In this document: in pieces, positions 1 to 64,000 of the stretch
How the letters are laid out: each line of letters starts with the position of its first letter
Numbering within the stretch: position 1 is the first letter of the stretch
Assembly (NCBI GenBank): GCA_963797555.1
Contig: CAWCPV010000005.1
Location: forward strand, 128,001 to 192,000
DNA length: 64,000 nt
Source: an uncultured Gammaproteobacteria bacterium
GTDB taxonomy: Bacteria > Pseudomonadota > Gammaproteobacteria > CAWCPV01
Direction of reading: 5' to 3'
The notes under the pieces: model-generated
What the model saw: only the letters and a program-made list of their open reading frames with translations
Databases searched by the model: none
What the model was told of the DNA's origin: nothing
Program-made: the position numbers and the translations under genes

Positions 1-285
1 GCTTCCCGAGGAGGTCCACGAAGCGCACATAGTCGTTCCGGGTGTCCGAGAACAGGTTGGCGTGTCCCGTATCAAGACACAGCCCGACCCGACCGGCGGC
101 CTGGGGGATGGCGTCCAACAGCTTGAAGACGGCATTCACGTAGTCCGGGGAGGTCTCGGGGGTGTTCTCCAGGCTGAGGCGAAGGTGCGCGGTGCGAGCC
201 GCCTCTAGCAGAGGTACGAGTGACTCCCCGAAGGGGCGGGACACGAACCTTGCTGCGAGAGCTTGGACGACTGCTGCGAAACATC
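1..285 (-). pseudogene. Sugar-phosphate isomerase/epimerase (xylose isomerase-like TIM barrel), 5' part lost, runs off the window edge
   Basis: Manual minus-strand translation gives LRLSLENTPET...VGLCLDTGHANL (LEN and LDTGH metal motifs); upstream is replaced by IS1380-like sequence. Confidence 0.6.
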
Positions 286-732
286 CCTTACGAGTATGGC
301 TACGAGTTCAAGGTGATTATCACCAACAAGCCCCAGCACGCCGCAGAGGTGGTGGCCTTCCACAACGGCCGCGGTGCTCAGGATGGGCTGTTCAAGTCGA
401 CAACCAGCTCGACTATGTGCCCACCCGCACCTGGGTGGGCAGCCAAGTCTATCTGCTCTCGACACTGCTCGCCCACAACCTCAGCCGGGAGCTTCAGATG
501 ATAGCGCGCCCACTACCCCGCCAGGTCTCGCAGAAACGGCCCGCATTGTGGGACTTTGCCCGCCTCAATACGCTGCGCTGCCGGCTCATCCAGCGCGCCG
601 GTCGCCTGATCCGTCCCCAAGGTCGATTGACCCTGTCGTTGAGTGCCAATTCAGCCGTCCAGCACGAGCTGTGGCATTATCTGCAGGCTCTGCAGAAAGC
701 GGCATGATCGGAAAGTTTTTGCAACGATAGGG
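286..732 (+). mobile_element. IS1380-family transposase 3' fragment, frameshifted, with right end
   Basis: FKVIITNK..FHNGRGAQ in one frame, then LLAHNLSRELQM..LNTLRCRLIQRAGRLIRPQG in another; end-like TGCAACGATAGGG at ~720-732. Confidence 0.7.
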
Positions 733-971
733 TTTACCCTTTACCCGTCAGGGATTATCCCAATTGACTGCACACGACCGGGTCACCCACACTCCTCGCC
801 AAGCCCGGTGCCCGCCCACCGGATTTCCGATCCTTCGACTCCGGCTGTAGCCGAATCTGAAGCCGTGGAGCACTCTCGTCACTGTATCTAATTGTTCCCG
901 AGGCTCGACCCAAAAGAGGCTGGGGCTTGGATTTCCAGGTTCCGGTAGGTTCCCAAAAGTAGGAAGATGCC

Positions 972-1520
972 ATGAGGCGATCTGGATTGCTGGTAGTGGT
1001 CGTGACCCTCGCGTTGACCCTGCTGGGCGCGCTCCGTGTGGCGCACGCGCTCACAACCATCAGTTTTGACCTCGTGCCACGGAACGCCACGTGCCTGCCG
1101 GATGCGACGGGGCAGGTGATCGTGCTCCATAAGGAGGATCCGCTGGGCGTCGATACCTTGCATTTGGATGCCAGAGGTCTGCCGGCCGACACGGACTTTG
1201 CGGTCTTTCTGACCTCGGCCGACGCCTTTGCGACGCCGCCCTTCGGCGCGGTGGCCTATATCGGGGACTTCAGCACCAATGCAGCGGGTATCGGGTCGCT
1301 CAAGGTCGATGCAATCATCGCCGAGGCGTTCGTCAGTACCGTGGGTACCACCCGGCTCCGAGAGGACCTGGACCACCTGGTCTTCTGGTTCGCCGATCCG
1401 GCACAAGTTCCAGCATGCTTCAACTTTGTGGGCTCTACCCCCTTTGATGGGGATGGGCAGGCCGGGCCGGCGGCGATGTCCTCGCAGGGGGCGACAGGGC
1501 TTGAGCAGTTCCCGGAATAG
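972..1520 (+). CDS. Secreted hypothetical protein
   Basis: 182-aa ORF, AGGA RBS, signal peptide ending VAHA, two Cys. Confidence 0.75.
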   Translation: MRRSGLLVVVVTLALTLLGALRVAHALTTISFDLVPRNATCLPDATGQVIVLHKEDPLGVDTLHLDARGLPADTDFAVFLTSADAFATPPFGAVAYIGDFSTNAAGIGSLKVDAIIAEAFVSTVGTTRLREDLDHLVFWFADPAQVPACFNFVGSTPFDGDGQAGPAAMSSQGATGLEQFPE

Positions 1521-1628
1521 GCCCAATCCTAATACCGATTCGGTGAAAGCACAGAGGCCGCGAAGAGGATGGGCGGCTCAGGCGTGCCAGCCCCACAACC
1601 CGCGCACAGGGCGCGAAAGGAGAAGTAT

Positions 1629-2325
1629 ATGAATCTGGAATGCACTGTCGAATCAGACCACGCGTCGCATCCTGCCCATCGTGTGCTCCACTGCTCTCGC
1701 CGTGTCGTTCACGGTCTCGCTGCCGCAGCCGGCCCACGCCAAACAGGTCACGCCGCCACCCGTGCCCGACAACATTGAGGTGCCAGCGGGGAACACGGCG
1801 TTCCTCGTGGGTCACGCCACGGGCACCCAGAACTACGTCTGCCTGCCGTGCCCAAACCCGACCTGTCCCGACGCCTCCGCCGGCTCCGCCTACGTACTCT
1901 TCACGCCCGAGGCCACGCTGTTCGACGACCATGGTAAGCAAATCATCACCCACTTCTTCAGCCCCAACCTCGCCCCGACCGACCCGGATGAGATTAAGGG
2001 CACGATTCGCGCCACGTGGCAGGACTCGGACACGAGCACCGTCTGGGCCAAGGCGACCGCCTCCGCCACCCACGGCTCCGACCCCGGGTTCGTCGCGGAG
2101 GGTGCCGTCGCCTGGCTCAAGCTTATGGTGGTTGGTGCCCAGGACGGACCGAGGGGTGGCGACACGCTCTCGGACACCACCTTCATCCAGCGGGTGAACA
2201 CCACTGGGGGGCTAGCACCGACGGAGGCACCGGCGGACTGTACCTCGCTAACAGACGTTGGGAAGGAGGCGTTCGTGCCTTACACGGCCGACTACTTCTT
2301 CTACTCGGGCGATGACGCCAACTAG
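1629..2325 (+). CDS. DUF3455-family secreted protein (probable frameshift near 1650)
   Basis: FLVGHATGTQNYVC, WLKL, TTFIQRVNTTGGLAP, VPYTADYFFY; AAGGAG RBS before ATG 1629, which is out of frame with the 1681-2325 ORF. Confidence 0.75.
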
Positions 2326-2868
2326 GATCTTTGCACAAGGGCCGTGGAAGAACTGGACGGCACAACCGTCCGGTTCTTCTTGTCACGTAAAGCGTGATAT
2401 TGCCTGTGCACATCTACTTGAGCGACGGCCTGCAACACGTCCAGGGCTTGCCGCTGACGCCATCGCCGCGTCTCAACTCTCCTGTCGGGGATCACTGTCA
2501 GAGGCGAGACGGAGCAGGCTCCTCCCTCCCATGAGGTTCGGCCCTCGCGACGGCTCACGGAAGTGCTACTGCACCCAGGCACTATGGTCGGGGGCTAGCG
2601 TGCCCGCCAACTCCACGCTCGCAGCGAACGTCCCGTCAAGAGGGCGCTGCGGGATTGAAGGCTCGTTTACATGGCTTAGCGAAATACTTACGGCAAATTA
2701 ACCGCAAGCTTATGACTTCCCTGCGGTGCCAGCGAGATGATTTATGCGAAGCCCAACGGTCAGATGCCGACGAGGTCCACGGCGACTGACGGTGTCTAAT
2801 CGGACAGCAACGCCTGGGCGAGCCCCGCCTCGCCGCCCGTTCCGCCACTTCGAATGGAGGATTCACCG

Positions 2869-4395
2869 ATGAAGACCTCGCACTTAGCGACCACATTAGT
2901 CACCTTCACCACCTGCTTCCTGACGCTGCCAAACCCAGCGGTCGCCCAGAGCAAAGGCCTGGGCGACGTGGCCTCCAGGCTTGCAGCGGAGATCACCCCA
3001 CCACCCCCGTGCCACCCGAACCCCAGCGCGGTGCCCGACATCGTGAGCGTCCTCACCCGAGGAGACATTCGCAACCTGCCAGACGCGCTGACCGACCGCC
3101 TCGCCATTCTCGCAGGCCGGCCTCACAGCCAGCTACCCACACAGGCATACGCCGAAGCCCATTCTGACAAAGCACCCTTCAAACCCAAGCCGAGTGAGCT
3201 CTTCCAGTATTACTTGCTCGATACGAACGGCTTCGAACCCAATCCGTTCACGAGCCTGATACCGGAAGTCAACGACACCGCCATGCTCACCGCCACGGGC
3301 CCCGACTGTGGCCTACCCACCCTCGGCACAGTACGCGTGGTTCTGGAGCCCAAACCTGGCCTGCCGACCGACCCCAACGACGTCCGCGCGTTCATCGACG
3401 TCTTCACCGACATCTCTGGGCTCTTCGTCATCAACAACGAGAGCGGCTGGTACGAAGGGTGGATGATCCATGACCTGAGGGTTGCCCCAGTGAACGACAC
3501 GACGCGCCCCGACGGCCATGCGCAATTCGGCGCTATCCTGCAGGCTGACGCCGACGCGCTGAAGGCGATGGGCAGCGGCAACAACGTGCCACGCCACATC
3601 TTCACGACGGATGGCAAACCGGTGCACTTCCCCAGCCCGACAGACCGCTTTCCGGACCTCCAGACCAACGTCGTCCCGATCCAGCTTAGCATGGGCGCCT
3701 GGAACACGCTGCAGCAGAGTGACGGCCACGCTTACTGGGAGTTCAACTACACCACCGACTGGGTCCACCCCCTGTATGAACTGCCCTTCACCGGCGGTAT
3801 TCCCGGCACCTTCGAGAAGGGTCAGGTCGGCGCACTCTCGTCTCTCGTTCCCGGCTCGGGCCCCTCGGGCGTCAAGAACGATCCGCTCGAGTACGGCGAC
3901 AATCCCAACACTGTCGGCGTGCTACAGGCGTCCGGCCCGCGTGACCCGGATAAGTTCGATGCGGACGATGATTCGCAGCGCGAGTTCCGTCAGCGATTCA
4001 TCCCCAGCGGCCTGGCCAATGAGATCTTTCTGGACGTTTACGAAAGGCCGGCCTCCTTCCAGCCAGGTGTCACCGATTTCAGTCAACGTCTGTTCGACGC
4101 CTACGCCGCGGAGGTGGCAAGGGTTGACACCGGCGAGGGGTTTGACAACGGCAATGGCGTCATATCCGCCGCTGAAGGCGACGTGGACACTGCTTCGGAC
4201 GGATTCCCAGACAACAAACGGCTCTTCATTCCGGCCACGCAGTTCAATCGCTTCGCAGTCACGCGGGAGATTAACGACGGGTTGCTGGCACCCCGGTTTG
4301 CCCCCAGCCAGAAGGCTTGGGTACTGTCGGGAACGCTGGTACCCGTGAGTCCGTCCGTGCCTGCCTCGGAGGGCGAGGACGGCGACGATCGTTAA
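2869..4395 (+). CDS. Large secreted hypothetical protein with an EF-hand-like loop
   Basis: GGAGG RBS, signal peptide ending AVA, strong GC3 bias, DNGNGVISAAE motif. Confidence 0.8.
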   Translation: MKTSHLATTLVTFTTCFLTLPNPAVAQSKGLGDVASRLAAEITPPPPCHPNPSAVPDIVSVLTRGDIRNLPDALTDRLAILAGRPHSQLPTQAYAEAHSDKAPFKPKPSELFQYYLLDTNGFEPNPFTSLIPEVNDTAMLTATGPDCGLPTLGTVRVVLEPKPGLPTDPNDVRAFIDVFTDISGLFVINNESGWYEGWMIHDLRVAPVNDTTRPDGHAQFGAILQADADALKAMGSGNNVPRHIFTTDGKPVHFPSPTDRFPDLQTNVVPIQLSMGAWNTLQQSDGHAYWEFNYTTDWVHPLYELPFTGGIPGTFEKGQVGALSSLVPGSGPSGVKNDPLEYGDNPNTVGVLQASGPRDPDKFDADDDSQREFRQRFIPSGLANEIFLDVYERPASFQPGVTDFSQRLFDAYAAEVARVDTGEGFDNGNGVISAAEGDVDTASDGFPDNKRLFIPATQFNRFAVTREINDGLLAPRFAPSQKAWVLSGTLVPVSPSVPASEGEDGDDR

Positions 4396-4519
4396 GATTG
4401 GACGCTCGGGAGGAACCGGAGGGCCGGTTTTGAGCGCGCTCGGGGCCGCCCCATCAGGCTTCACTGAGATGGATGGGTGGCTGCGCGGGGTAACGCGCAG
4501 CCACCGGTGGGTAACGGAT

Positions 4520-4716
4520 CCTCTGACCGGAAGACCGCACTTCGGGGGATGAAGGACCTTGCGGCCTCTTACGGCTTCACCGTCGAAGGGGTTCTGGAGA
4601 CGCCAAGCTCAAGAGGAGACGCCGCGGCACCGGCCGAGGTGAAATACTGTAACCCGGACAACCCCGATCAGACGTGGGCCGGTCGAAGCAGGAAGCCGCG
4701 TTGCTCGTGGAGTTAC
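4520..4716 (+). pseudogene. H-NS family DNA-binding protein remnant cut by IS630
   Basis: KYCNPDNPDQTWAGRSRKPR matches the H-NS C-terminal KY..P...TWxGRGRxP motif; frameshift, then IS630 junction. Confidence 0.65.
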
Positions 4717-5801
4717 TAGTGTAGTGCTTCATTCTGTTTAGAACTTAAACGTGCGTTGGCGCGGATGACCTTCTGCAGGATGTCCTTAGCCTTGGCGGTC
4801 CAGATGAAGGGTTTGGGATTGGCGTTGTGGGCATCGACATAGCGGTTGATGGCAGGGATCAACTCGGGGACGCTTCGAAACACGCCACGGCGCAACCGAT
4901 CCACAGTCAGGTCGCGGAAGAATCGCTCGACCATGTTCAACCAGGATGCTGAGGTGGGCGTGAAATGGATGTGGAAACGCGGGTGTTTTCCCAGCCATTT
5001 CTGAACGTTGGGATGTTTGTGGGTGGCGTAGTTGTCGCAGACCAAGTGCAGTTCCTTGTCCTTGGGCGTCTCGCGGTCGATTTGGCGCAGGAAGGTGAGC
5101 CACTCCGTGTGGCGATGGTGCGGCTCGCAGCGGGCAATCACGGAACCCTCCAAGGTGTTCAGGGCAGCAAACAGTGTCGTGGTGCCATGGCGCTTGTAGT
5201 CATGGGTCATGGTCGCAGCCCGCCCCTTCTTCAGCGGCAGGCCAGGTTGGGTACGATCCAGCGCCTGAACCTGACTCTTCTCGTCGCAGCACAACACCAA
5301 AGCATGCTCCGGGGGGGACAGATACAGCCCGACGATGTCCTCCAACTTCTCGGTGAATTTCGGGTCGCGCGATACCTTGAAGGATTCGACACGATGCGGC
5401 TTCAGCCCATGGGCATGCCACACGCGCAGCACCGTGGTGTCGCTCACTCCCATTTCCTTAGCCAGGGTCCGCGTACTCCACTGTGTCGCTGCTAAGGGCT
5501 GGGTCTGAGTCGTGCGTCGCACGATCTCGGCGGCATCCACCTTGGGCTGACGACCTCCGCGCGGCAGGTCACACTCGATGGCCGCCAGCCCGCCTTGCGC
5601 ATAGCGCTCCCGCCAACGCCCAACCTGCACACGCCCAATCTTGAGTTCCGCCGCGATGGCCTTGTTCTCCATGCCCACCGCCGCCAACAGCACAATGCGC
5701 GCTCGGCGGGCCAGCCTCACACTCGTGGTGTTCGAACGCGACACACGCCTCAGGCTCCGCTGTTCTTCCGCGCTCAGTCGGACCATCGGGGCTACTCGCA
5801 T
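4716..5801 (-). CDS. IS630-family transposase
   Basis: HTH N-terminus; DDE motifs CCDEKSQVQAL, DNYATHK, SWLNMVERFF. Confidence 0.95.
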   Translation of the reverse strand: MRVAPMVRLSAEEQRSLRRVSRSNTTSVRLARRARIVLLAAVGMENKAIAAELKIGRVQVGRWRERYAQGGLAAIECDLPRGGRQPKVDAAEIVRRTTQTQPLAATQWSTRTLAKEMGVSDTTVLRVWHAHGLKPHRVESFKVSRDPKFTEKLEDIVGLYLSPPEHALVLCCDEKSQVQALDRTQPGLPLKKGRAATMTHDYKRHGTTTLFAALNTLEGSVIARCEPHHRHTEWLTFLRQIDRETPKDKELHLVCDNYATHKHPNVQKWLGKHPRFHIHFTPTSASWLNMVERFFRDLTVDRLRRGVFRSVPELIPAINRYVDAHNANPKPFIWTAKAKDILQKVIRANARLSSKQNEALH

Positions 5802-5881
5802 CAGTGCTCTCCTGTCTTGGCTTCATAGCCCTGGACAGCGATAGATCATATATGTTCCGTTAATTACCAAGCACTACACTA
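4717..5881 (-). mobile_element. IS630-family insertion sequence, apparently complete
   Basis: Terminal inverted repeats CTAGTGTAGTGCTT (4716) and AAGCACTACACTAG (to 5882); TA target within CTAG at both ends. Confidence 0.92.
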
Positions 5882-5997
5882 GCGCCGTGTGCGCTTGCCA
5901 AGTCCCTTGCTTTAGCGCTCCTTACGATGGTAGCCTTCCCTCCATTCCAACCCTGAATGCGATTGGATTTCCTATCCTCCCGTCAAAGAGGATATAC

Positions 5998-6573
5998 GTG
6001 AGCGAGAGGCTCAGTCCGAAGTATCCCAGCGGTGCGCATCCGGTTTGGCTGGCCCTTCCGCTGGTGGTTTTCGCTCTTATCGCTGTCACCGTCGGCCTTG
6101 TGGCCGGCCGGACGGTTCGCGAGCCCTATGCAACCCCCTTCTTTCATCCCTTCTTCGCAGACATCCTGCAGATGAAGACGTGGCTGGTGACGGCAGCCCT
6201 GATGCTGGCCTGTGGTCAGTTACTGACGGCCGCACGTATCTACGAGCTGCTACGCTTTCCGCCCAAGGGGCGCTTCTATCACAGTGTCCATCGCTGGTCA
6301 GGACGGGCGGCAATCCTCCTGACGTTGCCGGTGGCCTACCACTGCATTTTCCTGCTTGGATTCGGCTCCGACAGCCCGCGCATCTTGATTCACTCGCTGC
6401 TCGGGTCGGCCCTCTACGGCGCCGTCGTCGTCAAGGTGCTCATGGTTCGATCGAGCAGGTTTGCGACCTGGGTGCTCCCCGGGGCTGGAGGTCTCCTGTT
6501 CTCGATCCTTCTGGGGCTGTGGCTGACTTCTGCGCTATTTTTTTTCCCCTTGCTCTCCCTGCTACATGAGTGA
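5998..6573 (+). CDS. DUF6529-like membrane protein (His-containing, cytochrome b561-like)
   Basis: Several TM segments; HRWSGR, VAYHC, HSLLG; GTG start inferred. Confidence 0.65.
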   Translation: MSERLSPKYPSGAHPVWLALPLVVFALIAVTVGLVAGRTVREPYATPFFHPFFADILQMKTWLVTAALMLACGQLLTAARIYELLRFPPKGRFYHSVHRWSGRAAILLTLPVAYHCIFLLGFGSDSPRILIHSLLGSALYGAVVVKVLMVRSSRFATWVLPGAGGLLFSILLGLWLTSALFFFPLLSLLHE

Positions 6574-6823
6574 TCGGTGCCTGAGGCGGAACTGTGGATG
6601 CTTCATAGCGGGATTCTATTGGTGGCGGCAATCGTCTTGGCCGTGGCTATTCTTAGTTCTCAGGCGGTTTACGCGCCCTCGTTGGATATGCAGTTGGTCG
6701 GTTCCGCAAAGCGCAACGCAGCCACGCAAGCTTATACCTTCAAAGGAGGAGGGATCCTCGTTCGCCCCTCAGTCCTATCCGGAAGCTCTTCTGCCCAGGA
6801 TTCAAAGGTTTTTTCGTAACGGG

Positions 6824-6884
6824 GGAATAAATAAACTCCCGACGTCGCCCGTTTATAGCATGACATTGCTTGATGTCACATGCT
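6824..6884 (+). promoter_or_regulatory. Possible ECF-sigma promoter and palindromic operator
   Basis: GGAATAAA...CGTT resembles ECF26-type elements; imperfect palindrome AGCATGACAT-N6-ATGTCACATGCT at 6857-6884. Confidence 0.35.
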
Positions 6885-6900
6885 GCGGAGGCTAACCGAC

Positions 6901-7884
6901 ATGACACACGATCCCCATTCCCACACTGAGGCAGTCCGCGATTCCATGGAGCTACCCGAGCTCAGCCGCCGGTCATTTCTCAAATGTTCCGCTTGGGCCG
7001 GAACCGGCGTCGTATGGGCGCTGGTGGGCGGCATTCCACGTGCGTTTGCGCTGGATGACACCACCCGCCGGCCTAGCAAGGCGCTGCTGGCCAGCGATTT
7101 TCACTTCGTTCAGATCAGCGACAGCCATATCGGCTTCAACAAGGAACCCAACCCAGACCCGCTCAAAACGCTGGGTGAGGCAATCGACAGGGTCAAGGCC
7201 CTGCCGCGCACGCCATCGCTCATACTGCACACCGGCGACATCACGCACCTGTCGAAACCGCAAGAATTCGACACCGCTGCGCACGTCCTGAAAGAATTGC
7301 CTGCACCCGTGCACTACGTGCCGGGCGAGCATGACACCCTGGATGAAGGCGGCGGCAAGCTCTACCTCGAGCGCTATGGGAAAGGCACGCAGGGCAATGG
7401 CTGGTACAGCTTCGACGATCACGGCGTCCATTTCGTCGCGTTGGTGAACGTGTTTGATTTTCGGCCGGGCCATGAGGCAACCCTAGGCGCCGCTCAATTG
7501 AAGTGGTTGTCCGATGACTTGAGGGGGGTCAGCACCAGCACGCCCATCGTGGTGTTTACGCACATTCCCCTGTGGACGATCTATGCGCCCTGGGGCTGGG
7601 GCACTGAGGATGGCGACCGCGCCCTGGCGCTGCTTCGGCGATTCGGCTCCGTGACGGTATTGCACGGCCATATCCACCAGGTGATCCAGAAGGTGGAAGG
7701 CAACATCACGTTTCATACGGCCCGTGGAACCGCCTATCCGCTACCGGCACCGGGCGCTGCGGCTGGGCTGCCTAACCCGCTAAAGGTCCCTGCGGACCAA
7801 CTGCGCAGCTATCTGGGCATCACCAACGTCAAGGCTACCCAAGGCGACCATCCCTTGGCGTTGATCGATTCCACACTTAGCTAG
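6901..7884 (+). CDS. Tat-exported calcineurin-like metallophosphoesterase (Icc/CpdA-like)
   Basis: SRRSFLK twin-arginine signal; SDSH, TGD, PGEHD, HGHIH. Confidence 0.9.
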   Translation: MTHDPHSHTEAVRDSMELPELSRRSFLKCSAWAGTGVVWALVGGIPRAFALDDTTRRPSKALLASDFHFVQISDSHIGFNKEPNPDPLKTLGEAIDRVKALPRTPSLILHTGDITHLSKPQEFDTAAHVLKELPAPVHYVPGEHDTLDEGGGKLYLERYGKGTQGNGWYSFDDHGVHFVALVNVFDFRPGHEATLGAAQLKWLSDDLRGVSTSTPIVVFTHIPLWTIYAPWGWGTEDGDRALALLRRFGSVTVLHGHIHQVIQKVEGNITFHTARGTAYPLPAPGAAAGLPNPLKVPADQLRSYLGITNVKATQGDHPLALIDSTLS

Positions 7885-7900
7885 CGACACGGAGCACACC

Positions 7901-8221
7901 ATGAGACCGCTGTTAGGCGTTGTGGCGCTGAGCGTCCTGTTGGGGGCACCCGCAGCGCCGGCACAGGAGGCGAACGTCAGTATCAAGGAGTATGCCTACG
8001 GCCCTGCACAATTGACCGTTGCCGCCGGCACCAAGGTGACCTGGACGAACCACGACCAGGTGCCGCACACGGTCGTGGAAGAAGGTAAGAAATTCCGTTC
8101 CGCTGCTCTGGACACCAACGACAGTTACTCCTTTGTCCTCACGCAGCCCGGAACATACCGCTATTTCTGCTCGCTGCACCCGAAGATGGTGGGCACGATC
8201 ACGGTTGTGAAGGAGAAGTGA
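7901..8221 (+). CDS. Amicyanin/plastocyanin-like cupredoxin
   Basis: Signal peptide; PHTV and YFCSLHPKM type-1 copper ligands. Confidence 0.9.
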   Translation: MRPLLGVVALSVLLGAPAAPAQEANVSIKEYAYGPAQLTVAAGTKVTWTNHDQVPHTVVEEGKKFRSAALDTNDSYSFVLTQPGTYRYFCSLHPKMVGTITVVKEK

Positions 8222-8792
8222 CCCGAGGCATTTCAGTGTAAGTCTGCATCGAGCGCCGGAGTTTTGGGGACAACGGAGCGCTGGTGCATGAATAGGGGCA
8301 ACGACAGACTTCTGGCGGGGAGAGAATGTACATGGAAGCGGCTAGTTCCATCGAGTCCAGGCAGTGCCCTGGCCCTGGCCACTCGTGCGTCGGGGTCTCT
8401 CAAATCGGGGGTGGAAGGTTACGCTTTCAACAACTCGGCGCATATCCTGGCCGAGCAGGGTTGTTTTGCTCAGGCGCGTTGCGCCGCCCGGGGCGGTCGC
8501 GATCGGCGGGCCCTCGAAGGCCGAAGTGCAGCGCATACTCAAGGACATCGCCCGGATGCGGCGGCGCCATAAGGGGCACAATCCTGTCGGGGCCCCAGCA
8601 AACCCCCGCCTCCCTACCCCGCAGTTTCCGAACCGCGGAGCATTCCGCCGAGGAATGCAGGGCAGGGGGGATATGGCAAGCCGAGCAGGGTTCTCCTCTT
8701 TCGTCGGAGGTCGTCGTCAGGCGAGGCTCCGATGTCATGTCCGAATCCGGCCGTTGACCGAGGCTCGGCCGAACAAGAGACCTGCGCCCGTC

Positions 8793-9905
8793 TCAACGCC
8801 CTGCCCCCATGGCCAGCGCACGACGGCGCTCCTCCCCCAGCTCGGCAGCCCGCCCTTCGGCGTCCCACTGCTGGCTTGCCTCCGGCCAACCCAGACTGTG
8901 CCGGAGGGCGAGGTCGGCCAGGAACTCGATGTGCTCGTCCCCGTCGTTCAGGGCCGGGACATACGTGTACTTCTCGCCTCCGGCGGCGAGGAACACCTCG
9001 CGGTTGAGCTGCGCGATCTCCTCCAGCGTCTCCAGGCAGTCGGCGGAAAAGCCCGGGCAGATGACGTCGACGCTGCGCACCCCACCCTGCGCCCAGTCGC
9101 GCAGCGTGTGGTCCGTGTAGGGAGTAAGCCATTCTTGCGGCCCGAACCGCGACTGGAAAGCGACGGCCCAGTCCCCGTCCTGCAGCCGCAGCTCCTCGGC
9201 CACCAGCCGCGCGGTCTTTTGGCACTGGCAGTGGTAAGGGTCGCCAGAGAGGAAGTAGCGCTTGGGGATGCCGTGGAACGAGAACAAGAGGCGCTGCGAG
9301 CGGCCGTTAGCCTCCCAGCTCGCGGTGACGGAGCGAGCGAGCGCTCGCGTGTAGCCCGGCTCATCGTGGTAGTGTGCGATGAAGCGTACGTCCGGCAGCC
9401 ATCGCCATGCCTTGAGGTGGTCCGCCAGGGCGTCGAAGGTGGACGCCGTGGTGGTCGCCGAGTACTGCGGATAGAGGGGCAGCACCAGAAGTCGCCGCGC
9501 GTTGGCGCGCCGCAACTCCTCCAGGGCCGAGCCGATGGACGGCTGCCCGTAGCGCATCCCCAGCCCAACTTGCACGGGTCCGGCAAATTTTTTCCGAAGC
9601 ACCCTCTGCAGGGCGTGCGCCTGGCGTTCGGACATGCGCGCCAACGGTGAGCCGTCCTGCTGCCAGACTTTCTCGTACAGGCGTGCCGAGCGACGCGGGC
9701 GCACACGCAGAATCACGGCGTGAAGGGCTAGCCACCAGACGGCCCGAGGGGTCTCCACCACGCGCCGGTCCGAGAGGAACTCGGCCAAGTACCGCCGCAC
9801 CGCCCGCGAGGTCGGGGCGTCGGGGGTGCCGAGGTTGGTGACCAGAACCCCGACGCAGGGTTGGGTACCGTGAGCGTAGCTCGAGTCGCCGACGAACCGG
9901 GACAT
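8793..9905 (-). CDS. hemH: Ferrochelatase
   Basis: NLGTPDAP, PLYPQYS, FSFHGIP, FQSRFG, WLTPYT, GFSADCLETLEEI. Confidence 0.97.
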   Translation of the reverse strand: MSRFVGDSSYAHGTQPCVGVLVTNLGTPDAPTSRAVRRYLAEFLSDRRVVETPRAVWWLALHAVILRVRPRRSARLYEKVWQQDGSPLARMSERQAHALQRVLRKKFAGPVQVGLGMRYGQPSIGSALEELRRANARRLLVLPLYPQYSATTTASTFDALADHLKAWRWLPDVRFIAHYHDEPGYTRALARSVTASWEANGRSQRLLFSFHGIPKRYFLSGDPYHCQCQKTARLVAEELRLQDGDWAVAFQSRFGPQEWLTPYTDHTLRDWAQGGVRSVDVICPGFSADCLETLEEIAQLNREVFLAAGGEKYTYVPALNDGDEHIEFLADLALRHSLGWPEASQQWDAEGRAAELGEERRRALAMGAGR

Positions 9906-10219
9906 GGCGAGATCTCGGGGTAAGGACGTTCCAGTATAGCGGTCACCGCCCGCTGCGTCAGGGGAGAGGAATCCGGGTCCAGGTCGGCCCACGACCCGTC
10001 TGAAGATAGAAGGTGCTTGGGAGGAAACCGCTGAGAAGGCTTTGAGGAAGAAGCACCCTCAAAGTGGAGGACGGACGCCCGGGAGAGACGACCCAACTGC
10101 CATTTCAGAACCTCGCGGGGACAAGAGCAATGCGTGCTGCTGTATTCCCGTTTCTAGATTCCGTTATCCGCTTGACTCCCTGTACGAGGCTCGGCTTTAG
10201 AAGGCAGCCCGGCAGCCCA

Positions 10220-10302
10220 CGCGCACACCCAGATGTCCACCCGCTCGGCTCCGGCGGCTTGGACTGCCCTGGCGAGTGCCTCCACCGTGTGACCGGTGGT
10301 CA
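10220..10302. repeat. 83-bp direct repeat, copy A (duplicated comF 3' end)
   Basis: Identical to 13056-13138 except one base. Confidence 0.95.
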
Positions 10303-10509
10303 CCGGACCGAACACACGTTAACATCCTGCCCTTCGCGCTGTCAGGCGCCCTGTACTACAGTCAAAAGAACGGGTTACAGCCGGTCAGCCCCTCGGCAGC
10401 GACTGACAGCGCGGCCGGGACTGCACTACCGGGACGTGCTGCCGGCCCCTGACAGGCGTTTTTAAGGGAGTGAACACCCGTCCAAGCGTACATGGGTAGC
10501 GGCCCTCTG

Positions 10510-11945
10510 TGCCAATAATGACTGAGACACGGGTTTCCTGGAATGTAAGTATGATTCGAGGGCGGACTGGAGGATGTCATGCCCAAGCCTGTTTCAGTTG
10601 GAAGTGGTACTGAGGTGGTAGCCAACCCTGAGCATGATCGGGGGCTGCATCGGCGCTTCTCGGCGAAAGGCGCACCTCGGCACGCGGCAAATCGGTATCT
10701 TTTCAGAATCCGCGCGTCCTCAACACCCCCACCGCTCCGACCACCGAGACGGACGCCTTTCCATATGAAAACCCAGGACTTTTCAGTCCTCCCCCAGCAA
10801 GGCATCAACGGGCGAGATCAGGGTCCTCTGAAGGTACTCAAGGATGCCAAGGACCGGCGCATCGAGGCGCTGGAGCGCGACAAGGCGATCCTCACGCGCA
10901 AGCTCCTCATCGCCGAGAAGCTCCTTGAGCTCCAAAAAAAGCCCAGGAGTTGTTGGCGGCCACCGAGAGCGAGCACGTGCCATGAGTGCGCTTCACTCGA
11001 AGCGCGTGACCCGGTGGTGCCGCTCAAGTCCGCCTGTGCGGCCCTGGGGCTTGCGCGGGCGACACTCTATCGGCACCGACCGCGGGTTACTCGGCCTGCC
11101 AGCGGTCCACGGTGTAGCCCACGGCGCCTGAGCGAGGCGCAGCGCCGGGAAGTGCTCGAGGTGCTCCACGAGGAGCGCTTCATCGACCAGCCCCCGGCTG
11201 AGGTCTACGCCAAGCTTCTGGACGAGGGGCGGTATCTGTGTTCTGTTCGCACCATGCATCGGCTGTTGGCCGAATCCGCAGAGTCGGGCGAGCGGCGCGC
11301 CATGCGCCCCAAAACTCACCATCCCGTGCCGCGCTTGGAGGCAAGCGCCCCCAACCAGGTCTGGACCTGGGACATCACCAAGCTCGCCACCCTGAGCCGA
11401 GGGGTGTTCCTGAATCTCTACGTGGTGCTCGACCTCTACAGCCGCTTCGTGGTGGCTTGGATGCTGGCGGCCCGCGAGAACAGTGCACTCGCCAAACAAC
11501 TGCTGGCAGAAGCCATCCATCGCCATGGCATCGAGCCACGCAGCCTGCGGGTCCACCAGGACCGCGGTGCCCCCATGACCGCACGGGGCTTTCTCGACCT
11601 CCTGGCGGAGCTGAAGGTGGAGCCCTCTCACTCCCGCCCCAGGGTGAGTAACGACAATCCCTTCTCCGAGTCTCAGTTCAAGACCCTCAAGTACCAGCCG
11701 GACTTTCCCGGTCGCTTCCGAGGTCTCGAGCAGGGGCGGGCTTGGTGCACCGAGTTCTTCGACTGGTACAACCACCACCATCAGCATTCGGGGCTCGCCT
11801 TGTTCACGCCCGCCAATTTGTTCTGCGGGCGTGTCGAAGCACTCCTTGCCACACGCCAGGTGGCGCTCGATGCAGCGTACGCAGCACATCCCGAGCGCTT
11901 CGTGCGCGGACGGCCCGTCGCTGCCCGGCCCCCCAAGGTGGTCGT
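10510..11945 (+). mobile_element. IS3-family element, orfA degraded and 3' end truncated
   Basis: rve core WTWDITKL, HQDRG, SNDNPFSESQFKTLKY; A7G slippery site ~10934-10941; left-end-like TGCCAATAATGACTGAGACAC. Confidence 0.85.
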
Positions 11946-12170
11946 GCCTTACCGAGTCTTCGATGAGCGCCGCGACGGGCCCGCTGACCGCAGCGCCGAT
12001 GACAAGACGCTCAACGAACGGGTCGACCAAGCCATTGTCCGCCTCGCCCCGGAAAGCCCCCGCAGATCACCCTTCCGGCGACCCTTGCGCTCCCACCCCA
12101 GACCAACCGCCACCCGCAAGAACAGCCCCTAACTCTCGCCTCAAGGGGACATTTTCTACTTTGGGTTGAC
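11946..12170 (+). mobile_element. 3' remnant and right end of an ISNCY (IS1202-group-like) element
   Basis: PYRVFDE..DDKTLNERVD and PADHP peptides; end-like GGGGACATTTTCTACTTTGGGTTGAC. Confidence 0.5.
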
Positions 12171-12315
12171 GGGTCGGTCGCCAAAAAAAAGCGCGGCTGC
12201 TAGCCGCGCTGAAAACCACCAAAGGAGGATGGAGGAGCCTAAAGACTTTGCTGAACATCACAGCAAATCAGTACGTCAATATTGTCTAATATTAAAATCT
12301 TGCTGTCAAGGGGTG

Positions 12316-13008
12316 TGTTGCGAGCTAAATAAATTGTCCAGGGTTGTAGCACGTGATCTGTCCGGTTACATGGTCTGCCCGGAGGTGGGCCATGAGACCG
12401 ACAGAACTGCTACAGGAGATCCGGACGATGAGGTTCGAGGAAACGTATGGAAGGTTGGCGGCAGGGGCGGCTGAGGCAAGAGGAGGCAGCCAGGCTCCTG
12501 GGAGGGGTGTGAGCGGACGTTTCGCCGTTACATCGACCGTTATGAGGACGAGGGCCTGGACGGACTCATCGACAAGCGGCTGTCGCAAATCTCCCATCGT
12601 CGGGCGCCGGTCGATGAGGTGCTGAGGCTGACGGAGCGCTATGCCAGGCGGCATCTGGGCTGGAACGTCAAGCACTTTTACAGCTGGTACCGGCGTGAGG
12701 GCGGTGGGCGCAGCTACACCCTGCAGGCGTCGGGGCTAGTGAAGAAGGCGAGCAGGCGGGGTACCCACCGCAAACGAAGGGACCGTGCACCCTTGCCTGG
12801 CATGATGCTGCACCAGTATGCCAGCCGTCATGAGTGGGTGGCAGGGCGATCTGGTGGTCACCATGGATGATGCGACGCATGAGCACTACGGCATGTTCTT
12901 CGTAGAGGAAGAGGGCACGGCCTCGAGCTTCCGAGGGGTGCAAGAGGTGATCGAGCTGCGCGGGCTATTCAGCTCGCTCTACACCGATCGGGGTAGCCAC
13001 GACTGGCA
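12316..13008 (+). mobile_element. ISNCY-family transposase 5' fragment, frameshifted
   Basis: Left end TGTTGCGAGCTAAATAAATTGTCC; fragments MRFEETYG, GWNVKHFY, GMMLHQ, TMDDAT, LYTDRGSH in different frames. Confidence 0.8.
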
Positions 13009-13031
13009 TGCAGTGCACAGGCATCACGCAC

Positions 13032-13777
13032 TCAAAAGGCACGTCCCGTGGCCCGCGCGCACACCCAGATGTCCACCCGCTCGGCTCCGGCGGCTTGGAC
13101 TGCCCTGGCGAGTGCCTCCACCGTGTGACCAGTGGTCATGACATCGTCTACGATGGCCACGTGGCGCTCGAGGGGTTTGTCCGCCCGAAACGCACCGCGC
13201 ACGTTACGGCGCCGCAGATTGGCTGGGATGGAGGATTGCGCCGCCGTGGGCCTGACTCGACTGCAGGAGTCGAGATCGATGGGGATGCCGAGCCGGTGAG
13301 CGATGGGACGTGCGAGACTCCACGGCCTGGTTGAAGCCTCGTGCGCGCAGGCGCGTGGAGTGCAGCGGGACCGGGATAAGGCGTTGCGGCCATGGGCCTC
13401 CCTCTGACGCGAGGGCGGTCGCCATGAGAATCTCCCAAGGCCCGGGCCATGACCAGTCTCCCGTGGAACTTGAGTGCCGTGATCATGTGGTCCACGGGCC
13501 AGCCGTAGCGGAAGGCGGCCACCGTGTGCCGATAGGGCGGCGGGCGCTGCTGACAGTGCCCGCACACCGCAGACACCTGCAAGGGTGCGGCGCAGACGGT
13601 ACACCCTGCGGCGGGGCGTGGCAGCTCCGCGAGGCAACCGGCGCACAAATCCAGGCCCGGGAGTCCGCGGTCTCCGCAGAGCAGGCAGATGGCAGGCAAC
13701 AGGCGTTCGCGCAGGTGGCCTGCCAAGGAGCGGGCGGACCTCCGTGCGATTGACAGGCCGCGGCGAGCGCTTATCAT
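13032..13777 (-). pseudogene. comF: ComF-family phosphoribosyltransferase, several frameshifts
   Basis: Double zinc ribbon CLLC/CAGC/CTVC/CGHC, IPVPLH..RGFNQA and IVDDVMTTG are spread over three frames; divergent from the bio operon. Confidence 0.85.
13056..13138. repeat. 83-bp direct repeat, copy B (inside comF 3' end)
   Basis: Matches 10220-10302. Confidence 0.95.
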
Positions 13778-13864
13778 GAACACCGCGCTAGCATACCTCC
13801 TATGCAGGCTCTCCGGGCACGCCATAGCGCGGGCCCGAGCACCCGACTTGCCGACCCCTGCGAC

Positions 13865-15019
13865 GTGAGCGACACGTTCGACTTGGTCCCGGACCTCGCG
13901 CGGCTGCGCACGCAGCATCTGTACCGCACCCGCCTGATCCTGGAGGGGCCACAGGCTACCGAGGCGGTCGTGGGGGGTGCGAGTTATACGTCCTTCTGCA
14001 GCAACGACTATCTGGGGCTCGCCAACCATCCGGAAGTGCGGGAGGCTCTGAAGCGGGGGGTGGACGACTACGGGGTGGGCAGCGGGGCGTCCCACCTCAT
14101 CATCGGCCATAGCCGGGCGCACCACGCACTGGAGGAGGAGCTGGCTCATTTCACCGGGCGGCCCCGGGCGCTGCTCTTCTCGACGGGCTACATGGCTAAT
14201 TTGGGGGTCATCGCTGCCCTCCTGGGCCGGCGTGACCTAGTGGCGCAGGATCGGCTGAGCCACGCTTCGCTCATCGACGGAGCGCGGCTATCGGGTGCCC
14301 GGTTCAGGCGCTACGTTCATTGCGACGTTGCGGGGCTGGAACGATGCCTGGAGGGCGAAAGCGCGCCCCGCAAACTGGCAGTCAGCGACGGGGTATTCAG
14401 CATGGACGGCGACATAGCCCCGGTCTCCGAACTGGCAGAGGCGGCGGCGCGACAGGGCGCCTGGCTGATGATCGACGATGCCCACGGCCTGGGCGTTCTC
14501 GGTCCGTCCGGGAAGGGCACGCTCGATCACTACCGATGCGATTGGAAGCAGGTGCCCGTGCTGATGGCCACCCTGGGCAAGGCTTTGGGCACCTTCGGAG
14601 CGTTTGTGGCGGGCGAAGAGGCTCTCATCGACACCCTGATCCAGGGCGCGCGCAGTTACATCTACACGACGGCGCTGCCGCCGGCCCTGGCCGAGGCGAC
14701 GCGGGCGAGCCTGAAGGTGGTGCAGCGGGAGCCGTGGCGGCGCGAGTGGCTCATGCAGCTTGTGCAGCGCTTCCGGCGCGGCGCGGCGCAGTTGAGCCTG
14801 CCCCTGTTGCCGTCCGCCACACCCATCCAGCCGCTGGCGGTGCCCGATTCAGGCACGGCGCTCAGGTGGGCCGAGACGTTGCGGGGCGCCGGCATCCTGG
14901 TGCAGGCGATCCGCCCCCCGACCGTCCCCCGCGGGGCGCGGCTGCGCATCGCCTTCTCCGCCGCCCATACCGAGGAGCACGTGGACCGGCTTCTGGATGC
15001 CTTGGAAGGAGTATCGTGA
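13865..15019 (+). CDS. bioF: 8-amino-7-oxononanoate synthase
   Basis: FCSNDYLGLA, DGVFSMDGD, IDDAHG, TLGKALG, IRPPTVP. Confidence 0.95.
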   Translation: MSDTFDLVPDLARLRTQHLYRTRLILEGPQATEAVVGGASYTSFCSNDYLGLANHPEVREALKRGVDDYGVGSGASHLIIGHSRAHHALEEELAHFTGRPRALLFSTGYMANLGVIAALLGRRDLVAQDRLSHASLIDGARLSGARFRRYVHCDVAGLERCLEGESAPRKLAVSDGVFSMDGDIAPVSELAEAAARQGAWLMIDDAHGLGVLGPSGKGTLDHYRCDWKQVPVLMATLGKALGTFGAFVAGEEALIDTLIQGARSYIYTTALPPALAEATRASLKVVQREPWRREWLMQLVQRFRRGAAQLSLPLLPSATPIQPLAVPDSGTALRWAETLRGAGILVQAIRPPTVPRGARLRIAFSAAHTEEHVDRLLDALEGVS

Positions 15020-15780
15020 CGCTGCACGTCGAGGTCGCGGGGAAAGGCTCTCCGCTGGTCCTGGTGCATGGCTGGGGTTTCGCCTCCAGCGTTTGGGAGG
15101 AGACGACGGCAGCGCTCGCCGAACGCTTTGAGGTCAGCCGGGTCGACCTGCCGGGTTTCGGCCGCAGTGCCCAGACGGCGGCTCCGAGCACCTTGCAGGA
15201 TCTCGCAGCGGAGCTGGCGCTGGCCGTGCCGCAGCCGGCCGCTTGGCTGGGATGGTCACTCGGGGGAATGGCGTGTATCCGGCTCGCCGCCGACTGGCCG
15301 GGCCAAGTAGACAGGCTGATCGTGGTCGCTGCCAGCGCGCGCTTCACGCGAGAGGCGGCCTGGCCGGGCGTCGATGCGGCGGTATTGGAGTCCTTTGCTC
15401 GGGATCTAGAACGGGACTACCGGGCGACCTTGCTGCGCTTCGTGTCCTTGCAGGTCCGGGGCAGCGAGCGGGCGTTGCAGGTGCAGCGCTGGCTGCGGCG
15501 GCACCTGAGCGTCCCCGGACCGGTGCCGGTGCGCGCCGTGCGTGCCGGGCTGCAGATCCTGCTGGAGGCTGACCTGCGGCCGTTGCTGAGAAGGGTGCGG
15601 TGCCCGACGCTGCTGGTTTTCGGGGATCGCGATCCGCTGGTACCCGCAGCCGCTGCACTAGCGATGAGAGAGATGCTTCCCGGTTCTACTTTAGAGCTGA
15701 TCCGCGGCGCCGGTCACGCGCCCTTCCTGTCGCACCCGCAGCGCTTCGTCGATGCCGTCCGGTGTTTTCTGGATGTCTGA
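15016..15780 (+). CDS. bioH: Pimeloyl-ACP methyl ester esterase
   Basis: LVHGWG, GWSLGG nucleophile elbow, AGHAPFLSHP; operon position. Confidence 0.93.
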   Translation: MTLHVEVAGKGSPLVLVHGWGFASSVWEETTAALAERFEVSRVDLPGFGRSAQTAAPSTLQDLAAELALAVPQPAAWLGWSLGGMACIRLAADWPGQVDRLIVVAASARFTREAAWPGVDAAVLESFARDLERDYRATLLRFVSLQVRGSERALQVQRWLRRHLSVPGPVPVRAVRAGLQILLEADLRPLLRRVRCPTLLVFGDRDPLVPAAAALAMREMLPGSTLELIRGAGHAPFLSHPQRFVDAVRCFLDV

Positions 15781-16651
15781 TCGGGATCGCTATGCTCTGG
15801 ACCCTCGGGACGTGCGCCGTTCGTTCCAGGAGGCCGCCCCTCTTTACGACGGTGTTGCGTTGCTTCAGCGGCGCGTGCGCGAATCCATGCTGGAGAGGCT
15901 GGAGCTGGTGAAGATCACGCCGCGCACGGTCCTGGATGCGGGCGCGGGGACCGGGCACACGGCGGCGGCGTTGGCGAGGCGCTACTCCGGCGCGCTGGTG
16001 GTCGCCATGGACTTGGCACCGGCCATGCTGGAGCAGGCCCGACGGCGCGCCGCATGGTTTCGCAAACAAGGGTTCGTCTGCGCTGACCTCCAGCGCGCGC
16101 CCCTGGCCGATGGCAGCGTGGACCTGCTGTTCTCCAGTCTCGCTCTGCAATGGTGCAGCGACTTGGACGCGGTTTTCGCGGAATTTCACCGCATCCTGGC
16201 GGCGGACGGCCTGCTCACTTTCTCCACCTTCGGACCGGACACGCTGAAGGAGCTGCGGGATGCCTGGCGACAGGCCGACGAGTTCAGCCACGTGAACGCC
16301 TTCCTGGACATGCACGACATTGGGGACGCACTGGTACGGGCCGGCTTCCAAGGAGCGGCGTTGGACGTAGAGCGTTTCACGCTGACCTATCCCGACGTGT
16401 ATGGTCTTATGCGCGACCTCAAGGCCATGGGGGCGCACAACGTGACCGCGGGACGCCGCCCCGCGCTCACCGGCAAGGGGCGAATCGCGGCCATGACGCG
16501 CAACTACGAGGCGCGGCGCACCGATGCCGGGCAGATCCCGGCGAGCTACGAGGTGGTCTACGGCCATGCCTGGACCCCACAGACCCGTGGACACGCGTCG
16601 GACGACGGTTTCCGGATACCGGTCTCGGCAGTGCGCCGGACCATTCGCTGA
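15773..16651 (+). CDS. bioC: Malonyl-ACP O-methyltransferase
   Basis: LDAGAGTG, LALQW, FSTFGPDTLKELR, DMHDIGD. Confidence 0.95.
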   Translation: MSDRDRYALDPRDVRRSFQEAAPLYDGVALLQRRVRESMLERLELVKITPRTVLDAGAGTGHTAAALARRYSGALVVAMDLAPAMLEQARRRAAWFRKQGFVCADLQRAPLADGSVDLLFSSLALQWCSDLDAVFAEFHRILAADGLLTFSTFGPDTLKELRDAWRQADEFSHVNAFLDMHDIGDALVRAGFQGAALDVERFTLTYPDVYGLMRDLKAMGAHNVTAGRRPALTGKGRIAAMTRNYEARRTDAGQIPASYEVVYGHAWTPQTRGHASDDGFRIPVSAVRRTIR

Positions 16652-16658
16652 CGGCGGG

Positions 16659-17342
16659 ATGATGCGCGGCTTCTTCCTGACCGGGACGGACACCGGCGTC
16701 GGCAAGACCTGTGTCGCCCTGGGGCTCATGGCGGGCCTGCAAGCGCGAGGCCATACGGTGCTCGGCATGAAGCCGGTGGCAACGGGCTGCCGCCCGACCC
16801 GCCAGGGTCTGCGCAACGACGACGCCGTGCGCCTGCGACGCCGGGCGTCGCTCCGCGTCCCCTACCGCTGGGTCAACCCCTATGCCTTCGAGCCGCCCGT
16901 GGCGCCACACATCGCGGCTGGCGAGTGCGGCGTATCCATCGATCTGTCCCTCATCGGTGCCAGCATGGCGCAGCTCGCGGGGCGAGCGGACTTGGTGGTG
17001 GTGGAGGGCTTGGGCGGCTGGAGGGTACCGCTCGGGCCCGACACGACGGTGGCCGACCTCGCCGTGACCCTGGGCGTCCCCGTCGTGCTGGTGGTGGCGG
17101 TGCGGCTGGGATGTTTGAACCACGCCCTGCTCACCTACGAGAGCATCCTCCGAGCAGAGGTACGTCTTGCGGGCTGGGTGGCGAACCGGGCGGATCCCCA
17201 TTGCGATCGCTTCGAGGCGAACATTGCAACTCTACGTCAACGTCTGGCCGCCCCCCTGATCGGCACGCTGCCGCACATGCCCCGACCGGGCGCAGTGGCG
17301 GCGGCACGCCTGCTGAATTTGGGGCTGTTCGCGGGGATCTAG
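16659..17342 (+). CDS. bioD: Dethiobiotin synthase
   Basis: TGTDTGVGKT, MKPVATG, VEGLGG, LGCLNHALL. Confidence 0.95.
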   Translation: MMRGFFLTGTDTGVGKTCVALGLMAGLQARGHTVLGMKPVATGCRPTRQGLRNDDAVRLRRRASLRVPYRWVNPYAFEPPVAPHIAAGECGVSIDLSLIGASMAQLAGRADLVVVEGLGGWRVPLGPDTTVADLAVTLGVPVVLVVAVRLGCLNHALLTYESILRAEVRLAGWVANRADPHCDRFEANIATLRQRLAAPLIGTLPHMPRPGAVAAARLLNLGLFAGI

Positions 17343-17848
17343 GGGAACGGCGGGATGGTGGGCTCGGTGCCCTCGATTTCGGCCTCGGGGTGGTGCTGCT
17401 TGACCATCTCCTCGATGGCCTCCACCTTGGCCTTCGGGACGTCCACCAACATCAGCACCTCCCCTTGCTCGATCGCCTTCGTGAACTCCTTGATGCGGCT
17501 ATTCGGGATGGAAGCGCCGATCATGCTCGATACCCACGCGCCGACGCCGGCCCCGGCCAGCGCGATGGCGAGCACCGCGCCGCCACCGAGGATCAACCCG
17601 GCTGGTGGAAAGGTGATCGCCGCCAGTCCGGCCAGCACCCCGGTCGCTCCCCCAATGGCCAAGCCCTTCTCCAGGGCCGGGACAAAGTCCGTTTTCTGCA
17701 GGAATGTCGCCTCCGGCAAGTCCTCCATCGGCGTCCCCTCCTTGGCGACCAGATGCATGTGCCTCTCCTCCACGCGGGCAAGCAGCAGCTCGTCCACGAC
17801 CTTCCGCGCCGTGTCGATGTCGGGTACCAGAAAATAGATTCTCCTCAT
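17339..17848 (-). CDS. DUF1269-like membrane protein
   Basis: GGAG RBS; MRRIYFLVPD start; Gly/Ala-rich TM hairpin. Confidence 0.75.
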   Translation of the reverse strand: MRRIYFLVPDIDTARKVVDELLLARVEERHMHLVAKEGTPMEDLPEATFLQKTDFVPALEKGLAIGGATGVLAGLAAITFPPAGLILGGGAVLAIALAGAGVGAWVSSMIGASIPNSRIKEFTKAIEQGEVLMLVDVPKAKVEAIEEMVKQHHPEAEIEGTEPTIPPFP

Positions 17849-18153
17849 TGGCGGTCTCCTGTCAGTAGGTCACCCTTATCTGTTTCAGCACCCACAGCAC
17901 TCGGCCCCTGAAGCTCCCGAGGCCCTGCTCCAACGCGTCGAGGGGCGCCGAGCGGGGGTGACGCCGGCCCCCTGGGACCTAAGGGCGCGGCGAGCGCTGG
18001 AGCAGGGCCACAGGCAGCGCAATCATATATCCCCCGCGTTGTGCTGACAAACCCCGCCGCGGTCTTGCGCCGGGCGGCTCTCCTACGGTATCCTGCCGCG
18101 CTGTTGTCGCGGGTCCCGATGGCTGCGAGACCCTGTCGGTGCGGCACGGGACA

Positions 18154-18690
18154 ATGGGTGTTTTCATGGTTCTCGCTCGGCGTGACCCGGACGCGGCTAA
18201 CTGGCAGTTCGTGATCCGCCCCAACCGCTCGCTTTCTTGGCGGGAGACCAAGGTTTTTTTTGCGCTGACGTGCGCCGTCTCCTTCACGATCGCGACCGTG
18301 TTTACAGCGCTGGGGGCGTGGCTGGTATTCCCTTTCGCCGGTCTCGAGATGCTGGCGTTGGGCGGCGCGCTCTATGTGAGCGCGTTGCGAGCAGCCTGCT
18401 ACGAGGTGGTAACTATCCGCAGCGGCGACCTCGAGGTCACCAAGGGCCGAAGGCGCATCACCGAGCGATGGGTGGTCCCTCGCCCTTGGGCTCAGGTTCG
18501 TCTGGAGCCAGGACGACACGAGTGGTACCCGAGCCAGTTGTGCATCGTGTCACGCGGCTGCGGCGTCGAGGTCGGCGGCTGTCTGAGCGAAGAAGAGCGC
18601 AGGTCGCTCGCCGCCGACCTGAAATCGGCTCTGCGCGCGAATGGTCCGGAGGGCCCGCGCGTGACGCTCGAACAAGAGACTATTGGGTAG
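18154..18690 (+). CDS. DUF2244-family membrane protein
   Basis: IRPNRSLS, PFAGLE, VEVGGCLSEEER; usual position upstream of cox genes. Confidence 0.8.
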   Translation: MGVFMVLARRDPDAANWQFVIRPNRSLSWRETKVFFALTCAVSFTIATVFTALGAWLVFPFAGLEMLALGGALYVSALRAACYEVVTIRSGDLEVTKGRRRITERWVVPRPWAQVRLEPGRHEWYPSQLCIVSRGCGVEVGGCLSEEERRSLAADLKSALRANGPEGPRVTLEQETIG

Positions 18691-18704
18691 ACAGAGGAAA
18701 CGAA

Positions 18705-19577
18705 ATGTCCGGTAACAGAGTGCCACTCGTCGCATGCTCCGGTGTCCTGGCGGCCCTGGACGCCGCTCCGGCAGCCGCGGACTATGCCGTGAACTTCCAA
18801 CCGCCGGTCACGCCGGTGGCGGCCGACATCTACGACCTCCACATGCTGGTCTTCTGGATCTGCGTGGTCATCGGCGCAGCAGTCTTCAGCGTCATGTTCT
18901 ACGCCATCTTCCGCTACCGGAAATCCGTCGGCGCCCAAGCCGCCCACTTTCACGAGAACACCGCGGTCGAAGTCATCTGGACGATCGTCCCCTTTCTCAT
19001 CCTCGTGGGGCTCGCGATCCCGGCCACGCGCACGCTCATCGCCATGGAGGACACGCGGGACGCCGATCTCACCGTCAAGGTGACAGGGTACCAGTGGAAG
19101 TGGAATTACGACTACGTGGATGACGGCGTCAGCTTCTTCAGCACCCTGTCCACACCCGGGGAAGCCATAGAGAATCGCGCACCCAAGGGAGAGCATTACC
19201 TGCTGGAGGTGGATCACGAGCTGGTCCTCCCCGTCGACAAGAAGGTCCGGTTTCTGATTACGGCGCACGACGTGATTCACTCCTGGTGGGTGCCCGCCTT
19301 GGGGGTGAAGAAGGATGCGATCCCCGGCTACATCAACGAGTCCTGGGCGAAGATCGAGAAGCCCGGTGTCTACCGCGGCCAGTGCGCGGAGTTGTGCGGC
19401 GTCGGCCACGGGTTCATGCCCATCGTCGTGCGCGCCGTCAGCGAGGGCGAATACAAGCGATGGATCGCACAGCAGAAGGCGGCCGCCCCGGCTCCGACAC
19501 CGACGAGCGGTGAATCGCAGGGCGAGGGGGCGAAAAAGGCGACCGCTGGGTCCGGCACAGCGGCAGGCAAAGTCTGA
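18705..19577 (+). CDS. coxB: Cytochrome c oxidase subunit II (A family)
   Basis: GYQWKW, DVIHSW, CuA motif CAELCGVGHGFM. Confidence 0.97.
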   Translation: MSGNRVPLVACSGVLAALDAAPAAADYAVNFQPPVTPVAADIYDLHMLVFWICVVIGAAVFSVMFYAIFRYRKSVGAQAAHFHENTAVEVIWTIVPFLILVGLAIPATRTLIAMEDTRDADLTVKVTGYQWKWNYDYVDDGVSFFSTLSTPGEAIENRAPKGEHYLLEVDHELVLPVDKKVRFLITAHDVIHSWWVPALGVKKDAIPGYINESWAKIEKPGVYRGQCAELCGVGHGFMPIVVRAVSEGEYKRWIAQQKAAAPAPTPTSGESQGEGAKKATAGSGTAAGKV

Positions 19578-19622
19578 CCCGACCGCGTCGTCCATCGATT
19601 GGATTCCAGTCAGGAGGGTTCG

Positions 19623-21194
19623 ATGAGCACAGCAGTGGCACACGGTGAGCACCACGAGATCCCAACGGGCATCAAACGCTGGCTGTTTACGACCAACCAC
19701 AAGGACATCGGGACGCTTTACCTGTTCCTGGCCTTGATCATGTTCTTCGTCGGCGGAACCATGGCGCTCATCATCCGCGCCGAGCTGTTTCAGCCTGGGC
19801 TGCAGATCACCACTCCGGCGTTCTTCAACGAGATGCAGACCGTGCATGCCCTGGTGATGATCTTCGGGGCGGTGATGCCAGCCTTCACCGGGCTCGCGAA
19901 CTGGCAGATCCCGATGATGATCGGGTCTCCCGACATGGCCCTGCCGCGCCTCAACAACTGGAGCTTCTGGCTCCTGCCGTTCGCTTTCACACTGCTGCTC
20001 TCGACGCTGTTCATGCCGGGGGGAGGTCCCCAGGGCGGCTGGACCCTCTACCCGCCGCTCGCCCTGCAGTTCGGCCCCGGGATGGACTTCGCGATTTTCT
20101 CCATCCACATCATGGGGGCTTCTTCCATTCTGGGTGCCATCAACGTGATCGCGACCATCCTCAACATGCGGGCCCCGGGGATGACCCTGATGAAGATGCC
20201 CCTGTTTGTATGGGCCTGGCTGATCACCGCTTTCTTGCTCATCGCCGTGATGCCGGTGCTGGCCGGAGCGGTGACCATGCTACTCACCGACCGGCACTTC
20301 GGCACCAGCTTCTTCGAGGCGGCGGGCGGCGGCGACCCGGTATTGTTCCAGCACATCTTCTGGTTCTTCGGGCATCCGGAGGTGTACATCCTGATCCTGC
20401 CGGCGTTCGGCGTGATCTCGCAGATCATCCCGACTTTCGCGCGCAAGCCGCTGTTCGGATACACCTCAATGGTATACGCCATCGCTTCCATCGCCTTCCT
20501 CTCGTTCATCGTCTGGGCACACCATATGTTCACTGTGGGGATGCCCTTGGCCGGCGAGCTGTTCTTCATGTATGCCACCGTGCTCATCGCAGTTCCGACC
20601 GGGGTGAAGGTATTCAACTGGGTGTCCACCATGTGGCGCGGCTCCATGAGCTTCGAGACGCCCATGCTGTGGGCGATCGCCTTCGTGGTGCTGTTCACCA
20701 TTGGCGGCTTCTCCGGCCTGATGCTGGGTGTGGCGCCGGCAGACTTCCAATACCAGGATACTTATTTCGTGGTGGCGCACTTCCACTATGTGCTCGTCTC
20801 CGGCGCGGTGTTCGCGATTATCGGAGCCGTGTACTTCTGGCTGCCGAAGTGGACCGGGCACATGTACGACGAGAAGCTGGGCAAGTGGCACTTCTGGCTC
20901 TCAGTCATCGGTATGAACGTCACCTTTTTCCCGCAGCACTTCCTGGGGCTGGCGGGCATGCCGCGCCGCATCCCGGATTACGCGGTGCAATTCACCGGGT
21001 TCAACGAGATCTCGAGCGTCGGCGCCTTCGTATTCGGGTTCTCGCAGCTCATCTTCGTCTACGTCGTCTACAAGACCATTCGGGGGGGCGCCAGGGCATC
21101 GGACCGGGTGTGGGAAGGCGCCAGGGGGCTGGAGTGGACGCTGCCGTCGCCGCCTCCTTATCACACCTTCGCGACGCCGCCGGAGGTCAAATAG
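19623..21194 (+). CDS. ctaD: Cytochrome c oxidase subunit I (A1 type)
   Basis: [27 protein letters not shown]. Confidence 0.98.
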
Positions 21195-21248
21195 CAGGTA
21201 CGAGAAGCGGGCGGCCCGGCGTGGGCCGGCCGCAATGCGGCGCGACGG

Positions 21249-21365
21249 ATGGCGGATCAGGACCGAAAGACCCGGCGTGCGAACCTCCGCCTGCTCGTGC
21301 TGTTGTTACTGTTGGCTGCGGGAATCTATATCGCATTCCTCGTGGGGTACGGGTTTACCCGGTGA
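21249..21365 (+). CDS. Small single-TM cytochrome oxidase-associated protein (38 aa)
   Basis: Manual translation MADQDRKTRRANLRLLVLLLLLAAGIYIAFLVGYGFTR directly after subunit I. Confidence 0.6.
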   Translation: MADQDRKTRRANLRLLVLLLLLAAGIYIAFLVGYGFTR

Positions 21366-21610
21366 CGGGATCGACCCCACGAACCGCAGTCCGCGTCCTG
21401 CTGGTGATGCCGCTGAGCGTCGCCCTCGGCATCTCGGCTTATTCGGTCTTGCGCATCCACAGCGTCATCTGCAAAGGCGGCGATATCGGCCCGGGGAGCG
21501 AGCACCCCGCCAACCCCGCTATCGGGAGGCGCAGCCGCTTTGTTCACGATCTCGCGGATAGCGCGGGGTTGACTGGAGCGCAATCGGTGACACCATTCAG
21601 GGCAAGCTAA
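21362..21610 (+). pseudogene. ctaG: Probable CtaG/Cox11 remnant
   Basis: GTGA-coupled ORF at the ctaG position; TM helix plus IHSVICK resembles the Cox11 N-terminus; no CFCF domain. Confidence 0.45.
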
Positions 21611-21624
21611 GAAGAGGAGCAGAG

Positions 21625-22503
21625 ATGGCACACGCACAGCACGGCGGTTACTACCTACCAGACCCTAGCCGATGGCCGGTCACGGCGTCGGCCGCGCTGT
21701 TCTTGATGGCGGTCGGGGCGGGCTCGTGGATCAACGGCCTCGGTGTGGGCAAGTACATCCTGCTCCTGGGATTCCTCGTCCTGCTCTATGTGATCGTGGG
21801 GTGGTTCGGCACGGTCATTCGAGAGAACGAGGGGGGAATGTACAACAGCCAAGTGGATAAGTCCTTCCGCTGGGGGATGATGTGGTTCATCTTTTCGGAG
21901 GTGATGTTCTTCGGCGCCTTCTTCGGCGCCCTGTTCTATTCCCGGGTGCTGTCGGTCCCCTGGCTGGGTGGGGAGGGCGCCAAGTTTGCGACCCACCACT
22001 ATCTGTGGCCGCATTTCGAGGCGATCTGGCCTCTGATTCACATGCCCAACCCCGCCAACTACTCGGTGCCCGAGGAGCCCATGGCGGCTTGGGGAATCCC
22101 GGCGCTCAACACGCTGATATTGCTCTCCAGCGGCGTGACCGTCACCTGGGCACACTGGGGCTTGAAGATGAACCGGCGCGCTCAGCTAATCGTCGGCCTC
22201 ATCTTCACCGTGGCGCTGGGCTTCCTGTTCCTGGCTCTGCAGGCGCATGAGTACGGGCACGCCTACGAGGAGTTGAACCTGAAGCTGACCTCGGGGATCT
22301 ACGGGACGACCTTCTTCATGCTAACGGGCTTCCACGGGCTGCACGTGACCCTCGGGGCCATCATGCTGAGCGTAATCCTCGGCCGTAGCATCGCCGGCCA
22401 CTTCAAGCCGGACGACCACTTCGGCTTCGAGGCCGTGGCGTGGTACTGGCACTTCGTGGACGTGGTCTGGCTGGGCCTGTTCATCTTCGTCTATTGGCTC
22501 TGA
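21625..22503 (+). CDS. coxC: Cytochrome c oxidase subunit III
   Basis: WFIFSEVMFF, TGFHGLHV, WYWHFVDVVW. Confidence 0.97.
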   Translation: MAHAQHGGYYLPDPSRWPVTASAALFLMAVGAGSWINGLGVGKYILLLGFLVLLYVIVGWFGTVIRENEGGMYNSQVDKSFRWGMMWFIFSEVMFFGAFFGALFYSRVLSVPWLGGEGAKFATHHYLWPHFEAIWPLIHMPNPANYSVPEEPMAAWGIPALNTLILLSSGVTVTWAHWGLKMNRRAQLIVGLIFTVALGFLFLALQAHEYGHAYEELNLKLTSGIYGTTFFMLTGFHGLHVTLGAIMLSVILGRSIAGHFKPDDHFGFEAVAWYWHFVDVVWLGLFIFVYWL

Positions 22504-22522
22504 ACCGGATCGTCTCGGCAAG

Positions 22523-22550
22523 GGGCGCTGCCGCCGACGCAGCGCCCTTT
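22523..22550 (+). terminator. Intrinsic terminator hairpin between convergent genes
   Basis: GGGCGCTGC-N7-GCAGCGCCC followed by TTT. Confidence 0.6.
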
Positions 22551-22573
22551 CTGTCGAAGGGCCTGTGCCGGTT

Positions 22574-22783
22574 CTAAAAGCCGGGGGCGTGGGGGCGTAT
22601 CAGGCCGAACGCGAAGCCGATGATGAGCAGCAGGAACAACGTGAGGGAGAGCGCGATGCGCCACGTCAACGCCTTCACCGTGCGATTGGTTTGCCCCTTG
22701 TCCTGAATGAGCGCAAAGAGGCCAAAGCCCAGCGCGGCCACGATCAGGAGCAGCATGAGGATGACAAAGAGCTTGGCTAGCAT
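22574..22783 (-). CDS. Twin-transmembrane small protein (DUF2909/HIG1-like)
   Basis: MLAKLFVILMLLL..RTVKALTWRIALS..GLIRPH; conserved position in cox clusters. Confidence 0.85.
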   Translation of the reverse strand: MLAKLFVILMLLLIVAALGFGLFALIQDKGQTNRTVKALTWRIALSLTLFLLLIIGFAFGLIRPHAPGF

Positions 22784-22975
22784 CGAAAGCCTCGCTGGAG
22801 GTGGGCAAGTCGGAGCTTGTGAAGAAATCGTCGCGAGCGGCCCGAGAGCAAGGCGCACGGAGCGCAGCGGCGAGACATATCGAGCAGATAGGCGAGAAGC
22901 GAGCGCCGCGCGACGCCGCTCTCTGCAGCAGATATATTCACAGGCTCTCAGTATAGCCCATGGATCGCCTCGGCC

Positions 22976-23755
22976 GTGACAGGCAGACTGGGTTTTCGCT
23001 GCGCCAGCGTCGAGTTCTCGGCCTCGTTCGGGGTAACTGCGCTGACCCTGCTGCTCGCGGCGATGCTGGTGAGTCTCGGGGTCTGGCAGTTGGAGCGTGG
23101 GTGGTACAAGGAGGCCCTGGAGGACCTGCACCGGGCGCGAACCACCGATGAGGCGGTCCGACTCTCTGTCCCGATCAAGGACGCCGAGGCGCTGCGTTAC
23201 CGCCGGGTGGTTCTGAGGGGGCGATATGACCCAGCCCATTTGGTGCTCTTGGACAACCGCGTCCAGGCGGGACGGGTTGGCTACGAGGTCTTCAGCCCCC
23301 TGCAACTCGAGACGCCAGACTTGTGGCTCCTGATCGACCGCGGCTGGGTGCCCCTAGGGGAAACGCGGGCGCAGCTCCCGGAAGTGACCACCCCGACAGG
23401 CGTCACTGAGCTGGCGGGGCTCCTCGATTTCCCCCCAGGGAAGACCTTGACCCTGGGCGAAACGGAAACGCCTGGCTGGCCGAAGGTGGTGCAGTATGTG
23501 GATCTGCGGCAGCTTTCGCAACGCCTCGGTCACCCACTGCAACCCATGGTCGTCCTGCTGGACGCGCGGGCACCCTTCGGCTTCCTGCGCCGCTGGCAGG
23601 TCACTCCGATGGGTGCGGGACGGCACTTCGCTTATGCAGTCCAATGGTTCGCAATGGCGGTCCTTCTGTTGGTGCTCTACGGACTGCTTCACTCCCACCG
23701 CGCATCGCCAGCTACCTCTGATGGACACGCCGCACCTGCAAGCCCCGAGCGTTAG
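22976..23755 (+). CDS. SURF1-family oxidase assembly protein
   Basis: LGVWQLER, LLDNR, IDRGWVP, HFAYAVQWF. Confidence 0.92.
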   Translation: MTGRLGFRCASVEFSASFGVTALTLLLAAMLVSLGVWQLERGWYKEALEDLHRARTTDEAVRLSVPIKDAEALRYRRVVLRGRYDPAHLVLLDNRVQAGRVGYEVFSPLQLETPDLWLLIDRGWVPLGETRAQLPEVTTPTGVTELAGLLDFPPGKTLTLGETETPGWPKVVQYVDLRQLSQRLGHPLQPMVVLLDARAPFGFLRRWQVTPMGAGRHFAYAVQWFAMAVLLLVLYGLLHSHRASPATSDGHAAPASPER

Positions 23756-24332
23756 CGCCGGCCGGCGGATGTTGCTGCTCATAGCGCTGCTGTTCGCGGC
23801 GCCGGTACTGCTCGGCTGGGCCGTGTACGCCACGCGAGGCTGGTGGAATCTGGAAACGGTCAATTACGGCGAGCTGATCCGTCCTGCACGCCCCCTCCAA
23901 GATCAGGCGCTGCGGCGGCTGGGTGGCGGCGCCCTGCGTCTCGATCACCTGCGAGGGAAGTGGACCCTGGTATACCTGGGTCCTTCCAGTTGCCCGACGA
24001 ACTGCCGCGACAGCCTGTACAAGATGCGCCAGGTGCGGCTCGCGCTTGGCGAGGACAGCCTGCGGGTGCAGCGGCTGTTTGTGCTCACCGACAGAGGGGA
24101 CCCGGGAGCCCTGCCGCCGCTTCTGGCTCAGCATCCCGGACTGACGGTGGCGACGGCGGAGGGGCCGGCGCTGCATGAGCTGGTGGGAGAATTCTCCCCG
24201 CGCGGTCTCGATGACGCGGTCTATCTCGTAGACCCCCTCGGGAATCTCATGATGCGCTATCCTCAGGGTTTCCAGCCGAGGGGGATGTTGCGGGACCTGC
24301 AGCGGCTGCTCCAGGTCTCGAGTATCGGGTAA
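23721..24332 (+). CDS. SCO/thioredoxin-fold oxidase biogenesis protein
   Basis: NYGELI, CPTNC (CxxxC), YLVDPLGNLMMRY. Confidence 0.85.
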   Translation: MDTPHLQAPSVSAGRRMLLLIALLFAAPVLLGWAVYATRGWWNLETVNYGELIRPARPLQDQALRRLGGGALRLDHLRGKWTLVYLGPSSCPTNCRDSLYKMRQVRLALGEDSLRVQRLFVLTDRGDPGALPPLLAQHPGLTVATAEGPALHELVGEFSPRGLDDAVYLVDPLGNLMMRYPQGFQPRGMLRDLQRLLQVSSIG

Positions 24333-24444
24333 CGGCCAGAGGCGGCTGGTCTGCACTGCCCTCATGGCAGGCGGCAGCGGGCCATCCTCCGGCAAGGTGT
24401 CGGTGGGAGACTCAAGGGGCTCGGCCCCACGGGGAGACTCTGAG

Positions 24445-25380
24445 ATGTCTAGAACGACAGCGACCAGGCAATCCTGGTGGGCCGGCGACAGACCGACTCC
24501 GTGGCGGGAATATCTGGAGCTCTGCAAGCCGCGGGTCGTCGTGCTGCTGGTGTTTACGGCCATTGCGGGTATGTTCCTCGCCACGCCGGGCATGGTGCCC
24601 GCGGGCATTCTGGTGTTCGGTGCGGCCGGAATCGGTCTGGTGGCTTCCGCCGCCGCCGCCATCAATCACGTGGTCGACCAACGCGCCGACGCCATCATGG
24701 CGCGCACCCGACATCGCCCGCTCCCTGCCGGCCAGGTGAGCACCTCTCAGGCCCTGCTCTTCGCCGCGGTGCTGGGGGTTTCAGGAACTGCGCTGCTGAC
24801 CGCTGTGGTCAATTCCCTGACGGCCGTACTGACCGTCGTATCCCTCATCGGGTATGCGGTGGTCTATACGTTATTTCTCAAGCGCGCGACGCCGCAGAAC
24901 ATCGTGATCGGCGGGGCGGCCGGGGCCGCGCCCCCCGTGCTCGGTTGGACGGCGGTCACGGGCCAGTTGGACCCTCATGCTCTGCTGCTGTTCTTGATCA
25001 TCTTTGTGTGGACGCCGCCGCATTTCTGGGCCCTCGCCATTCATCGCCGCGACGAGTACGCGAGCGCGGGCATCCCGATGCTCCCGGTGACCCACGGAGT
25101 CGATTACACGCGACTCCAGATACTGCTCTATAGCGTGTTGCTGCTCGCCGTGAGCGTCCTGCCCTTCGCCACCCACATGTCCGGTCTGCTGTACCTCGTC
25201 GGGGCGCTGATGCTCGGGGTGGGGTTCCTGTACCATGCGGTGATGCTCTTCAGGTCCAGCGACGGGCGGTGGGCACTGCGCACCTTCCTGTACTCCATCC
25301 ACTACTTGACCGCATTGTTTGCGCTCCTCATGGCCGACCACTACACGCCGCTCCTCGCCGGCTGGCTGCGGAGCGCGTGA
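24445..25380 (+). CDS. cyoE: Protoheme IX farnesyltransferase (heme O synthase)
   Basis: LCKPRVV, DAIMARTRHRP, TPQNIVIGG, WTPPHFWAL. Confidence 0.96.
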   Translation: MSRTTATRQSWWAGDRPTPWREYLELCKPRVVVLLVFTAIAGMFLATPGMVPAGILVFGAAGIGLVASAAAAINHVVDQRADAIMARTRHRPLPAGQVSTSQALLFAAVLGVSGTALLTAVVNSLTAVLTVVSLIGYAVVYTLFLKRATPQNIVIGGAAGAAPPVLGWTAVTGQLDPHALLLFLIIFVWTPPHFWALAIHRRDEYASAGIPMLPVTHGVDYTRLQILLYSVLLLAVSVLPFATHMSGLLYLVGALMLGVGFLYHAVMLFRSSDGRWALRTFLYSIHYLTALFALLMADHYTPLLAGWLRSA

Positions 25381-25632
25381 GGGAGGCACCGCGCACCGTC
25401 GACGGACGACGCGCACCCCCCATGCAAGGCCGGCGTTTCGTTGCGGCCGGTCGCATTGCGAGCCGCACCGGTCCGGAGTGGGAATGCGGCGGTGATGCCC
25501 GGCCATGCGGCCGCTGATGCGTTTCGACGGGATCTTGGATACCTTCGGCGTCACGCGCAGCCTGTGAGAGGTCCAGGACGCACGGATGCGCCAATCTACC
25601 GCAGAGGTACGGTATCGAGTTGCCGAGCTACT

Positions 25633-27351
25633 ATGATCGAGAAACCGTGGTTCTACCTTACGGAGGTCCACCTGCGATTACCGCGTTTTTCCGTCCCCGA
25701 ACGGCTGTATCCACTTGTGCTGGTTTTGCTGTGGGCGCTGCTGACTCTTCCCTCCCTGGCGCTGACCCCACTGTTCGACTTGGACGAAACGGTATACGCC
25801 CAGGCGGCCGCCGACATGCTGCGCGGTGGCAACTGGATCATTCCCAGCGTCAACGGCGTTCCGTTCTTCGACAAGCCGCCCATCGTTTATTACCTCATGG
25901 ATGTTTCTTTCCTCATCTTCGGAGAAAACAGCTTTTCCGCTCGTTTGCCCTCCGCCATTTTTACACTGATGACCGCCCTTTACCTGTTTTACTTTGGTCG
26001 AACCGTTCGCGGCCCCCGTTTCGGCCTGATGGCTGCCTGTGTTTTTCTTACGACGTTGGAGGTTGGCTTGCTCGCGCACGCAGCCATTCTCGATGCCACG
26101 CTGAACTTCTGCCTGGTTCTTTCCATCCTCAGCTATTTTCTCTGGAATACGCGGGGTATTAAGCGCGATGCGTACCTCAGCGCCCTGGCGGCAGGCGCAG
26201 CCGTCAGCGTGAAAGGCCCAGTTGGCGTGGTCATTCCCGTCGTCGTCGTGGCACTGGACGGCTTGCTCAGCGGCACGTTGAAAGCGTTCTTCCGCAACTT
26301 CCCCTGGTTTCGAGGGGGTGTGGCGTTTCTGGCGGCGGCCCTGCCATGGTATGGCCTCGTCGCCCTCAACCACACTTGGGGTTTCTTTAAGGATTTCATT
26401 CTGGTGCACAACATCGGGCGCGCCGAGCATCCGATGGAGGGACACGGCGGCGGCTGGTATTACTACCTCGTTGTGTTCGCTGTCTCGACACTCCCCTGGC
26501 TGGCATGCCTGCCGTGGGCGTGGCGCCAAACTCTGCAGCGCTGGCGTGTATCGTCGGATACCGATGCCCTGTCGCGCCTGGCTTGGTTATGGATGTTGGC
26601 GGTGATGCTGATGTTTACCCTCGCACAAACCAAATTGCCGCAGTATATCTCCAGTATCTATGCCGGCGTTGCGCTCGGCCTGGCGGCGGAATGGTATGAC
26701 GCGCCCCCCGATTTGCGGACGTTGCGTCGTATGCTGGGCGCTGCTGCCGTCCTGGTACTGCCCCTGGCGTCGGTCTTGAGTGCGCTTCCTAGGGTCTATC
26801 GCGATCTGCCCCGCTGGGTGCACGATCAGCGCGCCCTGGCGCTCTTGGCCCAGCCTATAGCGCCGCCATGGTGGATTTCGATGATCGGCTTGCTGCTCGC
26901 GGCAATGGGTGTCGGCGTCTTTCTAAGCCGCGGACGACTTACCCGATGGGCGCTGCCCACGTTGATAGTGATCTCCGCGGCTTTGCAGACGGGATTGTTA
27001 ACCGGGATCGGTGTGTTCGGCGGCAGGCTCATCCAGGGCCCCTTGCTTGTCATTGCCGATGCCATACGGCACACCCCATCGACTACGCCGGTATTCAGCC
27101 TCGACCTGAACTACCCTTCGGTCTCCTTTTACGGGGGGAGACCCTACACCATGCTGCACGGCGAAAAAGGCATGAAACGGCTAGCTGCTGCGCGCGGAGA
27201 CTATCTGCTGGTACTCCGCGATGAGAACATCAAAAGCCTGCGAGTCCCCGCTCTACGCCCGCTCGTAACTCAGGGTGGGTTTACGTTGCTTGCACATGCC
27301 GCCGACGCAAAGCGCGAGCGCATCACGCCCCCTCTGAGCCTACTCGTCTGA
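25633..27351 (+). CDS. ArnT-like GT-C membrane glycosyltransferase
   Basis: DLDETVYA, FFDKPPI, ARLPSA, KGPVG, TKLPQY; many TM helices. Confidence 0.88.
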   Translation: MIEKPWFYLTEVHLRLPRFSVPERLYPLVLVLLWALLTLPSLALTPLFDLDETVYAQAAADMLRGGNWIIPSVNGVPFFDKPPIVYYLMDVSFLIFGENSFSARLPSAIFTLMTALYLFYFGRTVRGPRFGLMAACVFLTTLEVGLLAHAAILDATLNFCLVLSILSYFLWNTRGIKRDAYLSALAAGAAVSVKGPVGVVIPVVVVALDGLLSGTLKAFFRNFPWFRGGVAFLAAALPWYGLVALNHTWGFFKDFILVHNIGRAEHPMEGHGGGWYYYLVVFAVSTLPWLACLPWAWRQTLQRWRVSSDTDALSRLAWLWMLAVMLMFTLAQTKLPQYISSIYAGVALGLAAEWYDAPPDLRTLRRMLGAAAVLVLPLASVLSALPRVYRDLPRWVHDQRALALLAQPIAPPWWISMIGLLLAAMGVGVFLSRGRLTRWALPTLIVISAALQTGLLTGIGVFGGRLIQGPLLVIADAIRHTPSTTPVFSLDLNYPSVSFYGGRPYTMLHGEKGMKRLAAARGDYLLVLRDENIKSLRVPALRPLVTQGGFTLLAHAADAKRERITPPLSLLV

Positions 27352-27469
27352 GGCCGCACATGACGCGTGTGCCCCAGGCTACACGGTACACACGTCCAAC
27401 TATCGGGTGGAGGAAGATTCCTGGTGGCGGCTCAGTGCGGTGTCTTGGCAGCAAGCCGGGCGGCAGAGG

Positions 27470-27645
27470 GACCTGCGTATTATCCGCCCAGGCGGCCCGC
27501 GCAGGAACCGGGGCCGGTCCAGAGGGGGCACCTGGAGACCATCTCTCGGCTTCGAGGGCGGCCGAGCACGGGCGTTTCGACCTAGTATGCCGGTTCGTGC
27601 AGCGGGAATTCCGCCGCTATCTCGAATGCGGGATCCTCGCCGCAG
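27470..27645 (+). mobile_element. IS91-family transposase N-terminal remnant
   Basis: YPPRRP..HLET and RFVQREFRRYLECGILA. Confidence 0.6.
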
Positions 27646-27720
27646 GGAGAGGAGACACCTCGGTGCGACCCGATGGTCAGGCTAGACACCCGCACCTACC
27701 CGATGGGCGGCCGTCTCGTT

Positions 27721-28110
27721 TCACAACTGCTGCACTCGAAGAAAGACCCAAGGCGCGACCGTAACCCAAGCCAGCACCAACAGCCAAAGGCGCCCAGCGA
27801 GAAGGTCGTAATCATGAAGGAGACGGCTCCACGGCAGACGCCTGACATAGCGGCCGAACAGGAACTCGAACGTGACCGTGAATGCAAGCCACATCAGGCC
27901 AACACCGAGAGCGTATTCGGAGGACTCCGGGCGCCAGACGCGCACAATGACCCAGATATAGACGCCCAATACCAAAATTCCGCTGACGCTAGAGATCTGG
28001 TGGGCCGGAAGCTCACCCATGTGCTTTGCGAACCACGCCTCGCGGGCCGCGCCATTGGCGATGGCGATCAGAACCATGGGTATCCAGGCTAAAGCGTACT
28101 TCCACATCAT
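27721..28110 (-). CDS. Hypothetical 4-TM membrane protein
   Basis: GAGG RBS; MMWKYALAWIPMVLIAIANGAARE..FEFLFGRY. Confidence 0.75.
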   Translation of the reverse strand: MMWKYALAWIPMVLIAIANGAAREAWFAKHMGELPAHQISSVSGILVLGVYIWVIVRVWRPESSEYALGVGLMWLAFTVTFEFLFGRYVRRLPWSRLLHDYDLLAGRLWLLVLAWVTVAPWVFLRVQQL

Positions 28111-28417
28111 GGCGCTTGCTTCCTCGGTCGGGGACTGAACAACTCGGCTGAGGCGCGCGGGTTGCTGCCTCGCCTCCAGTCGATGGGGCACGCTCGGCCC
28201 GGCCCGGGCTGGCTCGCATGGTCTGAAACTCAGAAAAAATAAATCCAGCATGGTTCGGGGTCGAACTTACCCGGCCCATGAAGATAGAGCCAGCCGATGT
28301 TGGAGACAGTCGCCCAGGTGGTAACCCGAGAATCGCGGCTCCCGCCCGGCCGGACGCGCCGTTCTCATGGCTGGACCACGAAAAGGCTCCTCGGGTGGCC
28401 CATATGCCCGCCGTACC

Positions 28418-29327
28418 CTACCCTTCGGTGAAGTAGTCCGAGTCGATCCTCTTGACCTCGTAGGAGGCGACCGGGCTCACGCCGACGTTGTGGTCGACCA
28501 TGAGGTGCGCGAGGGCCTCGCCGTCGATGAGGATGATCCGGGTGTCGATGCGCGAGGCATAATCTTCGGCGTCCTTGGTGAAGGCCGAGGTCGTGATGAA
28601 TATCCCCTTTCTAGCCCGGTGGCCCTGCAGCGCACCAGCAAACTTCTGAACCTCGGGCCGCCCCACCGGGTTGTCCCAGCGCTTGGCCTGCACATAGATG
28701 ATGTCGAGCCCAAGACGGTCCTCTTTGATGATGCCGTCAACGCCCTCATCGCCGCTTCTGCCGACGGCCTGCCCGGCGTCTCTGCGCGTACCGCCGTACC
28801 CCATCTTCACGAGGATGTCGACCACGAGGCGCTCGAAGAAGGCCGGGGAGCAGCCCTTGATGGTCTGTAGAAGCTCGGAGGCCAGGCCCTGCCGGAGCGT
28901 GAGATAGGCGGCCTCCAGGGCCTCTTCTGGGGTCTGTTGGGACTGGGTGTCTCGCTCGCCGGAGTCGACCCCGGACTCCTTTCTGAGCAATCGGAACTCC
29001 ACGAACTCGGGGAACCGTTTCAGGTAGTCGATATCAATCTCTCCGGGGTTCTGCTGCAGCACAGACAGACCACGTGAAGTAATCTTGAGGTAGCCCCGCC
29101 GGGGGCTCTCCAGGAGACCCGCCTTCTTCATGTAGGTACGAGCCCAGCCGACCCGGTTGTCGAATGTCGCCTGCCGGCCGCTCGGTAACAGCTCCTTGCG
29201 TTCCTCGTCGCTCAGCCCGAACTGATCGGCGAGCGCCTCGATGGCCCCCCCGAAGCGGGTGCTCCTCGCGGTCTGCGGCGAGCCGAAGCAGCGGCAGCAT
29301 GATCGACTGATAGTCGGGTATGCTCAT
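28418..29327 (-). CDS. mrr: Mrr type IV restriction endonuclease (frameshift ~29250)
   Basis: MSIPDYQSIMLPLL, NRVGWARTYMKKAG, GDEGVDGII, YVQAKRW, ILIDG; frameshift at a C/G homopolymer. Confidence 0.92.
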
Positions 29328-29746
29328 GCACTATTGTCCTCCACAGCGTGACCGCAAGCTCGGATGGCAACGGCCGCTCGGCCGTATTTCCCTGGACGAC
29401 ACACACCTCGGGGAGTTGGGCGGCCGACCGGCTAACACGAGATCGCCATCGCTCAGGGTCCGGGCAGGGTCGCCAGCCATTCGGCTGGGGTGGGGCAGAT
29501 GGATGTCTGGCTTGGGCGGCGCTGGCCGCCCACGGGGTGACCGTGGAGTTCCTTTGTCCCGAGACGCAATCTCTTCGTTTCTGTTGGCCCATTGATCAAG
29601 AAAATCGGCCACAATCATTGCTCCTCGATCCGCCGCCAGTTGCGGGTCACGCGGTTCATGTCCTCATTGGGACGACTTCGGCCCCTTCTTCAATGCGAAG
29701 TGGCCGACTACGACTTTCTGCGGCTCTCGGTGTCTTGGCGCATTGC

Positions 29747-30091
29747 TCAGTCCGTGAGTGACAGCAACCGCTTGACGGAATCGAGCACCGCTTCGCCATC
29801 GGGCCTGGCGAGTCGGCCGAGACGACCACGGATGAGCTGATGGTCCAGAGTGAAAAGCTTCATGCGCACGAGGGAGGCTACAGGCAGCCCGGCGGCCGTG
29901 AGGTCCTGGACCGGCACGTCGAGCGGCCAGGCTGACCGCTTGGCCGAGGTGATCATGGCCAGGACGCTGTGGCCGGCCGGCTCGTTGAACGCGGCGGCCA
30001 AGGATAGCACAAGGGCGGGGCGCGCCTTGGTGGCGCTTCGGTCGTTGAAGGGAAAGGGTACCCGGACCACATCGAAGCGTTCATAGGTCAT
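29747..30091 (-). CDS. PemK/MazF-family toxin
   Basis: FDVVRVPFPFND..KARPALVLS..AMITS. Confidence 0.9.
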   Translation of the reverse strand: MTYERFDVVRVPFPFNDRSATKARPALVLSLAAAFNEPAGHSVLAMITSAKRSAWPLDVPVQDLTAAGLPVASLVRMKLFTLDHQLIRGRLGRLARPDGEAVLDSVKRLLSLTD

Positions 30092-30311
30092 GGTAGGCAT
30101 CCTCATCCTCCGGGGAAGCCCACTCGCTAAGGGTGCCTTCAACGGCCTTGAGGTATTCCAAATCCGTCGGGCGGACTCGGCGAACCCGGACGCTGCCATC
30201 CTTCTCGATTTCCCACGCCAGCAGGTCGCCGGGTCCAGCCTGAAGCGCCTCGCGGATCTCCTTTGGGATCGTGGTCTGCCCTTTGCTGGTGATTCGAGCA
30301 AGTGTCCTCAT
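30081..30311 (-). CDS. AbrB/MazE-family antitoxin
   Basis: ITSKGQTTIPKEIREAL; acidic C-terminus; overlaps the toxin start. Confidence 0.9.
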   Translation of the reverse strand: MRTLARITSKGQTTIPKEIREALQAGPGDLLAWEIEKDGSVRVRRVRPTDLEYLKAVEGTLSEWASPEDEDAYHDL

Positions 30312-30322
30312 GAATGCATCCT

Positions 30323-30346
30323 GTAAGGATGGCCTTACGTCCTTAC
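30323..30346 (-). promoter_or_regulatory. TA autoregulatory operator (alternating palindrome)
   Basis: GTAAGG-N4-CCTTAC-N2-CCTTAC just upstream of the antitoxin ATG. Confidence 0.6.
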
Positions 30347-30850
30347 ATTCTACCAGGCGGCCAGTCGTCCGCCATCTGGGTGGAAAATTCCCGCCCGGAC
30401 CGACAGACTACTTGCGCTCCACCCGCTCTCGTTCCAAGTCCCGGAATAGCTGGTCAGCTCCTGTTGGCTCAGCAGGGCGGTGAGCCTGGCGTTGGGCCTG
30501 CCGGTCTGCTTCTGCAGCCGCGGCCTCGGTCTTGGCGATGAGGTCCTGGGTCCGGGCGCGCACTTCGCCGAGGTGCTCCCGCACCACGCCGTTCGAGGTC
30601 GCGGTCGACCCAGGCGCACTCGGGACGAGCGAGCAAGGCTAAAACATCGGGCTCTTCCGGCTTCAGCGGCCGCGCAGGACCCACGCGATCACGGCAGCGG
30701 AGACGATCCCCTCCTCAGAATTCTGGGAAGTCTTGGTCGGAATCTGCGGGGCCGCCGGCGCGGACATCCCGTCCCGCCAATCGCACGGCTTCCGCCGCCG
30801 AGCGCCATGCCTTGGTTTCTTGATGATGGATTTGTCAGCAGGATGGCTGG

Positions 30851-31342
30851 TCACGGCAACAGCCCGGTGTGCGGAACGAGGCCGAGGGCCCACACGAGCC
30901 AGGCAAGTAATCCGATGTCGAGAGCCCCCTCCGTCGCGCCTCCACTCTTGAAGCTCAGGGGAGCCTGGAACCGGCGGCGCCATGGCCAAAGCAGCGGGAT
31001 ACCGCCGACGGTGAGCCAGTCTCCGGCCAAGTGGCTGAGGTAGCCGGTGGCCGCAGCAGCCGTCAGCTCCTGATCCCAAGCCAGTCCGCGCAGCAGGAGC
31101 CAGATCCACAGGCCGATGGCGAGCAACGAATGGGTCATCCCACGGTGCCCTAGAACTGCGGCGAGGGGTACCGACAGGAACCAGAGGCGGCGACCCACAA
31201 AGCTCTTGGGGTGATCGATATCGGGAAGCAGACTGCCCGCCATCGCCGCGGCCACGCTAGCGGCCTGGGCTGGCGCAGCGCCCCAGCGACATAGCGCCAC
31301 CCAGCTTCCGGCGCCAAACAGCAGGTGGGAATAGGCGCGCAT
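30851..31342 (-). CDS. YdjM-family membrane-bound metal-dependent hydrolase
   Basis: SH, LPDIDHP, HRGMTHS, SHLAGDWLT. Confidence 0.88.
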   Translation of the reverse strand: MRAYSHLLFGAGSWVALCRWGAAPAQAASVAAAMAGSLLPDIDHPKSFVGRRLWFLSVPLAAVLGHRGMTHSLLAIGLWIWLLLRGLAWDQELTAAAATGYLSHLAGDWLTVGGIPLLWPWRRRFQAPLSFKSGGATEGALDIGLLAWLVWALGLVPHTGLLP

Positions 31343-31792
31343 GGGTGAGACATCAAAAAACACGCGCCCCATGAACGCGAGTCCACGGGGCGCCGAGGAA
31401 CCAACCCTGTTCTTGTTGTTAGCTCTCAGGTATCCGAGTTATCGGCAGCGATATTAGAACACCAGCCTTGCGCGTACAACCCCCCATCTTTCTGTCGGTA
31501 CCCGGTGCATCCGCGGGCCTCGCGCCGCACCGGAGCGGCACCTGCGTCCGTGAGTCGGGCCTCTCTTGGTCGGTGCGGCATGCGTCATCGGCACGCGAGC
31601 GGCCGCCGTGCGGTGCCTCCACGACCACCGGGACATGAGGCAGGACCGCGGCGGGGGCGAGCAAGTCTCTGCGATCCGCCCGGGCCGTCCGGCCACCCAA
31701 AGAGTATCCGCGGCCCTCACGACTATGCCTTGAGCGGCTCGCCCTGCGTGCGTCTCCGCAGCCTACCCGGCGCGGCCGCCGATAGCGGGCGG

Positions 31793-34334
31793 TCAGCCGC
31801 CCGGTAGGCTTGGCAAGACGTAGGTCACTTCGCATGCTCGCGCAGGCAACGTCGACCTTGCCGCTGCGGCGCCCGGAGCTTGCGGAGAGATGGAGTCCAG
31901 CCCTCTGAGACGCAACGAGTTCGCGACCACCAGTAGCGAGCTCGCCGCCATGCCCAAAGCCGCTGCCCACGGCGGAACCAGCCCGAACGCCGCAGCCGGC
32001 ACGGCCGTCAGATTATAGCCGACGGCCCAGAACAGGTTTCCCCGGACTACGTTGCGCGTTTTCCGGGCAAGCTGGATCGCCATCGGAATAGCGCGCAGGT
32101 CGTTGCCCGTGATGATGAAGTCGCTCTGCGACTGAGCAAGGTCGGTCGCCCCCTCGAAAGACAAGGAAACATCCGCGGCGGCCAAGGTGGGCGCGTCGTT
32201 TACCCCATCTCCCACCATGAGCACGGTCCTCCCTTCCGCCTGCTGCAGCTTGATCCACGCCAGCTTGTCCTCCGGGGTCAGCGCCCCGACAGCCTCCCCG
32301 ACCCTCAGCGAACTCGCCAGTCGATGCACGCTCGCCGCACTGTCCCCGCTCAGCACCGCCAAGCGACGTATGCCCCCGCGCTCAAGGGCGCGCAGCGCTT
32401 CTTCCGCGCCAGGCCGCACCTCGTCACGCAGCGCGAATAGTGCCTGAGGCTCGCCCGCGGCGCCGAGCAAGACCACCGTGTGGCCCGAGCTGCCGAGCCG
32501 CTGCAGCTTGTCGCGCAGTGCGTCGCTCGACGCCCGACCTTGGAGCACGAACTCCGGTGTCCCCAGCCGCCAGAGCACGCCGTCAATGATCCCGGAGACG
32601 CCCCCTCCCGGCAGGTTGCGTACGCCCTTCACAGCCAGTGGGGGCGAGTCAACGCGACGCAAAGCCCGCGCGATGGGATGCTCGGAAGCGCCCTCCAGAG
32701 CGCCCGCGACTGCCTGGAGGAACGCCCGCTCGCGGTCTCCGAGCCTCTCCACAGCAACCAACCGCAGGCATCCCCAGGTCAGGGTCCCAGTCTTGTCGAG
32801 GGCTACGACATCCGCGTTTGCCAGAGCGTCCAGGGCCGTCATGCGCACCGGCAGGACGCCGCCCCGTGCAAACCGTCCAGCGGCCACCGAGATGGCTACG
32901 GGCGTCGCAAGCGCGAGCGCGCACGGACAAGTGACGATCAGCACCGCGATGGTATTGCTCAGGCATGCCGCCGCATCCAGCCACAGCCAGACCAGCAGGG
33001 TGGCTGCCGCCGTCAATAGCACCGCGCCGACGAACCACGGTACCGCGCGCTCAGCGAGTGCGGCCGCGGGGGGACGCGTGCGCATGGCCTGACCCACGAG
33101 CCGCTGTATCTGGGCCACAGTGGATGCATCCGCGCTGCGCACCACCTCGATGACCACCGGCTGGTCGTGGTTGCGCGCCCCGCCCCGGACGGGTCCGCCG
33201 GGTCCTCGTTGCACCGGTTGCGCCTCGCCGGTCAGCAGCGACTCGTCGAAGCTGCTGTAACCCTCCCGGACCACGCCGTCCGCCGGCACGATCTCTCCGG
33301 GACGCACCCGCACGCGCTCTCCCGGCATCAGGTCCACCGCCGCAACGGTGCGCTCGCCACCTTCCGCGTCCAGGCAGCGGGCGCCCGCCGGCACAACACG
33401 CGCCAGACGGTCCAGGGCGGAGGCCGCGGCCAGAACGTCCGCGCAGCTCCAGCACGCGGGCCAGCAGGACGAAGAACACGAACATGACGATACCGTCGAA
33501 GTACACTTGGCCATGCTGGAGCACCGTCGCGACAAAGCTGCCCAGCAACGCGCCCCCCAGGCCCAGGACGATGGGAACGTCCATACCCAGGCGGCGGTGC
33601 CGCAGGTCACGCCAAGCCCCGACAAGAAATTCCTGGCCGGAGTACCCAAGCACGGCCGCGGACACTAACAGGCTGCTCCAGCGCCCGATGACCTCCCACA
33701 GGGGAAGCGGCCCTGCGCCCGCCGGCTCTCCCATCAGGTAGCTGGCAAGAGCGAAGTACATCACCGGCATGCCTGCGAGCCCCGCGAACATCAGCCGCTC
33801 GGCACTGCGTCTGCGCTGATCGGCGGCGAGTTGCTCGCGGTGGGCGGGATCGAAGGGGTGTGCGGTATAGCCAATGGCGGAGATGGCCCGCAGGATCCCA
33901 CTCAGTTCGATACGGCTTGGGTCCCAACGGACTCGGGCACGGTGGCTGGTATAGTCGATATCCGCATCGAGCACCCCCGGCAGCCGCCGCAGGTGCTGTT
34001 CGTTCAGCCAGAGGCAGGCGGGACAGCGGATCTCCTCCAGCAGAAGCTGAGCTTCCCGGGCCGACCCGAGGTCCCGGACAAAGGTGCGCTGGATCTGCGG
34101 GTGGTCATAAAGGGTCAGCCGACTTCCAATCTCCTCGGGGACGGGGGACGTCGGCCGCGCGTTCGAGATCTCCCGGTATCGGTAGTAGTCCTCCAGTCCG
34201 GACTCGACCACGGTCCGGCACACCGCGTGGCATCCGGGACAACAGAACGCCCGCTGCTCGCCGAGCACGTCGAATAGCCAACGGGCTCCCGGCGGAACGG
34301 GCAGGCCGCAATGGAAGCAGCTTTCCAGGCTCGT
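31793..34334 (-). CDS. ccoI: CcoI/FixI-type P1B heavy-metal ATPase (frameshift ~33440; start codon reads ACG)
   Basis: CFHCG, FCCPGC, CPAC, TGE, TCPCAL, DKTGTLT, GDGVND over two frames. Confidence 0.85.
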
Positions 34335-34376
34335 CGTCCTCCCGCGCCGCCGGAGCGCCGCGGGTCCCCACAGAGA

Positions 34377-35036
34377 CTACGGGGAAAGGCCCGCGTAGTA
34401 GGCCGCCAGCAAGTCGATCTCCTGGTCGGTCAGCTCTGTCGCCATGAGGCGCATGCGGCTGTAAACGTCGTTGGCGCGCTCGCCGGTCTTGAAGGACTGC
34501 AGCGTCTGCTTCAGGTAAGCGCTGCTCTGAGCCGCCAGAGCCGGCACGTCGATCACGTTCCCTTGGCCACGGCGCCCGTGGCAGTAGGCGCACGCTGGGA
34601 TGAAGCGGGCCCCGTCCCCGCGCCGAACGAGACCGTCGACCTGGCTCGCGTCACCACCCGCCGCCTTCCCCGGAGGAGTGGGCAGTGCAGCATAGAATGC
34701 CCCCAGGTCGGCCATGTCCCGATCGCTGAGCCCCTTCGCGAGCGCACCCATGATGGCGTTCTTGCGGCTGCCGTCCTTGTAATCGCGCAGCTCTTTGAAG
34801 GTGTAAGCGCCGATTTGGCCAGCCAGATGCGGATACGCAGGATTCGCGCTCACGCCCTGCGCGCCATGGCATCCAGCGCACTGCTGTGCCAACTCCTTAC
34901 CCTTGACCGCGTCTCCCCCATCCACCAAGCGCCGGGTCTCCGGCGTCCAGGCCACCAGCGAGGAAGGAGCGGCATAGGCCTGGTGGACGCTCGACACCAA
35001 CAGTGCAGCCAATCCCAGTGTATAAACGTTCTTCAT
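34377..35036 (-). CDS. Diheme cytochrome c4-like protein
   Basis: Signal peptide; CAGCH and CAYCH; PxLAGQ-type motifs; distal Met residues. Confidence 0.92.
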   Translation of the reverse strand: MKNVYTLGLAALLVSSVHQAYAAPSSLVAWTPETRRLVDGGDAVKGKELAQQCAGCHGAQGVSANPAYPHLAGQIGAYTFKELRDYKDGSRKNAIMGALAKGLSDRDMADLGAFYAALPTPPGKAAGGDASQVDGLVRRGDGARFIPACAYCHGRRGQGNVIDVPALAAQSSAYLKQTLQSFKTGERANDVYSRMRLMATELTDQEIDLLAAYYAGLSP

Positions 35037-35038
35037 GT

Positions 35039-36658
35039 TCAGATCCCCCACGCGGTCGGATTGAAGGTCTGCATCATAAAGAACTGCAGAATGGGATAGC
35101 CGTAGTCCACGGCCATGTAGGCCAGCAGCAGCCAATTCCATAGGGCGAAGCCATTCAGCGCGGCCGGCAGCTTGAGCACGGGATGGACCGCCTCTGCATA
35201 CTCGACCTCACGTTTGGCTTCCACCAGACCATTGCGATGGGTAAGGAACAGATTCAGGGCGAAGAGCACGCCGGAGACCAGCAACACCCCTCCGCCGAGG
35301 ACCATGAGCAGGTCAAAGGGCGCCCACTGCGCCACCAAGTCGCTGGCGTAAGGCGCCCAGGCGATGCGCCGGGGCTCCCCCTGAAGACCGTTGATATGCC
35401 AGGCGGTGCTCAGGATGACCATCCCGATGAACCAGAGCCAAATCTGGGTCACGGCCATGGGTCGGGAGGAGAGCTGTCTGCCTGTCAGCTTGGGCCACAG
35501 GTAATAGCCGATGGCGAAGTACATGATCACGGTGGTGCCGGCGAAGATGAGATGGAAGTGAGCCGGCACCCAGGAAGTATTGTGCACCATGGCGTTCATG
35601 GCATAGCTCGCGTTGATGACGCCACCGAATCCTCCCAGGATGAGCATCAGCAGTGCGAGGAGCGCCGCGAGCACCATGGGGTTTCCCCAAGGCAGGGCAC
35701 CGATCCAGCCGAAGAGTCCCCGGCCCCCGCGCATCTTGCCCGCGATCTCGAGCGAGGCGATCACCGTGAACCCGGTGATCAGCGTCGGCACAGCCACCAT
35801 GAAGGTACCGAAGCCATGAAGCAGCTTCCAGCCCGAGGCCTGGAAGGGATCCATGTAGAGATGGTGGAGCCCGATGGGCAGGCCGAACAGCAGCAGCATG
35901 AGGAAGGCGATACGGGCCATCTCGTCGCTGAACAGACGCCCGCCAGCCTCTTTGGGCACCAGCGTATAGAGCGCGATATAGGCCGGAATCAGCCAGAAGT
36001 ACACGATCGGGTGCAGGGTCCAGGAGAACAACGTGCGGGCAAGCCCGGCATCTACAGTCTGGGTCCAGCCCAGCGACCACGGGATCAACTGCAACACGAC
36101 TTCCGACGCGACGCCGGCGCTGGTCCATATCCACAGCAGAGCGTTCGTCGTGTTCGCGAACATGGGCAACGGAACAGGCTGACCGGGATTGGCGCGTTTC
36201 CACCGCACCGTCATCACGATCATGATCAGCACCCAGAACCAGGAGCCGACGACCAGCAGCGCCGCACCGATGTAAAAGGCCCAGTGGGCCTGCAAGGGCG
36301 GGTAGAAAGTGTAGAGCACCGATGCGTGTCCCGTGAGCAGGGGGACGGCAGCCATCAGGGTCCCCACCAGGGCTACCGCGAAGCCCAGCCAAGCCAGCGG
36401 TTTGCCCCAGATGGGCTGGTTCAAGCTGGTCGCGGCAATGTAGTAGCCGAAACCCATGATGAAGAAGGTGGTAAATACGAAAGCCATGAGCACACCGTGG
36501 ATGCTGACCGAGGTGTAGTACCCCATGGCCGATTCGAGGCCGGAGATGATGCCGCTGCGCTCCAACACCTGGTAGAAGCCCAGGAAGGCTGCCGCAAAGA
36601 ACGCGATGACTCCGACCCACAGGTGGGTCAGGGTGAGGGCAATCGGTCTATCGCTCAT
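35039..36658 (-). CDS. cbaA: B-family (ba3 / b(o/a)3) heme-copper oxidase subunit I
   Basis: IHGVLM, WTLHPIVYFW, GLHHLY, PAHFH. Confidence 0.93.
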   Translation of the reverse strand: MSDRPIALTLTHLWVGVIAFFAAAFLGFYQVLERSGIISGLESAMGYYTSVSIHGVLMAFVFTTFFIMGFGYYIAATSLNQPIWGKPLAWLGFAVALVGTLMAAVPLLTGHASVLYTFYPPLQAHWAFYIGAALLVVGSWFWVLIMIVMTVRWKRANPGQPVPLPMFANTTNALLWIWTSAGVASEVVLQLIPWSLGWTQTVDAGLARTLFSWTLHPIVYFWLIPAYIALYTLVPKEAGGRLFSDEMARIAFLMLLLFGLPIGLHHLYMDPFQASGWKLLHGFGTFMVAVPTLITGFTVIASLEIAGKMRGGRGLFGWIGALPWGNPMVLAALLALLMLILGGFGGVINASYAMNAMVHNTSWVPAHFHLIFAGTTVIMYFAIGYYLWPKLTGRQLSSRPMAVTQIWLWFIGMVILSTAWHINGLQGEPRRIAWAPYASDLVAQWAPFDLLMVLGGGVLLVSGVLFALNLFLTHRNGLVEAKREVEYAEAVHPVLKLPAALNGFALWNWLLLAYMAVDYGYPILQFFMMQTFNPTAWGI

Positions 36659-36668
36659 GGGTCTCTCC

Positions 36669-37166
36669 TCACGCGCCCGCGCCCTTTGGAACCACCGTTA
36701 CACGACCCCACATGTAATGGTGGCCGAGCCCGCAGTATTCGTTGCACACGGCGGGATACTCCCCGGGGTACGGAAACTCGGTGGTCACCTCCGAGACGAA
36801 TCCGGGAATGATCATCGTGCTCATGTTGGTCTTCGGGATGTGGACCCCGTGGATCACGTCGAAGCTCGCCAGGCGGAACGTCACCTTGGTCCTCGCGGGC
36901 ACCTTCACATGTTGGGGGTAGAAGCCGTAGCGGGCCGCGACCATCGTAACGGTGACCGAGCCGTCGGGATTGGTCTTCGCGCCCAGCTTGTCTTCCGCGA
37001 ATTCATCGCTGAGATGCAGGCGCGCGGAGTCGATGGTGACCACGTTGCTAGGCGGGTGGATACCCCGCGCGAACGCGGTGAAGAAGATCACGCCGAGCAT
37101 CACAGCGACCAGCAACGCGATCAAGTAGAGACCCTGTTTCTCCAGTCGGTCGACATGTATGGGCAT
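36669..37166 (-). CDS. cbaB: B-family oxidase subunit II (CuA)
   Basis: Single TM; DVIHG; CNEYCGLGHHYM. Confidence 0.93.
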   Translation of the reverse strand: MPIHVDRLEKQGLYLIALLVAVMLGVIFFTAFARGIHPPSNVVTIDSARLHLSDEFAEDKLGAKTNPDGSVTVTMVAARYGFYPQHVKVPARTKVTFRLASFDVIHGVHIPKTNMSTMIIPGFVSEVTTEFPYPGEYPAVCNEYCGLGHHYMWGRVTVVPKGAGA

Positions 37167-37176
37167 GGCGCTCCCC

Positions 37177-37320
37177 TCAGCTCACCGGGCCGTGGCTCAG
37201 AAACACGCCGAAGTACATGTAGAGCCAGGCGATACCGAATAGAATGATGAATATCAGGTAGATGGTCCAGGTGCCACGACACGGTCCCTTCAGCACTGCC
37301 TTCTCTTCTTCCTCGCTCAT
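37177..37320 (-). CDS. cbaD: B-family oxidase subunit IIa-like small protein
   Basis: 47 aa, PxRGT plus a single TM with W..Y, first gene of the cba operon, GAGG RBS. Confidence 0.7.
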   Translation of the reverse strand: MSEEEEKAVLKGPCRGTWTIYLIFIILFGIAWLYMYFGVFLSHGPVS

Positions 37321-37535
37321 TTTTCCGACCTCTCCTAGCCTTGCGACCGATTCGAATATGAGAATATGCGCGACTTCTACTCGCTTGTTTTCGAACGCGA
37401 TCATAGATAACATCCGCACCGGCATCAGTCAACGAGCAAGAACACGGGGGTCTGAGCGCCCCCGCTTGGGCTCCGGCAAGGAGGCGACGTGCCCGCATGC
37501 ATGTGCCCGCTGCGGCGCCACAGAGGGGGACTCCC

Positions 37536-39929
37536 ATGAGCATCCGAAACGCTGTAATGGCTTCCGCGCTCGCGGCGGGAGCGATCGGCTGGGCCGCACA
37601 GCAAACCCAAGCGGGGACCGCTGCCGGCGCGGAGGCTGCGGCCGATAGCCATCGGCCGAAACACGATTACAACATCACCATCAACTACGAGCTCGGCATG
37701 CACTGTACCGGGTTCGACTTCTCTTACTGCTGTGTGCTGCCGCCCTACAACTCCATCCAGAGCCAGGTCGTCAAGACGGCGAGCGGCCCCACCGACATAC
37801 CGCGACTGCTCCGGGCGGACCCCAAGGATCCCACGGTGCTCGTGGATGGCGACAAGCGCATGAAGCTGGCATACGGCCACATTGACAACACCTATTCCGA
37901 GGGGACCAAGCTCGCTTACTGGACGGTGCCCTATGACGTGAACGGCGCCGACGGCAAATACGAGGCCAATGAGGACGTCGCCAACGCATACTTCGACCAT
38001 CTTTACATCTACAAGGATTTGGAGGGGAGCAACCCCAAGGGCACCAGTAAGGACGGCGACAAGCTGTATGTGGGCCGGCAGATCGTCATCAAGCGCGACA
38101 CCGGGCCGACCGGGGCGCCGCTCAAGGGTGGTTACCCGGACTACTCCGGTGAGAAGGGGACCATCGTGTTCACCAAGTCGCCGGTGCTCGACAACGTGCC
38201 TATCGTGCTTACCAACCCCGGCATCTGGGACGCGCTGGGCCTGCCCCTGACACCGTTCTGGGACAGCATGATGATGAAGAGCTCGATCACCGTCGTCGAG
38301 AGCGACATCCGGCCCTATCAAGAGGCGTGGGTCACACTGGTGGACGCCCAGAACGGGCGGCCCGTCATCGACAGCCGTAGCGGCAAGCCCGAAACTTTCA
38401 TCGGTACCAATCCCATCGACATGCCCAATTGTTCCAATTGCCACTCCAACGAGAACGCGAACGGCGACAAGTACTCCCTCTACAAGGCAGAAAAGGGCTT
38501 TTGGAAGGGTCTAGGGGGCGAGCGACTACATCGCCAACTTGAAGGCGACCTCGGTGTCGATCCTGCAGATCCACGACGCCAAGCATGGCACGAACTTCAC
38601 CGCTAAGTACGACCCCAACAGCCGCGCCACTTCCAACCGCCTCGGCCGCGTCCGGTTCTCTGCCAGAAGTGCCACGCCGACAACGTGATCGCTGTTCTGC
38701 AATCGAAGGGCATCGCGGAGGCGGTAACCGGCAAGAAGGCGCCCAAGGACATCCCGCTGGTGCCCCTGTCACAGGCGTTGCGCTATGCCCACCAGACGAT
38801 GCGGCCCCTGCCCGACTCCCAAGGACGTAGCGGCACCTGTGCGGGTTGTCATCCGGCCCATCGCCAGGATGGTTCGCTCGACGGATACCCCGTGACGGCG
38901 AAAGGGCTCAATACGTATGCCAAATCCGACAACCGCGACACCAAGGGCGGCTGCTTCGCGGGACGCGACGTGCACTCGAACCCCAACAAGGACAGGGACG
39001 GGGTCGGCACGCCGGAGCACCTGACGGCCATCGGTCAGTGGCTCCAGGCGAACGTCTCCAAGATCGGCGACGGCGAGCACGGCAAGGGGTTGTGGTGCAC
39101 CAACTGCCACAACCAACTGTCCCGGGAGCTTTACCAGCGCGACCACATCACCCAGGCATTCCGTCAGGAGGGCGAGACGTTACGAAACAAATCGCTGACC
39201 GAGATCGCGAAGGCCCTCGGGGTGACCGAGAACGACTTGGCCGCCAAGTATATGGACCCGAAGGTGGTAATTGATGCGGCAGGCCACGACACTCCCGGCA
39301 AGTCCGGCATCCTGCTCACATGGGCACAGGAGAGGCTCGTCCCCGACATCGCAGTCATCGCTACCAAGGGTGACCAGCCTCTGGTGCACAAAGACGAGGA
39401 CGGAGACCTCAGCGTCACCATATTGTCCGCCGATCCCAAGGTCGATCCCAAGTCCCTCAAGTTACCCGAAGGGGCCACCGGGGCAGTGTCCTACCAGGCC
39501 GCCACCAACGGCCGCGACTACTGGCTGTCACCCGGTGCCCCGCACTGCGCCGACTGCCATGCGGCCCCGTACGTGGAGGGTCAGGGTGGAGTGGCTTTCC
39601 CGATCAATCAGCCCGGGAAATATAGCCTCATGCGTTACTCCAAAGGGCACGCCGGCCTCGCCTGCCAGGCTTGCCATGAGTCCATCCATGGGCTGTATCC
39701 GGTGACGCCGCGCATCGATCCGACCACGTACCGGCAGGCGGCTCAATACAACCCCGACGGCAGCCATGGTCCGCTAGTGTGCGGTGCGTGCCATCAGACC
39801 AACGCCTCCGGGGTACCGCTCATCGCCAAGGGTCTGACGTGGAACGGCAAGCCTATCGACAAGGACTTCGATGCCGCCGTGTCGTGGATGCATGCGAGCG
39901 CGCCGGACTTGGGGGGCAAGATTCCCTAG
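37536..39929 (+). CDS. Large secreted multiheme cytochrome c (7 CxxCH), interrupted by two compensating frameshifts
   Basis: Signal peptide; CSNCH, CQKCH, CAGCH, CTNCH, CADCH, CQACH, CGACH; ORFs 37497-38606 and 38685-39929 share one frame and 38519-38648 reads open in a shifted frame. Confidence 0.85.
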
Positions 39930-40037
39930 GGCCCATGACACCAGCGCGGCGACGCGCGTCGCCCGACGGGTAAGGGGGCTAGCGCTCCTGTCCCGTTTTC
40001 GTAGGGCGGGCGGCTGAAACCTGGGGGTGATGAACGA

Positions 40038-41327
40038 ATGCTATCGAAAGAGAGGAGTCCCCGGTGCTTCGCCCCGGGCCGTGCAGCCGCCCTAACGGCT
40101 TGCTTGAGCTTGGCGGCCCTACCTTGCCGACTGCCGGCCGCGCAGGTGCTGGCCGTTGTGGGCGGACAAACGGTGACAAGCACGGATCTGGCACAGGCAT
40201 TGGCGAGTGCACCGTTCGCCACGCAGTTTCCCAGCATGGACGAAGACGCTCAGGCGGCTCTGCGGGGGGACATGTTGGTGCGGCTGGTCAACGCCCGGCT
40301 CCTCTACCGGGAGGCACAGGCACTGGGAATCGACAGAACGTCCGAATATGCTCGGGACCTGGACGAGTACCGTAAGGGCCTTCTGTACCAGCGGTACCTC
40401 CACCGAGTACGGGATCATGTCCCAATCCCCAACGATGTCAACGTCTCGATACGGGAGAAGTACAAAGGCGACGCCGACGCTATCGTTGCCGCCCGCGCCG
40501 TTTTCGTCGCCGGGCATTACGAAGAGACCAAGAATGCCAGTCTCGACGAGCTGCGGGCTCGCTACCACGTGCGCACCTACGCATCACGCCTCCTCGGGTC
40601 ACCGTCGCCGGACACCATTGTCGCAGAAGGCGACGGCTTCACAGTGCGTTACTCCGATCTCAGTTCGCCCGGCGCGGCCACCAGTGAGGAAGGGATGTCG
40701 TTGGCGGACCGATTGCAGGATCGGCTGGAGATGTCGCTGGGGGTCAGGGCTGCCCAAGAGCAGGGCGTCGATGTGAGCGTCGCGGTGGAGGAATATGCTC
40801 GCTTGAGCATGGCCCGCCTATTGCTCGCGCGCAAGGAACGCGAGTGGGTACCCGACGACACTTTGCTGCGGATCTACTTCCATGCTCACCCGGAGATAGG
40901 CCGTATCCCGGAACGTCGTCACATCGCCCAGATCGTGGTCGCCACCCGCGCGGAGGCAGAGGCGCTACGCGGCCGAATCTCTAGCGGCGAGGGGTTCTTC
41001 GTCCTTGCCGAGCGGTACAGCATCGACCCATACGGGCGGGCGCACGCCGGTGATATGGGATGGCTTCGGGAGGGGACGGGCATGTCCCAGATAGAGCACG
41101 CGTTGGAGGGTTTAAAGGAGGGCCAAGTGAGCGATGTCGTCGAGACACCGAAGGGCTATCACCTGGTGACCCTCATAGACCGCTTGCCGGAGCAGCAGGA
41201 AAGCTTCGCCGCCGTCCATGACCGCATAAGGCGGGCGGTGCTGGCCGAGCATCTGCCGCAGTATCTGGTACAACTGGCACAACGCTATAAAGTGGACTGG
41301 AAGGTGCCGATCCAAGGCGACGGCTGA
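40038..41327 (+). CDS. PpiC/parvulin-type peptidyl-prolyl isomerase with SurA-like N-terminus
   Basis: AQIVV, FFVLAERYSID, GDMGW, VETPKGYHLV. Confidence 0.88.
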   Translation: MLSKERSPRCFAPGRAAALTACLSLAALPCRLPAAQVLAVVGGQTVTSTDLAQALASAPFATQFPSMDEDAQAALRGDMLVRLVNARLLYREAQALGIDRTSEYARDLDEYRKGLLYQRYLHRVRDHVPIPNDVNVSIREKYKGDADAIVAARAVFVAGHYEETKNASLDELRARYHVRTYASRLLGSPSPDTIVAEGDGFTVRYSDLSSPGAATSEEGMSLADRLQDRLEMSLGVRAAQEQGVDVSVAVEEYARLSMARLLLARKEREWVPDDTLLRIYFHAHPEIGRIPERRHIAQIVVATRAEAEALRGRISSGEGFFVLAERYSIDPYGRAHAGDMGWLREGTGMSQIEHALEGLKEGQVSDVVETPKGYHLVTLIDRLPEQQESFAAVHDRIRRAVLAEHLPQYLVQLAQRYKVDWKVPIQGDG

Positions 41328-41333
41328 AACGCG

Positions 41334-41911
41334 TCAACGCGCGTTCAACTGAGGCGCCACGTGCCCCCTGAAGGTTTCGTCCTCGAACGGTCCCTGGCGC
41401 AGGTAGCTCCTTCGTCCATCCCTGCCTAGTACGACGTTAAAGGGCAATGTCTGCTGCGGGTCTCCCCACGATGCAAGCAGGGACGCGGCCTCGGTCGGGT
41501 CGGCCACGAGCACCGGATAATTGATGCCCAGCGTTCGAGCAACGTTTCTCAGCCTTCGTTGCTGATCCAGCCCCACCCCCACCACCTGCAGGCCCTCGCG
41601 GCCGTAGTCCTCCTGATCCCTCACCAAGTCGGGTATCTCATACAGGCAGGGACCGCACCATGTGGCCCAGAAGTTGAGAACAATGACCTTGCCCCTCCAG
41701 TCCCGGAGGTCGTGCCGCGTACCATTGAGATCGGGCAGCGTCAGTCCAGGTACCTCCCGGGCGCCGCCGCCTTCACGCGAGGCGGCACTCGCCGCGGCAC
41801 GGCACCCGATTGCGCCTGCGCTGCCGCCTGACTCACCAGCAGGCACGCCCCCCACAGGACGGCCAGCACTCTTGCGTCAGGAATCCGTCTCCGACGCGAC
41901 CAACTCCTCAT
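41334..41911 (-). CDS. TlpA/ResA-family thiol-disulfide reductase (probable frameshift ~41790)
   Basis: VLNFWATWCGPC; the signal-peptide-like MRSW..LAVLWGACLLVSQAAAQA is in another frame. Confidence 0.8.
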
Positions 41912-42015
41912 GCTGCGTCCTTGGCCTGGGACCTTGTACAGAGCCACACACGCACTGGCCGCCCTGGCTGACCGCCGCGCAGTCGCCTGCACAACAGACT
42001 CCGGCCCCCCTCCGG

Positions 42016-42058
42016 AAAAAACGAACGGGCGGCCGTCCGTAGACGGCCGCCCGTTCGT
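42016..42058 (-). terminator. Strong intrinsic terminator
   Basis: Perfect 17-bp stem ACGAACGGGCGGCCGTC-cgta-GACGGCCGCCCGTTCGT with a U-tract on the minus strand. Confidence 0.85.
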
Positions 42059-42077
42059 CGTCAGCGCGAACGCGGAG

Positions 42078-43203
42078 CTAGAACCTGTACCCGACACCCG
42101 CACTGATGGCCCACGGGTTGACCCCGAGATCCAGGCTGCGAGTCTGGCCATTGGTCTTAAGCTTGACCGAGGTGTCGATCGAGAATGTAACGCACATCGA
42201 AGTTGAGGAACCAGTCGTGGTTAACCGCGAAGTCGACGCCGAACTGCCCCGCCGCACCCCACGAGTTGCTGGCGTCGACCGAGGTGGGACCACCCAAAGC
42301 CGCATTCAGACTGTTTGTCGCATTTTCGTCCCAAAAGAACGTGTAGTTCACGCCCACGCCGAGGTAAGGCCGCACCACCCCGCCGGCGTTGAAGTGATAC
42401 TGCAAACTGAGGACGGGCGGCAGTTGCGTTATCGTCGCGACCGTACCCAACGCGTTCAGGCTGCCCCCGCCCACGATGTCGTGGTGGAAGGGCACCGCGC
42501 CCAGCAGCTCGACCCCGATGTTGTCCGTCAGCATGTAGGTGAGGGTGAACGTGGCCGACGAAGCTGGATCCACCTGCAACTGAGCGCCCGCGGGCAGGCC
42601 CTGCACGTTGCTGGTATCGCTATTGGGCTTCACATACGTGCCCGTGAGCCGAACCAGCCAGCGGGGCAGTGGCGCCGGCGGTGGCGCTGGCGGTGGCGGT
42701 GGCGTGTATTTGACGGTCTCCTTGATCACCAGGATCTGCACTTCGGCTCTACGGTTGGGCGCCAGGCACTCGATGAGCTGGGCGCGACCGCGTACGCCTT
42801 CGCAACCCACTACCGGGTCGGCCTCACCCATCGCCTTCGCCTCGATCTTCGAATCGGGAATCCCGTGGTCCACGAGATACGCCTTGACGGAAGCGGCGCG
42901 CGCCTGGGACAACCTCATGTTGTACGCATTGCTGCCCAGGCGGTCGGTGTACGCCAGAACCCGGACGTCGTGTGCCTCCTTGTAATGTTGCAACTTCGCT
43001 ACGACTTCGTCGAGCTTCTGCTTGCCTGCCGGTTTCAGGCTCGCCTTGTCGAAATCGAAGTGGGCATCCGCCTGCAGCGTGATCCTCTCCTGAACCACCT
43101 CTTCCTTCATGGGCTGGTCCGCTGCAGCCCCCGCAGCCAAACCGAGGGTCGAGTAACTGGACACCGCGGCCACCGCGGTGTACGCCCATAAGCGTTGTTT
43201 CAT
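42078..43203 (-). CDS. Fusion of OmpA-like peptidoglycan-binding domain, Pro linker and OmpW beta-barrel (frameshift ~42185)
   Basis: FDFDKA, YTDRLGS, YNMRLSQARA, NRRAEV; then TYMLTDNIGVELL, LPPVLSLQYHF, RPYLGVGVNYT; C-terminal GVGYRF in the shifted frame. Confidence 0.88.
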
Positions 43204-43540
43204 TGTCTGTTCCTCCTTCTCAATGTTGTAGGGTGGCGGTACGTCGTGCCCCGGCGCATACTTCTGTTGTATTTCCGTCCTGGCGCGTATCGTAGTGTAC
43301 TGCATGAGTTGCAAAATATCCAGATACCGTATGGGTAGACTTGGTGCTCGTCGGACACGACTCCCGTTCCGGGGCCGTGCCGGACGCCACCGAGTCCCAC
43401 CGCCGGCGCGGTCCTCTCGCACGCGGGTGCGTCCATTATTTCGGAGAAATGCGGATCATCGTTGAAGTCCGCATCGAATTTCACTAGCATTTGTGTACTC
43501 GTCGCACATCCGAATCTACCGCCTGCTTCAGGATCCTTCC

Positions 43541-44135
43541 ATGGCCGACCGAACGGCCACCGTTACCCGCCAGACCTCAGAGACCCGAGTCGAGGTGATC
43601 CTCGGCCTCGACGGGTGCGGTAGCGCCGGGCTTGAGACGGGGATCCCCTTCCTGGACCATATGCTGGACCAAGTCGTGAGACACGGGATGCTGGATCTCA
43701 GAGTGAAAGCCTCAGGGGATCTCCACGTTGACGCCCACCACACCGTCGAGGACATCGGTATCTGCCTCGGGCAGGCACTGGTGCGCGCTGTCGGAGACAA
43801 GACGGGCATCCGGCGTTATGGTCACGCTTACGTGCCGCTGGACGAGACACTGGCTCGGGCGGTGGTCAACGTCTCCGGAACATCCCAGTCTTGAGTATCA
43901 CGTCCATTTCCCCAGGGCGCGCATAGGCGCCTTCGATGTGGATCTCGTCCGCGAGTTTTTCCAAGGTTTTGCGAACCACGCACAGGTGACCGTGCATATC
44001 GACCTGATGCGCGGCCGCAACGCTCACCACATCGCCGAAGCCGTGTTCAAAGCTTTCGGGCGCGCGCTGCGCATGGCGGTGGAACTGGATCCCCGTATGC
44101 GGGGGGCATTGCCGTCCACCAAGGGAAGCCTGTGA
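43541..44135 (+). CDS. hisB: Imidazoleglycerol-phosphate dehydratase (single frameshift ~43880)
   Basis: [30 protein letters not shown] in two overlapping frames. Confidence 0.92.
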
Positions 44136-44160
44136 GCCGACGCATTCTCCGAGTTCCTTC

Positions 44161-44808
44161 ATGAGCACGGTCGCGGTGATAGACTACGGGATGGGGAACC
44201 TCCGCTCGGTAACCAAGGCGCTGGAGCACGTGGCCGAGAGCACCCGAATCGTCGTGAGCGCCGAACCGGCCGCGGTCATGGCAGCCTCGCACGTTGTTTT
44301 CCCTGGAGTAGGAGCGATCCGGGATTGCATGCACGAGTTGCATCGCTCCGGTCTTGACGAGGTGGTGCGCGAGTGCGCTCACACGAGGCCCTTCCTGGGG
44401 GTCTGTCTTGGGCTGCAAGCCCTGCTCGAGTTCAGCGAGGAAAACCAAGGGACACCGGGTCTGGGGGTGCTTCCGGGTACCGTGCGGCGTTTCCCGGACC
44501 ACACGGCAGATCGTGGCGGTACGGCGAAGCTCAAGATTCCCCACATGGGCTGGAACGAGGTCCATCAGGCATTCCAGCACCCGCTATGGCACGGTATTGC
44601 TCAGGACAGCCGCTTCTATTTCGTCCACAGCTACTACGTCGAGCCGCGCGACCAAGCGCTGGCGGCGGCCACCACGAGTTACGGGTTGGGCTTTGCCTCT
44701 GCCCTCGCCCATGGCAACGTGTTCGCGGTGCAGTTCCATCCGGAGAAGAGCCAGGATGTCGGGCTCACGCTCCTACAGAACTTCTTGAGGTGGGACGGCG
44801 CCTCCTGA
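44161..44808 (+). CDS. hisH: IGP synthase glutaminase subunit
   Basis: DYGMGNL, GVCLG, PHMGWN, QFHPEKS. Confidence 0.97.
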   Translation: MSTVAVIDYGMGNLRSVTKALEHVAESTRIVVSAEPAAVMAASHVVFPGVGAIRDCMHELHRSGLDEVVRECAHTRPFLGVCLGLQALLEFSEENQGTPGLGVLPGTVRRFPDHTADRGGTAKLKIPHMGWNEVHQAFQHPLWHGIAQDSRFYFVHSYYVEPRDQALAAATTSYGLGFASALAHGNVFAVQFHPEKSQDVGLTLLQNFLRWDGAS

Positions 44809-44968
44809 ATTCGGAACAGTCGGCTAGGACAGCGGTCGCGCCTGATTTCACAGCGACTTGCTTAAGATACCAAGCACTCCAACAGGGAGAGCACCTCTGG
44901 CTTGACGACCTCGCCGCACTGCGGCCGCAGTCCACGACGGTCCATCGCCATCCCCCGAGGAACATGAG

Positions 44969-45706
44969 ATGTTGTTGATCCCTGCCATTGACCTCAAAGA
45001 CGGCAAATGCGTTCGCTTGCGTCAAGGGCGCATGGAGGAGGAGACGGTGTTTTCGGACGATCCCGTAGCCGTCGCTACCCGCTGGGTCGAGGCCGGAGCC
45101 GAGCGCTTGCACATCGTGGACCTGAACGGTGCGTTCTCGGGGCACCCCGTAAACATCGATATCGTCCGTCGCATCGCCAGCGAGCACTCCCACATTACGC
45201 TGCAGGTAGGCGGTGGAATCCGCGACGAGGAGACCATCCAGACTTATCTGGACTCGGGCGTCCGTTACGTCATCCTAGGTACCAAGGCCGTCACCGCGCC
45301 CCACTTTCTGAGCGACGCCTGCCTGGAGTTCCCGGGGCACATTCTGGTGGGCCTGGACGCGCGCGATGGAAAGGTGGCAGTGGACGGTTGGTCCAAGCTG
45401 TCGCACCACGGCATCCTCGACTTGGCGAGGCGGTTCGAAAGAGATGGGGTGGAGGGCATCATCTACACCGATATCGCTCGCGATGGCATGCTGACCGGCT
45501 TGAACGTGCAGGCGACCGTCCATCTTGCCCGCTCCACGAAGCTACCTGTCATCGCCGCCGGCGGCGTCGGAAGCCTGGATGACATCCGAGCCCTCTGCCA
45601 GGCGTCCGGAGACGGGGTGGTAGGGGCTATACTCGGACGGGCACTGTATAGCGGTAACGTGGACTTCACAGAGGCACAGAGGCTTGCCGCGGAGTGCTCC
45701 GGCTGA
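44969..45706 (+). CDS. hisA: ProFAR isomerase
   Basis: [27 protein letters not shown]. Confidence 0.97.
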
Positions 45707-45708
45707 AC

Positions 45709-46479
45709 ATGGCGCTGGCAAAACGCATCATCCCCTGCCTCGATGTAGACCAAGGCCGCGTGGTCAAGGGGACGCGCTTCCTGGAGATCCGCGACGCGGG
45801 GGACCCGGTGGCGGTGGCGGCGCGTTATGACCGGGAAGGCGCGGACGAGCTCACTTTTCTGGACATTACCGCGAGCGCCCATGGTCGCGATACCATTCTC
45901 CACGTCGTGGAGAATGTCGCTGTCCAGGTGTTTATCCCGTTGACGGTCGGTGGAGGGATCCGTAGCCTTGGCGACATACGCCGGCTGCTGAACGCGGGAG
46001 CCGACAAGGTCGCCATCAACACGGCCGCTGTCACGAACCCCGAGTTCGTTGGGGAGGCCGCCGCACGCTTCGGATCCCAATGCATCGTGGTGGCCATCGA
46101 CGCCAAGCAGGTAGCGAACGATCCGGCGCGATGGGAAATATTTACGCATGGCGGCCGCAAGGCCACCGGCATCGACGCCGTCGCCTGGGCATCGCAAATG
46201 GCGCAGTTTGGCGCAGGGGAGATCCTGCTGACCAGCATGGACCGGGACGGCACGCGCATGGGTTTCGATCTCGCCCTGACCAGAGAGGTCAGCGACGCGG
46301 TGGCCGTGCCCGTCATCGCCTCCGGTGGAGTGGGCACGCTCGATCACTTGGTCGAGGGCATTGTCGAGGGAAAGGCGGACGCGGTCCTCGCCGCCAGCAT
46401 ATTCCATTACGCCGAATACACCCTGCAGCAGGCCAAGCGCCACTTGGCCACGCATGGTGTAGTGGTGCGCCTGGTGTGA
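45709..46479 (+). CDS. hisF: IGP synthase cyclase subunit
   Basis: [22 protein letters not shown]. Confidence 0.98.
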
Positions 46480-46483
46480 CGGC

Positions 46484-46876
46484 GTGAATACTTGGCTGGA
46501 TCAGGTCAAATGGACGAAGGACGGTCTGGTACCCGTCATCGCCCAAGATGGGGCGACAGGAAGGGTGCTCATGTTCGCCTGGATGAGTCGTGAGGCCCTT
46601 AGCTTGACGGCTCAGGAAGGCCGGGCAGTGTACTGGTCGCGATCCCGCAACAGGCTGTGGCGCAAGGGCGAGGAGTCGGGTCATGTCCAGCGCGTGCGGC
46701 GCATCGCCCTGGACTGTGACAATGACGTTGTCTTGCTGACGGTGGAGCAAGAGGGCGGTATCGCCTGCCACACCGGGAGGCAGAGCTGTTTTTTCCAGCA
46801 ACTCATGAGCGATCGTTGGGTGACGGTGGACGCCGTGCTCAAGTCGCCGGATGCCATTTACCGGGCGAGGGAATAG
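46484..46876 (+). CDS. hisI: Phosphoribosyl-AMP cyclohydrolase
   Basis: [24 protein letters not shown]. Confidence 0.96.
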
Positions 46877-47191
46877 ATCTTGGAGGGGCCTTACGGACGC
46901 TGACGACGGTTTTCGAAGAGCGCGAGGGTGGCGCGTCCGGGATGTCGTGTGTCACCCGCCTGGATGCGCTATCCAAGAAGATCGGCGAGGAGGCATTTGG
47001 AATTGGCCATCGCCGCTAAGGACCCCGATCCCGAGCACATCGTCCGCGAGGCTGCCGACCTCTGGCTCCATACGTAGGCGGTACTCGCCCGTCTCAACCT
47101 CCGGCCCGAGTTGGTTCTTCGCGGGCTGGAGCGGCTCTTCGGTACGTCCGGGCTCGACGAGAAGGCCACACGTACCCGACACACTGGGTGA
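46873..47191 (+). pseudogene. hisE: Phosphoribosyl-ATP pyrophosphatase, degenerate
   Basis: KKIGEEA, then frameshift, AAKD..EAADLWLHT-TAG-..FGTSGLDEKA; no good start codon. Confidence 0.85.
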
Positions 47192-47259
47192 GCCGTCGGT
47201 TCCTTGTGGGGGGCCACGCGTGCCGCCTTTCAGCCAGCCCGGCCTATAAGGAGGAAGCT

Positions 47260-47598
47260 ATGCCTGAGGGTTGTCTCTTCTGTAAGATTGCGCGTGGCGA
47301 CCTTCCGTCGGACTTTGTCTACGAGGACGGGGATGTGGTAGTGTTTAAAGACATCCACCCCAAAGCTCCCGTCCACCTCCTAGTCGTTCCCCGTCTGCAC
47401 ATCCCAAGCCTGGAGGACTTGCAGGTCGGGCACGACGCCCTGATCGGTCGGGCCGTCCGCCTGCTCCCGGAGTTGGCCCAGGCACACGGCCTGAGGGACG
47501 GGTTCCGCACCGTCATTAACACCGGGCGCGGCGGCGGACAGGAGATATTCCACCTGCACATCCACCTGCTGGGCGGCGGACGCCTGCCCGGGTTCTGA
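47260..47598 (+). CDS. HIT-family nucleotide-binding protein
   Basis: [15 protein letters not shown]. Confidence 0.95.
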
Positions 47599-47615
47599 GA
47601 CGACTGGAGGTCGTG

Positions 47616-47846
47616 ATGGGTATCAGTATCTGGCAACTGCTGATCGTTTTCTTGATTGTTGTGGTGCTATTCGGGACCAGCAAACTCCGCAACATCGGCG
47701 GCGACCTAGGCGCCGCGATCAAAAACTTCCGTGAGTCCATGCGCGAAGGCGAGCAATCAGCCGGTGACGCCGAGCACATCGAGCAGAAGGAACAGGGGCG
47801 CGTGATAGACGGCGAGGTCACCGGCCGACGCAAGGAGAAGGTGTGA
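47616..47846 (+). CDS. tatA: Tat translocase TatA
   Basis: [22 protein letters not shown]. Confidence 0.96.
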
Positions 47847-47850
47847 TGCC

Positions 47851-48195
47851 ATGTTTGACATTGGTTTCTGGGAGATCACCGTCGTACTGGTGGTGGCCCT
47901 AATAGTCGTCGGACCCGAGCGATTGCCTGGCCTCGTGCGCACGGTCGGGTACTGGGTGGGCAAGGCGCGCCGCTTCGTAGCCACGGTGAAGGCAGATATC
48001 GAGCGGGAGCTGAACACAGAGGAGCTGCGAAGTCTCCTCGACAAGCAGTCGCGGGAAATGGCGGATCTCCGCGAGATGCTTGACGAAACGAAAGCGGCAG
48101 TGGACGCGAGACACCTCGCCCAGCGCCCTGCGGAGAAAGACCGGTCGCGCACGGATCAGGGCGACGGCCTGCCACCCCATGACCCCCCGCAGTAA
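47851..48195 (+). CDS. tatB: Tat translocase TatB
   Basis: [14 protein letters not shown]. Confidence 0.96.
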
Positions 48196-49090
48196 CCCAC
48201 CTCCCGGCGGGGCCGAACAGTCCTTTATTTCGCACCTGATCGAGCTGCGCAGCCGCCTGTTGCGCAGCGTGCTAACCGTGATTGTGCTCCTGGCCGCCCT
48301 GATGCCGTTCTCCCAGAGGATTTACACGCTGCTGGCGGACCCTCTTATGCGTCATCTGCCAAAGGGAGCGACCATGATCGCTACTGAGGTCGCCTCCCCC
48401 TTCCTGACACCGTTCAAGCTGACCTTGGTCGTCGCTATCGTTCTGGCGATGCCCATGATCCTCTACCAGATCTGGGCCTTCGTCGCGCCGGGGCTTTATC
48501 AGAGCGAACGGCGCATCGTTCTCCCGCTGGTAGTCTCTAGCGCTGCACTCTTTTACCTCGGAATGGCATTCGCGTACTACGTCGTATTCCCAATGGTTTT
48601 CGCCTTCTTTACCTCCGCCGCTCCCGAGGGGGTGACGGTGATGACCGACATCAACAAGTACCTCGATTTCGTCCTGACGCTGTTCTTCGCCTTCGGCGTG
48701 GCGTTCGAGGTTCCCGTAGCGACGGTGCTGCTGGTGTGGGCAGGCATCACTTCACCGGAGGCATTGGTTGCCAAGAGACCATACATCATCGTCGCGGCCT
48801 TCGTGATCGGTATGCTCCTCACCCCTCCGGACGTGATTTCGCAAACCTTACTAGCCGTGCCCATGTGGATGCTGTTCGAGCTCGGGGTAGTGCTCAGCCG
48901 GTGGCTTCTGCGGACTCAGCTCCAAAAAGCAACGCATCCGGCCTCTTCCGGTGCCGTTCCCGACACGGATCTGGATCGCGAACTGCAAAGTATCGAGCTC
49001 ATAGAGCAGCAGTTCGCGGAAGGCCCACCATCGGGTCGGCCACCCGGTGACCCGAACGGCGGACACCGGCCGAATGACGGCTCGCCCTAA
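48179..49090 (+). CDS. tatC: Tat translocase TatC
   Basis: [22 protein letters not shown]. Confidence 0.97.
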
Positions 49091-49109
49091 CGGAGGACGT
49101 TACGTCCAG

Positions 49110-49210
49110 TCACGTATTCGCCCTATGGCGAGCAGAGCGGCCCCGAGTGCGCGTTACCCTGCTCAGATGCCGCTCCTGGCATTCTCGTACGCCAACTCCT
49201 TGGCGCTCAT
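49110..49210 (-). pseudogene. radC: Probable radC 5' remnant
   Basis: Divergent from coaBC, the canonical radC site; fragments MSAKEL / QERHLSR / ALGAALLAI resemble MSIKDW..PRERLL..ALSDAELLAI. Confidence 0.4.
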
Positions 49211-49265
49211 GGGCGTCCACCGGCGAGCTTGCTAGGATAGTCCCTGGGGTATAAACAGACCGGCG

Positions 49266-50492
49266 ATGGAACCACTTTACGGTCGGCGCGTATTGGTCGG
49301 CGTGACCGCCAGCATTGCCGCATACAAGAGCTGCGAGCTGGTTCGGCGTCTACGCGATCATGGCGCCGAGCCGCGCGTCGTGCTCACCCCCGCGGCCTCG
49401 GAGTTCGTCGGTACCGTTACCTTTCAGGCTCTGAGCGGGCAACCTGTACGGGTGCTGCTGCTGGATGCGGAGGCCGAGGCTGGCATGAACCACATCGTCC
49501 TCGCCCGGTGGCCCGAGGCCATCCTGGTGGCGCCGGCGACCGCGGATTTTTTAGCCCGGCTCGCCCACGGCCTGGCCGATGATCTGTTGACAACCCTGTG
49601 CCTCGCGACTACAGCGCCGCTCGCCGTGGCTCCGGCCATGAACCACCAGATGTGGGTCAACCCCGCCACACAGGCCAATTGCAGTCTGCTGCGCGAGCGC
49701 GGGATCACCGTGTTGGGCCCGGCGGAGGGAGAACAGGCCTGCGGGGACACCGGCACCGGTCGCATGCTGGAGCCCGAACTGCTGCTGCAGCATCTAGCAC
49801 GAACGCTGTCTCCGCAGTACCTCACGGGGCTACGGGTGCTGGTCAGCGCCGGCCCTACCCGAGAGGATATCGATCCGGTTCGTTTCATCAGCAACCGCAG
49901 TTCCGGGAAGATGGGGTTCGCCATCGGGCAGGCCGCCGCCGAGGCGGGCGGCGACGTGACTCTCGTGACAGGACCGGTAGCACTTTGCACGCCAGCCGGA
50001 GTACACCGTGTGGACGTCCAGAGCGCGTCCGAAATGCGCAGAGCGGTTCTGTCCCGGGTCCGTTCCAACCATATCTTCATCGCAGCGGCCGCTGTGGCGG
50101 ACCACGTCCCGGAGCACCGCGCGGACCACAAGCTGAAAAGGACACCCTATGGCCTGGATCTCAGCCTCGTCCCAGCCCCCGACATCCTGGGGCAAGTCGC
50201 GGGTCTTCGGCGCCGCCCCTTCGTCGTAGGATTTGCAGCCGAGACCGAAGATCTGCAGACGCGCGCCCGAGCGAAGCTGAGGGCGAAGGGGCTCGACGTA
50301 ATAGCCGCCAACTTGGTGGGTACCGAAGGGACTGGCTTCGAAAGCGACGAGAATTCCCTTACGGTGCTGTGGGATAACGGAAAGCACGACATTCCGCGCG
50401 CCTCCAAGCTTGCGGTAGCTCGGGAACTCGTGCAACTGGTCAGTGATCGATACCGTGAGAAGAAAGGTTCAGATCAAAATCCTGGATCCTAG
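49266..50492 (+). CDS. coaBC: PPC decarboxylase / PPC synthetase
   Basis: [33 protein letters not shown]. Confidence 0.96.
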
Positions 50493-50913
50493 GCTCGGTA
50501 AGGAATTCCCTCTGCCACGGTACGCTACGGAAGGTGCCGCAGCATTGGATCTACGCGCCTGCCTGAAGTCCGCCCTGCGCATCGAGCCCGGAGAGACGCA
50601 TTTGATCCAGAGCGGTGTGGCTGTGTACATCGCTGACCCCTCGCTCGCCGGCGTACTGATCCCACGGTCCGGGTTGGGCCATCGCCACGGCATCGTCTTG
50701 GGCAACTTGGTGGGCCTCATCGATTCAGACTACCAGGGCGAGATCTTGGTCTCTTGCTGGAACCGTGGCCGCGAACCCTTTACTATCCAGGTAGGTGAGC
50801 GCATCGCTCAACTGATGTTGGTCCCCGTTGCAAAGGTGGACTTCGACATCGTAGCGGAGTTTGCTGCCACCGCTCGCGGCGAGCAGGGTTTCGGCCATTC
50901 GGGCCGGCATTGA
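50455..50913 (+). CDS. dut: dUTP diphosphatase
   Basis: [30 protein letters not shown]. Confidence 0.97.
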
Positions 50914-50972
50914 GAGAGAAACGAGTAGTCATCGGGAAGCAGACTGGTCAGAGGGCGTGGCAATCCGCCGCG

Positions 50973-53444
50973 ATGTGTCGGTTCCCACTGCTCTATGCGC
51001 TACTGGCCCTGGCCGCGTGCGGCGGCGGTTCCCAGGCGGTCCCTGGCGCACAGGCGGGCAGGGAGCGAGGGGCGGCAACACCCCCTCAGATTGCGTCGGT
51101 CGCAGACGCGCTCGCGCGACGCGTCCAGGGCCTGCGGGAGGAGCTACGGATCCACACGCTGGACGGGCGCGTGCGCGACGCATTACGCAGCCAACGTCCG
51201 CAGGACGTAGCTACCGCTGAGCGGTCTCTGCGCGGGAGCCTTCCGCAGGCCATCGCGGTGCGCGTGGTGGGGCGCGATTGGATGCGGCTCCTGCCGAAGG
51301 CAGGCCCGAATCTGCACTTGGCGGACATCGACATGGTACGGCGAGCCGAAACCACCGGGCATCCGCCTCCCGCGGAGGTCCATCGCATTGGCAAGCCGGA
51401 CGCACATGTCACCCTTGTCGAGCCGGTGCTGGACGCAAGCGGAGAGGTCCTCGGGGCCATCGTCGCCGCCTGGCCCTGGACACTCTTTCGGGAACCGTTC
51501 GATGACGCGAAATACCCACAGGGACTGGGCCTCGTTCAGACCGTCGGAGGTCGGGACGAGGTGGTCATCAAGGGAAGGAGCGGACTGCGCCCCGGGGTGC
51601 GAACCGCCGCCCTGCCAGTCCCGGGCGCTGCCTGGAAACTCACGTACTGGCGTGCTCCCCCGGGCACGTCAGCGGACAGATTGGCAGCGGACTTCGTGGG
51701 CGGAGCACTCCTCCTGGGAGGCATCCTGTTCGGGGTCTGGGTCGCGCTGCGGCGTCGACAACGTTCACGCGAATACGTCGCGTGGCCGCGCGCGGGCGGC
51801 GACCAAAACGCGCCGCTGACGTTGGATCCCGCCGCCAGTTGCCACAACCAGGCGCTGGTCGATTCCGAGCCACGCGCCTCGGAGCAGCTACCCGGCGAGC
51901 CAGTGGCAGATCTCGAGGCCAGCCCGATTGAGGTATCCCATGGCAATGGCACCCGAGGTGCCGAAGTGTTGGAGGTCCTTGCGAGCGATAAGCCCGCAGC
52001 CAGCGGCGACGGGCGCGTTCCGGCTTCTATCTTCCGCGCCTATGACATTCGCGGCGTGGTGGGACAAACCTTAACACCGTACATTGTCTACGAGATTGGT
52101 CTGGCCATCGGCAGCGAAGCCCAGAAGCTCGGGGAACGACGCATCGTCGTTGGTCGCGATGGACGCCTGTCCGGGCCTGGCTTGGTGCGAGCGCTGGTCA
52201 ACGGTCTCAAGACCTCCGGCATGGAGGTACTGGACATCGGGATGGTGCCGACGCCGACCCTCTATTACGCCAGCGAACAACTACGCATCCCGTCCGGGGT
52301 TATGGTCACGGGAAGTCATAACCCTCCGGATTACAATGGCCTGAAGATCGTGCTCGGGGGTGAAACCTTAGCCGAAGCCGGTATCCAGCAGCTCCGGCAG
52401 CGCATCGAGACCCGAGATCTGCAATCAGTCGCACCCGTCGATGGATCATCCTCGAGCGGACCCCTCGGGACCGATGTTGGGCCCCTCGGATCGAATGTCA
52501 TCGCCGAATATGTGGGCAGAATACTAGACAAGGTCGTCATGGCCCGGCCCCTACGCGTGGTCGTGGACTGCGGGAACGGCGTCGCAGCCTTAGTGGTTCC
52601 GCGGCTGATCCGTGCCATGGGGTGTACGGTCGTCGAGCTGTTCTGCCAAGTCGATGGGCACTTTCCCAACCACCACCCCGATCCAAGCCAGCCCGAGAAC
52701 CTCGCCGCGTTGATCGAAAAGGTCTCTTCCGAAGGAGCGGATCTCGGTCTCGCGTTCGACGGCGATGGGGACAGATTGGGGGTGGTGGATAATCAGGGCC
52801 GGATCATCTGGCCAGACCGTCAAATGATGTTGTATGCGGCAGACGTGTTGACCAGGCATCCGGGCGCGACCATCATTTACGATGTCAAATGCACGGCCAA
52901 CCTCGAAGGGGTGATCCGCAACCGGGGCGGCCATCCTCTGATGTGGAAAACCGGACACTCCCTGATCAAAGCGAAGATGCGCGAGACAGGTGCTTTGCTG
53001 GCGGGAGAGATGAGCGGCCACATCTTCTTTCGCGACGACTGGTACGGCTTCGACGACGCCCCGTACGCCGCCGCCCGATTGCTCCAAATCCTGGGCCGCC
53101 AGCCCCACACCCCGAGCGCGGTGTTCGCCGCGTTGCCAGACGCCGTCAACACACCCGAGATGCGGATAGAGATGGCGGAGGGCGAGCACTTCGCTTTCAT
53201 GGACCGCGCGCTCGCGACGGTGGCCGCCGAGCCAGACCGGTGGTTTGCGGGTTCGGATATCACCACCATCGACGGGTTGCGTGTCGACTTCAAGGACCGC
53301 TGGGGCTTGGTGCGAGCCTCCAACACTACGCCCTCTTTAGTCCTGCGGTTCGAGGCCTTCAAGCCGGAGGGACTAGAGCAGATCAAGCGGACCTTCGGGG
53401 CATTCCTGCAAGTACTGGACCCTTCGCTACGCTTGCCTTTCTGA
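50973..53444 (+). CDS. algC: Phosphomannomutase/phosphoglucomutase with long N-terminal extension (start uncertain)
   Basis: FRAYDIRG, TGSHNP, FDGDGDR, GEMSGH, RASNT; ~350 aa extra N-terminal region. Confidence 0.9.
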   Translation: MCRFPLLYALLALAACGGGSQAVPGAQAGRERGAATPPQIASVADALARRVQGLREELRIHTLDGRVRDALRSQRPQDVATAERSLRGSLPQAIAVRVVGRDWMRLLPKAGPNLHLADIDMVRRAETTGHPPPAEVHRIGKPDAHVTLVEPVLDASGEVLGAIVAAWPWTLFREPFDDAKYPQGLGLVQTVGGRDEVVIKGRSGLRPGVRTAALPVPGAAWKLTYWRAPPGTSADRLAADFVGGALLLGGILFGVWVALRRRQRSREYVAWPRAGGDQNAPLTLDPAASCHNQALVDSEPRASEQLPGEPVADLEASPIEVSHGNGTRGAEVLEVLASDKPAASGDGRVPASIFRAYDIRGVVGQTLTPYIVYEIGLAIGSEAQKLGERRIVVGRDGRLSGPGLVRALVNGLKTSGMEVLDIGMVPTPTLYYASEQLRIPSGVMVTGSHNPPDYNGLKIVLGGETLAEAGIQQLRQRIETRDLQSVAPVDGSSSSGPLGTDVGPLGSNVIAEYVGRILDKVVMARPLRVVVDCGNGVAALVVPRLIRAMGCTVVELFCQVDGHFPNHHPDPSQPENLAALIEKVSSEGADLGLAFDGDGDRLGVVDNQGRIIWPDRQMMLYAADVLTRHPGATIIYDVKCTANLEGVIRNRGGHPLMWKTGHSLIKAKMRETGALLAGEMSGHIFFRDDWYGFDDAPYAAARLLQILGRQPHTPSAVFAALPDAVNTPEMRIEMAEGEHFAFMDRALATVAAEPDRWFAGSDITTIDGLRVDFKDRWGLVRASNTTPSLVLRFEAFKPEGLEQIKRTFGAFLQVLDPSLRLPF

Positions 53445-54347
<903 letters not shown>

Positions 54348-54349
54348 TA

Positions 54350-57558
<3,209 letters not shown>

Positions 57559-57593
57559 CTAGTGTTGCCTAGTCAGATTAGGAGTCTCCAAGC

Positions 57594-57632
57594 TCATTGT
57601 TCCACGTGGAACAACTGATTCGCCATCATCAT
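57594..57632 (-). pseudogene. recF: recF deletion scar (mini-ORF MMMANQLFHVEQ)
   Basis: Between dnaN and gyrB; FHVEQ is the RecF C-terminal motif. Confidence 0.6.
57598..57613. promoter_or_regulatory. parS centromere site
   Basis: Perfect palindrome TGTTCCACGTGGAACA matching the parS consensus, ~1.2 kb from oriC. Confidence 0.92.
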
Positions 57633-57634
57633 GC

Positions 57635-58738
57635 TCAAATCCGCATCGGCATGACAACATAGCGACTGGCATCATCGCCAGGCGTTTGGACCAGACAACT
57701 GCTGGCGGAATCCAGCAGCGTCAGCCTTACCTCCTCTGTACCGATTGAGCCGAGCACATCAAGGAGATAGTTGGCATTGAAGCCGATTTCCATCTCGCCC
57801 GCCTCGTAACAGACTTCCAACTCTTCTTCCGCCTCCTCCCGCTCTAGGTTGTGAGCCGATACCGTCAATCGCCCGGGCTTCAATTGGAGGCGCACCGTGC
57901 GGGACTGATCGCTGCTGAGGATAGCAACGCGAAGGAGCGCATTCCTCAGCGCCGAGCAGTTCGCCGTCAGAATCTTGTCATTGCCAAGCGGGACGACCCT
58001 CTCGTAATCGGGGAACCGCCCATCCACGAGCTTGGACGTAAATGTCAAGTGCGGCAGCGAGAACCTGATCTGATGCGTTCCCGCCCGAATCTCCACACGC
58101 GCCTCGGTGTTCTCCAGAACGCGGAGTAACTCCAACACCGCCTTACGCGGGACTATTAGCTGTAGTGGCTCGTCGAGCGTCAAGTCGACGCTCAGATCGC
58201 ACATGGCGAGACGATGCCCGTCTGTCGCAACGACCCGCAGGCGCCCAAGCGAGACCTCCATTAGCAACCCGTTCAGGTAATACCGCACATCCTGCTGGGC
58301 CATGCAGAAATATGTGCGGTCCATCAGGGAACGCAGATCCTTTTGCGCTAAAGCCACTACCGTGCCCTCGCCGGACTGCTCGCTACGGGGAAAATCTTGG
58401 ACGGGCAGGGTCGTCAGGCTGAACCGACTCCTCCCCGAACGCAGCACAGCCCTACCGGACTCTGCCGTTAACTCTACCACAGCCCCTTCGGGCAAGGCCC
58501 GAACGATCTCCAGGCACTTGCGCGCGGGTAGGGTGCATTCCCCCGCTCTGGCCTCGCTAAGCGGTATGGAGATGGCCACCCCTACTTCGAGGTCTGTGGC
58601 TTGCATCGTCAAGGAGTCAGCGGCCACTGATAGGAGGGTGTTCGCCAATATTGGAAGGGTCTGGCGACGTTCCATGATGTTGTTCACGAGCTGCAACGGC
58701 CGCAGCCACTCCTCACGCGGTATGCTTAGACTTATCAT
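57635..58738 (-). CDS. dnaN: DNA polymerase III beta clamp
   Basis: TLPILAN, DVRYYLNG, VATDGHRL, FPDY, VVMPMRI. Confidence 0.99.
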   Translation of the reverse strand: MISLSIPREEWLRPLQLVNNIMERRQTLPILANTLLSVAADSLTMQATDLEVGVAISIPLSEARAGECTLPARKCLEIVRALPEGAVVELTAESGRAVLRSGRSRFSLTTLPVQDFPRSEQSGEGTVVALAQKDLRSLMDRTYFCMAQQDVRYYLNGLLMEVSLGRLRVVATDGHRLAMCDLSVDLTLDEPLQLIVPRKAVLELLRVLENTEARVEIRAGTHQIRFSLPHLTFTSKLVDGRFPDYERVVPLGNDKILTANCSALRNALLRVAILSSDQSRTVRLQLKPGRLTVSAHNLEREEAEEELEVCYEAGEMEIGFNANYLLDVLGSIGTEEVRLTLLDSASSCLVQTPGDDASRYVVMPMRI

Positions 58739-58990
58739 TAAACTAACTTCAATATAACTTGGAATTGTTATTATAGATCCATGTTTGTCACGAGAGAACT
58801 AGGGGTTCTCTTTGCCCAACAAGTAGTTATCCTTTGAATTATCCTGTGGATAAGCTGGTATACACGGTGCCTGGCCTGTGGGTAACTATGGAACAAGGAA
58901 TAGCCCTATAACGGGCTGTTGTGGTCCTCAACAGGCTAGGCGGAGTTCCCAGACTGGATATCCCCATCAACTGCTGAGTATCTTCCACAG
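58739..58990. other. Probable oriC: DnaA boxes plus AT-rich unwinding element
   Basis: TGTGGATAA 58845-58853, TGTGGGTAA 58877-58885, further degenerate boxes, AT-rich tract 58735-58785 in high-GC DNA. Confidence 0.8.
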
Positions 58991-60301
58991 GTTGCTGAAG
59001 TCCTCCGCGACACGCGTATCACGCTCTTTTAGTTCGGTGATCTTACGGCAGGCGTGTAGCACGGTGGTGTGGTCGCGGCCTCCGAAGGCGTCCCCAATCT
59101 CGGGGAGGCTATGCTCGGTCAGTTCCTTGGCCAGTGCCATGGCCATCTGGCGGGGCCGAGCGAGTGTCCGGACTCGGCTCTTGGAGAGCAGATCGGCTAC
59201 ACGAATTTTGTAATATTCGGCCACGGTCCTCTGGATATTATCCAGGGTGACAAGCTTGTCTTGGACTGCGAGCAGATCCTTGAGAGACTCCTTGGCGAAC
59301 TCCACCGTGATAGGGTTGCCGGTAAACTGGGCGTTGGCTGCGACGCGCCGCAACGCTCCCTCCAGCTCCCGGATGTTGGAGCGAATGCGTTTGCCGATGA
59401 AGAAGGCCACTTCGCTCGGGAGCTTGACTTGAGCGAGGTTGGCCTTGCTCATAAGGATCGCCACTCGTGTCTCGAGCTCCGGAGGCTCGATGGCGACGGT
59501 CAACCCCCAGCCGAATCGCGACTTCAAGCGCTCTTCTAGACCGTGGACCTCCCGAGGATATCGGTCGCAGGTGAGGATGACCTGCTGCTGGCCTTCCACC
59601 AGGGCGTTGAAAGTGTAAAAGAATTCCTCTTGACTGCGTTCCTTCCCTGCAAAGAACTGAATGTCGTCGATGAGGAGCGCGTCTAGAGACCGGTAAAAGT
59701 GCTTAAAGTCGTTGATCGTGTTGTGCTGTAGAGCCTTGACCATGTCGGCGACGAATCGCTCTGAGTGCATGTATGCGATACGACGCGCAGCGTTCAGAAC
59801 ACGAATTTGGTTCCCCACCGCATGCATTAGATGGGTCTTGCCGAGGCCGACACCCCCATAGATCAGTAGCGGGTTGTAGGCGTCCCCGCTGTTCGCGGCC
59901 ACCTGCTGACACGCGGCATGTGCGAGCTGGTTGGATTTTCCTACCACGAACGTGTCGAACGTTAGTTGGGGATTAAGGCTACTGTGCTGTGCGAACGCTG
60001 GGGTGTTGGGCACGCGCACGGTAGCGGGTGGTGCGGTTGGGTCAGGGAAACTGCTGGACGCCCGGCTACCTACCTCCACGACGACATGGATCGTCTCGCC
60101 CCGAACGCCCGACGCGACCTCCGCTATCTGCGGAAGGAAGCGTTCGCTGACCCAGTCCACCACGAAACGGTTGGGAGCTAGCAGACGCAGTCGCGTCTCC
60201 TCCTCAACCGCCTGCAGGGGTCGGATCCAGGTATTGAACTGCTGCGGGGGCAGGTCCATCTCAAGGCGGTCGAGGCACTTCTGCCAGAGCGTCTGACGCA
60301 A
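58967..60301 (-). CDS. dnaA: Chromosomal replication initiator
   Basis: [36 protein letters not shown]. Confidence 0.99.
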
Positions 60302-60360
60302 GTTCTTAACCCTTGGCTACGGGGCGCGGGTGGTTCCAAGTGTATACTGCGGACTGGGTC

Positions 60361-60369
60361 TTATCCACA
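60361..60369 (+). promoter_or_regulatory. Perfect DnaA box in the dnaA promoter
   Basis: TTATCCACA ~60 bp upstream of dnaA. Confidence 0.85.
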
Positions 60370-60559
60370 AGCACAACGCTGTGCACGGTTCCTCTCGAAG
60401 TGCCCTGTCAGCGGTCATTCGATAATCCCCACTTCGGGTCACTGAATTTTCCCCACCCTTCCTTTTCGAGGAGGGTAGTTCATGTTGCAAGCAGTAGAGG
60501 TGGTGAAGTCAGTCACTATGCCAGCCCCGGTAGCTGGTAGAGTAGAGAGCTGGTTACTG

Positions 60560-62055
60560 ATGCCGTGGCGACCTGCTCGCGCACCGGCAAGTGCCGCATC
60601 CGCTGCATCAAGTCGCGCAGGCGGGTCAGACTGCGCTGCAGCCGAGTCTTCTCGGTCCGCAGCCCCACCTTGGAAGTGGCCCTTTTGGTTGCGCGTGCAG
60701 TAGAGGGTAAAGCCCAGGAAATAAATGGTCTCCGGGCGTCGCCTCCCTCGCTTGCTCGCATGCGTCTGGGCATAACGACCGAACTCGATGAGCTGGGTCT
60801 TGCTCGGCTCCAGACTCAGGCCGAACTTCCCCAACCGTTTGCCCAGGGCCTCCTGGACGCGCAGGGCATCCTCCCGGCATTGGAAACACAGCACGAAGTC
60901 GTCGATGTAGCGCACCAGGTAGGCTTCGCCCCGCAACCGGGACTTGACCACCCGCTCGAACCACAGGTCGAGCGCATAATGCAGGTACACGTTGCGAAGC
61001 CCCACGCTGATCGACCCCCCTTGCGGTGTCCCCTCCTCGTTCGGACGGCTTTCCCCGGCTTCCAGGATGCCCGCTTTCAGCCAACGCCGTATCAGGCTCA
61101 ACAGGCGCGGATCTCCGACTCGATGCTCGACGAAGCGGAGCAGCCATCCGTGGTCCAGACTCCCGAAGAAGTTCTTCAAATCCGCCTCCAGCACCCAGCT
61201 CACCTTGCGCCCAGCAACCACCTCTAGTAGAGGGTGGCCAGAGCGTGGTGAGGGCTCAACCGAGGTCGTCCACCGAAGGAACACGGCAGGAAATCCGCTC
61301 GTAGATGGCGGACAACACCTGGGCGGCGCTGCGCTGGAGCGCCCGGTCGGCGACACAGGGCACGCCCAGGGGGCGCTTCTCCTGCTTGGCCTCACTTGGG
61401 GATATACACCCGCCGGATGGCCGGTGCACGATACCCCTGGCGGTGCACGGCCTCGAGCATGGGCTCAATCCAGGCCTCGAAGCTCTCCTTCGCCACCGTC
61501 TGGCCATCGACGCCAGGGGCCGAGTCGCTCGGGATGTGACACAGATTCTCCCACACCCGTCCCCCCGTGATATGGCGGGCCAATGAGGTGAAGCGCAGCT
61601 TCGACTTACACCGAGCTTTCGCCGCTATTCGTTCAAGTCCCGTTGCCATGAGGGGTTGCTCTATCTCTTTGCATAGAAGACCGTCTCCTCCCACTGTGTG
61701 GAGCCCATGTTTCCCAAGAAACGACTCACTCTCCGCTGGCCGCTTCCCCCTGTGGCCGGCTCTCCCGGCCTCCGAGTACTATCGGCCAGTCTGACTTCCG
61801 CCAGACTCATCGGGCCGTCCTCGCATGGTTAGCTTGTCGGACCCTACAAGCCTCCGCTTGAACCCGACGGATCTCCCTTGTTCGCATGAAACCCTTCGAC
61901 GCCATGCCGGCGGTACAAACCCCGGAAGCACCCCAGGACACTCGCCAATGCGCGCCCTGGGATTTCGCCTTCCCCATAGAGAGACTGGGTCGGCTGCTTC
62001 GACCACGTTCGATTTCGGGGGCTATGTTCCCGTTCACTTTCGTTCCGGCCTACCG
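60560..62055 (-). mobile_element. ltrA: Group II intron fragment with frameshifted RT/maturase (ORF ~60560-61649)
   Basis: SAPGVDG, RRVYIPK, RPLGVP, LEADLKNFF, GTPQGG, RYIDD, FLGF; ~400 nt ribozyme-like leader; I found no 5' terminus or domains V/VI. Confidence 0.88.
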
Positions 62056-62240
62056 TGACTCGGGCATCACCCAAAAGTAACTGCTCCGCAGCTGCTCGAA
62101 AGTCTCGGAATGCCGCACCAATACTGGCTTTCAGCGATTCATGGCCTCGGTCAACTGCCGAATTTAACGTGAAAGAAGCCGGTTTTTGGGCGTGACGGAG
62201 CCTGGCCGATGAGGGCCATAGGAGGGAGGGGGTGAAGGGT

Positions 62241-63462
62241 TCAGGCGGCGGCTGGCAGGAAGCCGTAGCGGCTGAGGGCCTTGATCCAGCGTGGGGCGTT
62301 GCGTTTCACAAATAGGGCTTCATAGTCAGTGGCCGAATCCCGGTAGTGTTGGCCGCGCGAGAGCATGCAGAAGATGATACGCAACATCTTGTGGGCCAGA
62401 GCGATGATGGCTCGTTTGCGGCCGCGGCGCACCACCAGAGTCTGGAGCTTCGTCTGCAAGGCGCAGCGGGTACGGCTTGCGGCATGGGCGAACTCGCACA
62501 GCAGACGACGCACATAGGGGTTGCCCTTGCGGGTGCGCCCCGATTGGCGCTTGCCGGCCGACTCGTGGTTGCCGGGGCAGATACCCACCCAGGAAGCGAG
62601 CCGCTCGGCATGACCGAAGGCGCTCATGTCGCTACCGATTTCCACCAGCAGCATGGCGGCACCGATGACATTGACCCCTGGTAGGGTCTGCAACAACAGC
62701 AGGCTGTTGGCCTCCTCCTTCAGGCCTTCGAGCAAGCGAGCATCGAAGCGGGCGATGCGGGCTTCGAGCTCCTCGATGTGGCGCATCAATTCATCGAGGA
62801 CGAAGCGATGAGACTCGGTCAGGTCCCCCTGCAGGGCATCGAGCAGCTCCTCGCGGCTCGCCTTCAGCCGGCGGCTGGCCAGGGGGAGGACCTCGTGGGC
62901 AGCAGCCCCCTGGATGAGGGCTTTCAGCATGGCACGGGCCGACTGGCCGTGGATATCGCTCACCACCACCCCCAGGCGGATGCCACCATCGGTGAGCACC
63001 TTGTGCAGCCGGTTCTTCTCCGAGGCAGCCAAGCCCACGAGCTTCTGTCGCTGCCGGGCGATCAGGCGCAGCTCGCGCAGTTTGGCCTTCGGCACGAAGG
63101 AGGCGCGCAACAGAGCGGCGCGAGCCAACATGGCCAGCCACTGGGCATCGCCGATGTCGGTCTTGCGTCCCGGGACCTGCTTGACGTGGCGGGCGTTGAC
63201 CACCTTGGCTTGGATGCCGTGCGCCTTCTAGGGCTGCGTAAGGACTTTTCCAGTAAATGCCGGTGCTCTCCATGACCACCTCCTCCGGGCGAAATCCCGC
63301 GCACCACTCCGCGAACGCCCGGCGGTCTTTCTTGAAGGCACCGAATTGGCGTTGCTCGATGTAGACTTGGCCGTCGGCCTCCTCAAGGATGGCACAGGCG
63401 GTCACTTGCCCCTGATGCACATCCAGACCGATGACACGCTTGAAGATCGCTACCAGTTCCAT
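62241..63462 (-). CDS. IS110-family DEDD recombinase (frameshift ~63225)
   Basis: GLDVH, MESTGIYW, RKTDIGDA, ASWVGICPGNHESAGK, AIIALAHKM. Confidence 0.93.
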
Positions 63463-63469
63463 GTCGTCT

Positions 63470-63714
63470 CCCGTCGCAATACACTCAAGAGATGGGAGAC
63501 GGCGGGTGCCGGACCGAGTGAGCCTGAAGGCGGCAAGCCGCCGACGGCCTGTTTAACGTGCGCTCTGTAGGGAAGCAATCCGGGGTACGAGTCGGTCCGG
63601 CGGGTCACGTTAGGTTGCGGGGTCGAGCCGCCAAAAACTTGCGCGACCTCTTCCCGCCGTCTCCCACCCCACAGCTTCTTTCATCCTCTGGGGTGGCGCC
63701 AGACGCAATGATTG
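63470..63714 (-). ncRNA. IS110 bridge/seek RNA candidate
   Basis: 14-bp and 10-bp perfect stems; 8-nt matches to the target flank and to the element end, each including the TAA core. Confidence 0.8.
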
Positions 63715-63720
63715 TTAGGT

Positions 63721-64000
63721 TGAACCCCTCCGACTCCCAATACGGCCCGTTGCGACTTCGGTTGCCCTTATACGCACCGGCTGACCTTCCTCTCCAGCCA
63801 CCGCATTGGGCCTCCCGCACTTGACTCGCGTATCTTCCGTCACATGCCGCCCCTGCTACCCCGGGAGACCCCAGACCCGCTTCCGTTTGCTCCAGGACCT
63901 AAGGTGGCAGCCTTCCCCATCTGACCAAAAGGTCGGCGTCTCCAACTCGATGACGAGGCTACTTCTAGGTTCGCCCGCGCTGCGGCCTGCAACTTCGCCC
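63721..64000 (-). mobile_element. Second group II intron fragment (ribozyme 5' region), continues off the window
   Basis: Same ordered motifs as the 61780-62050 leader: GACT(T/C)CC, CATGCCG, CCCCGG, GCCTTCCCCAT..GGTCGGC, GGCTA..GTTC..CGGCCT. Confidence 0.65.

What the first reader, a model, noticed from the sequence alone, without database searches (positions are those of the whole stretch)
62157..63722. IS110 bridge/seek RNA whose guides read out its own insertion site and ends
Seen: both junctions share a TAA core. On the element strand the empty site reconstructs to CAACC-TAA-ATTCGGC and the circle junction to TTTCACGT-TAA-CAATC. The non-coding end carries CAACCTAA (63610-63617 equals flank 63715-63722) and CACGTTAA (63553-63560 equals end 62164-62171). 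It also carries GATTG (63576-63580), complementary to CAATC at the other end. The two donor matches flank a small hairpin inside a 10-bp stem (63508-63517/63592-63601), and everything sits within a 14-bp stem (63493-63506/63653-63666). Known: IS110/IS1111 recombinases use such RNAs. Inference: this is a programmable recombinase with a 3-nt core. Its right donor guide lies 5' of the left one, unlike the order I recall for IS621. The right target guide (AAGUUU loop, ~63634-63640) is only a weak wobble match.
Basis: partly seen in the sequence, partly recalled or inferred. Interest (0 to 1): 0.78.

Follow-up and report, generated by a model that had tools for sequence, protein, structure and literature searches.

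The report
IS110 insertion sequence with mirrored bridge RNA
This is a mobile DNA element of the known IS110 kind that carries its own guide RNA for choosing insertion sites, but the guides sit in the opposite order to the textbook example and read only a very short target.

Summary
Window 62167-63714 (minus strand) is an IS110-family insertion sequence bounded by TAA on both sides. Its 252-nt left end folds into a covariation-supported two-module RNA.

Supported: the left target guide and the left donor guide. Across 79 related loci plus own-genome copies, the three guide bases before UAA track the left flank (0 of 20000 permutations). The donor guide tracks the right-end sequence (0 of 20000). 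Thirteen of 13 paralogous empty sites confirm the boundaries.

Corrected:
- Only about 3 nt of the "CAACC" match is programmable.
- The crossover core is most likely TA, not TAA. One subfamily has TAA at 14 of 14 left junctions and TAC at 7 of 7 right junctions.
- The right target guide is UUUGG (63631-63636), not AAGUUU. That subfamily carries a compensatory CGUGG.
- The proposed right donor guide GAUUG is unsupported. It is invariant while the left end varies, and it is expected by chance in 17% of shuffles.

Both left guides lie 3' of their hairpins, the reverse of IS621 and like IS1111, although the RNA is upstream of the gene.

This copy's transposase is frameshifted. One intact ORF without a guide RNA exists elsewhere in the genome.

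Known kind, variant architecture, moderate interest.

The parts
62167..63714 (-). Body of the IS110-family insertion sequence (1548 bp)
   Evidence: Similarity to sister copies ends at these bases. An empty-site comparison for a sister copy fixes the same ends.
63715..63717 (-). Left junction TAA. TA is the shared crossover core. The third A is the first base of the donor's right arm.
   Evidence: TAA in 78 of 78 left junctions, though the regex allowed only TAA or TGA. Telluria subfamily logic.
63718..63722 (-). Left target flank CAACC. Only ACC (63718-63720) is at positions that covary with the guide.
62164..62166 (-). Right junction TAA
   Evidence: Across the family the right junctions read TAA 74, TAT 3, TAC 2 of 79.
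62056..62163 (-). Right target flank. It is the start of a short repeat (MITE-like, terminal inverted repeat ATTCGGCAGT) that has 3 other copies in the genome.
63463..63714 (-). Left non-coding end (252 nt) that encodes the bridge RNA
63667..63704 (-). 5' stem-loop region. Its loop carries TGAAAGAAGC (63674-63683), an inverted copy of 62170-62179.
   Evidence: MFE fold. The helix is only 69% paired in the family alignment. Inverted-repeat covariation.
63653..63666 (-). Outer stem H1, 5' arm. It pairs with 63493-63506.
   Evidence: 7 of 11 consensus pairs have compensatory changes.
63493..63506 (-). Outer stem H1, 3' arm
63605..63646 (-). Target-binding module: closing stem 63643-63646 / 63605-63608, 5' strand, hairpin 63618-63633, 3' strand.
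   Evidence: Closing-stem pairs switch UA to CG (4 sequences) and CG to UA (5 sequences).
63631..63636 (-). Right target guide UUUUGG. It pairs with top strand C-TA-A-A, using one G.T wobble.
   Evidence: Register found. The subfamily with target C-TA-C-G carries the compensatory CGUGG.
63608..63617 (-). Left target guide strand CAACC-UA-ACG. The programmable bases are 63613-63615. UA is at 63611-63612. ACG (63608-63610) equals the usual first three donor bases.
   Evidence: Covariation with the flank at -1, -2 and -3. The role of ACG is an inference.
63508..63601 (-). Donor-binding module, a multi-branch loop: closing stem, hairpin 63561-63577, single strand, hairpin 63522-63548.
63553..63560 (-). 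Left donor guide CACGU-UA-A. It is identical in sense to the right end plus core.
   Evidence: It covaries with the right end as CACGT, CACGC, CACAT and (C/A)ATGT.
63576..63580 (-). Unsupported.
63228..63462 (-). Transposase ORF, N-terminal piece (78 aa, DEDD domain start)
63226..63227 (-). Frameshift site. There is one extra A (GAAGG here, GAGG in two other copies).
62241..63203 (-). Transposase ORF, C-terminal piece (320 aa; rest of the DEDD domain plus the Transposase_20 domain with the ES-AG serine motif)
62167..62240 (-). Right non-coding end (74 nt). Its last bases, TTTCACGT, form the left donor arm. GCTTCTTTCA at 62170-62179 is the right copy of the inverted repeat.

Best explanation
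Window 62167-63714 (minus strand) is a copy of an IS110-family insertion sequence. Its 252-nt left end encodes a bridge (seek) RNA that selects both the insertion site and the element's own joined ends.

The RNA:
- It is on the transposase strand.
- A 14-bp outer stem encloses a target module and a donor module.
[quoted passage not shown] Only three bases, ACC here, are programmable.
- The 5' strand (UUUUGG, 63631-63636) pairs with the top strand C-TA-A-A.

The reaction:
- Recombination between target and circularised element crosses over in a TA dinucleotide. The following A belongs to the right arms.
- Both left guides lie 3' of their hairpins. The RNA therefore has the polarity reported for IS1111 elements, although it lies upstream of the gene as in IS110-type elements.

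This copy:
- Its RNA and both ends are intact.
- Its transposase gene carries a one-base frameshift.
- If it moves at all, it needs protein in trans. An intact 406-aa ORF with a truncated left end lies elsewhere in the genome.

Shown versus inferred:
- Shown: boundaries, RNA structure, and left-guide covariation with flank and end.
- Shown in one subfamily only: the TA core and the right target guide register.
- Inferred: that the RNA is made and bound, the handshake role of ACG, and supply of protein in trans.
For: Family membership:
- PF01548 and PF02371.
- NF033542 at 223.9 bits against a cut-off of 140.
- The IS621 recombinase is the best solved relative, and the serine motif aligns.

Boundaries:
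- Sister copies diverge exactly at the TAAs.
- 13 of 13 empty paralogous sites hold one TAA.

Chance: both 8-mers occurred together in 0 of 20000 shuffles.

Structure, 40-sequence alignment:
- 44 pairs, 96.2% of cells paired.
- 20 pairs with compensatory changes.
- Slid controls gave 37-43% paired.
- G.U pairs that are invariant or nearly so (40/40, 38/40, 37/40, 37/40) fix the strand.

Left target guide:
- 67 unique sites in 17 guide classes.
- 181 matches against 124.1 +/- 11.8 under permutation; 0 of 20000 permutations reached 181.
- The signal sits at -1 (66/67), -2 (46/67) and -3 (31/67).

Left donor guide: 36 distinct elements, 171 matches against 142.7 +/- 3.4; 0 of 20000.

TA core and right target guide:
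- In the Telluria/OM1 subfamily, 14 of 14 left junctions read ACCC-TAA.
- 7 of 7 right junctions read CACGT-TAC-G.
- The RNA has CGUGG where all others have UUUGG.

Relatives keep the gene: 64 of 75 have ORFs of at least 380 aa.
Against: - No RNA data. No RNA-holding run was listed, so expression is untested.
- No sigma-70-like promoter was found on the sense strand, either in the integrated left end or at a natural right-end/left-end junction.
- Rfam has no match for the left end at E up to 1.
- The variable 5' part of the right target guide shows no register-specific covariation with right flanks at 66 sites. The compensatory CGUGG case is a single lineage.
- No right donor guide could be identified.
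- Positions -4 and -5 of the 8-nt flank match do not covary.
- Sister copies carrying the same guide sit at CTAAC, CCACC and CTGCC, so specificity is low.
- The transposase here, and in 4 other copies, is frameshifted.
- The ACG extension does not follow the left end in two cases. L079 and L096 have left end TG with guide CG, and this copy has CA.
Confidence: 0.82

Rival explanations
1. That means a 3-nt TAA core, an 8-nt left target guide, and GAUUG (63576-63580) as the right donor guide pairing with CAATC at the left end.
For: All matches exist in this copy. With the sister copies' CGATC, GAUUG still pairs if one G.U wobble is allowed. C1, G2 and C5 of the left end are nearly invariant and could pair with G, U and G. 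IS621's right donor guide also pairs discontinuously (passages of PMC11208158).
Against: - GGAUUGC is invariant in most rows, while left-end bases 3-5 take many values without any compensating change.
- The 5-mer is expected in 17% of shuffles.
- The perfect match depends on a base found only in this copy among the four near-identical full-length copies aligned.
- U and G of GAUUG lie in a conserved hairpin stem.
- TAC or TAT right junctions occur in 5 of 79 loci, and in 7 of 7 junctions of one subfamily.
- Positions -4 and -5 do not covary.
Confidence: 0.12
2. The left-end structure is mainly a 5' leader that controls transposase translation, or a set of protein-binding DNA repeats. On this view the internal copies of the junction sequences do not act as RNA guides.
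For: - The left end is the 5' leader of the gene.
- A predicted hairpin covers the GGGAG ribosome-binding region just before the ATG.
- No promoter or transcript end was found.
- A 7-10-bp inverted repeat between left and right ends could be a protein site.
Against: - A leader or a protein site does not explain why three bases inside the element track the sequence outside it at 67 independent sites. It also does not explain why a target change from TAA-R to TAC-G is matched by UUUGG changing to CGUGG.
- The family is annotated and experimentally known to use such RNAs (PMC11208160, PMC11187229).
Confidence: 0.04
3. The element and its RNA are relics. All complete copies in this genome are dead, and their near-identity reflects segmental duplication or assembly and polishing artefacts rather than recent RNA-guided movement.
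For: - Five copies share the same extra A.
- The genome is an 84.6%-complete, 20-contig assembly.
- Many fragments and decayed copies are present.
Against: - The near-identical copies sit in unrelated flanks, each at xCC-TAA.
- One sits in a repeat whose 13 other copies are empty. That is transposition, not segmental duplication.
- Two copies lack the extra A, so it is not a uniform polishing error.
- One of those has a full 406-aa ORF.
Confidence: 0.1

Closest known systems
IS621 bridge RNA system, IS110 group (Durrant et al. 2024, PMC11208160; Hiraizumi et al. 2024, PMC11208158)
   Same: - DEDD plus serine recombinase family.
- The RNA is encoded in the long left end, upstream of the gene and on the same strand.
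- There are two modules, one for the target and one for the joined ends.
- Left guides have the sense of the top strand and include the core.
- The crossover core is a dinucleotide.
- Extra bases next to a 3'-strand guide match the partner DNA after exchange (handshake idea).
- Insertion is exact, with no duplication beyond the core.
   Different: - In IS621 each loop reads stem, left guide, stem-loop, right guide (LTG 50-58, RTG 77-80; LDG 123-130, RDG 157-165). Here the left guides follow the hairpins.
- The core is CT in IS621 and TA here.
- The IS621 left target guide is 9 nt. Here 3 programmable nt plus UA.
- The donor module here is a multi-branch loop, not a simple internal loop.
- The recombinase is 326-328 aa in IS621 and 406 aa in intact relatives here. 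Only the C-terminal domain aligns (E = 4.8e-7).
IS1111-type seekRNAs: ISEc11, ISPa11, ISKpn4 (Siddiquee et al. 2024, PMC11187229)
   Same: - The top-strand match lies 5' of the bottom-strand match.
- Donor-binding bases in a multi-loop are reported for many IS1111 bridge RNAs (PMC11208160, section 12).
- An inverted repeat is present between the two ends.
   Different: - In IS1111 elements the RNA region is downstream of the gene. Here it is upstream.
- IS1111 transposases are given as 330-350 aa. Here 406 aa.
- IS1111 inverted repeats are subterminal at both ends. Here the left copy starts 31 nt inside, in an RNA loop.
- The motif here is GICPGNHESAG, not GL-P----S(T)G.
- Clade membership was not tested by a tree.
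ISEc21 seekRNA, IS110 type (PMC11187229, section 12)
   Same: The non-coding region is upstream. The RNA is needed for circle formation and insertion. The flanking target bases around the donor matter for excision.
   Different: In ISEc21 the top-strand match is 3' of the bottom-strand match. Here it is 5'.

Membership tests
IS110 family (RNA-guided DEDD transposases, broad sense) | N-terminal DEDD/RuvC-like domain plus C-terminal Transposase_20 domain | tested here: met
   PF01548 on both ORF pieces and PF02371. NF033542 at 223.9 bits against a cut-off of 140. The gene is split by a frameshift in this copy.
IS110 family (broad sense) | Conserved serine motif of the C-terminal domain (S241 of IS621) | tested here: met
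   The HMMER alignment puts ES of GICPGNHESAGK under ES of IS621 GLTPRRYESGSS. That S241 is this serine comes from passages of PMC11208158.
IS110 family (broad sense) | Exact insertion at a short core shared by donor and target, with no further duplication | tested here: met
   13 of 13 empty paralogous sites have one TAA where the occupied site has TAA-element-TAA.
Bridge/seek RNA systems | Structured RNA in a non-coding end with segments that covary with the target flank | tested here: met
   Structure. Left target guide against flank: 0 of 20000 permutations reached the observed score.
Bridge/seek RNA systems | Segments that covary with the element's own ends (donor) | tested here: met
   Met for the left donor guide: it tracks the right end, 0 of 20000. 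The right donor side is a separate row.
Bridge/seek RNA systems | Right-side guides complementary to the top strand of target and donor | tested here: inconclusive
   Right target guide: core-proximal UUUGG, with one compensatory lineage. Right donor guide: not found.
Bridge/seek RNA systems | The RNA is transcribed and bound by the recombinase | not testable with these tools
   No RNA-holding run was listed. No sigma-70-like promoter was found.
IS110 group (IS621/ISEc21 type) | Long left end, short right end, RNA upstream of the gene | tested here: met
   Left end 252 nt, right end 74 nt.
IS110 group (IS621/ISEc21 type) | Bottom-strand (left) guide lies 5' of top-strand (right) guide in each loop | tested here: not met
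   Both left guides lie on the 3' side of their hairpins. IS621 order from PMC11208158. ISEc21 order from PMC11187229 section 12.
IS1111 group | RNA region downstream of the transposase gene | tested here: not met
   The right end is only 74 nt. The RNA lies in the left end.
IS1111 group | Subterminal inverted repeats of 7-17 bp | tested here: inconclusive
   There is a 7-10-bp inverted repeat that covaries (354 against 334.9 matches; 10 of 10000 permutations). Its left copy is 31 nt inside the element.
IS1111 group | Top-strand match 5' of bottom-strand match; donor bases in a multi-loop | tested here: met
   The definitions come from PMC11187229 section 9 and PMC11208160 section 12.
IS1111 group | Transposase clusters with IS1111 in a tree (330-350 aa) | not tested
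   No named reference sequences were at hand. Intact relatives are 406-412 aa, which is the size class given for IS110 itself in PMC11187229 section 6.

The most novel reading that the evidence does not exclude
This element represents a widespread proteobacterial lineage. Relatives were found in Aromatoleum, Accumulibacter, Acidithiobacillus, Nitrosomonas, Methylomarinum, Telluria and others.

The lineage combines the IS110-type layout with an IS1111-type RNA:
- The RNA is upstream of a roughly 406-aa transposase gene.
- The polarity is mirrored: right guide, hairpin, left guide.
- The donor module is a multi-branch loop.
- The core is TA.
- The left target guide has only three programmable bases and carries a 3' handshake-like extension.
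- A possible third contact exists. [quoted passage not shown]

It would be a missing form between the two described groups. It would break the rule, stated in the two 2024 papers and a 2026 review, that guide order follows RNA location.
Probability: 0.4. Interest if true: 0.55.

Novelty: new variant of a known kind. Interest (0 to 1): 0.42.

Why it matters
Bridge and seek RNA recombinases are being developed as genome-writing tools, and their natural diversity sets the design space.

- **Guide order can be uncoupled from RNA location.** A family with the RNA upstream but guides in the IS1111 order shows that location and order are not tied together. This bears on how the two groups arose from one ancestor.
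- **A minimal natural system.** The very short programmable left guide (3 nt plus TA) and the U-run right guide explain why this element inserts at many loosely related sites. They make it a natural example of a low-specificity bridge system.
- **A retargeting example with many sites.** The Telluria subfamily targets a REP hairpin followed by TA-CG. It shows the same scaffold retargeted on both sides of the core, and its many junctions make it a good test case.
- **A split arrangement in one genome.** Copies with an intact RNA and a broken gene coexist with one copy that has an intact gene and no RNA. This suggests a helper and passenger arrangement that could be tested.

Tried and rejected
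**Rfam.** A scan of 58000-64000 at E up to 1 found no family for the left end. It found only group II intron pieces in the flanks.

**Right target guide beyond the core.**
- A position-by-position complementarity scan at 66 right sites, against class-label permutations, gave only diffuse z-scores up to about 2 and no single register. L074 and L078 were dropped because no anchor was found.
- U-run length against purines at +1 to +3 was not significant, and +4 was borderline in the opposite direction (p = 0.046).

**Left donor guide extension against right flank.** 34 matches against 26.9 expected at the first position, with 1857 of 20000 permutations as high. Not significant.

**Right donor guide.** An unbiased scan of left-end bases 1-10 against all RNA columns, for complementarity or identity, gave scattered lineage signals. 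It also revealed a local leader hairpin. It found no guide.

**5' stem-loop.** Only 71.6% of cells paired over the three helices tested, and 69.4% in the stem-loop helix itself. I treat it as weakly supported.

**RNA runs.** No RNA holder was listed. This says nothing about expression.

**Empty site in relatives.** The 40 relatives searched are all in other families and had no usable match. The same search revealed the paralogous empty sites used instead.

**Clade placement.**
- No tree was made because no named IS1111 or IS110 reference proteins were available.
- The plasmid search gave only generic 'IS110 family transposase' names.

**Dropped rows.**
- L058, L059, L064 and L077 were dropped from the left-end alignment because the boundary guess failed.
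- L079 was dropped from the donor-guide count because the regex hit the wrong place.
- L085 and L089 were dropped from the left-flank test because their flank is the right end of another family member.

**Print check.** Searches, plus the passages read, found no description of an upstream RNA with IS1111-type order. The supplements of PMC11208160 and PMC11187229 and the database of the 2026 preprint could not be seen and may contain this family.
Full report
**What is there.** On the minus strand, window 62167-63714 is a 1548-bp element.
- It has a 252-nt non-coding left end.
- Its transposase gene runs from the ATG at 63462 to the stop at 62241-62243.
- It has a 74-nt right end.
- The two ORF pieces carry PF01548 and PF02371. 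The larger piece scores 223.9 bits (cut-off 140) on NCBIfam NF033542, 'IS110 family RNA-guided transposase'.
- The best solved relative is the IS621 recombinase. Only the C-terminal domain aligns (E = 4.8e-7), with the serine motif in register.

**Check of the observation.** I ran 20000 dinucleotide-preserving shuffles of the left end.
- The flank 8-mer CAACCTAA appeared in 18.
- The end 8-mer CACGTTAA appeared in 38.
- Both appeared together in 0.
- GATTG appeared in 3448.

**Boundaries.** The window's genome (20 contigs, 84.6% complete) holds 36 matches to the element.
- Four copies are near-identical and full-length, and their flanks are unrelated.
- Similarity ends at the two TAAs.
- This copy differs from two sister copies at a single base, 63713 (A here, G there).
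- One sister copy sits in another repeat. All 13 of 13 other copies of that repeat examined read CATCTGCC-TAA-AGCCACGG with one TAA. Insertion is therefore exact and shares at most TAA.

**Relatives.** A scan of one genome per species found 288 relatives, and the best 80 (79 loci) were kept.
- They share 72-81% amino-acid identity.
- They come from Aromatoleum, Accumulibacter, Acidithiobacillus, Nitrosomonas, Methylomarinum, Massilia/Telluria and others.
- Of 75 elements with both ends found, 64 have ORFs of at least 380 aa, mostly 406-412 aa.
- Nearly all begin TAA-CG-NNN-AT and end TTTCA-NNN-TAA.

**RNA structure.** I aligned 40 distinct left ends. RNAalifold gave 44 pairs in 7 helices.
- 96.2% of cells are paired, and 20 pairs show changes on both sides.
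- 0 of 500 shuffles reached the observed values.
- Partners slid by 1-3 columns gave only 37-43% paired.
- G.U pairs that are invariant or nearly so (40/40, 38/40, 37/40, 37/40) would be A-C mismatches on the other strand. The RNA is therefore on the transposase strand.

In window coordinates:
- Outer stem: 63653-63666 with 63493-63506.
- Target module: closing stem 63643-63646 with 63605-63608, hairpin 63618-63633.
- Donor module: closing stem 63596-63601 with 63508-63513, and two hairpins at 63561-63577 and 63522-63548. This makes it a multi-branch loop.

**Left target guide.** The strand CAACCUAAC (63609-63617) lies between the target-module hairpin and the closing stem. I compared the last five guide bases with the left flank.
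- The test used 67 unique insertion sites and 17 guide classes. Two sites whose flank is another element's right end were dropped.
- 181 bases matched, against 124.1 +/- 11.8 when guide classes were permuted. 0 of 20000 permutations reached 181.
- The signal is at -1 (66/67), -2 (46/67; 1 of 20000) and -3 (31/67; 2 of 20000).
- There is no signal at -4 or -5.
- Examples: guide AAGC with flanks ending GC in Aromatoleum; GCT with CGCT; GGT with TGGT; TTC or ATC in Acidithiobacillus.
- Sister copies with the same guide as this element sit at CTAAC, CCACC and CTGCC. The 8-nt identity here is partly luck, and the programmable part is about 3 nt.

**Left donor guide.** CACGUUAA (63553-63560) lies between the two donor-module hairpins.
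- Across 36 distinct elements its last five bases match the right end at 171 positions, against 142.7 +/- 3.4. 0 of 20000 permutations reached 171.
- The matched forms are CACGT, CACGC, CACAT and (A/C)ATGT.

**Core.**
- Right junctions read TAA in 74, TAT in 3 and TAC in 2 of 79 loci.
- I then collected all junctions of the TAC subfamily in two genomes.
- 14 of 14 left junctions read ...GCCCACCC-TAA, where the flank is a REP-like hairpin.
- 7 of 7 right junctions read CACGT-TAC-G.
- Donor (TA-A) and target (TA-C) differ at the third base, and each junction keeps its own base. The crossover is therefore confined to TA. For this element the third A is simply common to both arms.

**Right target guide.**
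- A scan of the 5' strand against right flanks gave one register in which the invariant UUUGG faces C(-1)-T-A-A-R. Pairing was 66/66, 66/66, 64/66 and 48/66 for the core and +1.
- There was no covariation further out.
- The TAC-G subfamily has CGUGG at exactly these positions. That pairs with C-TA-C-G.
- This is one lineage, but it changes both bases in the predicted register.
- For this element the guide is 63631-63636.

**Right donor guide.**
- The left end's first five bases take 12 forms: CGATC, CGGTG, CGTCC, CGCAC and others.
- GGAUUGC stays constant in nearly all elements.
- No other RNA column compensates.
- I therefore regard GAUUG as unsupported and the right donor contact as unresolved.

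**Polarity.**
- In IS621 each loop reads stem, left guide, stem-loop, right guide (passages of PMC11208158).
- ISEc21, an IS110 type, has the bottom-strand match 5' of the top-strand match. IS1111-type elements have the reverse order (PMC11187229 sections 9 and 12).
- Many IS1111 RNAs hold donor bases in a multi-loop (PMC11208160 section 12).
- Here the left (bottom-strand) guides are 3' and the donor module is a multi-loop, yet the RNA is upstream of the gene.
- The protein is 406 aa. That is the size class given for IS110 itself, not the 330-350 aa given for IS1111 (PMC11187229 section 6).
- That paper notes exceptions in RNA location, such as ISMtsp17.
- A 2026 review still ties order to family (passages and part of Table 1 of PMC13604230).
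- A 2026 preprint reports many deviating bridge RNA structures without details that I could see (passages).
- I made no tree, so the clade is open.

**Inferences.**
- The bases after UA in the left target guide (ACG, 63608-63610) equal the first three bases of nearly all left ends. In the TAC subfamily the guide's third A mismatches the target but matches the product.
- This resembles the handshake guides of IS621, on the mirrored side. It rests mostly on invariant bases. It fails to follow the left end in L079 and L096 and in this copy.
- A 7-10-bp inverted repeat links the loop of the 5' stem-loop (63674-63683) to the right end (62170-62179). It covaries: 354 matches against 334.9, and 10 of 10000 permutations were as high. 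It could be a protein site or a third RNA-DNA contact.

**State of this copy.**
- An extra A at 63226-63227 splits the gene.
- Five copies share the extra A, and two copies lack it.
- Of those two, C3:589092-590468 has a full 406-aa ORF but keeps only about the last 90 nt of the left end.
- The other has an 11-aa deletion, and its left end is interrupted.
- Supply of protein in trans is plausible but not shown.

**Limits.**
- No RNA-holding run was listed.
- No promoter was found.
- Supplements of the papers could not be read.

Noticed in passing
window 62056-62163 (minus strand); G000 C3:677483-677593, C3:814004-814114, C4:725852-725962: The right flank of the element is the start of a short repeat. 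Each of its 3 other copies begins right after xxCC-TA. In the C3 copy it ends about 185 bp later with the inverted sequence (ATTCGGCAGT ... ACTGCCGAAT) followed by TA. It looks like a small non-autonomous element with a TA duplication. Two of the other copies offer unoccupied AACC-TAA sites.
   Followed up: partly
window 61920-62020 and 63849-64000 (minus strand); ORF pieces 61392-61694: Group II intron RNA pieces (Rfam RF02005, 63.2 and 38.8 bits) lie on both sides of the element. They cover overlapping parts of the model, so they are two different intron copies or fragments. Nearby reverse-transcriptase-like ORFs are short pieces.
   Followed up: partly
G000 C14:366215-366819 and 14 other places (L110, L113-L115): The sister copy at C14:366820-368367 sits inside another repeat that has about 15 copies at 91-100% identity. 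Thirteen of these that I examined carry the same unoccupied CTGCC-TAA-AG site.
   Followed up: partly
G000 C5:20670-21142: An internally deleted derivative of about 470 bp. It joins the left end with the whole RNA region (93% identical) directly to the last 212 bp of the element. It is flanked by GAGCC-TAA and TAA-GAG. It is a possible passenger element that keeps the RNA and both ends but has no gene.
   Followed up: partly
G000 C3:303873-307870: A copy whose left end is interrupted after the donor guide by an insertion of about 2.46 kb with its own inverted ends. Its transposase ORF lacks the frameshift but has an 11-aa deletion.
   Followed up: partly
G000 C11:78750-78805: A short relic reads TTTTCACGT-TAA-CGCTCATTGCG. 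This is a right end joined to a left end through one TAA, as expected for a circle junction or a tandem pair.
   Followed up: no
L085, L089, L097, L101 (Mariprofundus and Methylomarinum contigs): Several relatives are inserted directly next to the right end of another family member, or in tandem with only a few bases between. The right end plus TAA resembles the preferred target.
   Followed up: no
L118, L120-L130 (Telluria antibiotica contig ends): This subfamily inserts after a REP-like hairpin GTGGGCAC(G/A)GGGTGCCCACCC. The short-read assembly breaks at every copy, so at least 12 left and at least 12 right junctions lie at contig ends.
   Followed up: yes
G000 C14:362002-362904: A second, different IS110-family transposase gene (338-aa open frame, 220 bits on NF033542) lies about 4 kb from a sister copy.
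   Followed up: no
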